From Auanema rhodensis (Eukaryota; Animalia; Nematoda): DNA of 64,000 nucleotides. The stretch lies in NCBI GenBank assembly GCA_964057225.1, contig OZ059895.1:15934001-15998000 (forward strand). Direction: 5' to 3'. The notes under the pieces are model-generated. The model worked only from the letters and a program-made list of their open reading frames with translations, was not told the origin of the DNA and did no database searches. Both the position numbers and the translations under genes were made by a program. Positions 1 to 64,000 of this stretch are shown here, piece after piece. Positions within the stretch are counted from its first letter, which is position 1. Every line of letters begins with the position of its first letter.

Positions 1-392
1 AACTTTAAGTGGAGAAAAGAAAAAATGGAGAAAAGTAAGAAAACCGAGGGGCACTGCTTTGATGAATGGGACCCCGAGACTCTTGTCGACTATATATAAA
101 TCAGCTATTTTTGGATTCAAAGAAGAAGCAAAAAACTTTCTTTTTTTCTATCATCTCTCACCTTTTCGTATACTAAAATAATATAGTTGCACTTACAATA
201 TGTCTGAATATCTCATTCTCCCTTTCTCTCTCTTCCTCTCTATGTCATACTCTCACCCTCTTAGACGTATATAAGTTTGAGGTAAAAAGATAATTGCTCC
301 AAGCTATTTCTATGGACATTTTAAATGAATTTTGACACCTATGCTTAGATAACTGGCAATATGAGTATGAGCTTGTTGAAGATCTATACAAC

Positions 393-408
393 ATATATTA
401 TATATATA

Positions 409-464
<56 letters not shown>
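393..464. repeat. (TA)n microsatellite
   Basis: Near-pure TA dinucleotide run; uninterrupted from 412 to 464. Confidence 0.95.
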
Positions 465-467
<3 letters not shown>

Positions 468-946
468 TTCCCTATTCACTGTCTATTGGAAGTAGGAAGG
501 GGGATTAGCAAAAATTGACACATACGTACCATTGTGAAGGTGGCAGAACAGAAGTAAGAGAGGGAGAGAAAGAGAGAATTGCGGTAGTGAGGGGAAAAAA
601 CAGAAGCGTTATAAACTCGTTAACGTCCATCATTCTCTCGAACCAATTGTACGAAGTTTTGCTTAAAAAAACAGAAAGATAGGAAGAAAGAAGGGAAAAG
701 AGAGAAAGAGAGAAAGAGAGAGAGAGAGAGAATGTGTAAGAATGTTGAATTAAATTGACACAGTGAGAGAGGGAACTATTAGAATCAGAAGAGGATTAGG
801 AGACTATAAAGCTAAAACCTTCAAGCTTGATCAAGCCATAAAACAAAGCCTTAATTACCATATATACATGATTTGTTTATAGATTCTATCTATTATAATG
901 AGAATTGAGTCAAACCATATGATATCTATTACATCTAATCTTTCAG

Positions 947-1813
947 GATCCCAAAAGATCTGCGCAAGTTCATCTATGCTTTTGCTGTGTTCAACTCAGC
1001 TATATCTCCATATCTTTATGGATATTTCTCATTCGACGTACGACGTGAGCTGAAATTGTTAATGACATGTTCAAAACTGACGGCATCAGAGCGTAACTTG
1101 TCATGTTCAACCAATGTGTCTCGGTAAGTCTTCTTGTATTCAACATCCGATCATCCGCTTGAAGCATGTATCCTTTGACGAACATCTTCAGCCTTTCATC
1201 CACCCCACACCATGCCCATAACGTCTCCCTCCAAACCACCCCCAAAGCCATACGCTTAGGTCTATTATGCTTGAAACAATCATAAGCTGAAAGTGTTCCG
1301 CTCGTTTGCCTCAGCAAAGCACATGGCAAGCTGTTTGCCATCCAGCTACACGTTAGCCTAACAATGACTGAATAAGTGAAAACGTTGTCGTCGACAATAG
1401 CCAAACACACATTAGCATCTCCTTTTCAGCAACTTTTTTTTTGTTTGAAGCTATGAAACTTCAGCCTATCCCGTAGTAATCGTATCTATATAAATCTTGC
1501 ATGCAAATTCCCGCATGTTTCACATCCGTTTGAGATAATCAAACCCAAACGATTGCTATTTACTCCATAATTTATAATTTAGTTGGGATTGGTATAATGC
1601 TCAAAGACAACATGAGCTCCTCCTTCTTCTCTCCCTTCTTCTTTACCCTCTCTGTATTATGCTATAATGAGAACTAGTCTCTCGCTTAGTGTCTGATTCT
1701 TTCCAACTATCTCTTCCATCTATTTCATGCTTTTTCATCTGTGAATTAAAGACCTCCCACTCATTCCCTGCTATCTCACTTCCTCTCCCTTCCTTTTATT
1801 CCTCTTCCTCTTT

Positions 1814-1897
<84 letters not shown>

Positions 1898-2336
1898 TTC
1901 TCTCTTTCTCTCTTTCTCTCTTTCTCTCTTTCTCTCTTTCTCTCTTGCTCTATTATCTTTCTTACTACTTCTGTCTCTTTATACAGCAGATCTACTAATG
2001 GAGAAGCTAAGACTTAAAAAGAGCTATAGAGAGAAAATTTAAAAGAGAAATAGTAGAGTATAATCCCTTCTTTTCCTTCTTCTTTTTCCTCTAAACTATA
2101 TCGTCTAACTAACGTCTCAATATAATTTCAGATCGCAAAATAGCCAACGATTGCGTAAACGAAGTGCATCAGCATACGATTTGGACAGTGGTCGGGCACT
2201 TCTCAGCAAGGAAGAGCCAACTCCGCCTGTCTGTAATCGTGGTCATTCTCTACGACATCCGAAGAAAGCTAATCGTCTAACAGTCAGCACTACAACCTCA
2301 CCTTCTCCTCACTATAAGTATCGATCCATGCTCTAA
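947..2336 (+). CDS. gnrr-1: Class A GPCR, GnRH/AKH-receptor-like; last two exons only (947-1123, 2132-2336), 5' part outside the window
   Basis: Both exons follow tttcag acceptors, with a gtaagt donor at 1124. They splice in frame to IPKDLRKFIYAFAVFNSAISPYLYGYFSFDVRRELKLL...RLRKRSASAYD...RSML*. NSxxSPYLY is a TM7 NPxxY variant followed by helix 8. The symbol is from recalled similarity. Confidence 0.7.
1818..1945. repeat. (CT)n microsatellite grading into CTTT-interrupted CT repeats, inside the GPCR intron
   Basis: Directly visible; accounts for the spurious SLSLSL ORF at 1689-2042. Confidence 0.95.
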
Positions 2337-5300
2337 AATCATTGTTCTTCTCACTCACTCACTCCACTCCATCATACGTTATGTGACTATAAAACATCGT
2401 TATTTGACTTTTCTCTGTTGCTTTTTTCTTCAAAAAAAAAAGTCTAAGGAAAAGCCCTGAACGATATCACGACGAGTCATCTTAACACCATCTATCTATC
2501 ATTTCTACTTGTTCTCATCTGCCCAATAAACACGTGTTCCTCCTTCACTCAGTTTATCAACTCAATTTCAGTTTCGAGTTAAAGTTTGTCTGTCTATATT
2601 TCAGCCAAAATCCCTTTATATATATGTGTATATATATCTTTATAACCTATTATTTAAACAACAACAAAATAGAAAAAGATTGATTTGTTGCTCTTTTTTG
2701 CTGAAAAAAGTCTTTGTATGAACATGTATGCAAAGGTTTGTTTTTCTTATTTTCACATTGTGTCGTTACCGATTGAAACAAGCTAAGCTTTAGTCCAATT
2801 AATATTATTTTCATTCGTTTTCTCTCCTTTTTCGTTTCACTTTGCCTTCGTCACACCCCACTCTCTCTCTCTTCTCTCTCTTTCTCTCTCTCTCTTCTCT
2901 CTGTTCCAACCTCACTCGTGTGCTTATGCTCTTATACTATGTGTATATTCTCTTCTAATTCAGGCAAAAAAGTAATTATCCATTGACCGAAATGTTTACA
3001 TGTTTGACCGAAAACATTAAATTTTAGAAATAAGTCATAGGATTCAAAGTTCCAGAATATTTATCTATGTCTCTACGTTGGTGCACCAGATATCGTTTGT
3101 ATCCTCAGATTTCAGATCTCTCTCTCTCTCTTTCTCTCTCTATCAAACATACACACACAAATACATACATACACCGTCTCTTGTTCTATGTCTCTCTCTC
3201 CTTCTCCTAATACTGAAATTTTATCTTGAACATCATTTTTTAGTCTCTCAATTCAATGTGTATTCATATCAGATTTTTATCATTTTATTTCATTTTTTAA
3301 TAATAATTATTATTATTTATCTAATTATCTTATTTATTAATTATTACATATATATACATTAAACCGAAAAAAGGTTTGTAATATCAAAGAAACGCACACA
3401 CATACACGTATAGAAGAGACATTCTCATACATGAAGAGACCGCAAAAGAACAGACAATGCAAGGCAGCAACCTTATGCTTAAACTTAAGTTTAAACTTAT
3501 TCTCATACATATAAAATACAACACAATGTACATATATGTTAATGGTGTTACAACCCTATTACTCTTTTATTTTCTTTTTATTAAGTATATATTCATGATT
3601 GTTATATGCTAAATAAAAATGCTCCCATATACAAATTGAATTTCCTTTTTTTTTGTTTTTCTCTGTTTTTTTTTATTTTTTAGGGCTTTCGCCTTATCGA
3701 TTCTGAATTTTGAGGATGACTTTGTTGTCTTTCGTTAGGCTTTATATAACTATGGCTTGGTATCAAGCAGCCACGTGACTCCGCCTTCTTTGGACATAAC
3801 GGACTCCTCCCTTCTTGTTCCTCTCCCAAGTTCTCTCTCTCTCTATCTCTCTACCTCCTTCCATTTTCTGATATTTCCTTATTCATGTTCATCGTCTACA
3901 ACCTTCATACAACTTCATGTTGTTTTATGTTTTTCTCTCTACCCCCCACTCCCTCCATGTGTGCATGTCATTTACTAAATCTAGCTACTTTTAAAACAAA
4001 AAAATACATTTTTCGCGAAAGAGCGAGGCAGCAGAAACTGCTAGCTGCAGCATGGTGCCACTGACTAATAGTCGCTGCACAATCTCACCCTCAGAACCTC
4101 AAAACTCAATTTTTTTTGAGATTAACAAAGGGTTTCATTTTGGAGAACACTCATCCTGGCGATGACAAGTACTGATGTTACCGCTATGCCGGAACCAGTT
4201 CTACACAACAACATACTAATATTCAACTTCTTATTGATTTATTGACCACCGACAACCAGAAAATAACTTGTTCACAACTTTTTACTTCTTGTCATTGTCA
4301 TCCCAGCAAATTTTGAGTAAGTCTAAATCTAATTCTATGGCGTCGAGACGGCCACCAAGCATGCTGAGCACCGCGACGGCTCTTTTCTTCGTCTGTCTGC
4401 ATTGCCTTCATGCTTCAGCCTTACGTTTTTACCAGCATGTCGTAAGCGAAAGCCTTATTCTCGACCAGCAGTTGAAATTGCCTTTTATGGACAGGCAGTG
4501 TAATTTCAACGGTTACCTTGACATCAACGCGTGCTAGACGTTTCTATTCATCCACCCAACTATTCGTATTCTACAAGCATGTAACAAGCTTTCCTCTTCA
4601 CGCAATTCCCTTTATTTCTTTCACTCCATTTCATTATTTTCATCATTACAACAAAGATCTGTATCCGTAAGACTTTTCCTCCCGTTAACAGTCATTCTTC
4701 GTATTTTTTCAATGATTTTCGTCATGTATGTCAGTTACCTCAATCGCAATCGACTGACATGAGTATAAACAAGTAACACACACACAGCAATTTCGAAATA
4801 GGTTTTAGCATAGACGTTCATATCAGTCATTGCTAGTGTGTCTTATCTTGTCTTGTCATTTGTGTCTTTATTATAAGCCTATAATCATTGCAGTCTCGAA
4901 ATTGCCAGTGAATAAAACACTAAAATATCGGTCAAAGACAGGCCGATCAGTGGGTTTGGCTGGACACGAGTTAATCTTAATGTTTTACTATTGACATGAC
5001 AAAATCCTATTTCTCACCTGCTTCAGTTAATGCTCTTTGATCAGAGCCATATTTCATATGGCTGTTGTTCATCTTAAAGACATATGATCAAGCGCTAAAA
5101 TGTCCAAAAATCGACGACATCTGGCTTGTTGTTTCAATTACTGTCTCTTGTGTCAATCTGAATATGCCGATGAGTTGTTCCTAAGGGACATAATGAGGAA
5201 TGTCTATACACACACTAACACTTACAATCAATATGCCGATCGAAGGAATAAACTCCTATTTCTAAATGTAAGATGGCATCCTCTTCAGTTTCAATCTCGT

Positions 5301-5941
5301 TCCACGCATACGTTAAATCATGGAGTGGTTATTTACGTGAATTACGTGAGACCGCGTCGTCAATTCTTTTCTCGCGAGAGGCGTGGAACGGTTGTGCTTC
5401 AAACTCTTCTGTTATTTTTTCAACAAAAAATTTAATTCTCAGGATGTGATAGTTTCTTAGATCAGTAAACATTAGCCGTTTAAACAATAATAAACATATT
5501 TTTCTATCTTTTCAAATTGGATAAACAAATTTCATAATCTCATCGGATATTATTTCTCTCAATGGTATCAATGAATCCTGATCTATCGTCTCGCCGCTAG
5601 CTTGCTAGCTAGATTTGGCTTGAATGTTGACTAGTGCATCCGAGAAGCTGGCCATATATGACTGAGACTATTCAGCCCCATAGCAACATTAGCACGGTGA
5701 AACCTGAACCCCTCTGTGCTAGAGCTGCATTGGCAGTCTGTCTTACTATTGCTTTTAGTATTCTTGAATCACTAATTATGTTTTGTTTGGGAATAAGCAT
5801 GACCTAGAACAGTCGATTAGTTGACATACCATTTTACTATGTCAATTCGTATATTATGTAATTTCTCGTTTATTGTTCGATTGTTCCAATCTAAAATTAT
5901 AATTCAATTTACAGCAATTTTCACCAAACTATTGTGAAAAA

Positions 5942-6679
5942 ATGGCTGCTGATAATATTGAGTTTACCTGGGATGGTAAAGAAGTCAAAAAACGGTAAGC
6001 TTATTCTTATTTACCTCCTTCATTTTTAACCAACAATCTTCTTTTTTAGCTGGGATGCGTTTACTAAGTTTGGATCAGCCACAGCTACCGAAATGACTGG
6101 AAAAAACTTCGACAAGTGGCTTAAGGATGCTGGTGTGATTGATCCTAAGGGAGTTACTACAACCATGACTGGAATAGCTTTCAGCAAAGTTACTGGGTGG
6201 GCCATATTTCAGATATACATTTCAAGTAATCGGCAATTTATAGACCAAAGAAGAAGGCAACTTTCGATGAAACAAAGAAGATCATAAAAACTGTAGCAGA
6301 AGATAGAGCACGTCAATCAAAGAAGACAGTTCAGGTATCCACTTTCGAAAGCATCCCCCAAACAGGCATTCCAGGAAGAACTTGATTTTATAACCGAGAA
6401 GCTAGCTAACTTGGAAGCTCCCACGGTCAACAGCGCAGCGAAATCTGATGCTAACGGAGTGTACAGCAGACTAACTGATCACAAGAAATACACAGGAGCG
6501 CACAAAGAAAGATTTGATGCTACAGGAAAAGGTATTAACCATCTGCTACCACCCAGATTTATCATTGTGATTCAATTATAGGAAAAGGCAAAGCTGGTCG
6601 CGAGGACGTAGTGAAACACACCGGTTACGTTGCGTCATACAAGAACCAAGACACCTACGACAAATCCCACGGAAAATAG
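5942..6679 (+). CDS. tppp-1: Tubulin polymerization-promoting protein (p25alpha family), 5 exons
   Basis: Splices to MAADNIEFTWDGKEVKKRWDAFTKFG...MTGKNFDKWLKDAGVID...[31 protein letters not shown]...GYVASYKNQDTYDKSHGK*; carries the diagnostic p25alpha C-terminal motifs. Confidence 0.95.
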
Positions 6680-6759
6680 TGATCTCACCGCATTTGTATC
6701 AGCGGAAATAATAAACAATAATTATTAACAGATTTATAAACAAAACAAACAACAATTTT

Positions 6760-7652
6760 TTACTTGTTCTCCTCAGCGGCGTCTCTGGCCCTCTTTTCGC
6801 GCTTTCCGGCATACTTAGCATCAGCTCTAGCTCTTCTAAGAGTGCGGTAGATCTCGACCTTTCTCTCAGCTTCAGTAACAGCTCTTGGCTCTTCGAAGGT
6901 AAGAACATTCTTGACTGGAAGGATGTCTCCACGGAGTTGGGCGGCAACCTTGAGCTCAGCAGCCTAAAATTTTTGTTTTATTAAAATGTTGAGATTTCCT
7001 ATCACAAGGCACGGTATACTGATGACCTGTGTCAAACTGGCTTCATTAATATTGCATGCGTTAAAAGAAATTATCAAAAATATATAATGATAATTGCTGG
7101 AACGCTGCCACGAATACTGTTAAAATGATAAAATGACTTACGCTGCTGTCTCCCTTCTTGGGGGCGGAGAGCTTCTTGGGGAAGAGGATAAGCTTAGATT
7201 TGTACTCCTTCAGGCGCTCAACATTAGCCTAGAAATAATAAAAAATTTAAAATTAATAATGTTAAGAAATTGATACCTTGAGTCCCTCAACAGATTTGTT
7301 GGTTCTGCGGTAGTCAACAGCAACACCAATAGTTCTGGCTTGAGTCTTGGCAATACCGGCCTCCTTAAGCTCTTGGAGGGTGAAACCACGTCCAAGTCTG
7401 ACCTTAGAGTTGTAGCGTTGAGTTGGGCAACGGACAACAGATCTAAAAAAATTAATTCCGTAAAATTCTTCAGTAATTTTGATACCTGAGAAGTCCAGCG
7501 ACTGGTCTTGGAGAAACAGCGTTAGCCTTCTTGAGACGGTTCTCTCTTCTACGGAGTTTACGTCCGGGCTGGTTGAACCAGGTCTTAATTCTTCTTGTCC
7601 AGTGCTTTCTGAAGTGGGCATTGCCCAACATTTGGTTACCACGTGGCGCCAT
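6760..7652 (-). CDS. rpl-13: 60S ribosomal protein L13 (eL13), 4 exons
   Basis: [18 protein letters not shown]...[12 protein letters not shown]...[25 protein letters not shown]...AAEENK*; canonical GT-AG introns. Confidence 0.98.
6984..7118 (-). ncRNA. Box H/ACA snoRNA in rpl-13 intron 3 (6964-7141)
   Basis: Hairpin 1 (GCGTT/AACGC, AATTATCA/TGATAATT), H box ATATTA (7047-7052), hairpin 2 (CACAGG/CTTGTG), ACA at 6987-6989 followed by 3 nt. About 135 nt. The 3' pocket AGTTTGA/ATAGG is complementary to conserved LSU rRNA CCUAU-U-C-UCAAACU. Confidence 0.85.
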
Positions 7653-9062
7653 TTTACCCTCTAAATAAAATTAATTATAAAATGAATAAGAAATAGAAAA
7701 TCAGCTAAAATTGAGAATAGGAATAATTAGGAATGACGAATAAAACTTATTAATTATCGTGAAAAAAACAGATTGCGACGCCTAGAAGCGCTGGATACGA
7801 AACTAAATTACATCACCTTCTTATAAACAAGCTTTAGACTTTGAATATAATGCGATAAAATAAAAAAAATAAATCAAAAATTGAGCAAAAAGTTCTTTCA
7901 AATTAAAGAATTTTTAGGATGAACATCGATAACATTCATGTAGTGTTAGGAACGGCCCGCGCCAACATCGAATACTCAGCCAATAGCGAAATGAATTTTG
8001 GGGATCTGCCAATGTCATTCGCGCCAGGACCATTTAATAAAAATAAACTGAACTACGTACAAAAACTTGCATTTTATATCGATGATAGGATGGGTTTAGA
8101 TTGTATTTAATAAAAGAAATTGTAAAAAAAGTCTGTTCGCTATGAAAAACAAAACGTTTGATCTTTGTATATTTATTATGAAAGATTGAATTTGATTGAG
8201 ATTGGGTGGAATTTTATAAGAGTTTCAATTGTATATGACGTTAAAATTGATTTACTACTGGATAATTGGTGTGAATCAACTCGTACATGAATTATATATG
8301 TGGACATACTTCTGTTCTATTCTTCTGGATTTGATTTTTCGGAAGCCATCACAATCATCAATTTTTTTCGGGTCAACGGTAGAAATCGCAAACAGTGTAG
8401 AATGAAATGACATCGTTCTATCGGAACTTAAGGTGATACAGATTCTTAAGATCTCGGATAACATAAAGAGAAACGAGAAATTCAACAAGAGTGAAGAAAT
8501 GACGTATTTGAATGCTTCTGGCTATCTCATTACCGTATCTCATCTTCCATTTTAGTGGTTGATGAAATTATTGTTTGAAGTTTGAAAGATGTTGTAAACT
8601 CTAAAACTATTATTTATACGGTATCCATAAAGATTAGTAAAAGATCTCGGAATCTATGGGCGGGAAGAACTGTAGTGTTACTTAGCCTGATCAATGGTTT
8701 GTACCTTGCTTCTCGTGTTTTCTCATATTACATCTTGATTTTCGGATATTGAACCTTAATACTCTCTTACAAGCATCATGAAAATGATAATATGATTTAC
8801 TCTTTTTGATTCCAAGATTTGTTCATGTGTTCCATTGTGGGATTTACGGGCTAATTTGCTAAGAACCGGTTGCCTTGTGCGAGACGTCGCTGGATTAGAA
8901 AAGGCTGAAAGGTTTTGGTATGCTGCTGCACTTCACACAGCGAGTGCGGTTTACATTTCTAATATATTTTCATGAATTTTTTGTATTTGACTTTTCTCTT
9001 CATGTATCGTTTGATTTTAAGTTTGTTTTTTAACTCTTGAATAACTTTATACTTACAGCCAT

Positions 9063-12000
9063 ATGAGGTTCGACTGGCTTGAGAGGCGGATTGCTTCTGG
9101 GTTCCATCGTTATGGCCACTTTATTTCAAATAACCCCCTGCCTTTCGTAATATTTCCTTTATTAGTCACCCTAGCTATGACAGCAGGTTAGATTCTATGA
9201 AGATCGAGAGAGAGAACAGAAATGATTATCTTTAGGGTTCCTGCACTTAGATCCATTAACCGATGCTGTATATCTTTTTACCCCACTTGGCTCTCCTAGT
9301 AAATATGAGCGTCAGTCAATTCATGAGAAATGGCCATTAACAGATGATAACTATATTCCTGGGCGTGCTGTAACTCAAAGCAGAGAGATTCAGGTATATC
9401 TTATATCAGAACATCACATAGTATCTCTGACTTTGTTAGGTTACTGCACTAGCAAGAAATGGTGCTAACATTTTGGAAAGTGATTATGCTGAAGCAGTAT
9501 TCAAATTAGATAGTTATATACAGAATAGGTAAGGGTTTATCTTTCTTTTTTTTTAACTAACCTTTGTCGTTTTCAGAATTAGAGTGTTATTTAAAGGAAA
9601 GTATTATACATATAGAGATTTATGCTTGCAATTCAAAGGTCTAATATATTTCCTTTCTAATCTTCATTCAGTACTTTAGGTAGTGGATGCCCCGGTAATA
9701 AACATATCCATATTCTTTCTGATCTCTACAATCATGGCTTCAATATTACTTTCCCATACTTCCGTTTCGGAACAGAGTAGGAAATGCTAAAAATTCATGC
9801 AATACCAAAGTATTCAGGAGTGGATATCTCGGTTCTGCTATGGGAGGTGTATCGCTAATGAATACTGAAAACGGAACATCAATCCTTGCTGGAGCCAGAG
9901 CATGGTTCATGATTTATCATCTGAAATTCCACCCTCTTGAAACCAGTTACATTTCTGGGTTATGGGAAAATGTATACAGCCTCTAATCTTATTCTATTAA
10001 TATTTGTATTTCAGGAATTGGGAAGACATTTAAAGAACTATCCTGAAGATCCTTATATCTCAATCACATATTTTCATTCTCAAACACTAGCAGATGAATT
10101 AAAGCGAAATGCTGATTCTCTAGGTAGGTATCTGAAATAAAATTAGTTTAAATGAATAATATTGGAGTACGGGATACAACCGCTCTTTTCAACGTTCATC
10201 GTTTAAATGAACGGCGAAAATGCGCGTCTTCCTATGATTAGCATATTTTCGGTTATTCAGTTCTAAAATTAGCATCATCCTATTTAGATAATTTTTTTGG
10301 CTTTCAGTTCCAAGATTCGTGATAGCGTTCAGTCTTCTGGTTGTTTTCTCAGCGATATGCTCGATCTCGTTTGTCAAAAACTCTTACTACATCGACTGGA
10401 ACCTTAGTAAAATGATTTTATCCGTTCTTGGTATGTTACAAAGAAAAATTATAAGATGTGTCACTTCTTTTTAGGTGTTGTTAATGCTGGTATGGGTATA
10501 ATGAGCGGAATCGGTCTTCTTCTTTTATGTGGAATGCCTTATAATGACATTGTAGCTGTTATGCCTTTCCTCGTAGTTGGTAAGTAGACTGTTTGTTAAA
10601 CTTAAGCAGTTTTTTTTTAGCCGTTGGTACTGACAACATGTTCCTTATGGTTGCTTCTGTACGTAGGACTCCAAGATCTCATTCCGTAGGTGAAAGAATG
10701 GGTGAATGCATGGCTGATGCTGCTGTTTCTATTCTTATTACTGCTGCTACTGGTACTGCTTTTTTTCATAAGCTATATTCCAAGATTTCTTTGAAGATGC
10801 TTTTTCGTTTGGAGTTGGAGCTATTACCACTATCCCAGCTGTACAAATTTTCTGTATTTACACCGGAGTTGCTATCATTTTCGCTTTCCTGTACCAAATT
10901 ACCTTCTTCGCTGCTCTTCTTGCTATTTATACTAGATACGAGGATGAGGGACGCCATTCTATCTTTGTCAATGTTTCTACATTCCCCGATGACGAAATTA
11001 AGTCAGCTTCTTTATTCCAAAAACTTTTCAATTTGGGCTCAAGAGCTAAAAGAGATGTTTCTGATCATAAGGAAGCTATCTGTGAGCCAGTTACCGCAAC
11101 CTTCTTCAAAAACTGGCTAGTTTCTACAATATATATTAGGTTATTGTTAGTTTTCTTTTCTAGGTATGCCCCAATGCTTATGAATCCTATTATTCGCGGA
11201 ATTTCAATCGGATGGTTCTTTATCTATCTTATTGGTGCCTACTATGGATGTACCCAAATCAAGGTAGAGTTTGTGTTTCAACTTCACCTTTTGATGAGTT
11301 TTTTTCCAGGAAGGTTTAGAGCCTGTTAATCTCTTAGTCGAAGACAGTTATGCTATTCCTCATTATCGGCTTCTGCAAGAATATTTCTGGAAATACGGTG
11401 CAACCTTACAAGTTTGACTTTAAATTTTGCTAGTTTTTAAATGTTTTATATTAGGTTGTTGTCAATAACGCTCCTGACATGCGTAATTCAACTGCAAGAC
11501 AACGTATCAAAGCTATGGTAGGAGATATGTCAACAACACGACACTCAATTGGAATGGAATCTGTACAATTTTGGATGGAAGAGATGGAAAGGTATGAGAT
11601 CCAAATCATATAATTAGTTATATATTCAAACTTTTAGGTATTACTCTACTCAACTGGACATGGGTATAAACGATGTGGCATTTTATGGCATGCTAAGACA
11701 TTGGCTAGCTTCCAAGCATAATAACCAATTTACTGAAGATTTAGTTTGGGGACATGATTCTGCTGGGGAAGATATTGTTACGGCTTTCAGGTTTTGTTGA
11801 TTACGACCTTTTTTATGTATCTTCTTCTACTTTAAGATTTGTTATTGGAATGAGAGATATTGGTTCTACAACTGAACAAACTGATGCAACGTTACTCTTT
11901 AGAGAGGTTTTCTTAGAGATATCAACTTTTTTTAATCCAACTCTTTTAGGTGGCAGGTAGATGGCCAGAGTTCAATATAACAACTTTCATGCCTCTTTGG

Positions 12001-13007
12001 CTCTTTACTGATCAATATGTTATTATAGTTCCAAACACGGTAATTATCAGTATAAAGAATTGAACGACTTTCAAGCTTTTTTAGGTTCAAAACATCATTA
12101 TTGCTTTGCTTTGTATGGTTGCTATTGCCTTTTTCCTTATTCCTCAGCCAATGTGTGCCGTTTGGGTTGCTCTTGCATGTGCTTCCATTGACTTCGGTGT
12201 TATTGGATATATGACCCTTTGGGGGGTCAATCTGGTCAGCATATATAAAGTTTGAATTTTTCAACTATCTGTCTTCAGGATGCCATATCTATGATTACTA
12301 TTATTATGTCCATTGGATTTTCTGTAGATTACTCTGCTCATATCACTTACGGATACGTCATTTCTCCTGAAGCTGATCCTAGAGATCGTATTCGCGATGC
12401 TTTGTCAGCTTTAGGATGGCCATTGTTCCAGGTACACTTTGGGATGACGAAGAATTTTGTTTACATCTTCTTTTAGGGAGGATTATCCACAATTATAGCT
12501 GTATCTGTTTTGGCTGATATTCCCGCTTACATGATTGTAACTTTCTTCAAAACTGTACGTTTGAACTTTGTAAACTCGAGCTATTAATGTTTATTTTTTT
12601 CAGGTTGTTCTTTCAATTTCAATTGGTCTCATTCATGGACTCGTTTTCTTACCTGTTTTACTTTCAATTTTTGTCCGAGGATGCTGTATCGTTGATGCCC
12701 CTAGTCATTCGCCTGTTGTGAAAGCCAAAGTAGGAAACTGTTAGCAGTATTTCATCATTCATATTCTATCTTTGTTCAGATTACACCTATGCTTGAGAAA
12801 GGAACCTATTATGCGTCCGGTTCACCCTCTACTGGATACGGAACTGGTCCTTCCTCGATCAATGATGGATCTCCCATTGCTGGTTCGATTATTCCACCAC
12901 TCCCAGAGATGAAGTTTGATTCACCAGCCATACTAAGCTTTGAATCAAGTCCAGCAGTACATAATAGATCTAGACAGTCCACTAAGTCACCGAATCATTG
13001 TGAATAA
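9063..13007 (+). CDS. ptr-2: Patched-related (PTR) sterol-sensing/RND membrane protein, multi-exon
   Basis: MRFDWLERRIASGFHRYG...; sterol-sensing-domain motif AVGTDNMFLMV; C-terminal DAISMITIIMSIGFSVDYSAHITY, LGWPLFQG and GLIHGLVFLP. The family is secure; the paralogue number is recalled and fits adjacency to rpl-13/tppp-1. Confidence 0.85.
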
Positions 13008-13435
13008 TTAATTCTTCTTACTAATATTTTTATAATACATTAATTTATTTGAATATTTACATATCTGTATCTTTTTACTCTAATCAAGTTGTTGCAATTT
13101 TCATCATGTCTTTTCATCACAAGTTTTAGCTTTCAACTAACTTTTACATGCCATACAGAGATTCGAAAAAATAAAAATAAATAATTAAATTTAATTAAGC
13201 TTTTCACAACAATATTTTCACATAAGTAATGGCAACAGGTTAAATGGATTTGCACAAATTAAGATCAAACACCGAATAAACAAGATGTAGATGAAACTCG
13301 GAACACACAATGAATGAATTAGTTAATTCAAACTCAAATAATATTAAAAATAAATCAGTAATCAGATGTAAAAACTCCTTAATCTGAACTACGAATACCA
13401 GTAACACAAATTATAAATGAAAATAATAAAACTTA

Positions 13436-14841
13436 TTAAAGGGTGGGGAAAAAGTTATTAAGGTTATTAGGAGTGTTAACAGGAGGGCACGCCATTTGAT
13501 GGGGAGAACCAATAAGATTTTCGCACTGGCTAATAGCTTGGTTGGCAACAGTCTTCATAAAGTTCAAATTGCCCTTTACAGCATTATGACCAAAACCATG
13601 AGTTAACTAAAAACAAAAGGATAAGAAGACGCTTTAACTTTAAAGTAACTTACGGAGCAGAAACGGCCAATAGCAATTTCTTCAGGGTTAGTAGCAGTAA
13701 TATCAGCAGGATTCTCTGGGAGGGTATTGAAAAGACGGAGAAAGTATTCATTAACTTTTCTAAAACAAAGAAGATTAGTTTTAAAAGAAGAAAACTCAAC
13801 AAATACCTGAAGGCGTGGATATCGGCAAGGGTGATGGCGGAGTTACCACTCATTACAGAGTTGGACAACTGTTGGGCAATAACATTGGATCCACCTTCTT
13901 TTTGGAGGAGGTTAGAATAATCTTTAGCGAGAAGAACTGCTTCTTCTGAAAATAGGAAATATAAGAATAATTCAACTATTAAACTATCGTACCTTCGCAA
14001 AAAGCAGTGAATCCTGTTGTTGGTGCTGTCTTTCTTCTACCACTTGGAACAACAATATTGTAGGGCTGGAGCTGAGATCTCAATCTCTTTCCATTATCTT
14101 TGGCCTTTCCCCTAAAGGATAAGAATTAAATAACGAAACTTTAACTACTTGAACTTACTTTCTGAGCATGCCGTTGATAAGACTGGCATGGAGAGTCTCA
14201 GGAGGACTGATACGGCGAAGAATTTCTCCAACGGTAACTTTGTACTTGGTAGATCCGCTAAGAAGGCACAAACGTCCACTGACTTCATCAAATTTTTCAG
14301 AAAGATTAGCAGGTGCTTGGAAGTTGTTTGGCATATTTTGGAATGGTAAGCAGCCTCCCATTCCAGAGAAATCTGGCTTCTGTTCTTGTTGAATCATTGG
14401 GGGTGATGGTACAGCTGATGAAGGCATCATTGGTGAAGAGCATGAAGAAGAAGCCTAAGACGAATTAATAAGTAAAATATTAACAGAAGAACAACTTACC
14501 GAAGTGTTGCATCCGCTATCGAAGGAGGAGAAACTTCCGGAGCTACTTCCACTGGTACTGTTAGTAGGACTGTGATAAGAAAACATTGGATGTTGGAGCA
14601 TCACTGGATTTCCAGGTGTGGAGTGGAAAAACTCCTAAACATAAGGAAAAATTAAAAATTTAACTATTTCAAATAAACTTACGTTTGTGTTAATGTAAGG
14701 CAAGCTTGTAATAGGAGTACTGTGTAGCATTGTCCATGGATACATGGGTGCCCGAGAAACTGGAGAACCTTGTTCATCATCTCCAGAATAACAGAGCCGT
14801 TTAGCGGCTGGCTGGCCGTCAAAGTTGCAAATATCAGACAT
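13436..14841 (-). CDS. AP-2 family transcription factor (aptf-type)
   Basis: [55 protein letters not shown]...GRRK...LTHGFG is the AP-2 basic/helix-span-helix domain. Confidence 0.92.
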
Positions 14842-16742
14842 ATTTTCTATAAAAAATAACAATTAATGAAATTGTTTGAGACAAGAGAGCAGATATTAAA
14901 CGGTAGATGATTTGCTATAAAACAAATAATACTGGTAAACTCAACCGATAATGATTGAAGATTCCTGGTCCTTATAAGGAGATTCACTGACTCCTCCCCC
15001 TAAAAGAACAAAAATCTCTTTTTCTCTGCTCTCTCATAATTTACCTTCACTATGGTGTTCACAATCATTCTTGGACGACAGCCTAAGAAACCACAATAAC
15101 GGTTTGTTCAGTTTAGCCAGCCTGACTTTCTTTCCCACATTGCTCATTGTTTCATGCAGTTTTCTGAACTTCTGAATTACCAGCCTGTTAGTTCAAAGCA
15201 TAGTTCCGTTATTTGTTTCGTTTTAATTCATGAGAACATAACTTCTATAACCTGTGGTATTGTGCACAAGTAAATTCTGAACAAAATGAAGCAAGTTTCT
15301 AATATTTTGGGAAAAGGGTTTAAGACCATAAGTGATTATGAAAGATAATACTAAATGTATAGAAATTTGAATATACCACTTATCTGTAAAGATATCAACT
15401 CGGGATCATTTTACCCCAAAAACATTGTGGGAATCTGTTAAGGACCCCATTTAATTATAATGAATATTTAAATTTCAAATCTTTCGAGGTCCTTCAATTT
15501 GTTGTTCTGCTTTATTTGTTTATATATTTATATATTTAATAATTATAATTTGAATTTTATTAATTTTTTCTTAGTTGTTCATGGAAACTTTTGTATTTTC
15601 ATACCTTATTGTCACATTTCAAAAAATGATTTGTAGTTTGACAGCTACTGTTAAAACCCCAATGGCATTCAGAGGAGATCATAAATTTTGAATGTTCACA
15701 CTTTCAATGGGAAAGTTGTAGTTTCTTTACTCAAAATATTGAAAATTGATATAAATCGTGAATTAATCTTGATTTCTAAATAAATAATTATTATTAATTT
15801 TTGTTATCACGTTCTGATGAATATGAGATGTATCAATGATTTTGGTTGAAGATATGGATGTAATTCTTTCAGTAAGAGGGAAAATATGAAATTGTCGTTC
15901 TGCCTTTTTTTTGGATGGCTAATTGAATCTAAACAAGAATATTAAAGTTATTAAGTTACTTTGTTAATAGTATTACAGTGCAATACTTAGTTCAGTATTG
16001 ATAGTACAGTTTAATTATATAAGAAATTACCTAGAAGTTATGAAAGTTTTTGAATAATATCTGTCAATATAATGAATAGTATGCCTTTCCCATATTTTAA
16101 CAACTTATAAGCCGACCCCATAGTTTCTTAGCTCATTTTATGATTTATGAAATAACTTTATGCTCTAGAAATAATTTCCTGTTGGACTTACACTGGATCA
16201 AGCAATAGATCCCCTGAACTTGCTAAACGTTATCCTGCAAAAATATAAAATAATACAAACACTCTTAGTAATATTATACTAACTACATTTTTTATATTAT
16301 TAGTTTATATCTTTGCAAATTTTTTTCATGTACTTAAAGCTCATACTAACAACCAACAACTTTATTTTCCCGTTCGAAAGTTTATTTTGAACATTTTATT
16401 TACGTTCATAAAATATTTTCATTTAACTTTTTCATATGAACTCAAGTTTCTATTACTCAGTTTAATGTGAAAGTGTGACCCTGGTATGAAGAGCACATGC
16501 TTCAAGTAGTTTTTGATTTGCGTACACCCATTTATAAATATCACGCGTTAGGGAACAAACAGCTGATACATTGTTTTTTTTTTAATTTTATATAAATACA
16601 TAATAAAAACTTAATATTATTATATGATAAATTATACATAGGAAAGGTTTATATGGAAATAAAAATTTCATTTATGTTTCCAATCAAAGTTAAAATAGTT
16701 ACAGTTAGAATCACAATATTTCTTGGATGATTTTAGTTCAAA

Positions 16743-19383
16743 ATGGCTCGCCATCGACATATTAACAAGAAATTTTTTGGTAAATTAAGAATTTTCCTTA
16801 CAAATAGATTGAATTCTTAATTGTAGAAGATGATTATGGTGATGACTATGATGATGATGATTATGGCTCACCAGAAGATGATGTTGCTATGTCTCCAAGT
16901 GTTTGTTAGTTAAAATAGAATAACATTTGAATGTAAATCTAACACTTTAGTAAATCAATATGTATTAAATAGAAATGCAGACAATTCTCACAGTCGATAT
17001 GAAGCTCCTGAGAGAGAGTATGTCCCCGAGGCCATACCAGACACAGATCATGGACAAGTATTTTCTATGGATGACGGTATCCCTCCTGCTGATTAATATT
17101 TTTATCCAATTTCATTCAGTTAATGAAGAACTTCCAAAAGTAACTAAAAAGGAACCTAAGGCGAAATCAAAACCCACAGCAGCAGCTTCAAAACCTCCGA
17201 ATAAAGTATTATATTGTGAGTATACTATCGAAAATGATTATAATTTTTAGCCATCAAATCCTAGCGTTTCTCATTTAAAAGTTGCGGAGAATGCAAGAAG
17301 CAGTTCTAAGTCACCATCTCGTAAAAAGATTGATCAACAGAATAATTCGCGTTGTAGCACACCCACACAGGCTGCTACTTTACCGAGCAATTCAAGCACT
17401 CATAGGTATAGGCATTTTCGTATTAAAAATAAATTTATTGTGCAGACTGAGTCAACTATCACAAATCTCTCAGCAATCCACACCGAAGAGAGAACGGAAA
17501 AGACTTGAACATTCCAAGGATTTGATAAATTTAGTTGTTGTTGGTCACGTTGATGCTGGTAAAAGCACACTTATGGGTCATTTCCTTGTTCAAGTAAGTA
17601 AGAAACGAATATTTGATAAGCATCACCAAAGTAGCAACCGCTCTGTCTTAGTCCATGACTAATAATGAGTTACACTATGCATTGAAGATAATCATTTTAT
17701 CACATATAAGATAATGAAATTCCAATTTAAGATTTATTTTTTAGCTTGGTTGTGTTGACCAACGATTGGTTCATAAGTACAAGCAAGACTCATCTAGAGC
17801 AGGAAAGGCTTCATTTGCTTTTGCCTGGGTGCTGGATGAAACAGAAGAGGAACGGTATAATCAATGCGTTATAAACGTGTTTTTAAAATTTCGAATTGTT
17901 AGATCACGTGGTGTAACTATGGATATTGCTCGAACTTCATTTGAAACCGATTCAAAACGAGTAGTACTGCTAGATGCTCCAGGACATAGGGATTTTATTC
18001 CTAATATGATCACTGGAGCTTCACAAGCTGACGCTGCAATTTTGGTTGTTAATGCAACGGTTGGCGAATTTGAGACCGGATTCGCTAACGGTGGGCAGAC
18101 GAAAGAGCATGCTTTGCTTTTACGTTCATTAGGTGCTGTAGTTTATGCCTGAAAATCATATAATTAGGAATGTTGTAGGTGTTTCTCAATTAATAGTTGC
18201 TATCAATAAGCTCGATACAACTGAGTGGTCTAAAAATCGGTTCGATGAGGTGAAAGCTCTTCTTAGTGTCTTTTTAACAAAACAGGTAAAGATCGACCTC
18301 TTCTTGTTTGATCATCATCCCGAATGATTAAGGCTGGCTTTTCAAATGTAAAATATGTGCCTCTTTCGGGACTTCTGGGTGAAAACTTAACAAAACCTTT
18401 TGAAAGTGGTCATCCAGCTCACTCGTGGTATAATGGTCGATCATTACTTAATTTAATCGGTATCATCTATTATGTGGTCTGTTTTGTATATTGAAGTATG
18501 AATTAAGACGCTGTTGAGCCTCCTAAACGTGCTGTAGATGGTGGATTACGCATTATAGTTCATGATGTTATGAAGGTTAGCTGTTATAATCTTTATTAAA
18601 ATAATAAGAAAAGCTTTGTTAAGTCTGTAGCCAATTCAATTTGTATATCTGGTAAAATAGAATCAGGCGAAGTTGAAGTTGGAGACAAAGTTTACATAAT
18701 GCCTAATGCAGATGCTGCAGTTGTGAAAGGTAACCATTAGTTGAAATATTAAAGGAAACCTATGATTATAGCTTGTGCTAATGACAATGGATTATCAGAC
18801 GGTTTTGCTACGGTTGGGGATCAAGTACTCATGACGTTAAATGGCACATTCGAGCCGGATACTCATCATGCGGGTGATATCATAGTACGCGGAGGCGAGG
18901 TATATTCGTATATAGAGAGCCGCTTATAAAGAAACTAATCTTCAGGATACATTAATTCCCTCCCGTCGCTTCACTGTTCGTCTTGTAGTGTTTGATATAG
19001 CTGTACCGATAATCAAAGGTTTGTAGCCTGCATCTTTTAAAAATCTCATATTCTTTCGTTTCAAGGAACCAAGACGGAGCTTTATTGTCACTCTGTGTGT
19101 GAGCCATGCACCATTGTTAAGTTGATTTCGTCGATTAATAAAACAAATGGCGAAGTATTGAAACGAAAACCTAGGTAATTACATCCAAAAATCAAACTTT
19201 CAAACTTTCATTTTCAGATGTCTCTCGAAGCATATGTCTGGCCTGGTTGAAATTGAAACAGATCATGACGTAGCCATTGAAGCTTATACCAGTTGTAAAG
19301 CCTTAGGACGAATAACATTACGTAGTAAAGGAGAGACGATTGCCGCTGGGATAATAGAGAAATCTTCTACTATAGTCCAATAA
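16743..19383 (+). CDS. hbs-1: HBS1-like translational GTPase (ribosome rescue)
   Basis: MARHR N-terminus with an acidic [10 protein letters not shown] tract; [66 protein letters not shown]. Confidence 0.95.
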
Positions 19384-19736
19384 AATGAAATTAATTCCAA
19401 ACTTTTAGAGCTATCGAATTGCCAAATTAAAGAATATTTTTTGAAAAAAGAATTGAAAAATCAGTAATCATAGCATTTCTTCTGGGATTAATATTATGTT
19501 CTTTTTTTGTTATATATTGTGAATATGTAAAATTTATTTTGTTTTCTAGTAAGAAACGTCTATATACTTTGGGTTGTCGTTCATTGCCTTCTGTTAGAAG
19601 ATTTTTAAACAATTAAAAAATCAATAAAACTTTAAATTGAACAAACATTTTTCTTACACGAGACCATAGTGTATACATGTAAGTTTTTTAGTTTAAGATC
19701 ATCTAATATTGATTGTAAAGTCTGAGCCATCAGTGC

Positions 19737-21010
19737 ATGAATTTTCTTAGCTTTTTTGTATTTTTCAATTTTTTCCCCATATTTGTGTGTCAAACACGTC
19801 AATTTGAATTGGACACAGCAAAGCTTGCATTAGAGTTCTCAGGTTAGATTGCCAATATTCTGATCGAAGAACGTTTAAAATATTCCAAGTTTGTTTCAAT
19901 TTTAGCAGCAGCCTATTCGGAAACACCTGCTGATTGTGCTTCTAAAAATAATGGGACCGTGATTCTACGCATGACAGAAAAATGCGATTATTTGAAAGAT
20001 GAGGTGATACTTTTGAAAATCTTCGATATGGTTCAATGTATGGTTCTCGTTATAGTGTTGGGGAATAGTCAGTCTTACCTCCAGCTACATTGTGATTTCA
20101 TTTCGTGGTACACGCACAAAGCTACAACTTATAACCGAACTTGTCGAGACTATGAGTGAACCGAAGAAAAAGGTTCATTTTGATAACTTCAATCTGTACA
20201 TAAATCTATTTGTAGTTAAGAGCAGGAGGCTCCGTTCAGCACTATTTCTATGTTGCGTTGTCATCTATCTGGAAACCTATTCAGAAGACCGTGGGAAAAC
20301 TTGCTCGGGTATATTTAACTATTGAATATTCATGTTACTGTTTTTTCTAGTCTAATCCAAAACATCAAATTATCTTTACTGGTCATTCGCTAGGCGGAGC
20401 TCTTGCCAGCTTGGCGTCCACGGTGTTTGCTTTTCGCCATCCAGAAATGAAAGAGAGGTTTACATGTTTAGAGATCGCATGAAAATTCCCAATTTTAAAG
20501 AATAATCCTTTGCACTTTTGGTCAACCTCGTGTAGGGAATTATGAGTATGCCACTGTGCATGATTCGTTGGTTGATCGAAGTTGGCGAGTTGTACATAAG
20601 TATGACATTGTTAGTTTACGCAATCAATCTTGTATTTGGCAAAAATGTAAAATTTTCAGGTTGCTCACCTGCCGGCGTGTGCTATTAATCCAATTTCGCG
20701 CTCCTGCGCCCGATTTTTTAATCACGCTCCCTACCACCATGGCGTAGAAGTTTGGTATCCAGCTGATATGGATAACAGCTCCATTTACGAAGTTTGCAAA
20801 GGAAAGCCTACGAACGAGGATCAAGCCTGCAGGTATTTGGAAAGCAGCGCCATTCCGTTTCTCTGCTCCCTTTTCAGTAATGGCTGGTATCTGCACTATG
20901 GAATCAAAGATCACGTCATATACTATAATCACTATGTTAGTCAGTATGGTGTTGATGGGTGTATTGATGCCCCATCAACATTTCCTCTAGATTCTGAAGA
21001 ATCTCTTTAA
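19737..21010 (+). CDS. Secreted class-3 (fungal-lipase-like) lipase
   Basis: Signal-peptide-like MNFLSFFVFFNFFPIFVCQ; VISFRGT, FTGHSLGGALASL, TFGQPRVG, RVVHKYDIVAHLP, YHHGVEVWY. Confidence 0.9.
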
Positions 21011-22641
21011 GTATTTTTTTCCTTTCTGTAGTGCTGTTGTTACTATAGAAAGTTTCTCCTGTAACTGTCTGTATATACTTCATCAAATGATTTTCTTAAC
21101 TAAATATGCATAATATGGATACAACTATTGATGTTCTTATCTACGTTGCTGTCTTTTCAATTCTTCTGATCATCATCAGTCGCTCATTCACGAGTTGCTA
21201 TCTCGCAATTCGTTTAAAGACCTTAATCTGAGTAAACATGTTGCTGCCTTCATTTACGTTTGTCTCACTATAGTACTACGGGAATTTATTTTTTGTTATA
21301 AAGAAATGCCCAAAATAATGAAAAAGCATCATATGAGAGAAATGATTTGGAAAAAACTGAAAAGAGGAAGTAGCTGAAAATAAAACGAGAGAAACGCGTA
21401 GGAAGTACATGGGGGCACTCTACGAGTCCACGCTTCACAACGTTCAGCCAACTGAACGCTGTTACTGCTACTACAATTCTGTTGCTCCTTCCTTCAGTCT
21501 CTCTATTCTTCGATCTCGTTTCTGTTTTCTGTCTGCTTCTCTCTCGCGAGCATTATATCTTTAATTCAAACTCTCCTTGTTTGTGCTACTTGGTCAATGC
21601 TCCTTGATGTGACTAGAGAAAGAGGAAAGAGAACGCAAATGATGGGGGGCCCAGCTTGTTTTTAACTCTTTGCTGTCTTGTCTATGCCATGTGTACTAAA
21701 AGTACGACATTCGATCCACTCACACTCCTCAGGCATAATAATATTCCCTGTTTTGCCCTCTTTTCAACTCTTTTTCTCTCTTTTTCTCTTATTCTTTCTC
21801 CCCTCTCTCTCTATTCGTCTCGTTGCTATTCCCATTCAGTCTGGTTTGTTCTGGGCGTTCAATTTTTTTATTTCGTTGAATTTTTCCTTATCTTTTTTTA
21901 TTTTAGAAAGCTAACAAAAAGTAAAGTTAGGTAATTCCTTAAAAAATAAATAAACTTTGATCATTTTTTCATTTTTGACATCTATTTTGTATCCAAAACA
22001 CGTCGAAATAACATATTCAAAAGCACTAATTCTTTTTTTTTATCTATATACTCTTCTCTCGGGGCTCTCGTAATGTTTCTTTCTATGCTAGTACATGACT
22101 TGAAAAAAGCACTTTTCCGCCATCGATTTGGCTATGTCATTGGAATCATTTCTTCTTACTTATGTCTTCTTCATACTTCTATTCTATATATATATATATA
22201 TTTATAAATATATATATATGTGTATATGTATATAAAGAAAAGCCCACGTTTTATTCACCTGTGAATGATGAGCGAGTGAAAAAAAAGAAATAAAGAGGGA
22301 TAATAAGAGAGGCCATAATTAAAAGAAAGAAAGAAAGAAAGAAAGGAAATTAAGAATCGAGAGAATGAGAGGAAGGCTGGGGAAAGAGGGAAAGAACGAT
22401 GGATAAGTCTTATTATATACATATATAGATATATTTATATATTCACTTCTTTACCAACATCAATATGAATTATTGAGTATTTGATCTTACGATCTTCAAT
22501 TTTCGTTCTAGCATCCCTTGTGTTTTGTCTAACAATCTCTTCTTTTCTCTTCGTCTTTTATAGTCATATAACCTCCAACTAAAATGACCATAATTGAAAG
22601 GAAATAATGAAAAACGAAGTATTACAGGTTCCGTATAGATA

Positions 22642-23454
22642 ATGTTTTCACAGTTGGCCACTCTCGACCATACTGATATCTTTTCTGATGTAGCCGGCAC
22701 GGCACTTGATGATCTGTTGCGAGAATCGATTTTCGATTCACCTCGACACCACCACAACCATCACCAACACAGTCAACAGCAGTCTATTCTGGGCCATCAT
22801 CCCCAGCCATCTCAGCATCACCACCAGCCATTTCATACCCATCAGCTGAATCATCATCCGCATCAGACACCTTCTAATACAACCTGTTCTCTAGGATCTT
22901 CTAGTACTAATACTGCTAATACTAATATTGGAGCTCCATCAACCAACGAAATTTCAATGACGTCAGCTAGGCCACGAGGTAGACGAAGAAATAATCAGAA
23001 CAATCTCATATGCGTTGTTTGTAAAGATCAGGTTCGTACTCTATTCCCACCTTTCTGCTTATTTTATGTAATCACAATACTAAAATTGGTAATCAATAAC
23101 CGCGTTATATAGCCGCGAGCACTGCAATTGTACTTTCAATAGTATATTTGAATAATCCAATTAAGTTTCGTACTCATGTTTTTCCTTTTTATAGGCTTTC
23201 GGCAAACATTATGGTGTTAATGCTTGTAATGGATGCAAAGGATTTTTTAGGAGAAGGTAAGCTACCTTAACTTCTTCTCATGTGATTTTCACCGTGTTGA
23301 CTTGTAGTGTTTGGAATAACAGACAATATATGTGCCGTTTTGATGGTCAATGCTCTATTGCTAAAGGTTAGTTTATTCAATTTCTAGTCTATTTCCTTGT
23401 TTTTTCTTTTTCTTTTTCTTTTTCCTTTTACTAACAGTATAATTCTTTTTAACA

Positions 23455-23503
<49 letters not shown>

Positions 23504-25972
23504 TATTTGATGCTATATGTCAATTAATGTTTATATTAATTTAATGGAAAATTATTCAATTAGCCGTATAATAATTGTTTTTAGAGCATCGAAACGTTTG
23601 TAGAGCATGTCGTTTGAAGCAATGTTTTTTATCCGGAATGAATCCCAGAGGTTAGTTCAAGTTTATGTTTTTCTTCCTTGTTCCTTTGAGCTTTTAAACT
23701 TTCTAAAGAGTGATTTTATTATTTTCGTACGCGAATCGCATCAATTTTACTTTTTTTTATTCGACGCACTTGCTTAATCAGTATCCATGTGTTTTATTCT
23801 TATTCTCTAGTTCACTTTTTCGATTTTGCTTTTTAAACATAAAGGCTGTATACATGCCACGACTCGACCTTATATGATCTTTTGATCTTTCAGCTGTACA
23901 ATCGGAAAGGGAAAGAACAGTAGCAAGTGAAGTATCAGCTTTAGATGATGATCAAGATGAAAATGACGAGGATGACGACATGCTCCCTTCTAGGTAGTAA
24001 AATCATTATAAGCGAACCTAAGTGATAAATGTTTTTCATTTTTAGGAGCACAGTTGGAGTTCAAACTGACTTTGTTTCAGTGAACAAAGCAGAACCACTC
24101 CCTAGTCCTGAATGTGATTTAGCTGGGTAAGTTACTGATTATTTCCTTATTCAGTTTTCTGCTTTCCTAGTTTTTATAAAAACCACGTATATAATACGTG
24201 ACTTTTGATAAATAAGAAGCCAAACCTCTGCACTATACTATTTCATGAAAAGGGAAGGTCGTTAAGAGCGTATAATCAGAAGGGAATATGTTGTTAGAGC
24301 GTACACAAAATGATTTGAGAGTCGTGCTTTTAATATAAATCATAATATATACGTCGTTAATCTTGAGAATAGATTGTTTATTCACGAGAATGTTAATTTG
24401 GTTTGCAGACATTCATAAGTTACTTGTGTGACAACAACCGCAACTTAAGAAGTCATAGAATAATCTTATTACAGCTTACATTTGGATCTCCTATTTAAAT
24501 TATATGAAATCAAAAGATCAAACAATGTATTCACTAAATCCAAATTTATGAATTGAAAATTGCACGCTGATTAGACCGCTCACCTTTCAAATTCAATTGA
24601 AAATGAAGTATCAGGAATTGGTCGTTTTTCACGTACACAAGCAAGACAATGACGTTGGTAGTATATACATGTTTCCAAAAATATCGTTGTTCACCCACAC
24701 ACCAATATACACACAAAATGCCACAATATATAAATTCCTGGCTAGAAAAATACATTTGAAATGAACTAATAGTTTTATATTTTCAGAATAGCTCAACAAT
24801 TGGTGAATATGCATAAAGAAGTATGCAATCGGGTAGATTTAACAGAGTCAAATGCTCTAACTGGTAATACTTAAGTTGGAAATATTGTTTTGAGTTTGTT
24901 TCTTTTCAGAAACTTCTTCAACGATTACGTTTGTTACGGCATTTTATAATCCAACCTTAATATCTCCCCGAACTCCGGTAATTCGGATTATACTCTTTTC
25001 TTACTGTTTTTTTATTTTAGTTAACTATAACAGCTGATCATGTAGCTACTATGAAGGATGTTTTGCAAGATTGGAGGAGGAATTTTGTATTTTTTGCTGA
25101 TTGGTTACATGCTTTGCCGGAATTTAATCAATTAAGTATACATGATCAGGTGAGCTTAGCTTTTTGAGTCTTTGCGAGTAATATCACGTAGCTTTTCTAT
25201 AATTCATTAATAATTTTCTTGAATATACTGTGTATTGTTCAGGTGCAAATCGCACAAAACCGATTTGGACCCTTCTATTGGTGGCTATGTGCAAATTGGT
25301 CCGTAGAAACAAAGTGTAATGGTGTTTGTTATGCTAACGGAACTTATTTTCCTTCTGATGAAAATTTACAATGTGTTGCTGATGTCAGGTGGGCCTTGAG
25401 ACTTTTGATGTTTTCCTTGGATATGTCAGCATACTCTTATCTAATCAAATGTTTTTGCAGAGGCACAGCTTCTAAGATGGTTTCATCCCTCAAAGATCCA
25501 TTGAGTGAGCTTGAATTAGACGAGACTGAACGATGCTTAATGCTAGCAGTAATTGTATTTTGCGAAGGTTTTTCGTCAAGCAACTTCGAAATTCATAATT
25601 TATTCCTTTTTTAGAATTATCTGAACTTTCACCTGAGGGAAAAGAACACATTCATCAACTGAACAATAGATATATCCGGGTCCTACAAGATCACATTCAA
25701 AGAAAAGATTATGGAAATAGTAATATGACTCCAGCTCAAATTGCGGTGCGAATCACAAAACTCATGATTTTGCTCTCAGCAACAACTGTACGTTATTCTG
25801 TTTATAGTTTAAATTATTTAAATCTAAAAAACACCATTCAAGCTTATATCGCTGATTTCAGAACCTTGTTTACCTCACAAGTGATAATATTCGCCTGATG
25901 GATGTATTGCATCTGGTGGATTATAGATCAATTCCTGATGATATATTAAAGAAAAGTTATCGTGAATTCTGA
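22642..25972 (+). CDS. nhr-62: Nuclear hormone receptor of the HNF4-derived supplementary class, with a His/Gln-rich N-terminus
   Basis: Zinc fingers [61 protein letters not shown]...MNPRAVQSER; ligand-binding-domain exons (LPEFNQLSIHDQ, LELDETE). The symbol is tentative. Confidence 0.8.
23458..23499. repeat. (TA)n microsatellite in an nhr intron
   Basis: Directly visible. Confidence 0.95.
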
Positions 25973-26276
25973 CGAGTGTTTTCACTCAACTGCACAAATG
26001 TCAGAAAACATATTTGTATAAAGAACTAAAAACCTGTACATTATACAAACTCCGCTCAAAACGGACATTATCGTTTTTTTTTTGCTTTTAATTGATGCCA
26101 TTGTGAGCTTACAACAAACGCAATTCTTCTTGTTATATTGACATATAGAGTTTTATTCATGTTGTTTTGATTAAATATTCCCAGTGACTTATGTGTTTCT
26201 ATTATGATTATCATATACATGCACAGCCGCTGTCTGGTTTTGTGATCTGATTGTCCTAGAGCATTCCGAAATGTTG

Positions 26277-28634
26277 CTATGCCTTAATATACGCTTGACT
26301 AAGACGTACATTTTGTAATACTTGACCTTGACTCTCTCGTTGTTGTCTTTCTAAAGCGCCTGAGAAAAGACCAGATTTTTCTTTTTTACCTATAAATATA
26401 TAAATTATTTATAAATTCCTATAAGTAAAATGAGAAAACATACCAAAATTCTCGGCGTCTTCAATGGTCATGGACAACGGAGCACCGAGTGTTTCAGGAA
26501 GGAACAAAGTGCATATTGCGGCTGAGAGAGCCATAAGACCCATGATGATTAATGGAATAATTTTCATGTATGTGCCCTGAAAATATGAATATATATGCGG
26601 TAAAATCAATCAAAAACTGACTAATTTCACGATGTGGGGTGCCAACAGAAGTCCAGATCCTGCTATCATACTACTCATTCCCATTCCAATAGCTCTTACT
26701 ACGGTAGGATACAGTTCCCCAGCAAAAATATAAATAACAGCAAATCCTGAACCTACACCGAATTTCCCTACGAAAGAAGCTGAGGCGACAAGCCATGGAT
26801 AATCTGGAAAAGTAGGTTTTGAACTTTTTATTCGACGATACGCCTAACCATCCGATATGAACATGCAGGATACACAGCCAAATCCGCAAGTAACCATACA
26901 CAACACCATAGTCCATCTGCATATAATGTATTTTTGGATGTGATTATACAAAGTATAAACCTTCTGCCAACTATTTGAAGTAATGGCCAGACGATGAAAT
27001 ATCCCGGAAGCTCAACAGCACCATTAATTATGAAAGACCAATAGTCATCGACAGGTAGATTTGAAACATTAAGTGTTAAACCATTATATATGATTGCATT
27101 CATAACCCTACAAGCAGTGTTATGAGACTATCAATCGTAGTACAGTATAGAAGATGTACCATATATAGGTTACGAGAAGAGTTTTCTTCCGAAGATTTGG
27201 TGTTTTGAATAAGTCCGTGACGTTATAATGTTTTTGATTGCTAATATCATTTTGATGATTATTTTGAAGCTGAAATTAGAAATTTTCTTCCTCCTCCCAC
27301 ACAGTGTCAAAGACATACAATATTAACGAGACTATCAACATCAACATCGGTTTTTCCATTAGTATCCGCAATCTTTTGAATTTGTTTCTTAGCTTCTTCC
27401 CATTTACCCATTGAAGCTAACCATCTTGGTGATTCGGGTAAGAAGCTGAACTGAAGTTCTTACAACTAATATCTTAAAATTACTCACAAATAATAGAGAA
27501 ATAAGACAATGAAGGGGGCATTACAGAAGAAAGTTAGTTGTCTCCATCGACGTATGAACATAGCTACTACTCCCAGTAAGGACATAGCAGCTCCAAAGAA
27601 AAGAGATATCATGAGACCAGAGAATATACGCCCGGAAGGTCCCATAAACTCCATTGCTACAAAGATAGTTGATATTTAGTGCTTGCACTCTTTCATACCA
27701 ATAATAAAAGGAATCTGGAATAAAGCGGGAAAGGGTAAACCAGTTAAAAATCGGAGAAATGTGAAAGTTTTAACATCAGTTACAAATGCATTTGCTGTTC
27801 CAAATGTAACAAGTGAAGCCAATATTATGAAAAAACTTCTCCTTCTACCATATCTGTACACGTAAAGTATTAATCTTCAAAAGACATTCAGGAAAACTAA
27901 CGTATCAGCTATGTATCCAAATAGATAGTTTCCAATGAAACTGCCTACATAGAAAGCTGTCGTCGAGATTTCAACCCACGCTTCCTCGTCACAAACCAAA
28001 TTAAACTATAATGACAGGATATATAGTTTTAGCTGTTTTATAAGAAATACATGCCTCTGTGACCAAGCTATCGGTATAAGTAGTATTGTCATATATCCAT
28101 CCATTCTGACAAGGTACTAAGTTTATCTCATCTCTGAAACAGCTTTCATCTCCGAAAGGTCGAGTGAAAGGAATTTACCTGTAAGTTTCAAATGGAGCCG
28201 AGGTGAATGATTGATAAGCTAAAGCTTCAGTTTCATTATATTGATAACAATTTGCTATTTTCTGTTAAAATGGAATTCAAAAGTGTGTCATACTGAAAAT
28301 ACTTGATACCGAATCGTTTGTGATGGGTAAAAGGTAGTGCTTGTTATCAGGGACCCGACAATGATGTGAAGGTGATCCCACAACAAAAGGCTTAAGGAAT
28401 TACAAGAGTTTAAGAAACTTTAGTTAACCTACTTGATTAAAAGCGGAAAAAGCAGATGGGATACTGGCCGGAAGACACATTATGAAGAAAAAGATTATTT
28501 GATAAAATCCGAAGTCTCCGACCTAGTATGAGCAAAACATTGTGCAGGTTTAGGAAAAAGCGAACCTCAGCCAAGACTAGATCGAAATCTAAGTGCTTCG
28601 CAGCGGTTAGGAGGATTTGTGCCGATACGTCCAT
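26277..28634 (-). CDS. oct-1: SLC22 organic cation transporter
   Basis: DFDLVLAEVGDFGFYQ...PFVVGSPSHHCRVP...LVTEFNLVCDE...ADTYGRR...LPESPRWL...ELYPTVVRAIG...LPETLGAPL. An extra upstream coding exon cannot be excluded. Confidence 0.9.
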
Positions 28635-29461
28635 AACATTCTCCTGTAATAGAAGAAAAATACAAACCAGTAAGTATGGAACATACCATCTTTATCAGTT
28701 TGGTGTTCTAACTGCAACACGATTGACAACTACGAATGAATCTTTATACTCGTATACACACACTTGAGCAAGAAGTAAAGTCTTAACTCAATCTTGAGAA
28801 TTCGGCAGCCGATATGATGGATATTGAAGAGCAATTGACAACCATTATTATTTTTCTGAATGATAGAAATCCAATCAAATGAAAACATGAATTTAGAGCT
28901 AATACACATGACCAAGTAATGCTAAGGAAGTGTAAAAATCTATTTAATCAAAGAACTTTTCGATACATCATCAAATTGGCCTAGTACTGTTTTCAATTGA
29001 CTGCACTTAACCACATTAACAACATTAACACAAATGTAATTGTTGATCGTCAAAATTTTAAAGAAATTGATAATATTTCAGATTATTGATTTAATGTTTA
29101 AAAACAATTATGCGTGAACACATTCTAATCAATACGTAATTAGCATTCGTGGAATGTTTCATTTTTTGATGGCATGACATGTGATGCGGTTGGGTTGTAG
29201 TAATATGCAGGTCCGTTTTTCATTATCTAATAATGTTGTGTTGAAAACAAATTAGTTTATTTGATCTTTATTTAACCTAGTAGTTTTGTTTTTCTATTTA
29301 ACTGTTTTATGGTTCATTATAGTTTATATTCAATATACTATATTTTTACCGTAATGTTTAGATTGAAGTGTTATTAATGTTGTTTCTCTTGTTCACTTTT
29401 GAGTAATTAAAATCATATATGATGTTTGAAATCATTTATTTTCGTTTCCTTAAGAAAAGGC

Positions 29462-30443
29462 TTAGAGACGTCCATATCCCTGGGAAGCTGGAGTGTCTTC
29501 ATTGACAGCAGCGGTACGTGGTGGGCATGGGCAGTAAGCAGCGTCTGGTCCTGGGAGTCCTGGGCCTCCAGCTGGTCCGTCAGTTCCTGGAACTCCGCTC
29601 TCTCCGTCCTAAGAATTCAATATAAATCATGATTTGTAAATGTTTTTTGTTACCTTTCCGTTTGGTCCGGATGGTCCTTCTGGTCCGTTATTTCCTGGGG
29701 CTCCGTTTTCTCCTGGGGCTCCTGGGTTTCCGGCTGGTCCTGCTGGTCCTTCTGGTCCTTGTGGTCCTGGGGCTCCCTTTCCGCGAGTTCCGTTAGCTCC
29801 TGGGGCTCCAGGTTGTCCGTCAATACCGTTGGTTCCTGGCTCTCCAGCATCTCCTTGTGGTCCTGGGGCTCCTGGGGTACCGTCAACTCCTGGGGCTCCT
29901 GGGGCTCCTGGTTGTCCGTCTGGTCCGGCTGGTCCGGCTGGTCCGTCTGGTCCTGCTGGTCCTGGTTCTCCGGCTGGGCACTTGATGCATTCGGATGGAA
30001 TGCTGTCCTTGATAAGGTTGATTCCGGCCTCTCCTGGGTTACCAGGCTGTCCATTGTCTCCATCAGTTCCACGCTCTCCTGGTTGTCCTGGAGGTCCTGG
30101 TGGTCCTGGTGGGCAGCTGTTGGATTGAGCTCCGCAGTTGCATGATCCTCCAGTCTGTCTCTTTCCACGGAGGAAGATAGCAGAAACATCGCTAGAGTGG
30201 CGTTGAGTGTTAACAGAGATCATGGAGTTCCAGGCATCGTTGGCGTAGGTCTAAAAAGAGAAGGAATGAATGTTCGTTAAAGCTTGGTTGAAGTGCTTGA
30301 CTTACGCGGAAATCATCCATATCATTCATAGCATCATCGTAGAAGCTGTTGATGTCCTGGAAGAGGAGACCAACATAGACCAAAGTGGCGAGGATGACGG
30401 TTCCGGAAGCTCCGGAGGCAAGAGTAATCAACAACTTTCCCAT
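29462..30443 (-). CDS. Nematode cuticle collagen, 3 exons
   Basis: N-terminal TM/col_cuticle_N domain, RGKR furin site, CNC...C cluster, Gly-X-Y blocks, C-terminal [10 protein letters not shown]; TATA-like TATATAA on the minus strand near 30485. Confidence 0.97.
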
Positions 30444-31551
30444 GTTTTTTCACGGAAACTGATGATTTTTTCAAACGATCGCCTTATATAAGCTTCTCTG
30501 ATCGCCCAAGGCAGTTGTGGATAGTTGCATTACCCGTCTTTTGGAGGACATTCCAAAAAAACTGGCACCCTAGAGGTCTTTTGCGCAGCATCCATTTCAA
30601 TTCGGTAGATAATCACCTGAAAAACACCATTGTATAAGCATACATTCGATTAAAACCTTCTTAAATATCGAAATCAACTCTATAATATCCTAGGACTATC
30701 TTATAGTTTAATCTAAAGAAACAATGTGCCAAATGAAAACAATCGAAAGGAACGATGGTCTTCTATCTGTCGTTTCCTCGGTGATCATGAAGATGAAAGA
30801 GGTGTTTTGCTTTATTGCCAGAGAAGACAGAAAACATGCCGCTGATGTAATTCTCTGTTCATTTTCATTTTTTTTCGACTCTTCTGATTTTTTCTGTAGC
30901 AAAGTTTAAATTATAGAATTAGTATCTTCTATGTCGATTGAAATAGTCATGTTCTCCAGGTGCTTGAGCGAAAATGCTAGGTTGCAAAACCTGTCCCAGT
31001 GACGTAGTTGAAAGATCAAAAGAAGATAGTGGTGTCAACTTTATTCAGAAATGTCCTTTCATTATTAATTGTTAAATCGAGAAAAATGTCATGATGAGAT
31101 AGATAACAATGTAAAATTAGAAAATAAATAAAGATTCTTAAAAAAGTATAAGAGTCTGCGAGAGAGAGAGTGAGAGAGAGAGAGAGACAAGGAGAGACCC
31201 TGAGCAATCACGCAAAAGTATAAAGAGAAAGAGAGTAAGAGAGAGAGAATTTGTCATGGGATTTTTTATGAACAAACATGCATTCTTTTGCACTACTACC
31301 AGAAGTTGAGGAATCTCCTAATGCCAATTAAAAGAAAGAAATGATCTCGATATGAATTGAAAAATGCTTGACAGTAGCGAGGATAAAGTCTCGTTGCACT
31401 GAGTTCTCAGATAGGGATAAATTCTCAAAAATTAGATATGAAAACCTATAACAATACTACTAAACAATAACTAAACAACACTGTTACTAAACTTTTTGAA
31501 AGTAATTATTAAGGAATGAAATATGGTTAGTAAAGAAGTAAAAATCCTAAG

Positions 31552-33611
31552 TTATGATGAGGGGTTTAGTTCATTTGTTTCACAATCTTGCAGAGGACGT
31601 TCCTCTGGAGTTTTATTTTCTAATTTGCCTTCCATGATAACCAGCTGGCAATTCAACAGACGATTGAAGAAAGTTGATAATGAGTCTGAAGATAAGAAAT
31701 TTTCAAAGAATAAAGTTGGAAAAGTTCATGATACCATTGATTAAAACTATATAGTGTGGCGCACTTGCAGGCTTAACGAATAAGAAATACAAGATAAGTC
31801 CACTGAAAACGAATATAACTCCTATAACGGTGACCTGAAAAAAGAAAATTCAAATCTTCAATCATATCTTAAGTTAGTATACCAGTGTTTCCTCGATGAA
31901 TGGAACAAAGACGAGGGCAACACTGATGATCAGGAATAAGATTATAGTACAGAGTGGAACCTTGATTGGATCTAAACAGTGGTCTGATCATTAAGCCTAA
32001 AAACTTCAACAACGTACTTTCTGCTACAGGCATCTTCTTGTATCTTAAGTACAGAAGAGCTACAATAGTGACAGCTCTTTGACCCCACATGACGAAGGTA
32101 ACGTAGTTAATAAGAGTATCAATATCAATAAAGGAAACAACAATAGTGCAGATTAACTGAAAAGCGAAACGTAAGTTTGGAACAGTTAACTAGAAGCTCA
32201 CTTGTCCAAGCAAAGCAGATCTAGGACTGTCAGATTCCCCATGAGTTCCGCTAAGGAATGGAGGGAAATGACGCTTTTGGGCAGCAGCGCGCATGGCTCT
32301 GGAGCCACAGAAGATGTTACTGTTCAATGTTCCAATAAGGAGAACAGCAATCATGAAAGGAATGGCATATGACCCATTACCCATGCAAGCTTGAGCAAAA
32401 TCCTAAAAAAAACAGCGTTGTATTGATGTTGGCATTCAGAAGCTTACAGCAGCAACAGCAGTACTGTTTTTGACTTGTTCAGGAGAGAGCACAATAAAGT
32501 AGGAGAAATTGATAAGAACATAAATCACAGTTACGGCAACAATACCCACAATAAGAGATAAGGGGATAGTTCTATGAAACCATTTGTCATAACATTGTAA
32601 ATTGCCTAATCTACAAACCTTCTTGGCTTGTAAATTTCGGGAGTTCCATAGTTCAAGATATCCCAGCCAGCATAACTCCATAAACCGCCATAAAACGCAA
32701 GAGATAATTTTCCAGGAGAGTAGACACTCCCAGCCATGGGGTTTTGAATGTTCTCATAATGTCCTGTACGAAACAATTTGATTTTTTGATTCCTAACATC
32801 ACTATATACCTTGGAAGAGATGAATAAAACCAAAACTTATGATAACGAAAACGATTATAACTTTAGCAAAAGTCATAACAGATTGAAATCTACCGGCATA
32901 CTTATCAATTGAAAAGAAATTCAAAGCTGTTAAAGCGACTAAAAACATGGAATAACATAGAGTTAACGACTTATAATCTTACTCAATAGCAAAAGTCCTA
33001 ATACCTTTTCCGCTACACTGTTCCAGAACGATTCCAACGTAAAAAGTGGTGCCAATCCACCCACTTAAAGAAGGACATACATAATGACCACAACAGAAAA
33101 ATGAAAAAGCATACTGAAGTATTGTCCAAACGTTTGAGCTTGTACTGCAGCTGATGCCGGATACGTTACTAGACATGATACCCACATGAACGCAAATGCC
33201 ATAGCTTCCCATCCAACATAGCTAGTATAAGCAAAGTCACATCCAGGGTCCGTTATAGAAGTTCCCAATTCAATATAAACAATAGCTCCTTGAAAATAAA
33301 TTTCCGGATGAGATTATAAAAAGTGATGGATTTACCAAGAATAGAGATGAGTCCACAGCCAGCCCAAACAAGCAAAGAAAGACCAACGGAATTAGTATAT
33401 AGCAATATAGAGGTAGGAGTAATGAAAATACCAGACCCAATAATATTATCTGTAAATTGATGCAAGATGGTTAGGAGTAGAAGTGAATAATCAGAGTTTT
33501 ACTTATGATATAAGAGGTACAAGTCATGAAACCCATTTTATTCCTCGGAGATTCTTCGGCCCTCTTCATCGTTTCAGACCGGCTGACTTCTCTATCTGAG
33601 CAGTCTGTCAT
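31552..33611 (-). CDS. aat-9: SLC7/LAT-family amino acid transporter
   Basis: NIIGSGIFITP, ELGTSITDPGCDFAY, AFYGGLWSYAGWDILNYGTPEI, GTLNSNIFCGSR. No Cys in the TM3-4 loop. The symbol is tentative. Confidence 0.8.
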
Positions 33612-34756
33612 GACTAAAATGAAACTGTTTTATCAGAAAATCATGAAACGTATCTAATTAAACGAAAAAATGACAAGATATTAAGAAGCATAAAATGAAT
33701 TTGTGTCTCTCATATTATTTGTTATTCGATAAGATCAATCGATAAAATATATAAAAACTTATTCTATAAATAAGCGATAGCTGAAATTTTAAAAACAAAA
33801 TATAAAGCCAGAAACTAGGCATATACCAAACACTATCCTACAGATAACGTTTATTTTTCTTCAAATGTACAAGCTTTACATCTCTAAAACGAAAATTTTT
33901 GTACGGCATCAAGCCGAAGAAATGAGGGGCTACTGTACGCTAAAAGATTAAACTCTGAAAACTCTGCCACCAAGAAATAAATTAAAACCAGTAAAACAAA
34001 TATCGCAATCATGCATAAAAAATCACAATGATTATGACAAGGTAAAGGAATAAATTATACAATTTTCGGAAAAAAAAAGGGTGTAAGTAAAAATACTATT
34101 GACCACGATTTACTATGTAAAAACGAGGATCAGAGACTGCTTTAATTTTCATTACAATAGATATAATGGGCGGATTAAGAATTGATAACATCATAAGAAG
34201 TATAAGACCCTGTCTTATAGCATGCTTACTTAAGTTGTCACTCGTCACTTCCACTTCTGATAAGCTGTAAATACAGTAGCTCAGATGACCTCTGTAATAA
34301 GATTAATCATAGATTGGCTATAAGATTCAGTAATAAAAAGATATATGGTTTAAGAGATGGTCAGTAATAATCAAGTTTAGAGTGTAAATGTTTTAGAATT
34401 GAATCTAAATTTAATCAATACTATAAACTGAATATATTAGTTCAAAAAGTACAGAAGTGCGAAAAAGATATTCAAAATAATTACTTTTTTTTGAACTTGA
34501 GTTGCAAAGATTCAAAACAACTATAAAACTTAGAACTTGGAACCGAAATGAAACACAAATAGTGCGTAAGATTCAAAAAAGGAAGTTATTTCTATTTCTA
34601 TTTCAATGCAAAAATGCCTTTTACTTTTAAAAATAGTTGCATTGCAATTTTAATCTGCCATAAATTACTGAGAAATTAAGGCACCAGATGATAAAGGTCT
34701 GATGAATATGAAGAGAATTTTTTCATAAGCTCAAATCGTTCTTAATGATCGGGTGA

Positions 34757-37700
34757 TTAATGTGATAACATATCAGAATGCCACGAAGGAGACTTACATA
34801 GCGTTTCAGTTGGACCAGCAGGTATGGGCTGAATAGCTGGTGTCGAATCTAAAGGACCCAATAATGAACTGAGCAAATCCTGAAATTTTATTAGTTGTCA
34901 ATTAATTTTTTCGGAAAGATCGATTATACCAAATTGGTTTGAGGGGCGGAAGTATTTTGAACTGGAGCAGCCAAAGGATTAATTCTCTAAAGGTCATCAG
35001 TATAAATATTTCTCTGAGTTGTGTAAACACCTGACTGGGATAGGGTTGCTGCTGCTGATTTATTTGCCCATTATAGTTCTGGTTGTTTTCCGTAGATGTG
35101 TTTGAGCTCATCATATTTCCATGCCAAGGAGATTGTTGAGCATTCTAGAAAAATAAATTATGCATTTGAATTGCAAATACAGTAACAATAACCTGTGGAA
35201 GATTTTTATGCCAAGGGGAAGGGTTGGATGAATAGGCTTGATTCATGTGAGAAGAATTTCCAAACTTTGGAAGCTGTTGGAATTGGCCGCCAGTTCCTGG
35301 GACATTGGAGACATTCTGTGTATTAGTAGCAGAATATGGAGGATTGTTTTGAGGAATGATATGCTGGTTTGGAATTGTTTGTTGGTTTTGAGATGGTGGA
35401 GTATAAGATTTCAAATTCACAGAATTTGCATTGGGGTTGTTCTGGTAGCCAGACGACACGATATTAGCGACCGGAGGTTGCTGTAGTGAGGTTGGTAACA
35501 AGGGCGAAGTTTTAGAAACTGTTTGATGGTTGTGAATTGATGGTGCTGTTGTAGAGACAGCAGGAGGTTGCTGCACGTAAGATTGATTACTGGCAGCGAA
35601 TGAATGAGAACTGATTGGAACTTGTGATGTCATGACATTGGAACCGTACGAGTTGACAGGAAATTGTTGCATGAGCTGGGACGGCAATACTGGCAGCTGA
35701 ATAGACGGAATATGCCCATTTGGTACTTGCGGATGTTGTTGATTATAGCCGGAAGAAGAAGTATTATGGATGTTAGGGACAGGTGATGGTCCCGGTGCAA
35801 ACGATGCTTGACTCTGGGGTTGTACATTAGTAGGACCAGAATAATTTGTATGACTTCCCGATAAACCTTGAGTGATGTTAGATGGTCTCACGATATTTGC
35901 GTCCTGATGGTGATGTTGATGAGAGATTCGAACATCAGAGGGTTGCTGATTTGGCATGATATGTTGCGGCGCTACTACAACTTGAGGTTGCTGTTGATTG
36001 ATGACTGGACTAGGTCCATTGAACTGTTGAGAATGGTTAGTGTAAGTATTTCGCCAATCCATTTGTGGCATCGAGTAGGGAACATTTTGAGAATACTGAT
36101 TATAGAAATTATTGGGAACAATAGTCTGATGAGGTTGATGCTGATGCTGTTGTGGTGGCTGTTGCGGATGCTGAAGTTGTGGCTGACTTTGAGGGGGAAG
36201 ATGAGATTGGGGTTGTGGGAGATGTTGCTGCTGTGGTTGTTGCTGCTGTGGTTGATGCTGCTGTGGTTGATGCTGCTGTGGTTGATGTTGTTGAGCCCAA
36301 TTTGGTCCACTTGGCAAGGGAGACGGAGTAGAAGAAGATGAGCTTTGTCTACTCATTGCTCCAAATCTAGGATCTTGCAGAGGTGGCATACCCGGGTTCA
36401 TAAGATTTGAATTAGGGGGAATAGCATGAATAGGCATTCGTGGTTGTCCCATCTCATGAGGTTGTTGGTATTGAACATGAGAGAAAGCGTTTGGTGATGA
36501 CACTGAAAAACGAAACAGCATATATTGAAAACAGGTTCAGAAACTTACTTTCCACAATTGGACTAAAGTGATAATCACAAACACTGCTTGGAGCTGGAGA
36601 CGGAGGTTGAGTAGATCCGCCTCCACTAGCATGAATATCATTATAAATTGAAAGTTGATTAGATGGTGGGTTCACTACAGGACTTGCAGCCTGAGGTGGC
36701 AATCCCATCTTGATACGATAAAACTCTTTGTAGTCCCCTACACGTCCTCTTCCAACTGAATTAAGAAAGCATTAGAAGGCTAGTACCTACTAATAACCAT
36801 ACCTCCAGCACCTGTTTGTCCAGGTAAAGCCGGTCCAGGAGCTTGAGCATTCATAAGATTCTTAGAGCCGGATCCTATAGCAAAATCAGATAAGGCTGCT
36901 CTTGTTTCCTGAGCAGCTCTAAGAGCCTTCATTTTTTCCTCCAAAGCCCTTATTTCCCCCTCTCTTTTCTGTTTTTCCTCTGCATCTGAAATAGAATCCA
37001 AAAAAAATGTCAAGATACTGAATAATATTACATGCACTTTCCATTCCTTTAACAGCAATTCCAAGTCTATCAACACGATCCAATAGCTTTTCATAGAACC
37101 TTGAAAACAAAATAAATATTTTTCTGTTTCAAAAATAAAATTTACTTTTTTCCCTCCTCAACCTTTTCGCAAACATCAGAATAAACATCGAATGATCTCA
37201 CTAACTCAACGATTTGCTCAGATCTTCTGAAAAAAAACAAAAAACCAGTTAGAAACAGAAAAAAACAATATAATAACTGACTTTGTATTTAATTCTTGAA
37301 TTCTGCGTCTCTGATCAGCGAAGTCAGCATTTGCTTCTGTGAGACCGGAAAGAATTTTGCTCTGAGCTGTTAAGTTCATACGAATATATTTGATAGTTTG
37401 GTCATGCTTTTGAAGCTCTTTATCGAAAACATGCTGAAAAGAGCAGAAATGATGAAAAAGGTAAAAAAAAAGAAATTTTACAGAGCAATCTGTATCTCTT
37501 TCGGCCAATAATCGTTTAGAAATATCATCCGTTGTTAGTTCTTCAGTCAATCGTTGTACAAGTGACGCTCTTTGGGTCTGCATTTCGTCAACTTTATCCA
37601 GATATTTCTTCAAAGCTGATCCTTCCGTGGTTGAACCTGGATAGTGTAAAGTACATCAGCATCTCAAAGATTAATTAGTGAACCTGGTGTCGAGATAACT

Positions 37701-39867
37701 GGACTCAATTTGCTCTTTAATTCTGTAAGGGGTAGGGTGAGAAGATGAAGATTCGCAGAATGAGCCGCTAAAGCCTTATGAAGTTCGCCATTGTTCGTTC
37801 TAGCTTGAAGATGATGCTCGTGCATTCTATTCACTTCTTTCAGAATTGCTTGATAACCTTCATCTGATCTCTACAATTGAAATTGAAATTTGTTTCTTTT
37901 GTTTCCGAAATTACCAATTCTGGCATATCGATGGAAGCTAATCGATCTTGAAGAGAGCTAATCTTAGTTTCTGCATGTGATGATCTCTCATTAACACCTG
38001 AAGCCGAAATATGGATAACATAAGTTTTTTGCTTTTCTTACTTTGCAATCGCTCTAAAATTTTCGGAACTGCATCAGGCTGTGAAGCAAGAGCAGCATTT
38101 CTCTCTAACAGGATATCCGGAACAGTAATGTCCCCTTCAGGGTCATTCAAGCCTAGCTCCCCAGCATTAATAGCAATCAGGAACAATCTATGTTTGATCA
38201 TGCAATATAACAGTATTATTAACACATTCTTACTGCAATTCTTCGTTTTTTCCATCAACTTCTTCGAAAATTTCACGCTTCAGCTTTGCCTTCCGTTCTT
38301 CATACTGTGACACCGTAGCCAACACAGTAGGTGGAAGTAAAGTGGAGAATATGTCAGCACCTCCAATTGAAGGATCCAGAGGATCAAATCCTAGTGGTTT
38401 CACTTTACATAGCCCCTGTACATTATAGAAATTAATAAAAATAAACCCAAGAGAGCATCTAACCTCGATTGCATTATTCATAATTTCTTCAGTACTTGGA
38501 ACTCTTTCATGATATATAAAGTCATTTTCCTTCTTAGCATTATCAAATCTACGTAAATCGAAAAATAATTTTTGAAACTCGAAAATTCCTACTTTCCCAC
38601 TATTACATCACTCAGAAACTGCAGTGAATCCCTCATGTCAAACAAATTTTTGTCATGCGCTGTGTACATATTTTCAAGATGAGTCTTAGCTGCCTCATAA
38701 TAAGCTAGTCTAAATATGGTAAGTATGGACAAATATTGTTTCCAATTTAATGTTTTACCTGAATCCAAATTTACTTTCTTCCTCAGCATTCATTCCCAAA
38801 TATAGCATGGTTACACATGAGTATAACTCCATTTTTATAAAACATAACGTTGTCCATAGCTAAAGTTTGTATATAATAAAAACAAATTTAAAAGACAACA
38901 AACTTTATATTTTTTGGAGTTAATCACGGAAGAAAGGTTCTTATCAATATGATTCAGGCAACTCTTATACAATTCTTTTAAATACATTGTTAGTTTAGCA
39001 ACAATCAAGCTTTTCCTGTGATCATTTACACTTTTTTCAACAAGACACTCTTGAGCTTGAGCCTAAAAAAAGTTTAAAAACTGAGAGCATAAGAGAGTAA
39101 GAGAATTGACTTACCAAAAGAATATTTACATAAAAGGTTAGCAAATCCTTATCAAAGTCAGGACAATTAAACTTTAACACGTCCATATTGTCACGCATAT
39201 ATTGGAAAGGAAAAGCTGCATATTGAAAATGCATAAATGCGTTCTTAATGCTCTGCAAAAGAAGCACAGTTTAAAACAAATAGCAATACAGTATAAACAT
39301 ACATCTTCATCATTTCTCGGTTGTTGCTTAGCTATATTAGCATGAACTGCTCCTATTTGATACATTACGGAAGCTAATTCATAATTAATATCTGAATGAG
39401 TTATAATGGTAGAACTTTCACTAATCTGATCTTGCCTTAAAATAATAATAATAATATAATAAAAGGACTAATACAAACAATACCATGAGAAAGGAACAAC
39501 TATTTGATCCCCTGTTTCCATGGGGAAACGATTTTTCATCATTAATAGTTGTGAAAAATAGCGCTTAAGAATACATGTAGTTTCAACATCATGATAATTT
39601 GTATTGATACTCTATAACGGATAATAGAGTTTTCGAAATTGAACATGGTTACTTACATGCTTCAAATTCTTGATTTCTCTAATTGCATCTTCGAAAACAT
39701 GAGGATCTGTTTGATAATGTAACAAAATATACTAAAGAAGAAAAAACATTAAAGATTTATATAAAAAAAACTACCTCTTTTAATTGCAAGTCGAAGGTTT
39801 CATCCAACTCATTAGCCTGTACCCTTATACTAGGCTCAATATCCTCCATTCTGGCCATGCCCTCCAT
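34757..39867 (-). CDS. ego-2: BRO1 + V-domain + Pro/Gln-rich ESCRT adaptor, HD-PTP/EGO-2 type; 3' end uncertain
   Basis: MEGMARME start resembles HD-PTP MEAVPRM; BRO1 motifs ELASVMYQIGAVH, AKKENDFIYHERVP, GADIFSTLLP; coiled-coil V domain; 450-codon P/Q-rich exon. Confidence 0.85.
36226..36293 (-). repeat. Coding 15-bp tandem repeat (QQHQP)
   Basis: About 4 copies of TGCTGCTGTGGTTGA on the plus strand within the P/Q-rich exon. Confidence 0.85.
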
Positions 39868-40347
39868 TCTATTCTAAAAGTAAATCATTAAACTGCATAA
39901 TAGACCAAAGGGAGAGAGAAAGTTGTAAGTATGTTGATTATGATGAATTAGTAACGATGTTTCATCGGTACGAACAACGAAATTCAGCCAACAGTTTTAT
40001 TATTTACGGTTTGGTTGCCCGGTTTTTACCCAGAATTAATGTCTTACTTACCGCATTCTGTTTGTTAGCTCTCGTTCTTCGGGTTGTGTTACTGAATTTT
40101 TTTTTCAAAATTTTAGTTTACGATGGAAATCTCTCTCTTTCGCTGTAAACAATTTTTTTTCGTTGCAAATTTATTCCTAAAAAATAAAAAAACCAATCCA
40201 CGTTCACTAGTTATTTATAGCACGTGACTTAACTATGTCGAAATGTCTATTTGACTATGCACTTGCTGCTATTTCAAAACTGCCAATTCTCCCCGAATCT
40301 GACTTATTCTTTTGTTTCTTGTTTCCCTTTTTACGAATTTTAGATCA

Positions 40348-40840
40348 ATGCAATCGATAGATAGTGTTTGTGGACTTCAGTGTTTTTTCTCGGTCGTCGT
40401 AACGGGCTTCATATGGGGAGCGACCAATCCTCTTATGAGGATCGGCTCTATTTCGTCAGTTAGACCGTGCTTTCAAGGTGTTGTTAATGCCTTTTTTCTC
40501 TGAATCATTTCTTATTTTATGTGGTCTGCGTGCTATGTTACTTGATCTTATATCTCTTATTAAATGTTGGAAGTTTTCTATTCCGTTTGGTCTAAATCAA
40601 CTAGGATCTGTATGTGCTAGTCATCAAGTTTATTATTAAAATTTATGTTCTTAGGTGCTTTTTCACGCTTTAATAGCTAAATACCCGTTATCTGTCATTG
40701 TTCCTATAACAAATGCAGTCCAGTTGATATCTGCTGCCGCTGTTGGTCACTGTGTAGGAGATTCGCTGAACTCTCGAAGTCTCATAGGACTGTTAATAAC
40801 AGCATTAGGAATTGTTTTGATGATTTTTGCGGACCTATAA
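40348..40840 (+). CDS. TMEM234-family small DMT-superfamily membrane protein
   Basis: GFIWGATNPLMRIGS, FSIPFGLNQLGSVLF, LSVIVPITNA, GLLITALGIVLM; divergent from the BRO1 gene. Confidence 0.88.
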
Positions 40841-41516
40841 TAAGAATTGTTTTTGTATTTATCTGACCGTTTCAACTACTAAATGTCGTCATTTTTGTTT
40901 GTTTTGTTAAACCCATTGGCAGCTGCCTTAATTCTCAAAGCTTCGGATATAGCTAAAACTTCCTCGTGTTATCCCGCTTCATTGTCTGTGTTAATGCATC
41001 AGAAATCTGTACTTTACAGAACATCAGGATTAAAGTTTTTGTGTACCAGCTTCACTTTCCTCAACAAGCCTCAACCATTGCTCTTTCTTTGTTGTCACGA
41101 TGTGTCTCGCGCGAACATTCCGCGTCGCGTGCGATAGCTGCACTGGCCACCAGCCGCTATCGATGGCGCCGCCCATTTGCTCTTTCCACAACCACCGCCA
41201 CCGACGCATTTTCTATTTCTTTCATTTTATTTTACTTTTGCGAACAGTTTCAGTCGGCTGTCTTACAATACGCTCTGTACATACGGTTCTCACTGTTTGC
41301 TCAAATCCGTTACTAACTGTACCTTTTCGTCGTTATTCATTTTTTGCTCTCATTTTATCGATTTTGTGTATTTATCTGAATTTATAAATTATATTATAGA
41401 CATCTCTGGTGTCTTCTTTGGTAACACTTTCTTTAACTGATTACCCGTTCTTCACGCTCCGAGGGAGAGAGCGTGTATGGACGTAGCCCTCTACTGTCCC
41501 CACTTCGCATCTAAAG

Positions 41517-41973
41517 ATTCTTTCCGAAGAATCTAGTGAACCGTCCTTACCGCCCTTAACGGGTTTCGTAAGTTTTTACTTTTGTTTTTCAAAAATATGT
41601 ATAGCCGTTTGTATAGTGCTTTCTGCTAGAGTTACCATGTTTGGTTCTTAATCTGATATCGCTCTTATCAAAAAAATTTCATTTTATATCAGGCGTTATC
41701 TGCGAAAAATTATGAGCTAATCGATCATATGGCAGGAAGGTCGAAGCTCAAATTATTTTATTTCATGTGCGCAAATATATACGTGTTTAGTTTCAATCTA
41801 ACATCCGCCAACATAATGATATTTGATCAATTATGATATAATCTGCCATTTTACAGACTGACGAGGCCTTAGGCGTTATCTTCATAACCTACGCTCAACC
41901 TCAACTTAGAGCCAGTCAAGTACAGCTTGACAAGAACGCAGAACCTCCTTGGGATCCAGATCCAGTTTTCTGA
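41517..41973 (+). promoter_or_regulatory. Spliced non-AUG uORF of the AZIN1/ODC uCC type, about 55 codons (41517-41567 joined to 41857-41973)
   Basis: ATT (A at -3)-LSEESSEPSLPPLTGF|TDEALGVIFITYAQPQLRASQVQLDKNAEPPWDPDPVF*. No AUG, in-frame TAG upstream at 41484, gtaagt donor and ttacag acceptor in phase 0. Confidence 0.85.
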
Positions 41974-42019
41974 GGTTATCATTGTATTGCTATTTTTTCA
42001 ACAATTCCTTTAGTTTCAG

Positions 42020-42253
42020 TCTCATATCTCTGCTCCCTCTCAACTTCTCTGGTTTTTAAGCCAGCGTGTTCGCGACTGTTTTTCGCGTTCACGCCTATCG
42101 TCCTTTACCATATATAGAGCAGTAACGCGCGCTAGCTCGCGCGCTGTTTCTTTCCGTGGCATAACTCCCGCACCACCCGTTCTCCCTTGCAACTGGGAAT
42201 CGCCCGAAGAAAAAGCTCGCCGTTCGGGCAACCACGACCACATCCCACCTTAA
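42020..42253 (+). promoter_or_regulatory. Second AUG-less uORF ending Pro-Pro-stop in the ODC-like 5' leader
   Basis: 77 sense codons span nearly the whole leader exon and end ESPEEKARRSGNHDHIPP*; no ATG in the exon. Confidence 0.6.
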
Positions 42254-42335
42254 TTTCTTCGAAAAGGTAGGTGTTTTTTGACCGTGTTTTGTAATTTTTG
42301 AATTGTTTTTTAGATTCTAGCTCATTGTTTGCCGC

Positions 42336-44121
42336 ATGATTGAACGTCGTCGCCTTCCTTCTTCTTCTTACCATTCTGCTGACGAGGCTTGGTCTCGTGA
42401 CTGTTTTGCAGAGCAGACTATTTCTGTACATCCTAAACAGCATGACGCCGCTCATGTTGCTCGCAAAGTTGCCTCACAACAGGTATTTTGCACGGATTCC
42501 TGATTTGGAAGTAATTCGATTATATTAGATAACTGGAGCACCTTTTTTCGTGATGGATATTCCATCTGTTGTCCAGGCCGTTGATGACTGGATGACGAAT
42601 CTGCCACGATTCGCTCCTCATTATGCTCTGAGGTGTAATGCCGATCCTGTGTTGGCTCAGCTATTAGCAGATCAGCATGTAGGATTTGAAATTGCAAACT
42701 TGTACGAACTTGAATTGGTATTGAAAAATAACCATATTTTTATTTTTTATTCTGTTGTTTAAGGCTCAACAATTGGTTGACTCTTCCAAAATAGTATTCA
42801 GCAATCCTTTATGGACTAGAAAAACTATGCGTTTGGCTGGAGAAGCCAATGTTGGCACCGTTGTTGTCAGCCGTGAAAAAGAACTCCTAGATGCCGTTTC
42901 TTATGCACCTGATTCAAAGTACTTGTTTGATTTTTTGTTGTTGTTGCTATGGTAATGCGTTTAGTATTCTTATTGCTGTTTCTCTTGGATGTCCTGTTCG
43001 TGGAGAATCTGTAGCTACAACAACGGGATGTTGTTCCGACGAAGCTGAACAGCTAATTATGACAGCTTTCGAGTTAAGAGCTAAGTTTATTGGCTTTAGG
43101 TTTGTTTTTATTCTATAAACTTAAGTTAAATGCGTACTTTTAAGTTTCAACGTTGATAATACTGATCCGTCTATCTACTACCAAGCTTTAAAAGAAGTAA
43201 GAGGCCTGTTCGATTATGCAGTTTCATGTGGCTTATCTCCAAATACTGTCGCTGTCGGAGGAGGCTTTCGCTGTCCACGTGGCGATGATAAACTTCGTTT
43301 CTTTGAGGTACACCAACAAGTCTATTTGAAGATCTTACTTATTATTTGCAGGTTTGCGATGCTTTAACTGCTGCAGTCGAGGAAATGTTTCCAATTAAAA
43401 TGTTCCCTTCACTGAATTTGTTAGCTTCACCTGGAAGATTCTTCGCAACCTCTGCATTCTCTTTATGCACCAATGTTGTTGCGAAACGACCTCTAGACAT
43501 GAGTATGCACGAAATGAAGAGTATGTGATTCATTTATCATTACATTTTAAACCTTTGTTTTTCAGATAACAACTCTATTAATAATGTTGCGTTTGTTTAT
43601 CAAACGAATGATGGGATTTATGGATCATTCAGTTGCCGTTTAGCCGATTGTGATCCAAAATGCAGACCCCTCAATGTATGAGCTTATACTTGTTTTCCTT
43701 TTTTATTGTTTGTACTTTAACAGGAGAATGATAACGATGGTTCATTTCATTTGGGAACAGTGATTGGACCCTCGCTTGAAGCCATTGACGTAGCTCAGCG
43801 TTGGTTCTGTGGTCGTCAACTATCTGTTGGGGAATGGCTGTTATGGGAAAATATGGGAGCCTATTCTATGCCACTTGATCCTGATTACGAGGCTCCACCA
43901 GTGTACTATTATACTGGTAAAGATAACTGGTTCGTTCAAACAATTCGAAAGCCTATTTTTTTTGTTTTTTTAGGGACTATATCAATGCCAAAGGACGTAG
44001 AAAACAGTCTGCCGACTATAGCACTGATTCAGAAAACTCTGACTTCTCCAGTGACGTTGAGAGCATCTCTTCAGATGAGGAGCATGATCTTATTACTCGA
44101 TTTGACAGTTTCTTCGACTGA
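42336..44121 (+). CDS. Ornithine decarboxylase paralogue, predicted catalytically inactive (antizyme-inhibitor-like)
   Basis: PFFVMD, PHYALRCN, GFEIANLYE, VGGGF, SPGRFF, NDGIYGSF, GPSLEAID, LLWENMGAYS; acidic tail; in-frame TAG at 42318 fixes the start. Confidence 0.9.
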
Positions 44122-47100
44122 ACTGAACTTTTTTTTAGTGAATAATCTGATTTTTTTCTATTTTTTCTATTTATCCACATATTCATCACATAATCCGCGT
44201 GCGTGACTTGGCTTTTGTCTTTATTCTCCTTATATCCGGGATTTTATTCATAATTGAAATTGTTGGGAGTAGCATCATATCGTTCTTGAACATTTCCTCT
44301 CATAATTTCTTTCCATTTTCCTACTCACCAACTTTCATCTGAATTATCACTTTCGTGCAAAAGTAGAGAATAGTTTACCATTTTCAAAGTCCACTGGTGA
44401 TGTAATCCAAGTGGCTCACAATAAAATATGTTGATAATCCCGTTGTTTTTTTCTGTTCAACAAAGAATCGAAAGGAATTCATTGGAAGGGAGGGTTGAAG
44501 AGAACAACTGTATTCTATGTGGATTGCCTGCCGGCTATCTTTTAAAGAAATATGGCATAAGACCACACTTAAGTGAGGAAAAACATAAATCTATATTCAT
44601 AGGATCAATATTGTCATTGTGCATGTTTTTCTATGTTTTCATCTTTGTTTAAAGCTCCCGCTCTCTCGTCCGTTCGAGGTTTTGATGAGCTGTTTCGTTC
44701 AGGTTGTTTTCTTTTCTTGTGTTCCAGTTTTCTGCGGCTTCTTATTGTCTTCAAAAGCCTGCTCTTCTAGTCTTCAACTTGCATGCCAGTGTAGCAGTCG
44801 TGTGTATCAAACTCTATAGCTCAAACTACAGACTGAAATCCCAAATTTTTGTTGATAATTATGTGAAATGATCATTTTCACATAAAAGGACAGAGAACAG
44901 AGGTGATGACGATGACGGTGCGACTTCATATAGGGAAGTATGTTCCAGAAACGGCTATGAATAGGGACGTAGGACGTAAATAGAAGGAAGGAAAACAGCA
45001 AAGACAGAATGTGTATGTATATCTCATGTGCTACTTTCTTAAACGAATAGAAAGGTTTTAGATCTCTTCATAAAGTATTTACTCCCGTTTACAAGAATTT
45101 GCTCTCATGTGTTTGTGTCCTCAGGGGATGAGGTCGCTCGCAAGACTTCAACGTTCTTCTAGTTCAATGTACATGCACTTTTAAGAAAGGACAATCCTAG
45201 CAAGCAGTTCTTGTAAATAGTTTCCAGGCGTGTAAGATGCATTGATAGTATCAACATAAGTTATTTTCAGTGGCAAGTCATAGTTCTGGGGAACTTCTAC
45301 GAGTAAACGTTCATTTTTTTGGGTGACACCCTATGTCTCTCACTATCACTCACATGCACAGCTGGTTTAATTTGAATCAATACCAAAACGTTTGTCTGGT
45401 TTCTTATGATAAAAGCTGTTGTTGCAGTGAAGGTCCCAGATCATGTAGTTCACGTCACTTGTCTGTGGAACGATGTTGCAGCACTAGCAGGGGTTAACCA
45501 ACTAGCAGATTCATATATTTATATCGACTACTTGATAGCTATAATGATTGAACTAGCTAGAATTAGCTGGCTCATAGAATTCTTGATAGTCATTGGCTCA
45601 ATAGCTTTGAGAAGATGAAAGAAGAAGCCGGATTCTTATGTTAGTATTCTTCTTCACTTCACCCTGTTCGCCAGATATAACCCTGCTTTGGATATAAACG
45701 ATTACGTGTTCATCAATAATCTTATGATTTGCTTCAAGTGATTCGGGAAAAAAGGAAAAACTTGCGATAATAATTTGGCGAACTTTGATTTATTGGCCAT
45801 CGCAGCACCTTTTGATTTATAAATCTGATAGTAGAGAGAATGCAAGAAAGAAGAATGGATGGGATGGCTAACCGAAAATCATCAGCATAGTTTCATCAGT
45901 TATTTTTAGAAAATATTGATTTGCACAAGAACAATGGGTAGACGAAGGCTTGTTAATTTCTTTCTATTGATAGTAAGTTATAGAGAGTGTATGTTGTCTT
46001 GTGTAAGAGAGGGAGAGAGAGTTTGTTGATGTACTTCATGATAGATGTTTCATTTTTTTGTGGCAAATTTAATGTGAAACACTGCTTTGACCGGTCAAAA
46101 TACCTTCCTTAATAACACGATGATGGATTCATCGTTCATTTCAACAGCCCAAATCTGAATATAGATGAGTTCGTTGAACAGTTGACATCATCTTGTATCG
46201 TCATCACTTTTGTCTCTTCAACTTTACTAAGTCACAAATCCGCTTTTAACCAAACGACTGCCAGTTGTCGTCATTTTCTATTTTCTTAGCAAAAGAAGGA
46301 TCTATATGGATTTAGATGATTGTGGTTACAGCAGCAGTTATATTTAGCTCATATATAGTAGAAGAAGGAGAAAAAATACGAAAGACTAGTATAGTTTATA
46401 TACATGTCTATTATATTTGAGCATTTAACAACTACACAGCACCTGGTGGCACGTTGTGAAATACTCGTTTTGTTAGCCATTTCCGGAATTTTTCTATAGT
46501 CTTTGAAGTTGGCTGCTGCAATGATTTTTAAAAATTGTATGAAGAATACGACAAAGGTTGTTTGGCCTTGTTGTAAACGGACAGAGACAAGGGGGGTGAG
46601 TTGTAGATAAGGAAGGGGAAAACTGATGTTAGTGATTAGCTTGATTCAACACAGCTTATGCTTTTCCATATTATCGTTCATCGACTGTTTTGCAATCATG
46701 ACTAATCCATGTGAAATGCATGTGGGCAACTTGGTTTCTTGGTATTGGTTGCTGGGTTGGCATCCATCAGAGGTGGAATGGATGGGTGTGGGAGAAGCAG
46801 TCTATACTGGTAATAACACATTTTTTTTTGAAGACACATGAGGAAAACATGTTAATTCGGGGAGCCCGAAGATGAGATGTTCTGGTAGCATCTAGATTAC
46901 TATTAAGACAAAGCACCAAACCCGATTTCATCGTTGACGACATCGACGTCGACAGCGACAACGGCGACAAAGAAGGCATTGAGAAGCACGTAGTTCTCGA
47001 GCAGATGTTTGAAATATTCTTGAAACGGGAAACGCTTAATGAGTTTATTATCTGATGCTCCAGTATCTATCCTCGTAGTTCCTCAGTGCAACTCATTATC

Positions 47101-48723
47101 CGATAGGACGAGCTCAATGCTCCGTTGCCTGATTTTTTTCTTTCGAAACCAAATAGTCTGAAATATTTCTCTCTCTCTCCTTTTTTGGTTTTCTTTTTCC
47201 CTTTCATAGAAACAAAATATGGCATAAGCCATTGCCATTTTCATGTTTCTCATTCAAGCCCGTCTTAACCCTATGAAGATGCTTCTTCTAGCTTCTTCGT
47301 GAGCGCTCTGCTATAAGCACCGCACAGACATCATCGAAGAGTCTTAGTTAACCCTGAGTCCTCATCGTTTCAAGCTGCCATCTCTAGTTTCTTCCAGTTG
47401 ATCGTATGGTTTGCCCATTCGGTAAATGATGCTCCTCATATTGCTTTTTATATTTTTGTCATTAAATAAGACATTGTGGCTTATACATATGTATGACATC
47501 ACATATTCAACCACATTTCTCTGTCTTTCCAGAGGGAATAATGTCGAAAAATAATAATGGACGACCAAGTGGGTTCTCAAGAGACAGACCAAGATAGGCG
47601 ACATACATTCATATACACGCATGCGCATATTTTCTTGAAGGCGCAACGTTGAGCTTATACAGCACTTATCCCAGAAAGAGAGCAGGAGAGCAACCTAGAA
47701 AGTGAGAGAGAGGGAGAGAAGGAGAGATTGATGGAGAGAGAGGCGATACAAGACTTTATAGAGAAAAGCTAATAAACATTTGGAATAAAGATGAGAAGAT
47801 CATCAACGCTTGTCATATTAGCTTCTCCTCAAATGGCATTCTCATCCGAGATATTGGAACGAATTTAGTCATTCCAGCATTTTTCTTCATTCTCAAACAT
47901 TGCGTTCAGCACTTCTTCCTCTTTTTCTTTTTCTTTCTCTCTCTCTCTTCTTTTCATTTACTTGGTTTCTTCTATTTATTGCCGAACTATCCACTCGCTC
48001 ATTTTTCTTTTTTTTTTCATTTAAACCTCCAAATCGGATTTACATTACATGTTGATGATGATGTTATGTAGGACTGTAACGAACTTGAAGATAAGGCAGA
48101 GTAACCTAAAACTCAAGTTGCTCTTCCTATTTATTACCAATACACCATCTCTTTCGTCATCTTTTCAATTTGTTATGCATTCTCCTATTCTTCCAGTTCA
48201 CTTCAATGCTTTATCATGTGAATTCGGTCGTCATTCTCCTTTTCTAATTGAGCTTTAGAACAGACAAAAAAAGGAAATTTTGACTTGACTATGCTCTATG
48301 CTATGCAGTGTATGTGCATGTCTATGTGCTCAAAAGGATGTCGCTGCCAATTTGTGTCAAGTTCTCGGAGAGACAGAAAGCTCCGCCGGCAACCGGGTTT
48401 TGAAGAATTTGTATTGAGAAGCAGCTTGTGAAATTTTTCAATTTTGCTATATCCTTTTCATCTTCTCCCCTGTAAATGACTACCTCATGTATGCTCGTTC
48501 ATAGCTCGTTCATAGCTCTTTTTACGTTTTACCGGAAAGTTGCCTCTTCTCGTGTTCATGTGTCGTGCGTGATGAAATCTCAATTGAAGATTTTCAAAAA
48601 AAAAAAGAGAATATCTGAATTTCCGACTGCCATTCAAATAGAAAATGTTTATGTGGACATTTTTGTCTAGTGAATTTCAAACAATAGATATTTTAGAACA
48701 TGTTTCTTGTGGAAAAGATGTAA

Positions 48724-49944
48724 ATGTCAATTGAGTGGATGCGTCCGGTCATTCATGCTGGCTCTGAGAGCATGGATATTCCGTTGCCATCCATGATCTT
48801 TGTATACAGGTTAGTTTCCATAGAAGACTGAGATGCTTCTTAGAAAGCTCATCGTGTCCTCTTTGTCTTCTCTTTGTCCTGCTCTGGCGTTCATTCAATC
48901 ATTTTTTGTCTCCAACCTTATTAGCAAATTCTCACTCTCGAGATGTTCCATCTCGTATTTTTCCAACGAAACCACAATTATCTGTGTGAATTATAGCACT
49001 CCGGCATTACTGCTTCTTCTTGTCATATTTATAATCAAATGGAGGCCATGCTACGAGTTTACTGGATTTGCTCATTGTTTTAGGTTAATCGTTTAATTTT
49101 TTTTTCCAAAGCTCTATTGTATCATATTGTCATCATAATTGAAAGGTTGAGAGAAGTTGTTTTTCGTTTGTAACCACTGATTATACTCATTTTACAGAAT
49201 AATTAAGAATAATTGCAAAATCGAGTTAGAAAACAGATTACTGAAAATCAATAATGCCACCCAAAGTCTCACAGTCCTTTCATACACATACACATGCACA
49301 CACAATACTCACCGGCAGACAGGCAGATAGATACATACCCACACATCAAAACATATAATCAGCTTGGAATATTATTCTTTGATTGAGAATCAATAATATT
49401 TGAAAATGTTTGAGAACAAGAACGACCGATCAATGCGCAGATGAAATGAAAATGAGATTGCTAGGATAAGGCATTTACGTGAAAACGTGATTGTCCGTTT
49501 TTTTTTTCATTTTCATTCTCATGTGAGATCATTTGGAAATTTTAACGGGTTTAGTATAGTCAGGGAAGCAAAAATATCAGTTGAGAATGAAAATTATTTT
49601 GCTTTTCTCATATGAATTTGTATCCAAAAAAATAATTTGCCACATCAGAAAACTTCCGATAATAAGTTCAATTTAATTATAGATGGTATGTGCTGTGTTG
49701 TAGCAAGGAAACGAAAAAGGAAATGATCAGCGTAGATCGTCAACGTATTCTTACTATTGATGCTGAGGTAAGTATGATACAGCATACATAATGTGTTTAT
49801 ATCAACGATAAACTTGTAAATATGAAAACATATTTTCTGCAGAGATTAGCGTCCGAATTCGAAAGTGCTCCTGAATCACCAAAAAGTTTACGTGACGTGG
49901 AAATGCAGCTGATATCCAGTAGTATAGTTATTGAAGAAGATTAA
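48724..49944 (+). CDS. Small single-pass membrane protein of unknown family, 119 aa, 4 exons
   Basis: Exons 48724-48809, 48997-49083, 49683-49767 and 49843-49944 all have GT-AG ends and compatible phases; total 360 nt. Confidence 0.75.
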
Positions 49945-51094
49945 TGTTATGGTCATATTCTCTTATTACTATCACATTCGATTCGATTATGACTGCATAT
50001 GAACCAACGGATGTTTGTCTTCCTTGCATACGTAAGTAAAACCAATTTCTGTGATATTTTGACCATAACTTCGTATATGACTGCCGGAATACCTCTTAGT
50101 TATTTTTATATTTATATGATTATATCTGATTTCACAGAGAATTTTATTGATTTTCTAAATTTTGATTGTACATTTCTATTTTTTACGATTATTTTACTTT
50201 GAATCTTCTAAAATATCATTATTGTTGTTATAACTCATGCGGTTCGTTTCGTGATCTAAATCTTTGCTGTATGCAAGATGCTCTTTAAAATTTTTAAAAA
50301 ACTTCAATTTAAGAAATCCTTTAAGTTTTAAAAAAAAAGCTTTTATTAACAATTTGTCTTTAAATTTCTAGAAATTGATCATATGACAACATTAGATATG
50401 AAAGCACGACACAATGAAATCGAACATAAACATTAATAACAATCTTGTGAATCAGGCTCAGAAACAAAGATTTGAATTTAAATTTCTCAAGGGAAGCTTA
50501 GCAGAGGGATGTGATACAGGGAGGGATAGAGCGCATAAACGAAATTAGGACCCGTACCTTAATAAGGTCAATGAAAAGAACAGCATGATATGTGATCCTG
50601 AACACATGGCTGACAGGAAGAGCGTCTTCATTCTATCATTTAACTTCCTGTTTGTCTCATAACAACATCAGAATTTTGATAAAAATAAGTATATTGATAT
50701 GCAAAGGATGATGTATTACGTTGATGTGAAATAAATAATCAAAACAGAAAAATTAAAATTTAAAAATACTGCTAATAAAGAAAACCGGGTTTTAAGGAAG
50801 GATGACTGGTTTCACCATCTACCAAATATGTATTTAACTCTAGAAGTTTAGCGCAAAGGCTCAAAATTTGCAGCTAACGAACCAAAAATCAAAGAGATTA
50901 CTGCAAATTTCTTATGATTTACCCGTGATATGTTGAATGAACTAGTATGAACTTCAATCCCTTTTTCTTATCCTTGTCACGTGACCTAATGAGAAAAGAC
51001 TAGATGAAATGCATAACATGGAAAGCAAAGGATCCTTAGCAAACAGGATGCCATCGTCATTAACTGCTCCTATTAAGACATTATTTGAAAAATG

Positions 51095-54000
51095 TCAGTC
51101 ACATGGCGGTGGATATTTTGGTGGAGGAGGAGGCGGCGGGGGAGGTAATGGCACATCTGGTAATCTTTCATACAAGTTTTCAGCTCTGAAAGTATACATT
51201 TCAATTTTTTTCAAATTTCAAAATTTGGACTAAAAAGAAAGTCTGAGGGGAGAATATGTCCAAAAATAGTTTATTTCTGTGCTGTGTATAACCTAAGATC
51301 TCACCTGCGTAGAGTTTCATCGCCAAATTCCGGCGGAAAATCATATATGGGCTCGTGATCAAACGAGTAAAGTAATTGAGATGGAGTAGGAGATTGAGCA
51401 CCGAAGCTTGGAATTTGGGGACGCGTCATTGGTCGGCCGGCAACTGAAAAGGGTATTTGAAGTATTGTTCGTGCATTTCTTATAGTTATTTAAGAAAATT
51501 CGAAAGAAAAACACTTACCAATAGGCATAGTTACATGTATATTTCCGTTTGGTAAATGTTGAAGAGATAACATGTGAGGTGGAACTTCAAGTTGCGTCAT
51601 AGCAGCACATGAAGCATAATATATTACAGAATCGCCTTGTGTTGCTGAAGCAGGAAGAGCAGTCGGAGTAGCATATATGACAGGGCTCATCTGAAAAATA
51701 GAGTATATATATTTTTAACTATGAAAACAAAGATTACTTTATCCAAATTGGGCTGAACCATTGCGGGACGCGAAAATCGAAATACAGCTACAACCAAGAA
51801 AGCAACCAGCAGTACAGCTACTACAGTCAAAGCTAAGTTACTATCATTGCTATCTCCTTTCATTTGCCGTAATGTAATGAGATCTACAAAATTAATTATA
51901 GAAAAAATTAATTATTTCATGTTATACCGTAGCAGACAGGAATAGTTGGTTCCCATGTCCCTTTTTCTCCACAATACAAAGTATCATGACCAATTAATCG
52001 GAAACCGTCCAGACACGTATAATTCACCTGAAGATTATAATATAATTCTTCATACAAATCTTCATGACATACTTGAGATAAATAAGATGTTCGTTCATGA
52101 TAGACATGTCCATTTGGAATAGATACTGGGCGACCACAATCAATCTCTGAAACGAGAATAAAAAAAGGTTTTGAACGGAAAAAAATGTAAAACTAACCTA
52201 TGCACTCGGGCTCATTGCCACCCCAATTTCCATCACTCATACATTGACGACGCGAATCACCGAGCAAAGTGTATCCGGTGGAACATCGATATTCGACCTA
52301 AAAATAACCTAGTTAGTTATTAACTATGCATATACGGTCAATATTAGAAGAAAAGGGATCAAAAGAAATATAAACTTGAACTCACTTCACTTTGATATAA
52401 GGTGGATTCATTTAGGCTAATAACATCGCCAAATTCCCAAGCTGGAATATCACCGCAATCTTTGCCTAAAACAAACATATTTTAAAGATTCTAATTATGA
52501 TAAAAATATGCTTACGATAGCATTCAGGAATTTCACCACTCCAACGGCCGTTTTCTAAACATTCCCTATGATTCTGACCGCTTAGTTCATATCTGAGATA
52601 ATAAATAGAACATTATTTCGTTAATTTTTTTATAATTTACCCTTCATCACAAGAATAATAACAGAATGTTCCAATGGCGTAACTATGGCTTGAGAATACT
52701 ACTCGTGATGCTTCTCCAACTCCAGGCGAAGTACAGAACTTTGGTTCTAAGAAGGATTCTATTAAGAATCGAATTCTTTAATTCGAACTCACTGCTTTGA
52801 CACAAGAAGGAATTCCATGCTGATTGTGAAGCAGATACCCATTTCCATCCCAATGGACGAGCCATTAAAACGGCTTCAGATTGACCAGGTATAGGAGGTG
52901 GCTTCGAAGGCCAGTCAGCACCTTTTCCAACTTCTTCCCCATCTGCCCAACGCCATTGCGTTGTTGACGATGTCACACCTATAGATTTATAGGATAAAAT
53001 AAAAAACTGGGGTAATTCAATTATTTACCAATCCAATAAAAAGCTTTAGGATTCGGAGTTGAAAAAAGAGCGCTTTGTAAGCCTCGGCGAGCAGTATCAG
53101 ATATTCTCAGAGGTAGAGAAGCTCCCCTTAACAAGAAATACAAATTTATGAAATTATCGGATTATAGTACCTGTCCAGGCAACTCCGTTGCGCTCCGACC
53201 CAATCTGATTGTTCATCTCGTGAAGCGGCAAAACAAATTGAATCGAATATTCCCACCACATCCATTGCACCTTGGGCACATTGCCATGATGAAACTGGAA
53301 ACAAGTTTTCAAATAAGCTTTTCTTGATTAAACGCTTTTCCTGTATTTGATTAAACAAAAATAAATTTTTAGCCAAATTACAAAGCACAGCCAGTTGCTA
53401 TTCCATTCGAATTAAAAAATGAGTATATTCCCGCTTAAATTGGAAATTTCATTTTGCTTGTTGACCGACTACAAAGCGGTTGTATGCAACTGGTCAGCAA
53501 ATAACAAACAAACAAAAAACAAATTAGCATACGTATTACAAGTTAATATCTTTATTTGTTAATCTAAAAGTTCCTTCATCTTATTGTTTCGGACATTATT
53601 GAAGTTTCTTCAATATGTTTCAAGTGTCTGTTTGAAGAATATGAACACGGAATGGTGTAAACCATATGTATATGAGGTACACAGTCGATGCGCTTCAACT
53701 GATACATTATACTTAGCAATTGGAAGAGGTGAGAGTGCGCCAACTAAATATATAAACGAACATGGTTTGGTATCAGGTTAATGGACAAATAGAAGATGAT
53801 GATGACATGCTGTTGCTTGTGCTCTTCAATATTCGTTTCCATGCCTCATGCTCACGGCGAGCATGTCAATTGAATTTTATGTTCTGAGCATGTTTGTATG
53901 ATATTCTTAGTTGGTCTAGTAGAGTTGGTATATTTGAAACGAGTTGAGTAGGTAGTTTTCTCAAGAACATGTAATAAACACATTGAAATTCTTTTAGAAC

Positions 54001-57000
54001 ATTGGAAAAGCAGAAATTTGATACTCATGACGAGTAATTTTGAATGTGGAAGTAAATCCCTCTAAGAGATTCAAGACTCTTCTCACTACTTCAGTATCAA
54101 CAGTTCAAATTTTGCGTTTTGATTCCGATTTTTCACTTTCCGGTTTCAAAAAATCGGACTGAGATAGTTGACGAATTCATTTTGAGAACTGGGCTGTCTG
54201 TCGGTCAGTGACACAGTCATTGGAGTGAGATAGTACACAAATATGAGAAGCACATCCTAGATCCAACCACACAGACTCACAAAGAGAATATGTCCGTTCA
54301 TCGGAGAGCAGATCAGTTAACCAAACGACACATACAATTAGCATCCATCCCACTCTTCAGCTTCTATTCATCATTTTTCTCATAAAATCTCCTGTTCTCG
54401 CACTTTTGTTCTCGGAAATACAGTCGATGCGGTGAAGAAAGGGTCAACGGGAATAGTGAAGGGTTGTCCAGTCTTTATCTTTGCATGAGCTTCAACTTAA
54501 TTCATAAAATAAAAGATGAAATTCGTCGACTCTTAAAAGCTCAGGGACCAATTACACAGCCAGTTTTACGGTCCTGAAGTGTTGTTGCATGTCGATACTA
54601 AATCTCATTTTTTTCAAATCTCATCGCACTTTTTTTCTGGAATTGAACGATGTAGTCGCACAGTTTGAACACACTGATTCTTTTTCATTCGTGTTTCCTT
54701 TATTTTTCTTTTGACTTCAGGTTATATTTCTCACACCCGTGCCTGCGGCTATTCTGTCACCTTCTATCCTATTTCAGTTGGCTTCCAGATTCAATTATGA
54801 TTCAGATGACCAGCCGTCTATTGACCAGTTGATTATTTCACTCCATTTCGCCGTTCCCTTTACCCAAACAGCATATAATTTCAAAATATAAAGTGTAAAG
54901 GTTGACTAGAGGTGCGCCTACTAGCGACTGACCAAATATGGCAGCAGCCAGTTATGAGAGTGTGTAAGTCTAGAACACTCTAGATTTCTGTCTTGTTACA
55001 TAGGAGATGTAAATTCAAATGGATTAATCCTTATTGCTCAGAAATGCCCGATTTAGGTACATTAAGTTCGAACTCGAAATTCTACACTTATGAGTAAGCT
55101 AGATGATTTTCTGCGATCTAGCTATCATCTGCCTATCTTCTATTCGGAAGAAATCAAGGATTATTATTCGTTGATTTTTCTAGACGAATACAAAGATAAT
55201 CATTCTTGCAATCTAGTCCTTAGAGCTGGGTTTCAAACATACAGCACAAGGGAGAATAGAAAGAGGACCAGAAGTGAAACCCGCTAAGAGCAGCAAACCG
55301 AATCTCCTAGCTGACACAGAGAACAGAGACAACGATCAACCTCAACCTCAGGGTCGATAACAAATAAAGAAAACGAACCGACATTCAAGAGGAAGAAATG
55401 AGAGAGATTGATAGATAGAGCAAAACGTTTAAAGCAGAAAGAGAAAGCCAGGGAGAGAAATAGACAATTGTAGCGTCACGGAGACTGCGATGACACTGTG
55501 CACTCTCTCTCTAAGGCTTGTCGTGCGAACCTATATGAGATCATACCTTTAAGCTCAGACGGTTGCCTACATCATCCGAATTGCTTGAAGAGAAAACAAA
55601 AGAGCTTGTTCACGCAAATGTTGAGCTGAGAAAACAATGTTATTTCGGAAAGCGAGCCTAGTTCATATAGAGTACTACTAAGCCGTGTCGTGTATCAACT
55701 TTCTTTAGAGAATCTCAAAACTTTGAAAAAGGCGGCTGAAGCAAAGAGGTTTAGGTCTGATGAAAAGAAAGATGAAAAGAAGCTCTATTTTCTCTGTAGA
55801 ATCGAGTAGTCAGAAATTATTCGTAAACTAGTTGAATGAGGACATTCTTGAGCTCTGGTGATGGTGATTGCTCAGAAGACAGCTTTGCAATAAAAAAAAC
55901 ACAAACGTGATCGTAAAAGGAAATCCGGAGAGTGTACATGGCTAAATAAGAACAAAAGTGTTTGAAATGTCCAATCAAAAGTGAAAAATGAAGTGCTATA
56001 GACAAAAGACAACATCTAAATTGAAGAGGCTATCCTCTAAAATGGAAGAAGCTCGATTTAGGTCATCAGCTTCAATTGTGGATACGAACATTATTGGAAC
56101 AACAACTTGACAGACCAATTGTGAATAGCTTATTTCAATTGACAAGCCTTTAAAGAGCTATCAAGGACTATCCGACGATACGATTACTTGGATCGTTCAG
56201 AGTGTTACGAGAATAGGAGATATAAGAGATACGAGCGAGATGAAAACAGAAGAGAAAAAAAGGAAAATGAAGCTTTAATTTTAGAAAAACTCTGTTTCGT
56301 ACAGATGACAGAACCGTACTCAGCAGAGAGTCAATTGTGTCGAAAACGGATTGATTATATACGAAAAGACAACGGAGATATTGAGGTGAAACATCGGTAA
56401 GATAACAAGCTAATGCTGGAAAAAGCATATCGGGAGAAAAAGGAGATGAAGAAGAATTTACGTAAAGATGTTTCGAACACATGTGCTACTTCAGATATAC
56501 TAGGAGTAAATTCTGGAACACGAAAACAAACACACCTGCGTCCGTAGCGTATGCATGGAATGCACAAAGATGCAAACGATTCCTAGCTGTTACACGAATT
56601 TTGCTGACATTTTTTTGAATACAAGGAATAATGATAGTTGACGTATTTCCAGTTGAGAATGAAACAGATGACAGATCGCAAAGCTGTAAAAATTCATTTT
56701 TCTCAGTCCTGACTATCTTAAGACACAGTTAATTTCCTTGTTCGTCTCTTTCTTTCTTTCAACGAACGCTTCTCATCAAATTTTAAATTTTTTCGTGAAT
56801 GTCAAAGATACCTTAATGTCTCCGTTGTCCAAAGTCAGCTCTATTGTGGAGACGACCGATGATTGTTTGCCTAATCGAATAGAAATCGCGTGAACTGAAT
56901 ATGATCCCAACAAATCGACATCCCTGAAAAACTTCAATAGAAAATAGTTTTATAAGCTGAAAACAAAGGGAAATATTGAACGAAACCTTAAGATCTTCGT

Positions 57001-57938
57001 TGTATAGCAAATGAAAAAAAGCTTTCATATTTGTATTTTTGTGAGAAGTTAGACATGACACTGACGTCCATTTGAGACGAAAAGTATTTAATATTTTAGC
57101 TAATCGTCACTCAAAGCATTAGGCAACATCATATACTATATATATATATAGGTCGAATATGAAATTCTTTTACACATTAGTACTTTTAGACGATAAAAAA
57201 AGTTATCGAGTAGTAAGAATGTGGCGAAGATGATGAGGGAGAAGAAAAATCGGAAGATTAATGGGTTTGAAATACTTCGTATATTGGATTAATTCTAGGT
57301 CAAAGTGATATAACTATTTGAGGTGAGTGTGAGAAGGCGAAGAATAAACGAAAACATTTGAACAAGAGGAAGTTAATGAAAAATCAAAATTATAAATATG
57401 TTTGAATAAGTAAACAATATTCTGAATCACTTACCACCAGGAACCCTTCTCGTTCTCTGTACTTGTACACAAACCCTTGAAAACAAGTCCAGAAGTGGAT
57501 GCTGTCGACTGAAAGTTCAATATGTGTAAGACTATTTTTGAGAAAAAGTGTATTTGTAAAGTCGATAATGACGTGAGATTGACGAGCACAAAAGGTTTGT
57601 TATGTACCTGTTCCGTCGGTTTATTGCCAGCTACATCAACTGCACATATTGGAGCTTCATCACTCCAGCTGCCATCAGGTCTACATACACGCTCTTCTAG
57701 ACCAACACGTTCGAAGCCAAGAGCACAGCTAGAAAATTAAGATGAAGATGATACACGTGTGAAAGACATGATGTTCAGCTTCAGCATACCTGTACTTGGC
57801 TACCGTTTTTGGAGCATAAGGCCCAGGTTCGTTGAATATGACATGACCATTTTCAGGAACAAAAGGTTGTAGACAATACAACGCTAGTGCTTGTCGATAT
57901 AATAAAATAGAAAATAATAATAATAATCTATGTATCAT
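51095..57938 (-). CDS. Furrowed/selectin-like type I receptor: signal peptide, sushi, FTP(F5/8)-like domain, C-type lectin, several sushi domains, TM, Tyr/Pro-rich tail
   Basis: MIHRLLLLFSILL...CLQPFVPENGHV...SCALGFERVG...CRPDGSWSDEAPIC; GSWWDVDL (exon 56812-56923); LHLCAFHAY (exon 56536-56683); CTLD YWIG/WRWADG; TM LALTVVAVLLVAFLVVAVF. Confidence 0.85.
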
Positions 57939-58717
57939 ATATATAGTTAAGTATTATAGCTGAATATTCGCCAGCTTTAATGAAACAAGATGCAGACAAG
58001 CACAAAGGCCAGCTGCAATATTGTGATATAGTTAGAATAGTTATAGTGTTTATAGTGAAGCGAACGGAAGTTGTTTTGAAATACTTATCAATAAAACCGA
58101 TTCTAGATTAATTAAATACAATTCAAAGATCGATTAGGGAGACGGATGCCTTAGAATGGTAGCCGCAATTGTGATGATGTTATGCGAGGATAGTGGGTTA
58201 GACGAATTTATTCAAGAGTACTTGAATATCCGAAGCTCGTCGTCACTCTGCTTAAAGGTATAAGGTGGGCAAGGTGGGATCGAGAAGAACGAGAACAAGA
58301 AGAAGAGGCAGAAGGGACCGAGGGCGCAGCTAGTGGAGCACCTGACAGAGACCACGCCCAGTCAGCCTCTCATGTCCACAAACAACTGTACCAACTGTAC
58401 GCTGCACATTGCAACTGGCCAACAGCAATTCAAGAAATGGAAGCGATTGAGAGATAGAATAAAGATGGAAATGGACAGTTACGAAGAATGAGGAAACTGT
58501 TTGCAATAATGAACATAAAGAGGTAGGGAGAGGTAGAGAGAGAGAGAGAAGTAATTAAGTGTGACAACTTGAACGCAACGGAACTCGACTGTTTAGTTGA
58601 TGAGCTATTGATGAAGATAATCGTTAAGAGGTTCATTAGGTTCAGCATTTCATGCGATTCTTGTATATGTTTCTATTATTATTTGATCATGCGGAAATCT
58701 AGTATATCTTCAGAACT

Positions 58718-59729
58718 TCAAATAACGTGCGTTACATAAATAATACAAGCCGAAGCAAAAGCAACTCCAAAAAACGTATGGTAGGGCGTTAGAGTTAAAG
58801 AATTTCGTCTTGAGCGTTTGATCCTACACAGTAGTAATTGCATGGCAGTCTCGTAAATTTTACCTTCGGGAAACCGGATCTGAAACAGAATGTTTAAAAC
58901 AATATATAATCGAAAAGGTTATTCTACATCTTTATTATATGTATTAGGCCCTGTGCAGTCAATTTTAGAAAACAACTCATTTTGTTTATAAAATAGCCAT
59001 TGACATTGCTGATCAGGGAGAGAGCTGATTTCTGAAACTTTAATTAAATTACTTAGGTGTACAATCAAAAAACCTTTCAAAAATAAAATTTGACGATTAT
59101 ACTGCCCGACCAATTTATCATATAATTCTAAATTTTTCAAAAGAAAAACGGCAGATGGCTGGGAGAGATTTAAATTATTATTATGAAGATTATATAGGAG
59201 TTTAATTATAGGCTAAATCGAATTTTGAAACTGTTAAGAATTAAAAGATACAATTAGAGATTTACCTTATCAGATTTCACATCTGGATGTGAATTGAAAA
59301 TTATGGAAGACTCTGGCATGTGATCTTTCCAATTTTCGCATTCAGTTATAAGTCCCTTGAAAGGTTTATAATTTAAATTTAATATGAAATACAACGAAAC
59401 CTCGATACAATAGTATGAAGCTTCTTGCAGAATTTGATCAACTTCAAATCTAGAATTCGGTAGGGATACAGATCCATCTCGAAGATAATCCAGTATATAA
59501 TCGAAATATTTTCCACTCCGATCAATGAACACGAAACCATCTGAATCTGATGTTGCCTTCAAAATTTCTGAACTTGTGTTAAACGTCTAAGTGTATATGA
59601 CCATACCTTAAGATTTCCTGTGAACATGGCTTTCAGCATGTTATCTTCTCTGGACAAGGTAGACAATGTAGTTTGAAAGAGCCTACCACCTATGTTCAAT
59701 TTTAAAACATTGCGCTGAGAGACATGCAT
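58718..59729 (-). CDS. KCTD10/KCTD13/TNFAIP1 (BACURD)-like BTB CUL3 adaptor, divergent
   Basis: LKLNIGGRLFQTTLSTL, FIDRSGKYFDYILDYLRDG, KPIIKLLYN, LLKNLELYDKL, IRFPEGKIYE. Confidence 0.88.
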
Positions 59730-61235
59730 GGTACCTCAAATAAGATACTACTAAACTGGCTTTAAAAGGAGAATTTAAGCATTGCAAAGCATTTTTTTTA
59801 TTTTGTATATACTATATCACATATTTATTTGTAATGTTCTCTAGCCAGCTTCAGATTCAAAACTAACCTTTCGATACGATACATGAACACAGTTTTCCAA
59901 TTTCGTCTAAAATAAAAAAACATATTTGAAATAGAAAATTAGTGATAAAATTAACATAGAAAATTATTTTTTATGGAAAAAAATAAAACAATAAAAAATC
60001 AAATGAACGAGGAAAAGACTGCTTCCAGCCAGACAACGTTAACCGAGCTCTACCTCTGCGGAATATAGTATGGATATAATTTATAGCTGAAATTCATGTA
60101 TCATTCCGTAAAGTAGAATCAGAGGAATCAGAAGATTTATTATCTGTACATCTGACTGATATTTGGCTATAATAGAATTACGATAAATATTACGAAACAA
60201 AAATTTGAACAATCCATGAATCATCAGAGAGTTAATATTAGAGCGCGCGCATATCATTTTTGCCACGTACCATCTTCCCATAAACCTGCGGACAAGGAAC
60301 AGAAGTCTAGGCTTTTCACCAGAACCTCAACATTAGCCTCTTGGTTCAAGATTTTTATATAGAAAAAAGAATATTACAATATTATATAATATATTAAATA
60401 CTACATAAAAAACTTATTTTCCCTTTTCATTTAGACAAAGCAAGTGCATATTCAATATCCAAGTAAACATTTTTCTGAATCCTTTTATGAAAAGACATGT
60501 GTGCTGTTGTTTTTCGGATATTCCGTGAAAACCATTGAAAGCTGGCTTCTGACAGACTTTTTTATTCGATTGTACATAGTATATGCGAATTATTCCCTAA
60601 ATATCTTCAGAAACAATTCAAATAACAGAAAACATTCTTCAAAATTGGAATAAAGCTAATTCCAAGTTTAAGCAAATCATAAGTAAGCTTCAAACCAACT
60701 TTAAAACAATATGAATGAAGTTATATAATGTAACGAATTATTAGAGAAGGATCTAAGATAGAAAGATTAAAAGACTTTAAGTTACCGTATACAGCCTCAA
60801 CTGCAATCATTTAACTCTTGATTATAATTTCTCAGGAAATACATATAAGCTCAAGGTTATTTGCACTTTGCTTGTCCGTACATTATAGTTGGAACGAAAC
60901 TTCAACCTGAGCATTTGCCCCTGGAAGATACTTATCATATTTCACAGACTGATACAACTACGTCAAATTTAATTGTTCTATTCCTATCATCAGGTAAAGC
61001 AACATATATATTCCTCACAAGATTAAATTTTTTTGTGGACTAATGAGGCCATTGGTTTTTCCCCGTTTTCTTTAAAGTTCGACTTCAGCTGCTCCATGTG
61101 TATCTTTTTCGCGCCAAAAAGTTTTTAAACAAATCAAAGGTTGTTCATTCACAAAATACATTTTTTAAAGCTTTCAAATATAACAGTTGTTCTCTTTATA
61201 TTTTCTTTGTTTAATTTGTATAATATTAACAGAAA

Positions 61236-64000
61236 ATGCAAGATGATAACGGGGTCCGAATAATAAATAGAATAGCAAAAGATGTTTCGTCAAGGATATG
61301 TACAGCACAGGTTTTATAAATATTCAATTATGAATAATATTCTGAAATTAGGTTGTTACATCAGCTTCTAGTGCTGTTAGACAGTTAGTAGATAATGCTA
61401 TAGATGCCAAAGCAAAATCAATTGGTATATGAATATTTAATTTTGTGAATATATTTTTTTCTTCAAGAAATTCGTGTCATTGACAATGGTTTCAACTCGA
61501 TTGAAGTTGCAGATGATGGCAGTGGCATTGATCCTTCTAATTTTGATACAATTTGTAAGTAATGTTTGCCTTTTTCCGATTTTCTACAATGATTGCTCCA
61601 AGGTAAACCTCACGCCACATCAAAGCTAACTGATTATTCTGACTTCCAAGAGTTAACAACACTAGGTTTTCGAGGGGAAGCTTTGAATGCTCTTTGCGCT
61701 TTAGGGTAATTAATTAATTATTTTACGAGAATAACCTGCTTCAAATTAGGTCTTTATCTATTCTCACACGTTCAAAGGAAGCTTTAGTTGGTACAAAACT
61801 TACATTTGATCATAAAGGACAACAAATTAGTAATACTAATACGGCTAAACCGGTTGGAAGAACTGATATAAACAACTTTCATTTATTCAATCTACCGTTA
61901 GGTTGGAACTACTGTCACTGTTACCAAGCTATTTGAAACTTTACCTGTGAGAAGGAAAGAATTTGAAAAGACCCAAAAAAAAGAATTTGGGCGAATAATT
62001 TCAACCGTCCAATGTTTTGCCTTATCTAGACCTGAAATTAGATTCATCCTGAGTAACAATGTTGGAGGGTTTGTTTACGAACCTAGAATTAAGAAACATT
62101 TTTTATTTAGAAAAAGGCAGCAAGTTTTATGCACTCCAGGAGGAGTTGGCTTGAAAGAGGTATTTGTAAGCTGTTTTATTTTTTTCGCACTTTAATATTA
62201 TAGGTTGTCAGCAATTTATTTGGAGGACGAACGGACAAAAATAAAATGTTAGACTTAGAAAAAGATTCTCCTGATGAAGAGATCTGCTCTATTTATGGTG
62301 TAAATAGTGTTAAAGATGAAGAATATGACTCTATCAGGTTTTCCATATTTGAAGAATTTCAATTACATAGCCATGTTCAGTTTATCTGGCTACATTAGTT
62401 CATGTGAACATGGGTACGGAAGAAGCTCAACAGATAGACAGTTTTTATATTTCAATAAGAGACCTGTGGATTATCCAAAGGTGGCGAAATATTTTATATG
62501 TTTTTAAATATATTCAAACTTTAGGTTTGTCGAGCTATAAATGAAGTTTATCAAGCATACAACAAATCTCAATACCCTACGCTTGTGTTGTTCGTAGATG
62601 TGCCCCCAGGTTTGCTTCTAAATTATATCTTTTTCAACTGTATAAGTTTTATTTAACAGAAAGTATTGATGTAAATGTGACACCAGACAAAAGAACTGTA
62701 TTCTATGACAAAGAAAGAGTATTGCTGGCAATCATCCGTGCTTCTGTACTTTCTACTCTGAAGCAAGTTTTGGGAACGTTCACTACTGCTAGTGGATCTC
62801 AGTCAGGTTTACAACCTTTTAGATCATTGTTTTTTCACCTTTTTGCATGTAGCTGTTCAAACTAGACTGACAAGAGCAATACAGTCGACTCTTAATCGAT
62901 CAGAGTCATCAGACTTGGATTCGTCAAGAATTTCATTATCGTCGTCAGCTGATCCTTTGCCAAGTGTTTATGATCTACTTCGATCTGCCAATTTGGGTGC
63001 TAAACGTACCTCTACTTTTGATAAGCCAGAGGCTAAGAGAGGAAAAACCAGTTCACGTGAATCAGCGTTCAGAACGTTGGAATCATTTTCGTTCAGTTCA
63101 ACTCCAAATAACACGTCTTTGTCCTCGTCTATTGCCACCTATGCTACACGATCAACAAAAAATAATAGTAAAAGTAATGATAATGATGACAGTGAAGGTA
63201 TATCAACCACTGTTACTGAAGCAACCTTTTTAAGACGTTTGTATAAAACAAAAATATTGATAATCGTAAGCAATACTTTCAGATTTAACACCTGATAAAC
63301 GAACAAGTACTCCTATTTCTAAAACCCCTACCAGTTCCGCAAAAAAGACTAGTAGTTCTTCTTCGAAGAAAAAAGATTCAGTTTTTTCAAACTCTTCAAA
63401 TATTCCGACAGCGCCTGCTTCAAAAGATTTAAGAAATATTTTCTCACCCCAAAATGAGGTTTGCACTATTCGATGCAAAAAAAAACTAATGCATGTTGAT
63501 TGCAGCGGGAAGGCTTATTACAAGGAAGAACGTCGCTTATGGCGCTTTCTCGAGGTTCTCAGCATGAAAGAAGTGAAGATGACGAACGTGTCTTCAAAGC
63601 ACTTGAAACAAGATTAGATTCAGATGAGAATCAAGCTTCTGAGCACACTGAAGATATTCGCCAAGCAGGAGACGCTGAAGATATTCGCCAAGCAGGAGAC
63701 GCTGAAGATAATGGCTCCAGAAGCCCTAAAATTGAAGTTGCTTAAGAACACTAATTGTTTTTCGAACCTACATTTAGATCCTTTCACAAACGAATGCTGT
63801 GATGTCTCAATTGAATGATAATGGGACTTTTATGCGTCCTCAACAAACTGTTTGTTCCAAGAAGTTTTATCTTATTTTCCTCATAATTAAACATTTAGGT
63901 TCCATTCGATCTAGAAACGTTTAACGAACGTATGAATTCAATGGAAGCGCGAAGAGTAACAAAAGAAGAAATTCAGAGGTATTCAATTTGGTTTCAATTG
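61236..64000 (+). CDS. pms-2: MutL homologue PMS2, 5' part; runs off the window
   Basis: RICTAQVVTSASSAVRQLVDNAIDA, DDGSGID, HATSKL, TLGFRGEAL, LFETLPVRRKEF, GRSSTDRQF, IDVNVTPDKRTV. Confidence 0.95.
63648..63710 (+). repeat. 27-bp coding tandem duplication (EDIRQAGDA x2.3) in the PMS2 linker
   Basis: CTGAAGATATTCGCCAAGCAGGAGACG repeated exactly. Confidence 0.92.

What the first reader, a model, noticed from the sequence alone, without database searches (positions are those of the whole stretch)
41888..42253. Second AUG-less uORF (…HIPP*) joined to the PPW uORF by an antizyme-like +1 UUC-UGA-G junction: candidate two-stage polyamine recoding cassette
Seen: after removing intron 41975-42019 (or 41975-42013, same frame), the +1 frame relative to the PPW uORF is open for 106 codons without an AUG. 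It ends Pro-Pro-stop 35 nt before the main AUG, in a different frame. uORF1 ends GUU UUC UGA G, so a +1 slip at the stop enters this frame directly. Known: antizyme uses polyamine-stimulated +1 frameshifting at UCC-UGA (UUU-UGA in C. elegans), and Pro-X-stop ends such as PS* in fungal HOL1 and plant AdoMetDC uORFs cause polyamine-sensitive termination stalls. Inference: an elongation stall (PPW) and a termination stall (PP*) sit in tandem, reached by frameshifting or near-cognate initiation (for example ACG at 41936). I do not know of this coupling being described. No pseudoknot is evident right after the junction, so the frameshift is speculative.
Basis: partly seen in the sequence, partly recalled or inferred. 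Interest (0 to 1): 0.85.

Follow-up and report, generated by a model that had tools for sequence, protein, structure and literature searches.

The report
Second conserved uORF before nematode antizyme inhibitor
The open frame ending HIPP-stop is real, and its last 47 codons are a peptide-coding upstream ORF conserved across rhabditid nematodes. It starts on its own rather than by a +1 frameshift, and probably represses the antizyme-inhibitor gene by stalling ribosomes at its Pro-Pro-UAA end.

Summary
RNA contigs confirm intron 41975-42019. The +1 frame is open for 106 AUG-less codons (41888-42253) and ends Pro-Pro-UAA 35 nt before the main AUG.

The length alone is not significant: 15-18% of shuffled leaders give an open frame this long.

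The 3' part is a real coding element. The tail P.C.W.S(P/R)EE.A(R/S)R.....H(I/R)PP-UAA-Y recurs in nine rhabditid leaders. In three independent close pairs, 40 of 67 nucleotide differences lie at codon position 3. Synonymous codon changes are 27 of 51 in this frame, against 8 of 51 and 6 of 52 in the other two frames.

The offset from the PPW uORF is +1, +1, 0, 0, 0, +2, +2 and +2 across eight leaders. Stops interrupt the frame in six of them, including the closest relative, Auanema sp. JU1783. The codon before the UGA also varies.

The likely start is a weak AUA at 42110, in accAUA context, with a GC hairpin beginning 14 nt after it.

The best model is a non-AUG conserved-peptide uORF that stalls at termination, like cytomegalovirus UL4 uORF2 (…KYIPP-UAA). 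It lies downstream of the known PPW uORF (called uCC1 here).

The C. elegans counterpart is already annotated as a 38-residue, 5'-partial CDS. I found no paper describing it.

The parts
41459..41567 (+). First leader exon of the antizyme-inhibitor-like mRNA, spliced to 41857
   Evidence: RNA contigs of runs X2 and X3 begin at 41461 and 41459 and join 41567 to 41857, skipping 289 nt with GT..AG ends.
41477..41536 (+). AUG-initiated uORF0 (19 codons) that overlaps the AUU start of the PPW uORF
   Evidence: Sequence read. The AUG and its flanks are conserved in the other rhabditid leaders.
41517..41973 (+). uCC1: the known PPW-type AUG-less uORF. Candidate AUU start at 41517, intron 41568-41856 removed, ends ...NAEPPWDPDPVF-UGA at 41971-41973
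   Evidence: Frame open from 41487. The peptide ...QPQLRASQ.QLDKNAEPPWDPDP is conserved in six other rhabditid leaders, and diverged (EPPF) in Diploscapter.
41975..42019 (+). 45-nt leader intron; its donor starts one base after the uCC1 stop
   Evidence: Joint present in all four runs. Splice sites GTTATC...TTTCAG.
41888..42253 (+).
   Evidence: The length is within chance.
42110..42253 (+). uCC2 proper: 47 codons from the candidate AUA start (accAUAu) to the UAA
   Evidence: AUA, AUU or AUC recurs 39-52 codons before the stop in all nine leaders. Between the window and JU1783, frame-breaking indels (2 nt, 1 nt) lie only upstream of accAUA; the one indel downstream is 3 nt.
42127..42144 (+). 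GC hairpin GCGCGC-UAGCUC-GCGCGC beginning 14 nt after the AUA
   Evidence: Folds, coordinates. The same core sequence is kept in JU1783 and, with one loop change, in Diploscapter. An analogous GC palindrome occurs in strongylids L008 and L010.
42179..42253 (+). Conserved tail VLPCNWESPEEKARRSGNHDHIPP plus UAA-U, the putative arrest peptide
   Evidence: Codon alignment of nine species. W, one E, A, H and P-P are invariant, all four Ala codons are used, and UAA followed by U or C is invariant. Synonymous excess.
42267..42313 (+). 47-nt leader intron between the uCC2 stop and the main AUG
   Evidence: Joint in all four runs; splice sites.
42336..44121 (+). Main ORF: 473-residue ornithine-decarboxylase-like pseudoenzyme, orthologue of C. 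elegans 'Antizyme inhibitor 1'; nine exons
   Evidence: Exon joints, translation, stop coordinate. 84% identical to Auanema sp. JU1783 P0164 and 38% to C. elegans P0172. HYALRCN and GPSLEAID replace the usual Lys and Cys motifs.

Best explanation
The gene at 42336-44121 is the nematode antizyme inhibitor, an ODC-like pseudoenzyme. Its spliced leader carries three upstream coding elements: a short AUG uORF, the known PPW-type AUG-less uORF (uCC1), and a second AUG-less conserved-peptide uORF (uCC2, 42110-42253).

uCC2 is not reached by frameshifting from uCC1. A small share of scanning ribosomes starts at a weak near-cognate codon, AUA in accAUAu context. The GC hairpin 14 nt downstream may help by slowing the scanning subunit over that codon. 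These ribosomes translate 47 codons.

The conserved nascent tail (W.SPEE.ARR.....HIPP), with Pro-Pro in the peptidyl-transferase centre and UAA followed by a pyrimidine in the A site, then slows peptide release. The stalled ribosome sits 35 nt before the main AUG and blocks scanning ribosomes, so less antizyme inhibitor is made. Pro-Pro bonds and termination both depend on eIF5A, and polyamines antagonise eIF5A on the AZIN1 uCC. The stall is therefore probably stronger at high polyamine levels and would add a second negative-feedback sensor after PPW.

Shown here: the splicing, the open frame, peptide-level conservation in this frame, the invariant PP-UAA-Y end, and the variable frame offset to uCC1.

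Inferred: the start codon, a role for the hairpin, stalling, and polyamine dependence.
For: - Transcript structure comes from spliced RNA contigs.
- The tail is conserved in nine leaders spanning Auanema, Caenorhabditis, Diploscapter, strongylids and a Mesorhabditis-like species.
- Over all pairs, differences by codon position are 306/287/464. Synonymous codon differences are 232 in this frame against 78 and 42 in the other frames.
- In three independent close pairs, 40 of 67 differences are at position 3. Synonymous changes are 27/51 against 8/51 and 6/52 (Fisher P = 1.3e-4 and 6.6e-6).
- The stop is always UAA and the next base is always U or C.
- Only 3n indels occur downstream of the AUA or AUU in all three close pairs.
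- A near-cognate AUA, AUU or AUC recurs at -39 to -52 codons.
- A hairpin follows 14 nt downstream in the window, JU1783 and Diploscapter, and an analogous one in two strongylids.
- Frame offsets to uCC1 are 0, +1 or +2, with intervening stops in six of eight leaders.
- Precedent: cytomegalovirus UL4 uORF2 ends ...CKYIPP with TAA (PMC4231674). It stalls at termination through its two C-terminal prolines (PMC4605324). Terminal-diproline uORFs in human mRNAs are repressive (PMC9648851).
- eIF5A acts on the AZIN1 PPW motif and in termination (PMC9788402).
- The C. elegans reference annotation carries a 38-residue, 5'-partial CDS for this uORF.
Against: - There are no ribosome-footprint, initiation-mapping, toeprint or reporter data for uCC2 in any species, so translation and stalling are inferred from conservation only.
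- AUA is among the weakest near-cognate starts.
- C. elegans, L013 and L002 lack the strong hairpin. They have AUU or AUC instead, and the C. elegans annotators placed the CDS start at a GTG that L013 does not keep.
- The human terminal-diproline uORFs tested in PMC9648851 differed from the viral one, so PP-stop alone does not guarantee a strong stall.
- Only contigs were available, not raw reads, so the mRNA 5' end and any trans-spliced form are unknown.
Confidence: 0.65

Rival explanations
1. Ribosomes ending the PPW uORF slip +1 at UUC-UGA-G and translate the whole 106-codon frame to HIPP-stop, as in antizyme decoding.
For: In the window and in L002 the offset is +1 and the frame is open across the uCC1 stop. 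The gene belongs to the polyamine pathway, where +1 frameshifting at a UGA is known (PMC2811004).
Against: - The closest relative, Auanema sp. JU1783 (84% protein identity), has offset 0. Two frame-breaking indels and stops lie between the uORFs.
- Five further leaders have offset 0 or +2 with stops.
- The codon before the UGA is not conserved.
- UUC does not re-pair in the +1 frame (UCU), which is read directly from the sequence.
- The 70 nt after the stop show no significant structure (z = -1.1) and are poorly conserved.
- An open frame this long arises by chance in 15-18% of shuffles.
Confidence: 0.04
2. uCC2 is translated mainly by ribosomes that have finished uORF0 or uCC1 and reinitiate, or in some species read through the uCC1 UGA. 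The two uORFs would then be coupled by reinitiation rather than by independent leaky scanning.
For: uCC2 always lies 222-302 nt downstream of the uCC1 stop, which leaves room to reacquire initiation factors. In Diploscapter the two are in the same frame with only the UGA between them.
Against: - Reinitiation after a uORF of about 55 codons that contains a stall site is generally inefficient, and it would still need a non-AUG start. This rests on established knowledge, not on a test here.
- Readthrough is blocked by further stops in JU1783 and L010.
Confidence: 0.12
3. The conserved peptide works in trans as a small protein, and its position in the azin leader is incidental to regulation of the main ORF.
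For: The peptide sequence is under purifying selection. C. elegans annotates it as a separate CDS.
Against: - Conservation is concentrated in the last 24 residues, about the length held in the exit tunnel.
- The stop codon identity, the base after it and the terminal Pro-Pro are invariant. These are features of cis-acting arrest peptides (PMC4605324).
- The start is non-AUG, so the yield would be low.
Confidence: 0.08
4. The conservation reflects an RNA element (structure or protein-binding site), not a peptide.
For: Exon 2 folds better than shuffles (z = -3.3), and the GC hairpin is conserved at the nucleotide level in three species.
Against: - Substitutions in the tail concentrate at codon position 3, and synonymous changes are in excess only in this frame.
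- The window's tail hairpin GCCCGAA...UUCGGGC is not kept in JU1783, although the peptide is.
Confidence: 0.03

Closest known systems
Human cytomegalovirus UL4 (gp48) uORF2 termination-arrest peptide
   Same: Both are upstream ORFs whose peptide ends Ile-Pro-Pro followed by UAA (...CKYIPP-TAA, PMC4231674). In the viral case the two C-terminal prolines and the tunnel-resident part of the peptide silence release by eRF1, and the stalled ribosome blocks scanning to the main ORF (PMC4605324, PMC9648851). uCC2 has the same invariant IPP-UAA end, and its conservation is concentrated in the last 24 residues.
   Different: The viral uORF is 22 codons and starts at AUG. uCC2 is 39-52 codons long, counted from its candidate start to the stop, and lacks an AUG. 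There is no sequence similarity beyond I-P-P. Stalling has not been shown for uCC2. A metabolite link (polyamines) is suspected here but is not a feature of the viral uORF.
uCC of antizyme inhibitor and other ODC-homologue mRNAs (Ivanov, Loughran and Atkins 2008; Ivanov et al. 2018, as summarised in PMC2811004, PMC9788402 and PMC7530721)
   Same: Both sit in the leader of an ODC homologue, lack an AUG, and have a conserved near-cognate start. Conservation is concentrated near the C terminus and includes two adjacent prolines. Repression of the main ORF is expected to be polyamine-sensitive. uCC1 of this window (...NAEPPWDPDPVF*) is a clear member.
   Different: uCC2 is a second, separate element downstream of the PPW uCC, with an unrelated peptide. 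Its prolines are the last two codons, which points to a termination stall rather than an internal PPW elongation stall. I found no description of a second uCC in the papers I could read. The two primary papers are not held in the library.
Antizyme +1 programmed ribosomal frameshift site
   Same: It is in the polyamine pathway, and a UGA stop ends an upstream ORF that, in this species, overlaps a +1 open frame.
   Different: The shift codon, the +1 offset and downstream frame continuity are not conserved. No stimulatory structure is present. The resemblance is coincidental.
C. elegans F53F10.2 (azin-1) upstream CDS isoforms in the reference annotation
   Same: These are the orthologous elements: a 76-residue TTG-started CDS (uCC1) and a 38-residue 5'-partial CDS ending ...SREELASRVSNNRHIPP* (uCC2).
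   Different: The annotation gives no function. It starts uCC2 at a GTG that Caenorhabditis L013 does not keep. The RefSeq product name of the 38-residue entry ('BRCA1, partial') is plainly uninformative.

Membership tests
   The codon before the UGA is UUC, UUC, CUC, GCC, UAC, UGC or UGC in seven leaders.
Antizyme-type +1 frameshift cassette | The downstream ORF is in the +1 frame and continuous with the shift site in all relatives | tested here: not met
   Offsets are +1, +1, 0, 0, 0, +2, +2 and +2. Stops intervene in six of eight leaders.
Antizyme-type +1 frameshift cassette | Stimulatory RNA element next to the shift site | tested here: not met
   The 70 nt after the stop fold no better than shuffles (z = -1.1). 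The first 25 nt or so are poorly conserved and contain a 2-nt indel against JU1783.
uCC-type AUG-less conserved uORF of ODC homologues | Lies in the 5' leader of an ODC-homologue mRNA | tested here: met
   RNA contigs place 42110-42253 in leader exon 2 of the ODC-like gene. Orthology to C. elegans antizyme inhibitor is shown.
uCC-type AUG-less conserved uORF of ODC homologues | No AUG; a conserved near-cognate start in a favourable context | tested here: inconclusive
   No ATG occurs in the frame. AUA, AUU or AUC recurs at -39 to -52 codons, with accAUA in four species and aaaAUUu in two Caenorhabditis. The start has not been mapped experimentally.
uCC-type AUG-less conserved uORF of ODC homologues | Amino-acid conservation concentrated near the C terminus, with adjacent prolines | tested here: met
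uCC-type AUG-less conserved uORF of ODC homologues | Polyamine-dependent repression of the main ORF | not testable with these tools
   This needs reporter assays or ribosome profiling with altered polyamine levels.
Terminal-diproline termination-arrest uORF (UL4 uORF2 type) | The peptide ends Pro-Pro directly before the stop codon | tested here: met
   Invariant in nine aligned leaders and in the partial L009 contig.
Terminal-diproline termination-arrest uORF (UL4 uORF2 type) | The effect depends on the peptide sequence, not the codons, within the tunnel-resident C-terminal part | tested here: inconclusive
   Synonymous substitutions are tolerated and replacements avoided in the last 24 codons. 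This fits the feature but is not a functional test.
Terminal-diproline termination-arrest uORF (UL4 uORF2 type) | [quoted passage not shown] | not testable with these tools
   This needs toeprinting, peptidyl-tRNA detection or footprint data.

The most novel reading that the evidence does not exclude
Rhabditid antizyme-inhibitor mRNAs carry two mechanistically different eIF5A- and polyamine-sensitive stall sensors in series. One is an elongation stall at PPW in uCC1. The other is a termination stall at IPP-UAA in uCC2. Each is fed by its own weak non-AUG start, and the uCC2 start is assisted by a downstream hairpin. Together they would give a steeper or two-threshold polyamine response than the single uCC described for vertebrate AZIN1. 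A shortened ...RPP-UAA uORF in a Tylenchina homologue (L015) hints that the termination sensor is older than Rhabditina.
Probability: 0.35. Interest if true: 0.65.

Novelty: new member of a known kind. Interest (0 to 1): 0.45.

Why it matters
Antizyme inhibitor is a control point of polyamine homeostasis. Its PPW uCC is the textbook case of metabolite-controlled start-site selection by ribosome queuing.

A second deeply conserved, AUG-less uORF in the same leader has a C terminus (IPP-UAA) that matches the best-studied eukaryotic termination-arrest peptide. This gives a natural cellular system, tractable in C. elegans, for three questions:
- whether termination stalling at Pro-Pro-stop is tuned by polyamines and eIF5A;
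- how two stall sensors in series shape the response;
- whether a hairpin-assisted AUA start is used in vivo.

It also shows that the attractive frameshift reading is wrong. That saves effort on a recoding assay that should be negative.

Tried and rejected
1. Length of the open frame as evidence. Rejected: 15-18% of dinucleotide shuffles reach 106 codons, and the minus strand of the leader has open runs of 47-69 codons.
2. +1 frameshift coupling. Rejected on frame offsets, intervening stops, the non-conserved shift codon and the lack of structure.
3. ACG at 41936 as the start. Rejected: it is conserved only as part of the uCC1 codons AAC-GCN and is out of frame with, or cut off from, uCC2 in six leaders.
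4. Rfam search of 41300-42500. Only a chance-level hit (E = 0.7) on the other strand.
5. RNA-element explanation for the tail. Rejected by the codon-position pattern.
6. Ribosome-queue geometry. Start-to-stall distances, derived from the start positions, are 114-153 nt across species with no 30-nt periodicity. Uninformative.
7. Primary uCC papers (PNAS 2008, Mol Cell 2018, JBC 2018 review). Not held, so I cannot rule out that a second nematode uCC is mentioned there. Full-text searches for azin-1, F53F10.2 and uCC with nematode terms found no description.
8. Gnathostoma locus L014. Only 272 nt lie upstream of the gene at a contig end, so it is uninformative. The Steinernema protein was not on record.
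9. Raw RNA reads.

Full report
**1. What is there**

The window is nematode DNA, about 36% G+C with introns of about 45 nt. Spliced RNA contigs from four runs of one study lie on 41459-44437 and define a 12-exon mRNA.

The leader exons are 41459-41567, 41857-41974, 42020-42266 and the start of 42314-42482. The leader introns are 289, 45 and 47 nt, all GT..AG.

The main ORF runs from the ATG at 42336 to the TGA at 44119-44121 and encodes 473 residues. The protein is ornithine-decarboxylase-like:
- It is 84% identical to a protein of Auanema sp. JU1783.
- It is 48-49% identical to proteins of the strongylids Necator, Dictyocaulus and Nippostrongylus and of Diploscapter.
- It is 38% identical to the C. 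elegans protein that NCBI and UniProt name 'Antizyme inhibitor 1'.

It reads HYALRCN and GPSLEAID where active ODCs have the PLP-binding Lys and the catalytic Cys. The motifs are read; the identity of the residues comes from my knowledge of ODC. It is therefore a pseudoenzyme of the antizyme-inhibitor type.

**2. The observation**

With intron 41975-42019 removed, the frame +1 to the PPW uORF is open from 41888 to the TAA at 42251-42253. That is 106 codons with no ATG, ending HIPP-stop 35 nt before the main AUG in another frame.

The length itself is not remarkable. The leader is C/T-rich, and 14.7% (whole-leader) to 18.2% (exon-wise) of dinucleotide-preserving shuffles contain an open frame of at least 106 codons.

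**3. Relatives**

Starting from one exon, I found the orthologue family. I then fetched leaders from transcript contigs or genomes for:
- Auanema sp. JU1783 (L001, genomic);
- an unnamed relative at 62% protein identity (L002);
- C. elegans (L003 genomic; L004 and L005 transcripts);
- another Caenorhabditis (L013);
- Diploscapter pachys (L007);
- strongylids (L008, L009, L010, L011);
- a species nearest to Mesorhabditis (L012).

All of them contain, shortly before the main AUG, an AUG-less frame ending ...P.C.W.S(P/R)EE.A(R/S)R.....H(I/R)PP-UAA.

**4. It is a coding element**

- In the ungapped last 24 codons, W, one E, A, H, P and P are invariant.
- The Ala column uses all four codons.
- The Arg columns switch between CGN and AGG.
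- The stop is always UAA and the next base is always U or C.
- Over all pairs, differences by codon position are 306/287/464. Synonymous codon differences number 232 in this frame against 78 and 42 in the two other frames.
- In three phylogenetically independent close pairs (window/JU1783, C. elegans/L013, L008/L010), 40 of 67 differences are at position 3. Synonymous changes are 27/51 against 8/51 and 6/52 (Fisher P = 1.3e-4 and 6.6e-6).

An RNA-only explanation does not fit these numbers.

**5. It is not joined to the PPW uORF by frameshifting**

| Leader | Offset of uCC2 from uCC1 | Frame open across the uCC1 stop? |
|---|---|---|
| Window | +1 | yes |
| L002 | +1 | yes |
| Auanema sp. JU1783 | 0 | no |
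| Diploscapter | 0 | no |
| L010/L011 | 0 | no |
| C. elegans | +2 | no |
| L013 | +2 | no |
| L008 | +2 | no |

The table is drawn.

Against JU1783, the segment between the uCC1 stop and 42107 carries a 2-nt and a 1-nt indel. Downstream of 42110 the only indel is 3 nt. The other two close pairs likewise show only 3n indels in the last 43-64 codons.

The codon before the UGA varies: UUC, UUC, CUC, GCC, UAC, UGC, UGC. UGA-G is constant because the intron donor begins one base after the stop in the three genomic sequences. The 70 nt after the stop fold no better than shuffles (z = -1.1).

**6. Where it starts**

All nine leaders have AUA, AUU or AUC in frame 39-52 codons before the stop:
- accAUA in the window (42110), JU1783, L008 and L010;
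- AUA in Diploscapter and L012;
- AUC/AUU in L002;
- aaaAUUu in both Caenorhabditis species.

In the window, JU1783 and Diploscapter, a GC hairpin (GCGCGC-UAGCUC-GCGCGC, 42127-42144 in the window) begins 14 nt after the AUA. Strongylids have an analogous GC palindrome a few bases further on.

A hairpin about 14 nt downstream is known to favour recognition of weak starts (Kozak 1990, cited from memory). I take AUA 42110 as the most likely start, but it has not been mapped. Exon 2 as a whole folds better than shuffles (z = -3.3).

**7. Mechanism proposed**

The C terminus IPP-UAA matches that of cytomegalovirus UL4 uORF2 (...CKYIPP with TAA, PMC4231674). In that uORF the two terminal prolines and the tunnel-resident peptide silence eRF1-mediated release, and the stalled ribosome blocks scanning (PMC4605324). 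Terminal-diproline uORFs of human mRNAs are also repressive (PMC9648851).

eIF5A relieves the PPW stall of the AZIN1 uCC and also promotes termination (PMC9788402). [quoted passage not shown]

I therefore propose that uCC2 is an independently initiated termination-arrest uORF that blocks access to the AUG 35 nt downstream. It is probably more effective at high polyamine levels and acts in series with uCC1. Translation, stalling and polyamine dependence are inferences.

**8. What is known**

uCC1 is a member of the published uCC family (PMC2811004).

For uCC2, the C. elegans reference annotation already holds upstream CDSs of F53F10.2:
- 76 residues, TTG start, corresponding to uCC1;
- 22 residues, TTG start inside the PPW codons (NP_001380232.1);
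- a 38-residue, 5'-partial CDS ending HIPP (NP_001368679.1).

These are shown.

Two recent C. elegans papers treat azin-1/F53F10.2 as the AZIN1 homologue. Neither passage I could read mentions a second uORF (PMC13222480; PMC13578949). Full-text searches found no description. The primary uCC papers are not held, so prior mention there cannot be excluded.

I file the window's element as a new member of a known kind.

**9. Verdict**

- The frameshift interpretation is refuted.
- The idea of a PP-stop stall uORF downstream of PPW is supported by strong comparative evidence but is functionally untested.

Noticed in passing
window 41477-41536: A 19-codon AUG uORF (MDVALYCPHFASKDSFRRI*) in the first leader exon overlaps the candidate AUU start (41517) of the PPW uORF. 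The AUG and the flanking GGGAGAGAG(C/T)GTG(T/C)ATGGA are conserved in all rhabditid leaders examined, so this may be a third regulatory layer.
   Followed up: partly
window 41971-41976; L001 2638-2643; L003 about 1722-1727: The intron donor begins exactly one base after the UGA of the PPW uORF in the window, Auanema JU1783 and C. elegans. This explains the invariant UGA-G context.
   Followed up: partly
L015 1-190: A transcript of a Tylenchina ODC-like pseudoenzyme (nearest named relatives Ditylenchus and Aphelenchoides) has an AUG-less frame ending ...AWIRRLKRPP-UAA-U, 108 nt before its AUG. It may be a shortened relative of uCC2 outside Rhabditina. The contig is truncated at its 5' end.
   Followed up: partly
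L012 1-300: In the Mesorhabditis-like species the tail ends HRPP-UAA instead of HIPP-UAA. The Ile is therefore not strictly required.
   Followed up: no
L003 1700-2132: C. elegans annotates a 22-residue spliced uORF that starts at a TTG inside the PPW codons (NP_001380232.1). The RefSeq product name of the 38-residue uCC2 entry is 'BRCA1, partial', evidently a naming artefact.
   Followed up: partly
window 40312-40840: ORF pieces on the + strand upstream of the gene (for example GFIWGATNPLMR) resemble TMEM234 (PF10639). That family is fused to the antizyme-inhibitor gene model in two Caenorhabditis annotations (P0139, P0169), so gene order appears to be conserved.
   Followed up: no
window 42619-42639 and about 43760-43785: The main protein has Arg in place of the PLP-binding Lys (HYALRCN) and Leu in place of the catalytic Cys (GPSLEAID). 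C. elegans has Ala at the Lys position (NYAVACN). Loss of catalysis is therefore shared, but by different substitutions.
   Followed up: partly

Follow-up and report, generated by a model that had tools for sequence, protein, structure and literature searches.

The uCC of vertebrate AZIN1, an AUG-less polyamine-sensing frame located upstream of the main ORF, was reportedly described by Ivanov, Loughran and Atkins in 2008 and by Ivanov et al. in 2018. Animal uCCs are devoid of AUG, usually AUU-initiated and carry adjacent prolines near their C-terminus (PMC2811004), and a Pro-Ser-stop ending has been stated for six phyla (PMC2811004). In mouse, replacing the AUU by UUU or scrambling the last ten codons abolishes the repression by polyamines (PMC4458265). 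Stalling at PPW when polyamines are high raises AUU initiation through ribosome queuing (PMC9082881). In yeast, EPP, PPW and Asp-Pro-type motifs have been identified as eIF5A-dependent pauses (PMC5499558).

Comparable sensors have been described outside animals and in the same regulatory circuit. Fungal ODC uCCs and the PS-stop uORF of plant AdoMetDC are likewise polyamine-sensing upstream frames, non-AUG or short, with adjacent prolines near the C-terminus and located in mRNAs of the polyamine pathway (PMC2811004), but they have no sequence homology to the animal frames, are thought to be independent in origin and range from 22 to 100 codons in length. The +1 frameshift sensor of antizyme (oaz-1) is also a polyamine-responsive translational switch and belongs to the same circuit as the uCC; however, it operates by recoding at a UGA, whereas the uCC relies on a stall with queuing. 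In C. elegans, it has been shown genetically that AZIN-1 (F53F10.2) is an antizyme inhibitor, which acts through OAZ-1 and mainly on polyamine transport (PMC13222480). According to a 2026 Ribo-seq paper, mutants of the polyamine transporter catp-6 show the change in F53F10.2 translation that altered polyamines would predict, and its methods set the ribosome occupancy of a region termed "uCC, uORF, or ORF1" against that of the main ORF (PMC13578949).

Here, we analyze a stretch of 64,000 nt from the nematode Auanema rhodensis (hereafter the window), in which an AUG-less, intron-split frame precedes an ODC-like gene. With a probability of about 0.8, judged from sequence features and from analogy with the characterized systems, this frame is the uCC of an azin-1 leader and would act in cis as a polyamine sensor, as in vertebrates. 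As with the vertebrate AZIN1 uCC, its host mRNA encodes a catalytically dead ODC paralogue of the antizyme-inhibitor type, and the frame occupies the leader; it has about 50 codons, no AUG and a conserved AUU start, and it contains an E-x-LG-x-[VI]-[LF] block as well as an NAEPPW motif followed by an acidic residue and Pro, the PPW being at codons 47-49 in both human and window. The NAEPPW of the window is identical to that of the human AZIN1 uORF peptide printed in PMC9648851, which was compared with the nematode peptides by eye only. The same printed peptide agrees with the vertebrate ending given in the first-pass annotation of this DNA (EGLGEVLY...FNAEPPWEPS-stop).

Several differences from the vertebrate element also emerge. 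Against a simple uCC match, the nematode peptide has no Pro-Ser-stop ending: vertebrates have EPS-stop, whereas nematodes have DPDP followed by two or three variable residues (four in Trichinella, RDNY). The variation is confined to the tail of this lineage and leaves the PPW core unaffected. The N-terminal part is basic in the human uCC and acidic in nematodes, and the nematode leader has, relative to vertebrate AZIN1, an additional AUG-initiated uORF (uORF0) and a second frame ending in PP-stop. With the Pro-Ser-stop ending as sole exception, all the sequence-level features of a uCC that could be tested are present, in support of the identity that the first-pass annotation had proposed.

Structure of the leader and of its transcript

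Coordinates are positions in the window, and the features listed below are all located on the + strand.

41477..41536, + strand: uORF0, AUG-initiated, 19 codons, stop TAG 41534-41536, in a frame that differs from that of the uCC
41517..41567, + strand: uCC exon 1, 16 codons following a putative AUU start (41517-41519), with an acidic SEES.EPS.PPLTG block
41568..41856, + strand: phase-0 intron within the uCC, 289 nt, GT..AG, joint found in 4 runs
41857..41973, + strand: uCC exon 2, containing EALGVIF as well as the invariant QLDKNAEPPWDPDP block; stop TGA 41971-41973
41944..41952, + strand: Pro-Pro-Trp codons, codons 47-49 counted from the AUU, predicted stall site
41975..42019, + strand: intron after the uCC stop, 45 nt, opening as TGA G/GT (the slash marks the exon border)
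42020..42253, + strand: second AUG-less conserved upstream frame, ending in ...HIPP-TAA, stop 42251-42253
42267..42313, + strand: last leader intron, 47 nt
42336..44121, + strand: main ORF in 9 coding exons, encoding the AZIN-1 orthologue, an ODC-like pseudoenzyme; ATG 42336, stop 44119-44121

The uCC frame consists of 55 sense codons without Met, 17 in exon 1 (41517-41567) and 38 from 41857 onward, followed by TGA. In the window, the C-terminus of the peptide is NAEPPWDPDPVF immediately before the TGA, the longer stretch being ...QLDKNAEPPWDPDPVF and stop. The intron-split, AUG-less frame of 55 codons put forward in the first-pass annotation, closed upstream by the TAG at 41484-41486, can be read directly in the window at these coordinates. 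Three features come in addition to those it had listed, namely the 45-nt intron after the stop, the AUG uORF overlapping the AUU and the second uORF ending in IPP-stop.

RNA evidence was provided by contigs assembled from four small runs of one study, aligned to 40900-44400 and used for structure only. As these contigs are spliced at GT..AG joints, they represent cDNA (the run type being labelled RNA only by guess). Contigs of two runs extend unbroken from 41459/41461 to 44400, and those of a third run from about 41472; across the four runs, eleven GT..AG joints cross the leader and the ODC-like CDS. The 41567/41857 junction, predicted from the letters of the genome, is present in contigs of all four runs, and the first intron is retained in one low-depth contig of one run, which fits pre-mRNA. 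Since single contigs cover the frame and the whole ODC-like CDS, leader and CDS belong to one mRNA, as the proposed regulation of one by the other supposed. No spliced-leader letters were seen at the 5' ends of the window contigs (41459-41472); the orthologous mRNA of a panagrolaimid (clade IV) begins with an SL1 tail.

Relatives of the frame across Nematoda

Used as query against 5.8 billion sequences, the exon-2 ORF matches nematode proteins with E-values from 4e-13 to 1e-5. These five matches comprise two N. brasiliensis sequences, one from Teladorsagia, one Logan mRNA contig and C. elegans NP_001368678.1, which is a 76-aa isoform of F53F10.2 listed under the name "AntiZyme INhibitor". A second search, with a profile built from these five matches, adds Necator, C. 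bovis, Steinernema, Ditylenchus, Strongyloides, Thelazia, Brugia, Litomosoides and Syphacia, Trichinella being also recovered with weak E-values. NAEPPWDPDP is found in every recovered relative except one soil metatranscriptome contig, which has NADPPW; the PPW to which the first-pass annotation assigned the stall is hence conserved. In the profile alignment, 16 columns are invariant at the C-terminus, whereas the two residues preceding the stop vary; the NAEPPWDPDP core recurs in each nematode clade recovered, from Trichinella and Brugia to Caenorhabditis and the strongylids. At the eight nematode loci that were fetched (C. elegans, N. brasiliensis, a panagrolaimid mRNA, a soil metatranscriptome mRNA, Ditylenchus, Teladorsagia, Brugia and Trichinella), the frame is always located just upstream of an ODC-like gene.

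It had been suggested that ORF finders miss this frame, which is only partly true: several annotations list a small hypothetical protein at this place, and WormBase an azin-1 isoform. Indeed, parasite annotations carry the azin-1 uCC as a stand-alone or mis-fused hypothetical protein, for instance Brugia BM10272, Necator NECAME_15225 and Trichinella Tsp_10547, together with entries named "Elongator complex protein 6" in Strongyloides and "UBC core domain" in Thelazia. The "hypothetical proteins" in the genomes of Brugia, Necator, Trichinella and other parasites are flagged here as mis-annotated azin-1 leaders.

The azin-1 gene of C. elegans is the orthologue of the gene in the window and shares much of its leader. 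Both have a phase-0 intron inside the frame and an intron one base past the TGA; the motif AAG-ATT-C is present in both, and their QLDKNAEPPWDPDP blocks are identical. Each leader also contains an AUG uORF that overlaps the uCC start, as well as a further frame closed by HIPP-stop, and in both a TMEM234-like gene lies upstream (a similarity seen by eye). The C. elegans locus differs by having no in-frame stop upstream of the AUU, and for this reason the frame has been annotated up to a TTG; in addition, its PPW is at codon 45 instead of 47, the middle of the peptide is devoid of the EALGVIF block, and the intron after the uCC stop measures 365 nt versus 45 nt in the window. More broadly, the position of the intron inside the uCC is common to window, C. 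elegans, N. brasiliensis and T. circumcincta. The uCC stop itself is retained in the mRNA, the 45-nt intron (41975-42019) opening one base 3' of it, a position also used in C. elegans; by sequence, N. brasiliensis and T. circumcincta use it as well, and Brugia does not.

Some variations in gene structure were observed along the way. The intron inside the uCC spans ~6 kb in N. brasiliensis, compared to 289 nt in the window, and in Teladorsagia two near-identical copies of uCC exon 1 are found ~785 nt apart, corresponding either to an assembly duplicate or to a real tandem duplication. Upstream of the azin-1-type gene, the window contains at 40312-40840 ORF pieces of a small membrane protein, which by eye resemble the TMEM234-family gene preceding C. 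elegans F53F10.2 and would suggest conserved synteny.

Start codon and distance to the predicted stall site

The ATT at 41517-41519, in the context aaagATTc with A at -3, had been singled out as the best near-cognate start of the frame. At the seven loci read at the DNA level, an ATT with A at -3 is found in all seven, within the context AAG/AAA-ATT, and all annotated proteins that extend into exon 1 have K-I ahead of the conserved acidic block. Furthermore, an in-frame stop lies 3 codons before K-I in N. brasiliensis and Teladorsagia and 11 codons before it in the window and in the soil metatranscriptome mRNA. The TTG located further upstream, which WormBase uses as the C. elegans start, was considered as a general start and rejected, since in-frame stops precede K-I and close the frame in these four other species. 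From these comparisons, AUU 41517 appears to be the best start candidate, as originally suggested.

Counted from the AUU, PPW begins at codon 45-51 in nematodes, at codon 47 in the window and also at codon 47 in the human AZIN1 uORF peptide (PMC9648851). A start-to-PPW spacing of 45-51 codons is compatible with queuing of ribosomes back to the start codon.

Among the alternative readings of the frame, the one that best survives places the main uCC start elsewhere, at the ACG 41559 or through entry after uORF0, in which case the vertebrate logic of AUU and queue would not apply. Against an AUU-only start, it can be noted that the C. elegans isoform in WormBase begins at the upstream TTG, that the window has an in-frame ACG at 41559, and that uORF0, which holds the sole AUG of the leader, overlaps the AUU. 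However, the TTG frame is closed in the window, N. brasiliensis, T. circumcincta and the soil metatranscriptome mRNA, and all species for which exon 1 is available retain K-I together with the A at -3. The acidic block right behind the AUU is conserved as a peptide, implying that translation begins there or earlier, and the distance from AUU to PPW equals that in human. We therefore regard a main start other than the AUU as unlikely.

Coding constraint

Coding constraint was evaluated over 24 ungapped codons in six species. In this set, pN/pS is 0.17 in the uCC frame, the two alternative frames giving 1.87 and 1.90; variable sites are distributed 7/6/21 over the first, second and third codon positions of these 24 codons, and all differences across LDKNAEPPWDPDP are synonymous. 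In Ditylenchus, an intron interrupts the PPW itself, suggesting that it is the peptide, and not the DNA, that is conserved. On this codon-level pattern, the uCC frame is under coding constraint, more than expected by chance.

Conservation of the peptide would also be expected if it were a free-standing micropeptide acting in trans, with no cis-acting translational sensor, and several genomes do annotate it as a protein, including an isoform in WormBase and NCBI. Nevertheless, its conservation is focused on the last 16 residues, at a known stall motif, a pattern typical of arrest peptides that act in cis; in addition, the frame has a non-AUG start and is invariably found in the leader of the same gene, and the vertebrate homologue acts in cis (PMC4458265). 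An exclusive function in trans is thus quite improbable, although a role of the peptide in trans and a role of the frame as cis sensor are not mutually exclusive. Finally, a chance open frame or an untranslated element functioning only at the RNA or DNA level (enhancer, splice element or structure), to which the nucleotide conservation extending upstream of the AUU could point, is effectively refuted by the codon-position pattern, with 21/24 third positions varying under an invariant peptide and a pN/pS of 0.17 versus about 1.9, and is further opposed by the persistence of the frame across all nematode clades despite differing intron positions, including the intron inside the PPW of Ditylenchus.

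The host gene as a predicted antizyme inhibitor

Translations of the exons of the main ORF match Orn_Arg_deC_N and Orn_DAP_Arg_deC. The PLP lysine is lost (K69 to R, within YALRCN versus FYAVKCN in true nematode ODC), as is Cys360 (C360 to L, within GPSLE versus GPTCD in true nematode ODC). In other nematodes, the homologues bearing a uCC have R, N or S at the lysine position. Because both the PLP lysine and Cys360 are absent, the sequence identifies the host gene as an AZIN-type pseudoenzyme. As vertebrate AZIN derived from ODC within vertebrates (PMC2811004), the nematode pseudoenzyme probably reflects an independent loss of catalysis on an ancestor that already had a uCC.

The panagrolaimid sample also contains a second ODC-like mRNA without K69 and C360. 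No PPW frame is present in its 188-nt leader, so that this mRNA corresponds either to an incomplete contig or to a paralogue devoid of the uCC.

Proposed mechanism and significance

The sequence and RNA data establish how the transcript is built, the homology of the frame, its coding constraint and the conservation of both the AUU and its distance to PPW. We propose the following mechanism for the uCC as a cis-acting sensor, in which the stall, the queue and the response to polyamines are taken over from the vertebrate work and from the C. elegans Ribo-seq report. Ribosomes would scan a long leader that has almost no AUG, and a minority of them would initiate at AUU 41517, with its A at -3. 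After 46 codons, the translating ribosome would meet Glu-Pro-Pro-Trp-Asp-Pro-Asp-Pro, where peptide-bond formation is predicted to require eIF5A. At high concentrations of free polyamines, the action of eIF5A at the stall would be impaired and ribosomes would pause at PPW. The following ribosomes would then queue back to the AUU, thereby increasing initiation at this codon and blocking access to the AZIN AUG 42336. Antizyme inhibitor would consequently decrease and free antizyme increase, and both polyamine uptake and polyamine synthesis would be lowered.

This is an element of a known kind and not a new mechanism, since its C. elegans orthologue has been annotated before and has served to read out polyamine state; the core finding is hence the correct recognition of a known element. 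A model with one uORF is incomplete, since uORF0 and the IPP-stop frame are also conserved in the leader. What may be new are these two parts, the single AUG uORF lying over the AUU and the second frame ending in PP-stop.

The uCC of AZIN and ODC mRNAs is among the best-understood metabolite-sensing arrest peptides, and by its sequence it is intact in this worm and across Nematoda. As its AUU start, its NAEPPW core and its start-to-stall spacing match those of human, nematodes, for which genetics and in-vivo polyamine sensors are available (PMC13222480), would offer a practical whole-animal system for testing the eIF5A/polyamine queuing model.

Additional elements of the leader

The AUG of uORF0 at 41477 is the sole AUG in the ~496-nt leader of the window. 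uORF0 reads across the AUU of the uCC and terminates 17 nt beyond it. The window shares this arrangement, in which the AUG precedes the AUU by ~40 nt and the stop follows it by 17-22 nt, with C. elegans, N. brasiliensis and Teladorsagia as well as with two clade IV mRNAs (the panagrolaimid and the soil metatranscriptome mRNAs), the frame of uORF0 varying between species. Shuffled leaders would be expected to contain 5.8 AUGs in the window (496 nt; P(<=1) 0.02), 9.9 in the panagrolaimid (682 nt; P(<=1) 0.0005) and 10.8 in the soil metatranscriptome mRNA (784 nt; P(<=1) <0.0005). As a phylum-wide feature, uORF0 was rejected, Brugia having a GTG at the site and no nearby stop.

The second upstream frame (42020-42253) contains ...PCNWESPEE...HIPP-TAA. 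Frames ending in IPP-stop or RPP-stop are found in the azin-1 leaders of all seven species examined for this feature, including Brugia (window, C. elegans, N. brasiliensis, Brugia, Ditylenchus and the two clade IV mRNAs), and the HIPP-stop frame of C. elegans is listed by WormBase as a 38-aa isoform. A frameshift linking the uCC stop (UUC UGA G) to the IPP-stop frame was considered and rejected, the frame relation not being conserved across species. In the window, the IPP-stop frame lies in +1 relative to the uCC and is open, with its phase unchanged by the 45-nt intron. The +1 frame of C. elegans, by contrast, closes about 22 codons after the uCC stop, and the second frame of the panagrolaimid mRNA is +2. 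The window, C. elegans and the panagrolaimid mRNA thus show no shared frame relation between the uCC stop and what follows it, and a fusion of both by frameshifting is unlikely.

In the rhabditid clades IV and V, where leaders are 500-800 nt long, otherwise AUG-free, and uORF0 has 19-21 codons, the azin-1 leader could tentatively be viewed as a three-part scanning device composed of uORF0, the PPW uCC and the (I/R)PP-stop frame, a possibility to which we give rather less credit than doubt. uORF0 would then serve as a gate: ribosomes translating it could not start at the AUU and might resume scanning after termination, so that uORF0 would determine what fraction of ribosomes encounters the polyamine sensor. 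Another possibility is that termination at the stop of uORF0 helps to load a ribosome onto the AUU. We are not aware of any report in which the non-AUG sensor of the vertebrate uCC is gated by an AUG in this manner.

A perfect 7-bp inverted repeat (CACGCTC ... GAGCGTG) is present at 41453-41475, directly preceding the uORF0 AUG and within the nucleotide-conserved block GGGAGAGAGCGTGTATGGAC. No covariation support was obtained for a hairpin at 41453-41475 (RNAalifold, -6.6 kcal/mol), and the RNA contigs begin inside the 5' arm of the repeat. Instead of forming an RNA structure, this repeat may belong to the promoter or mark the TSS.
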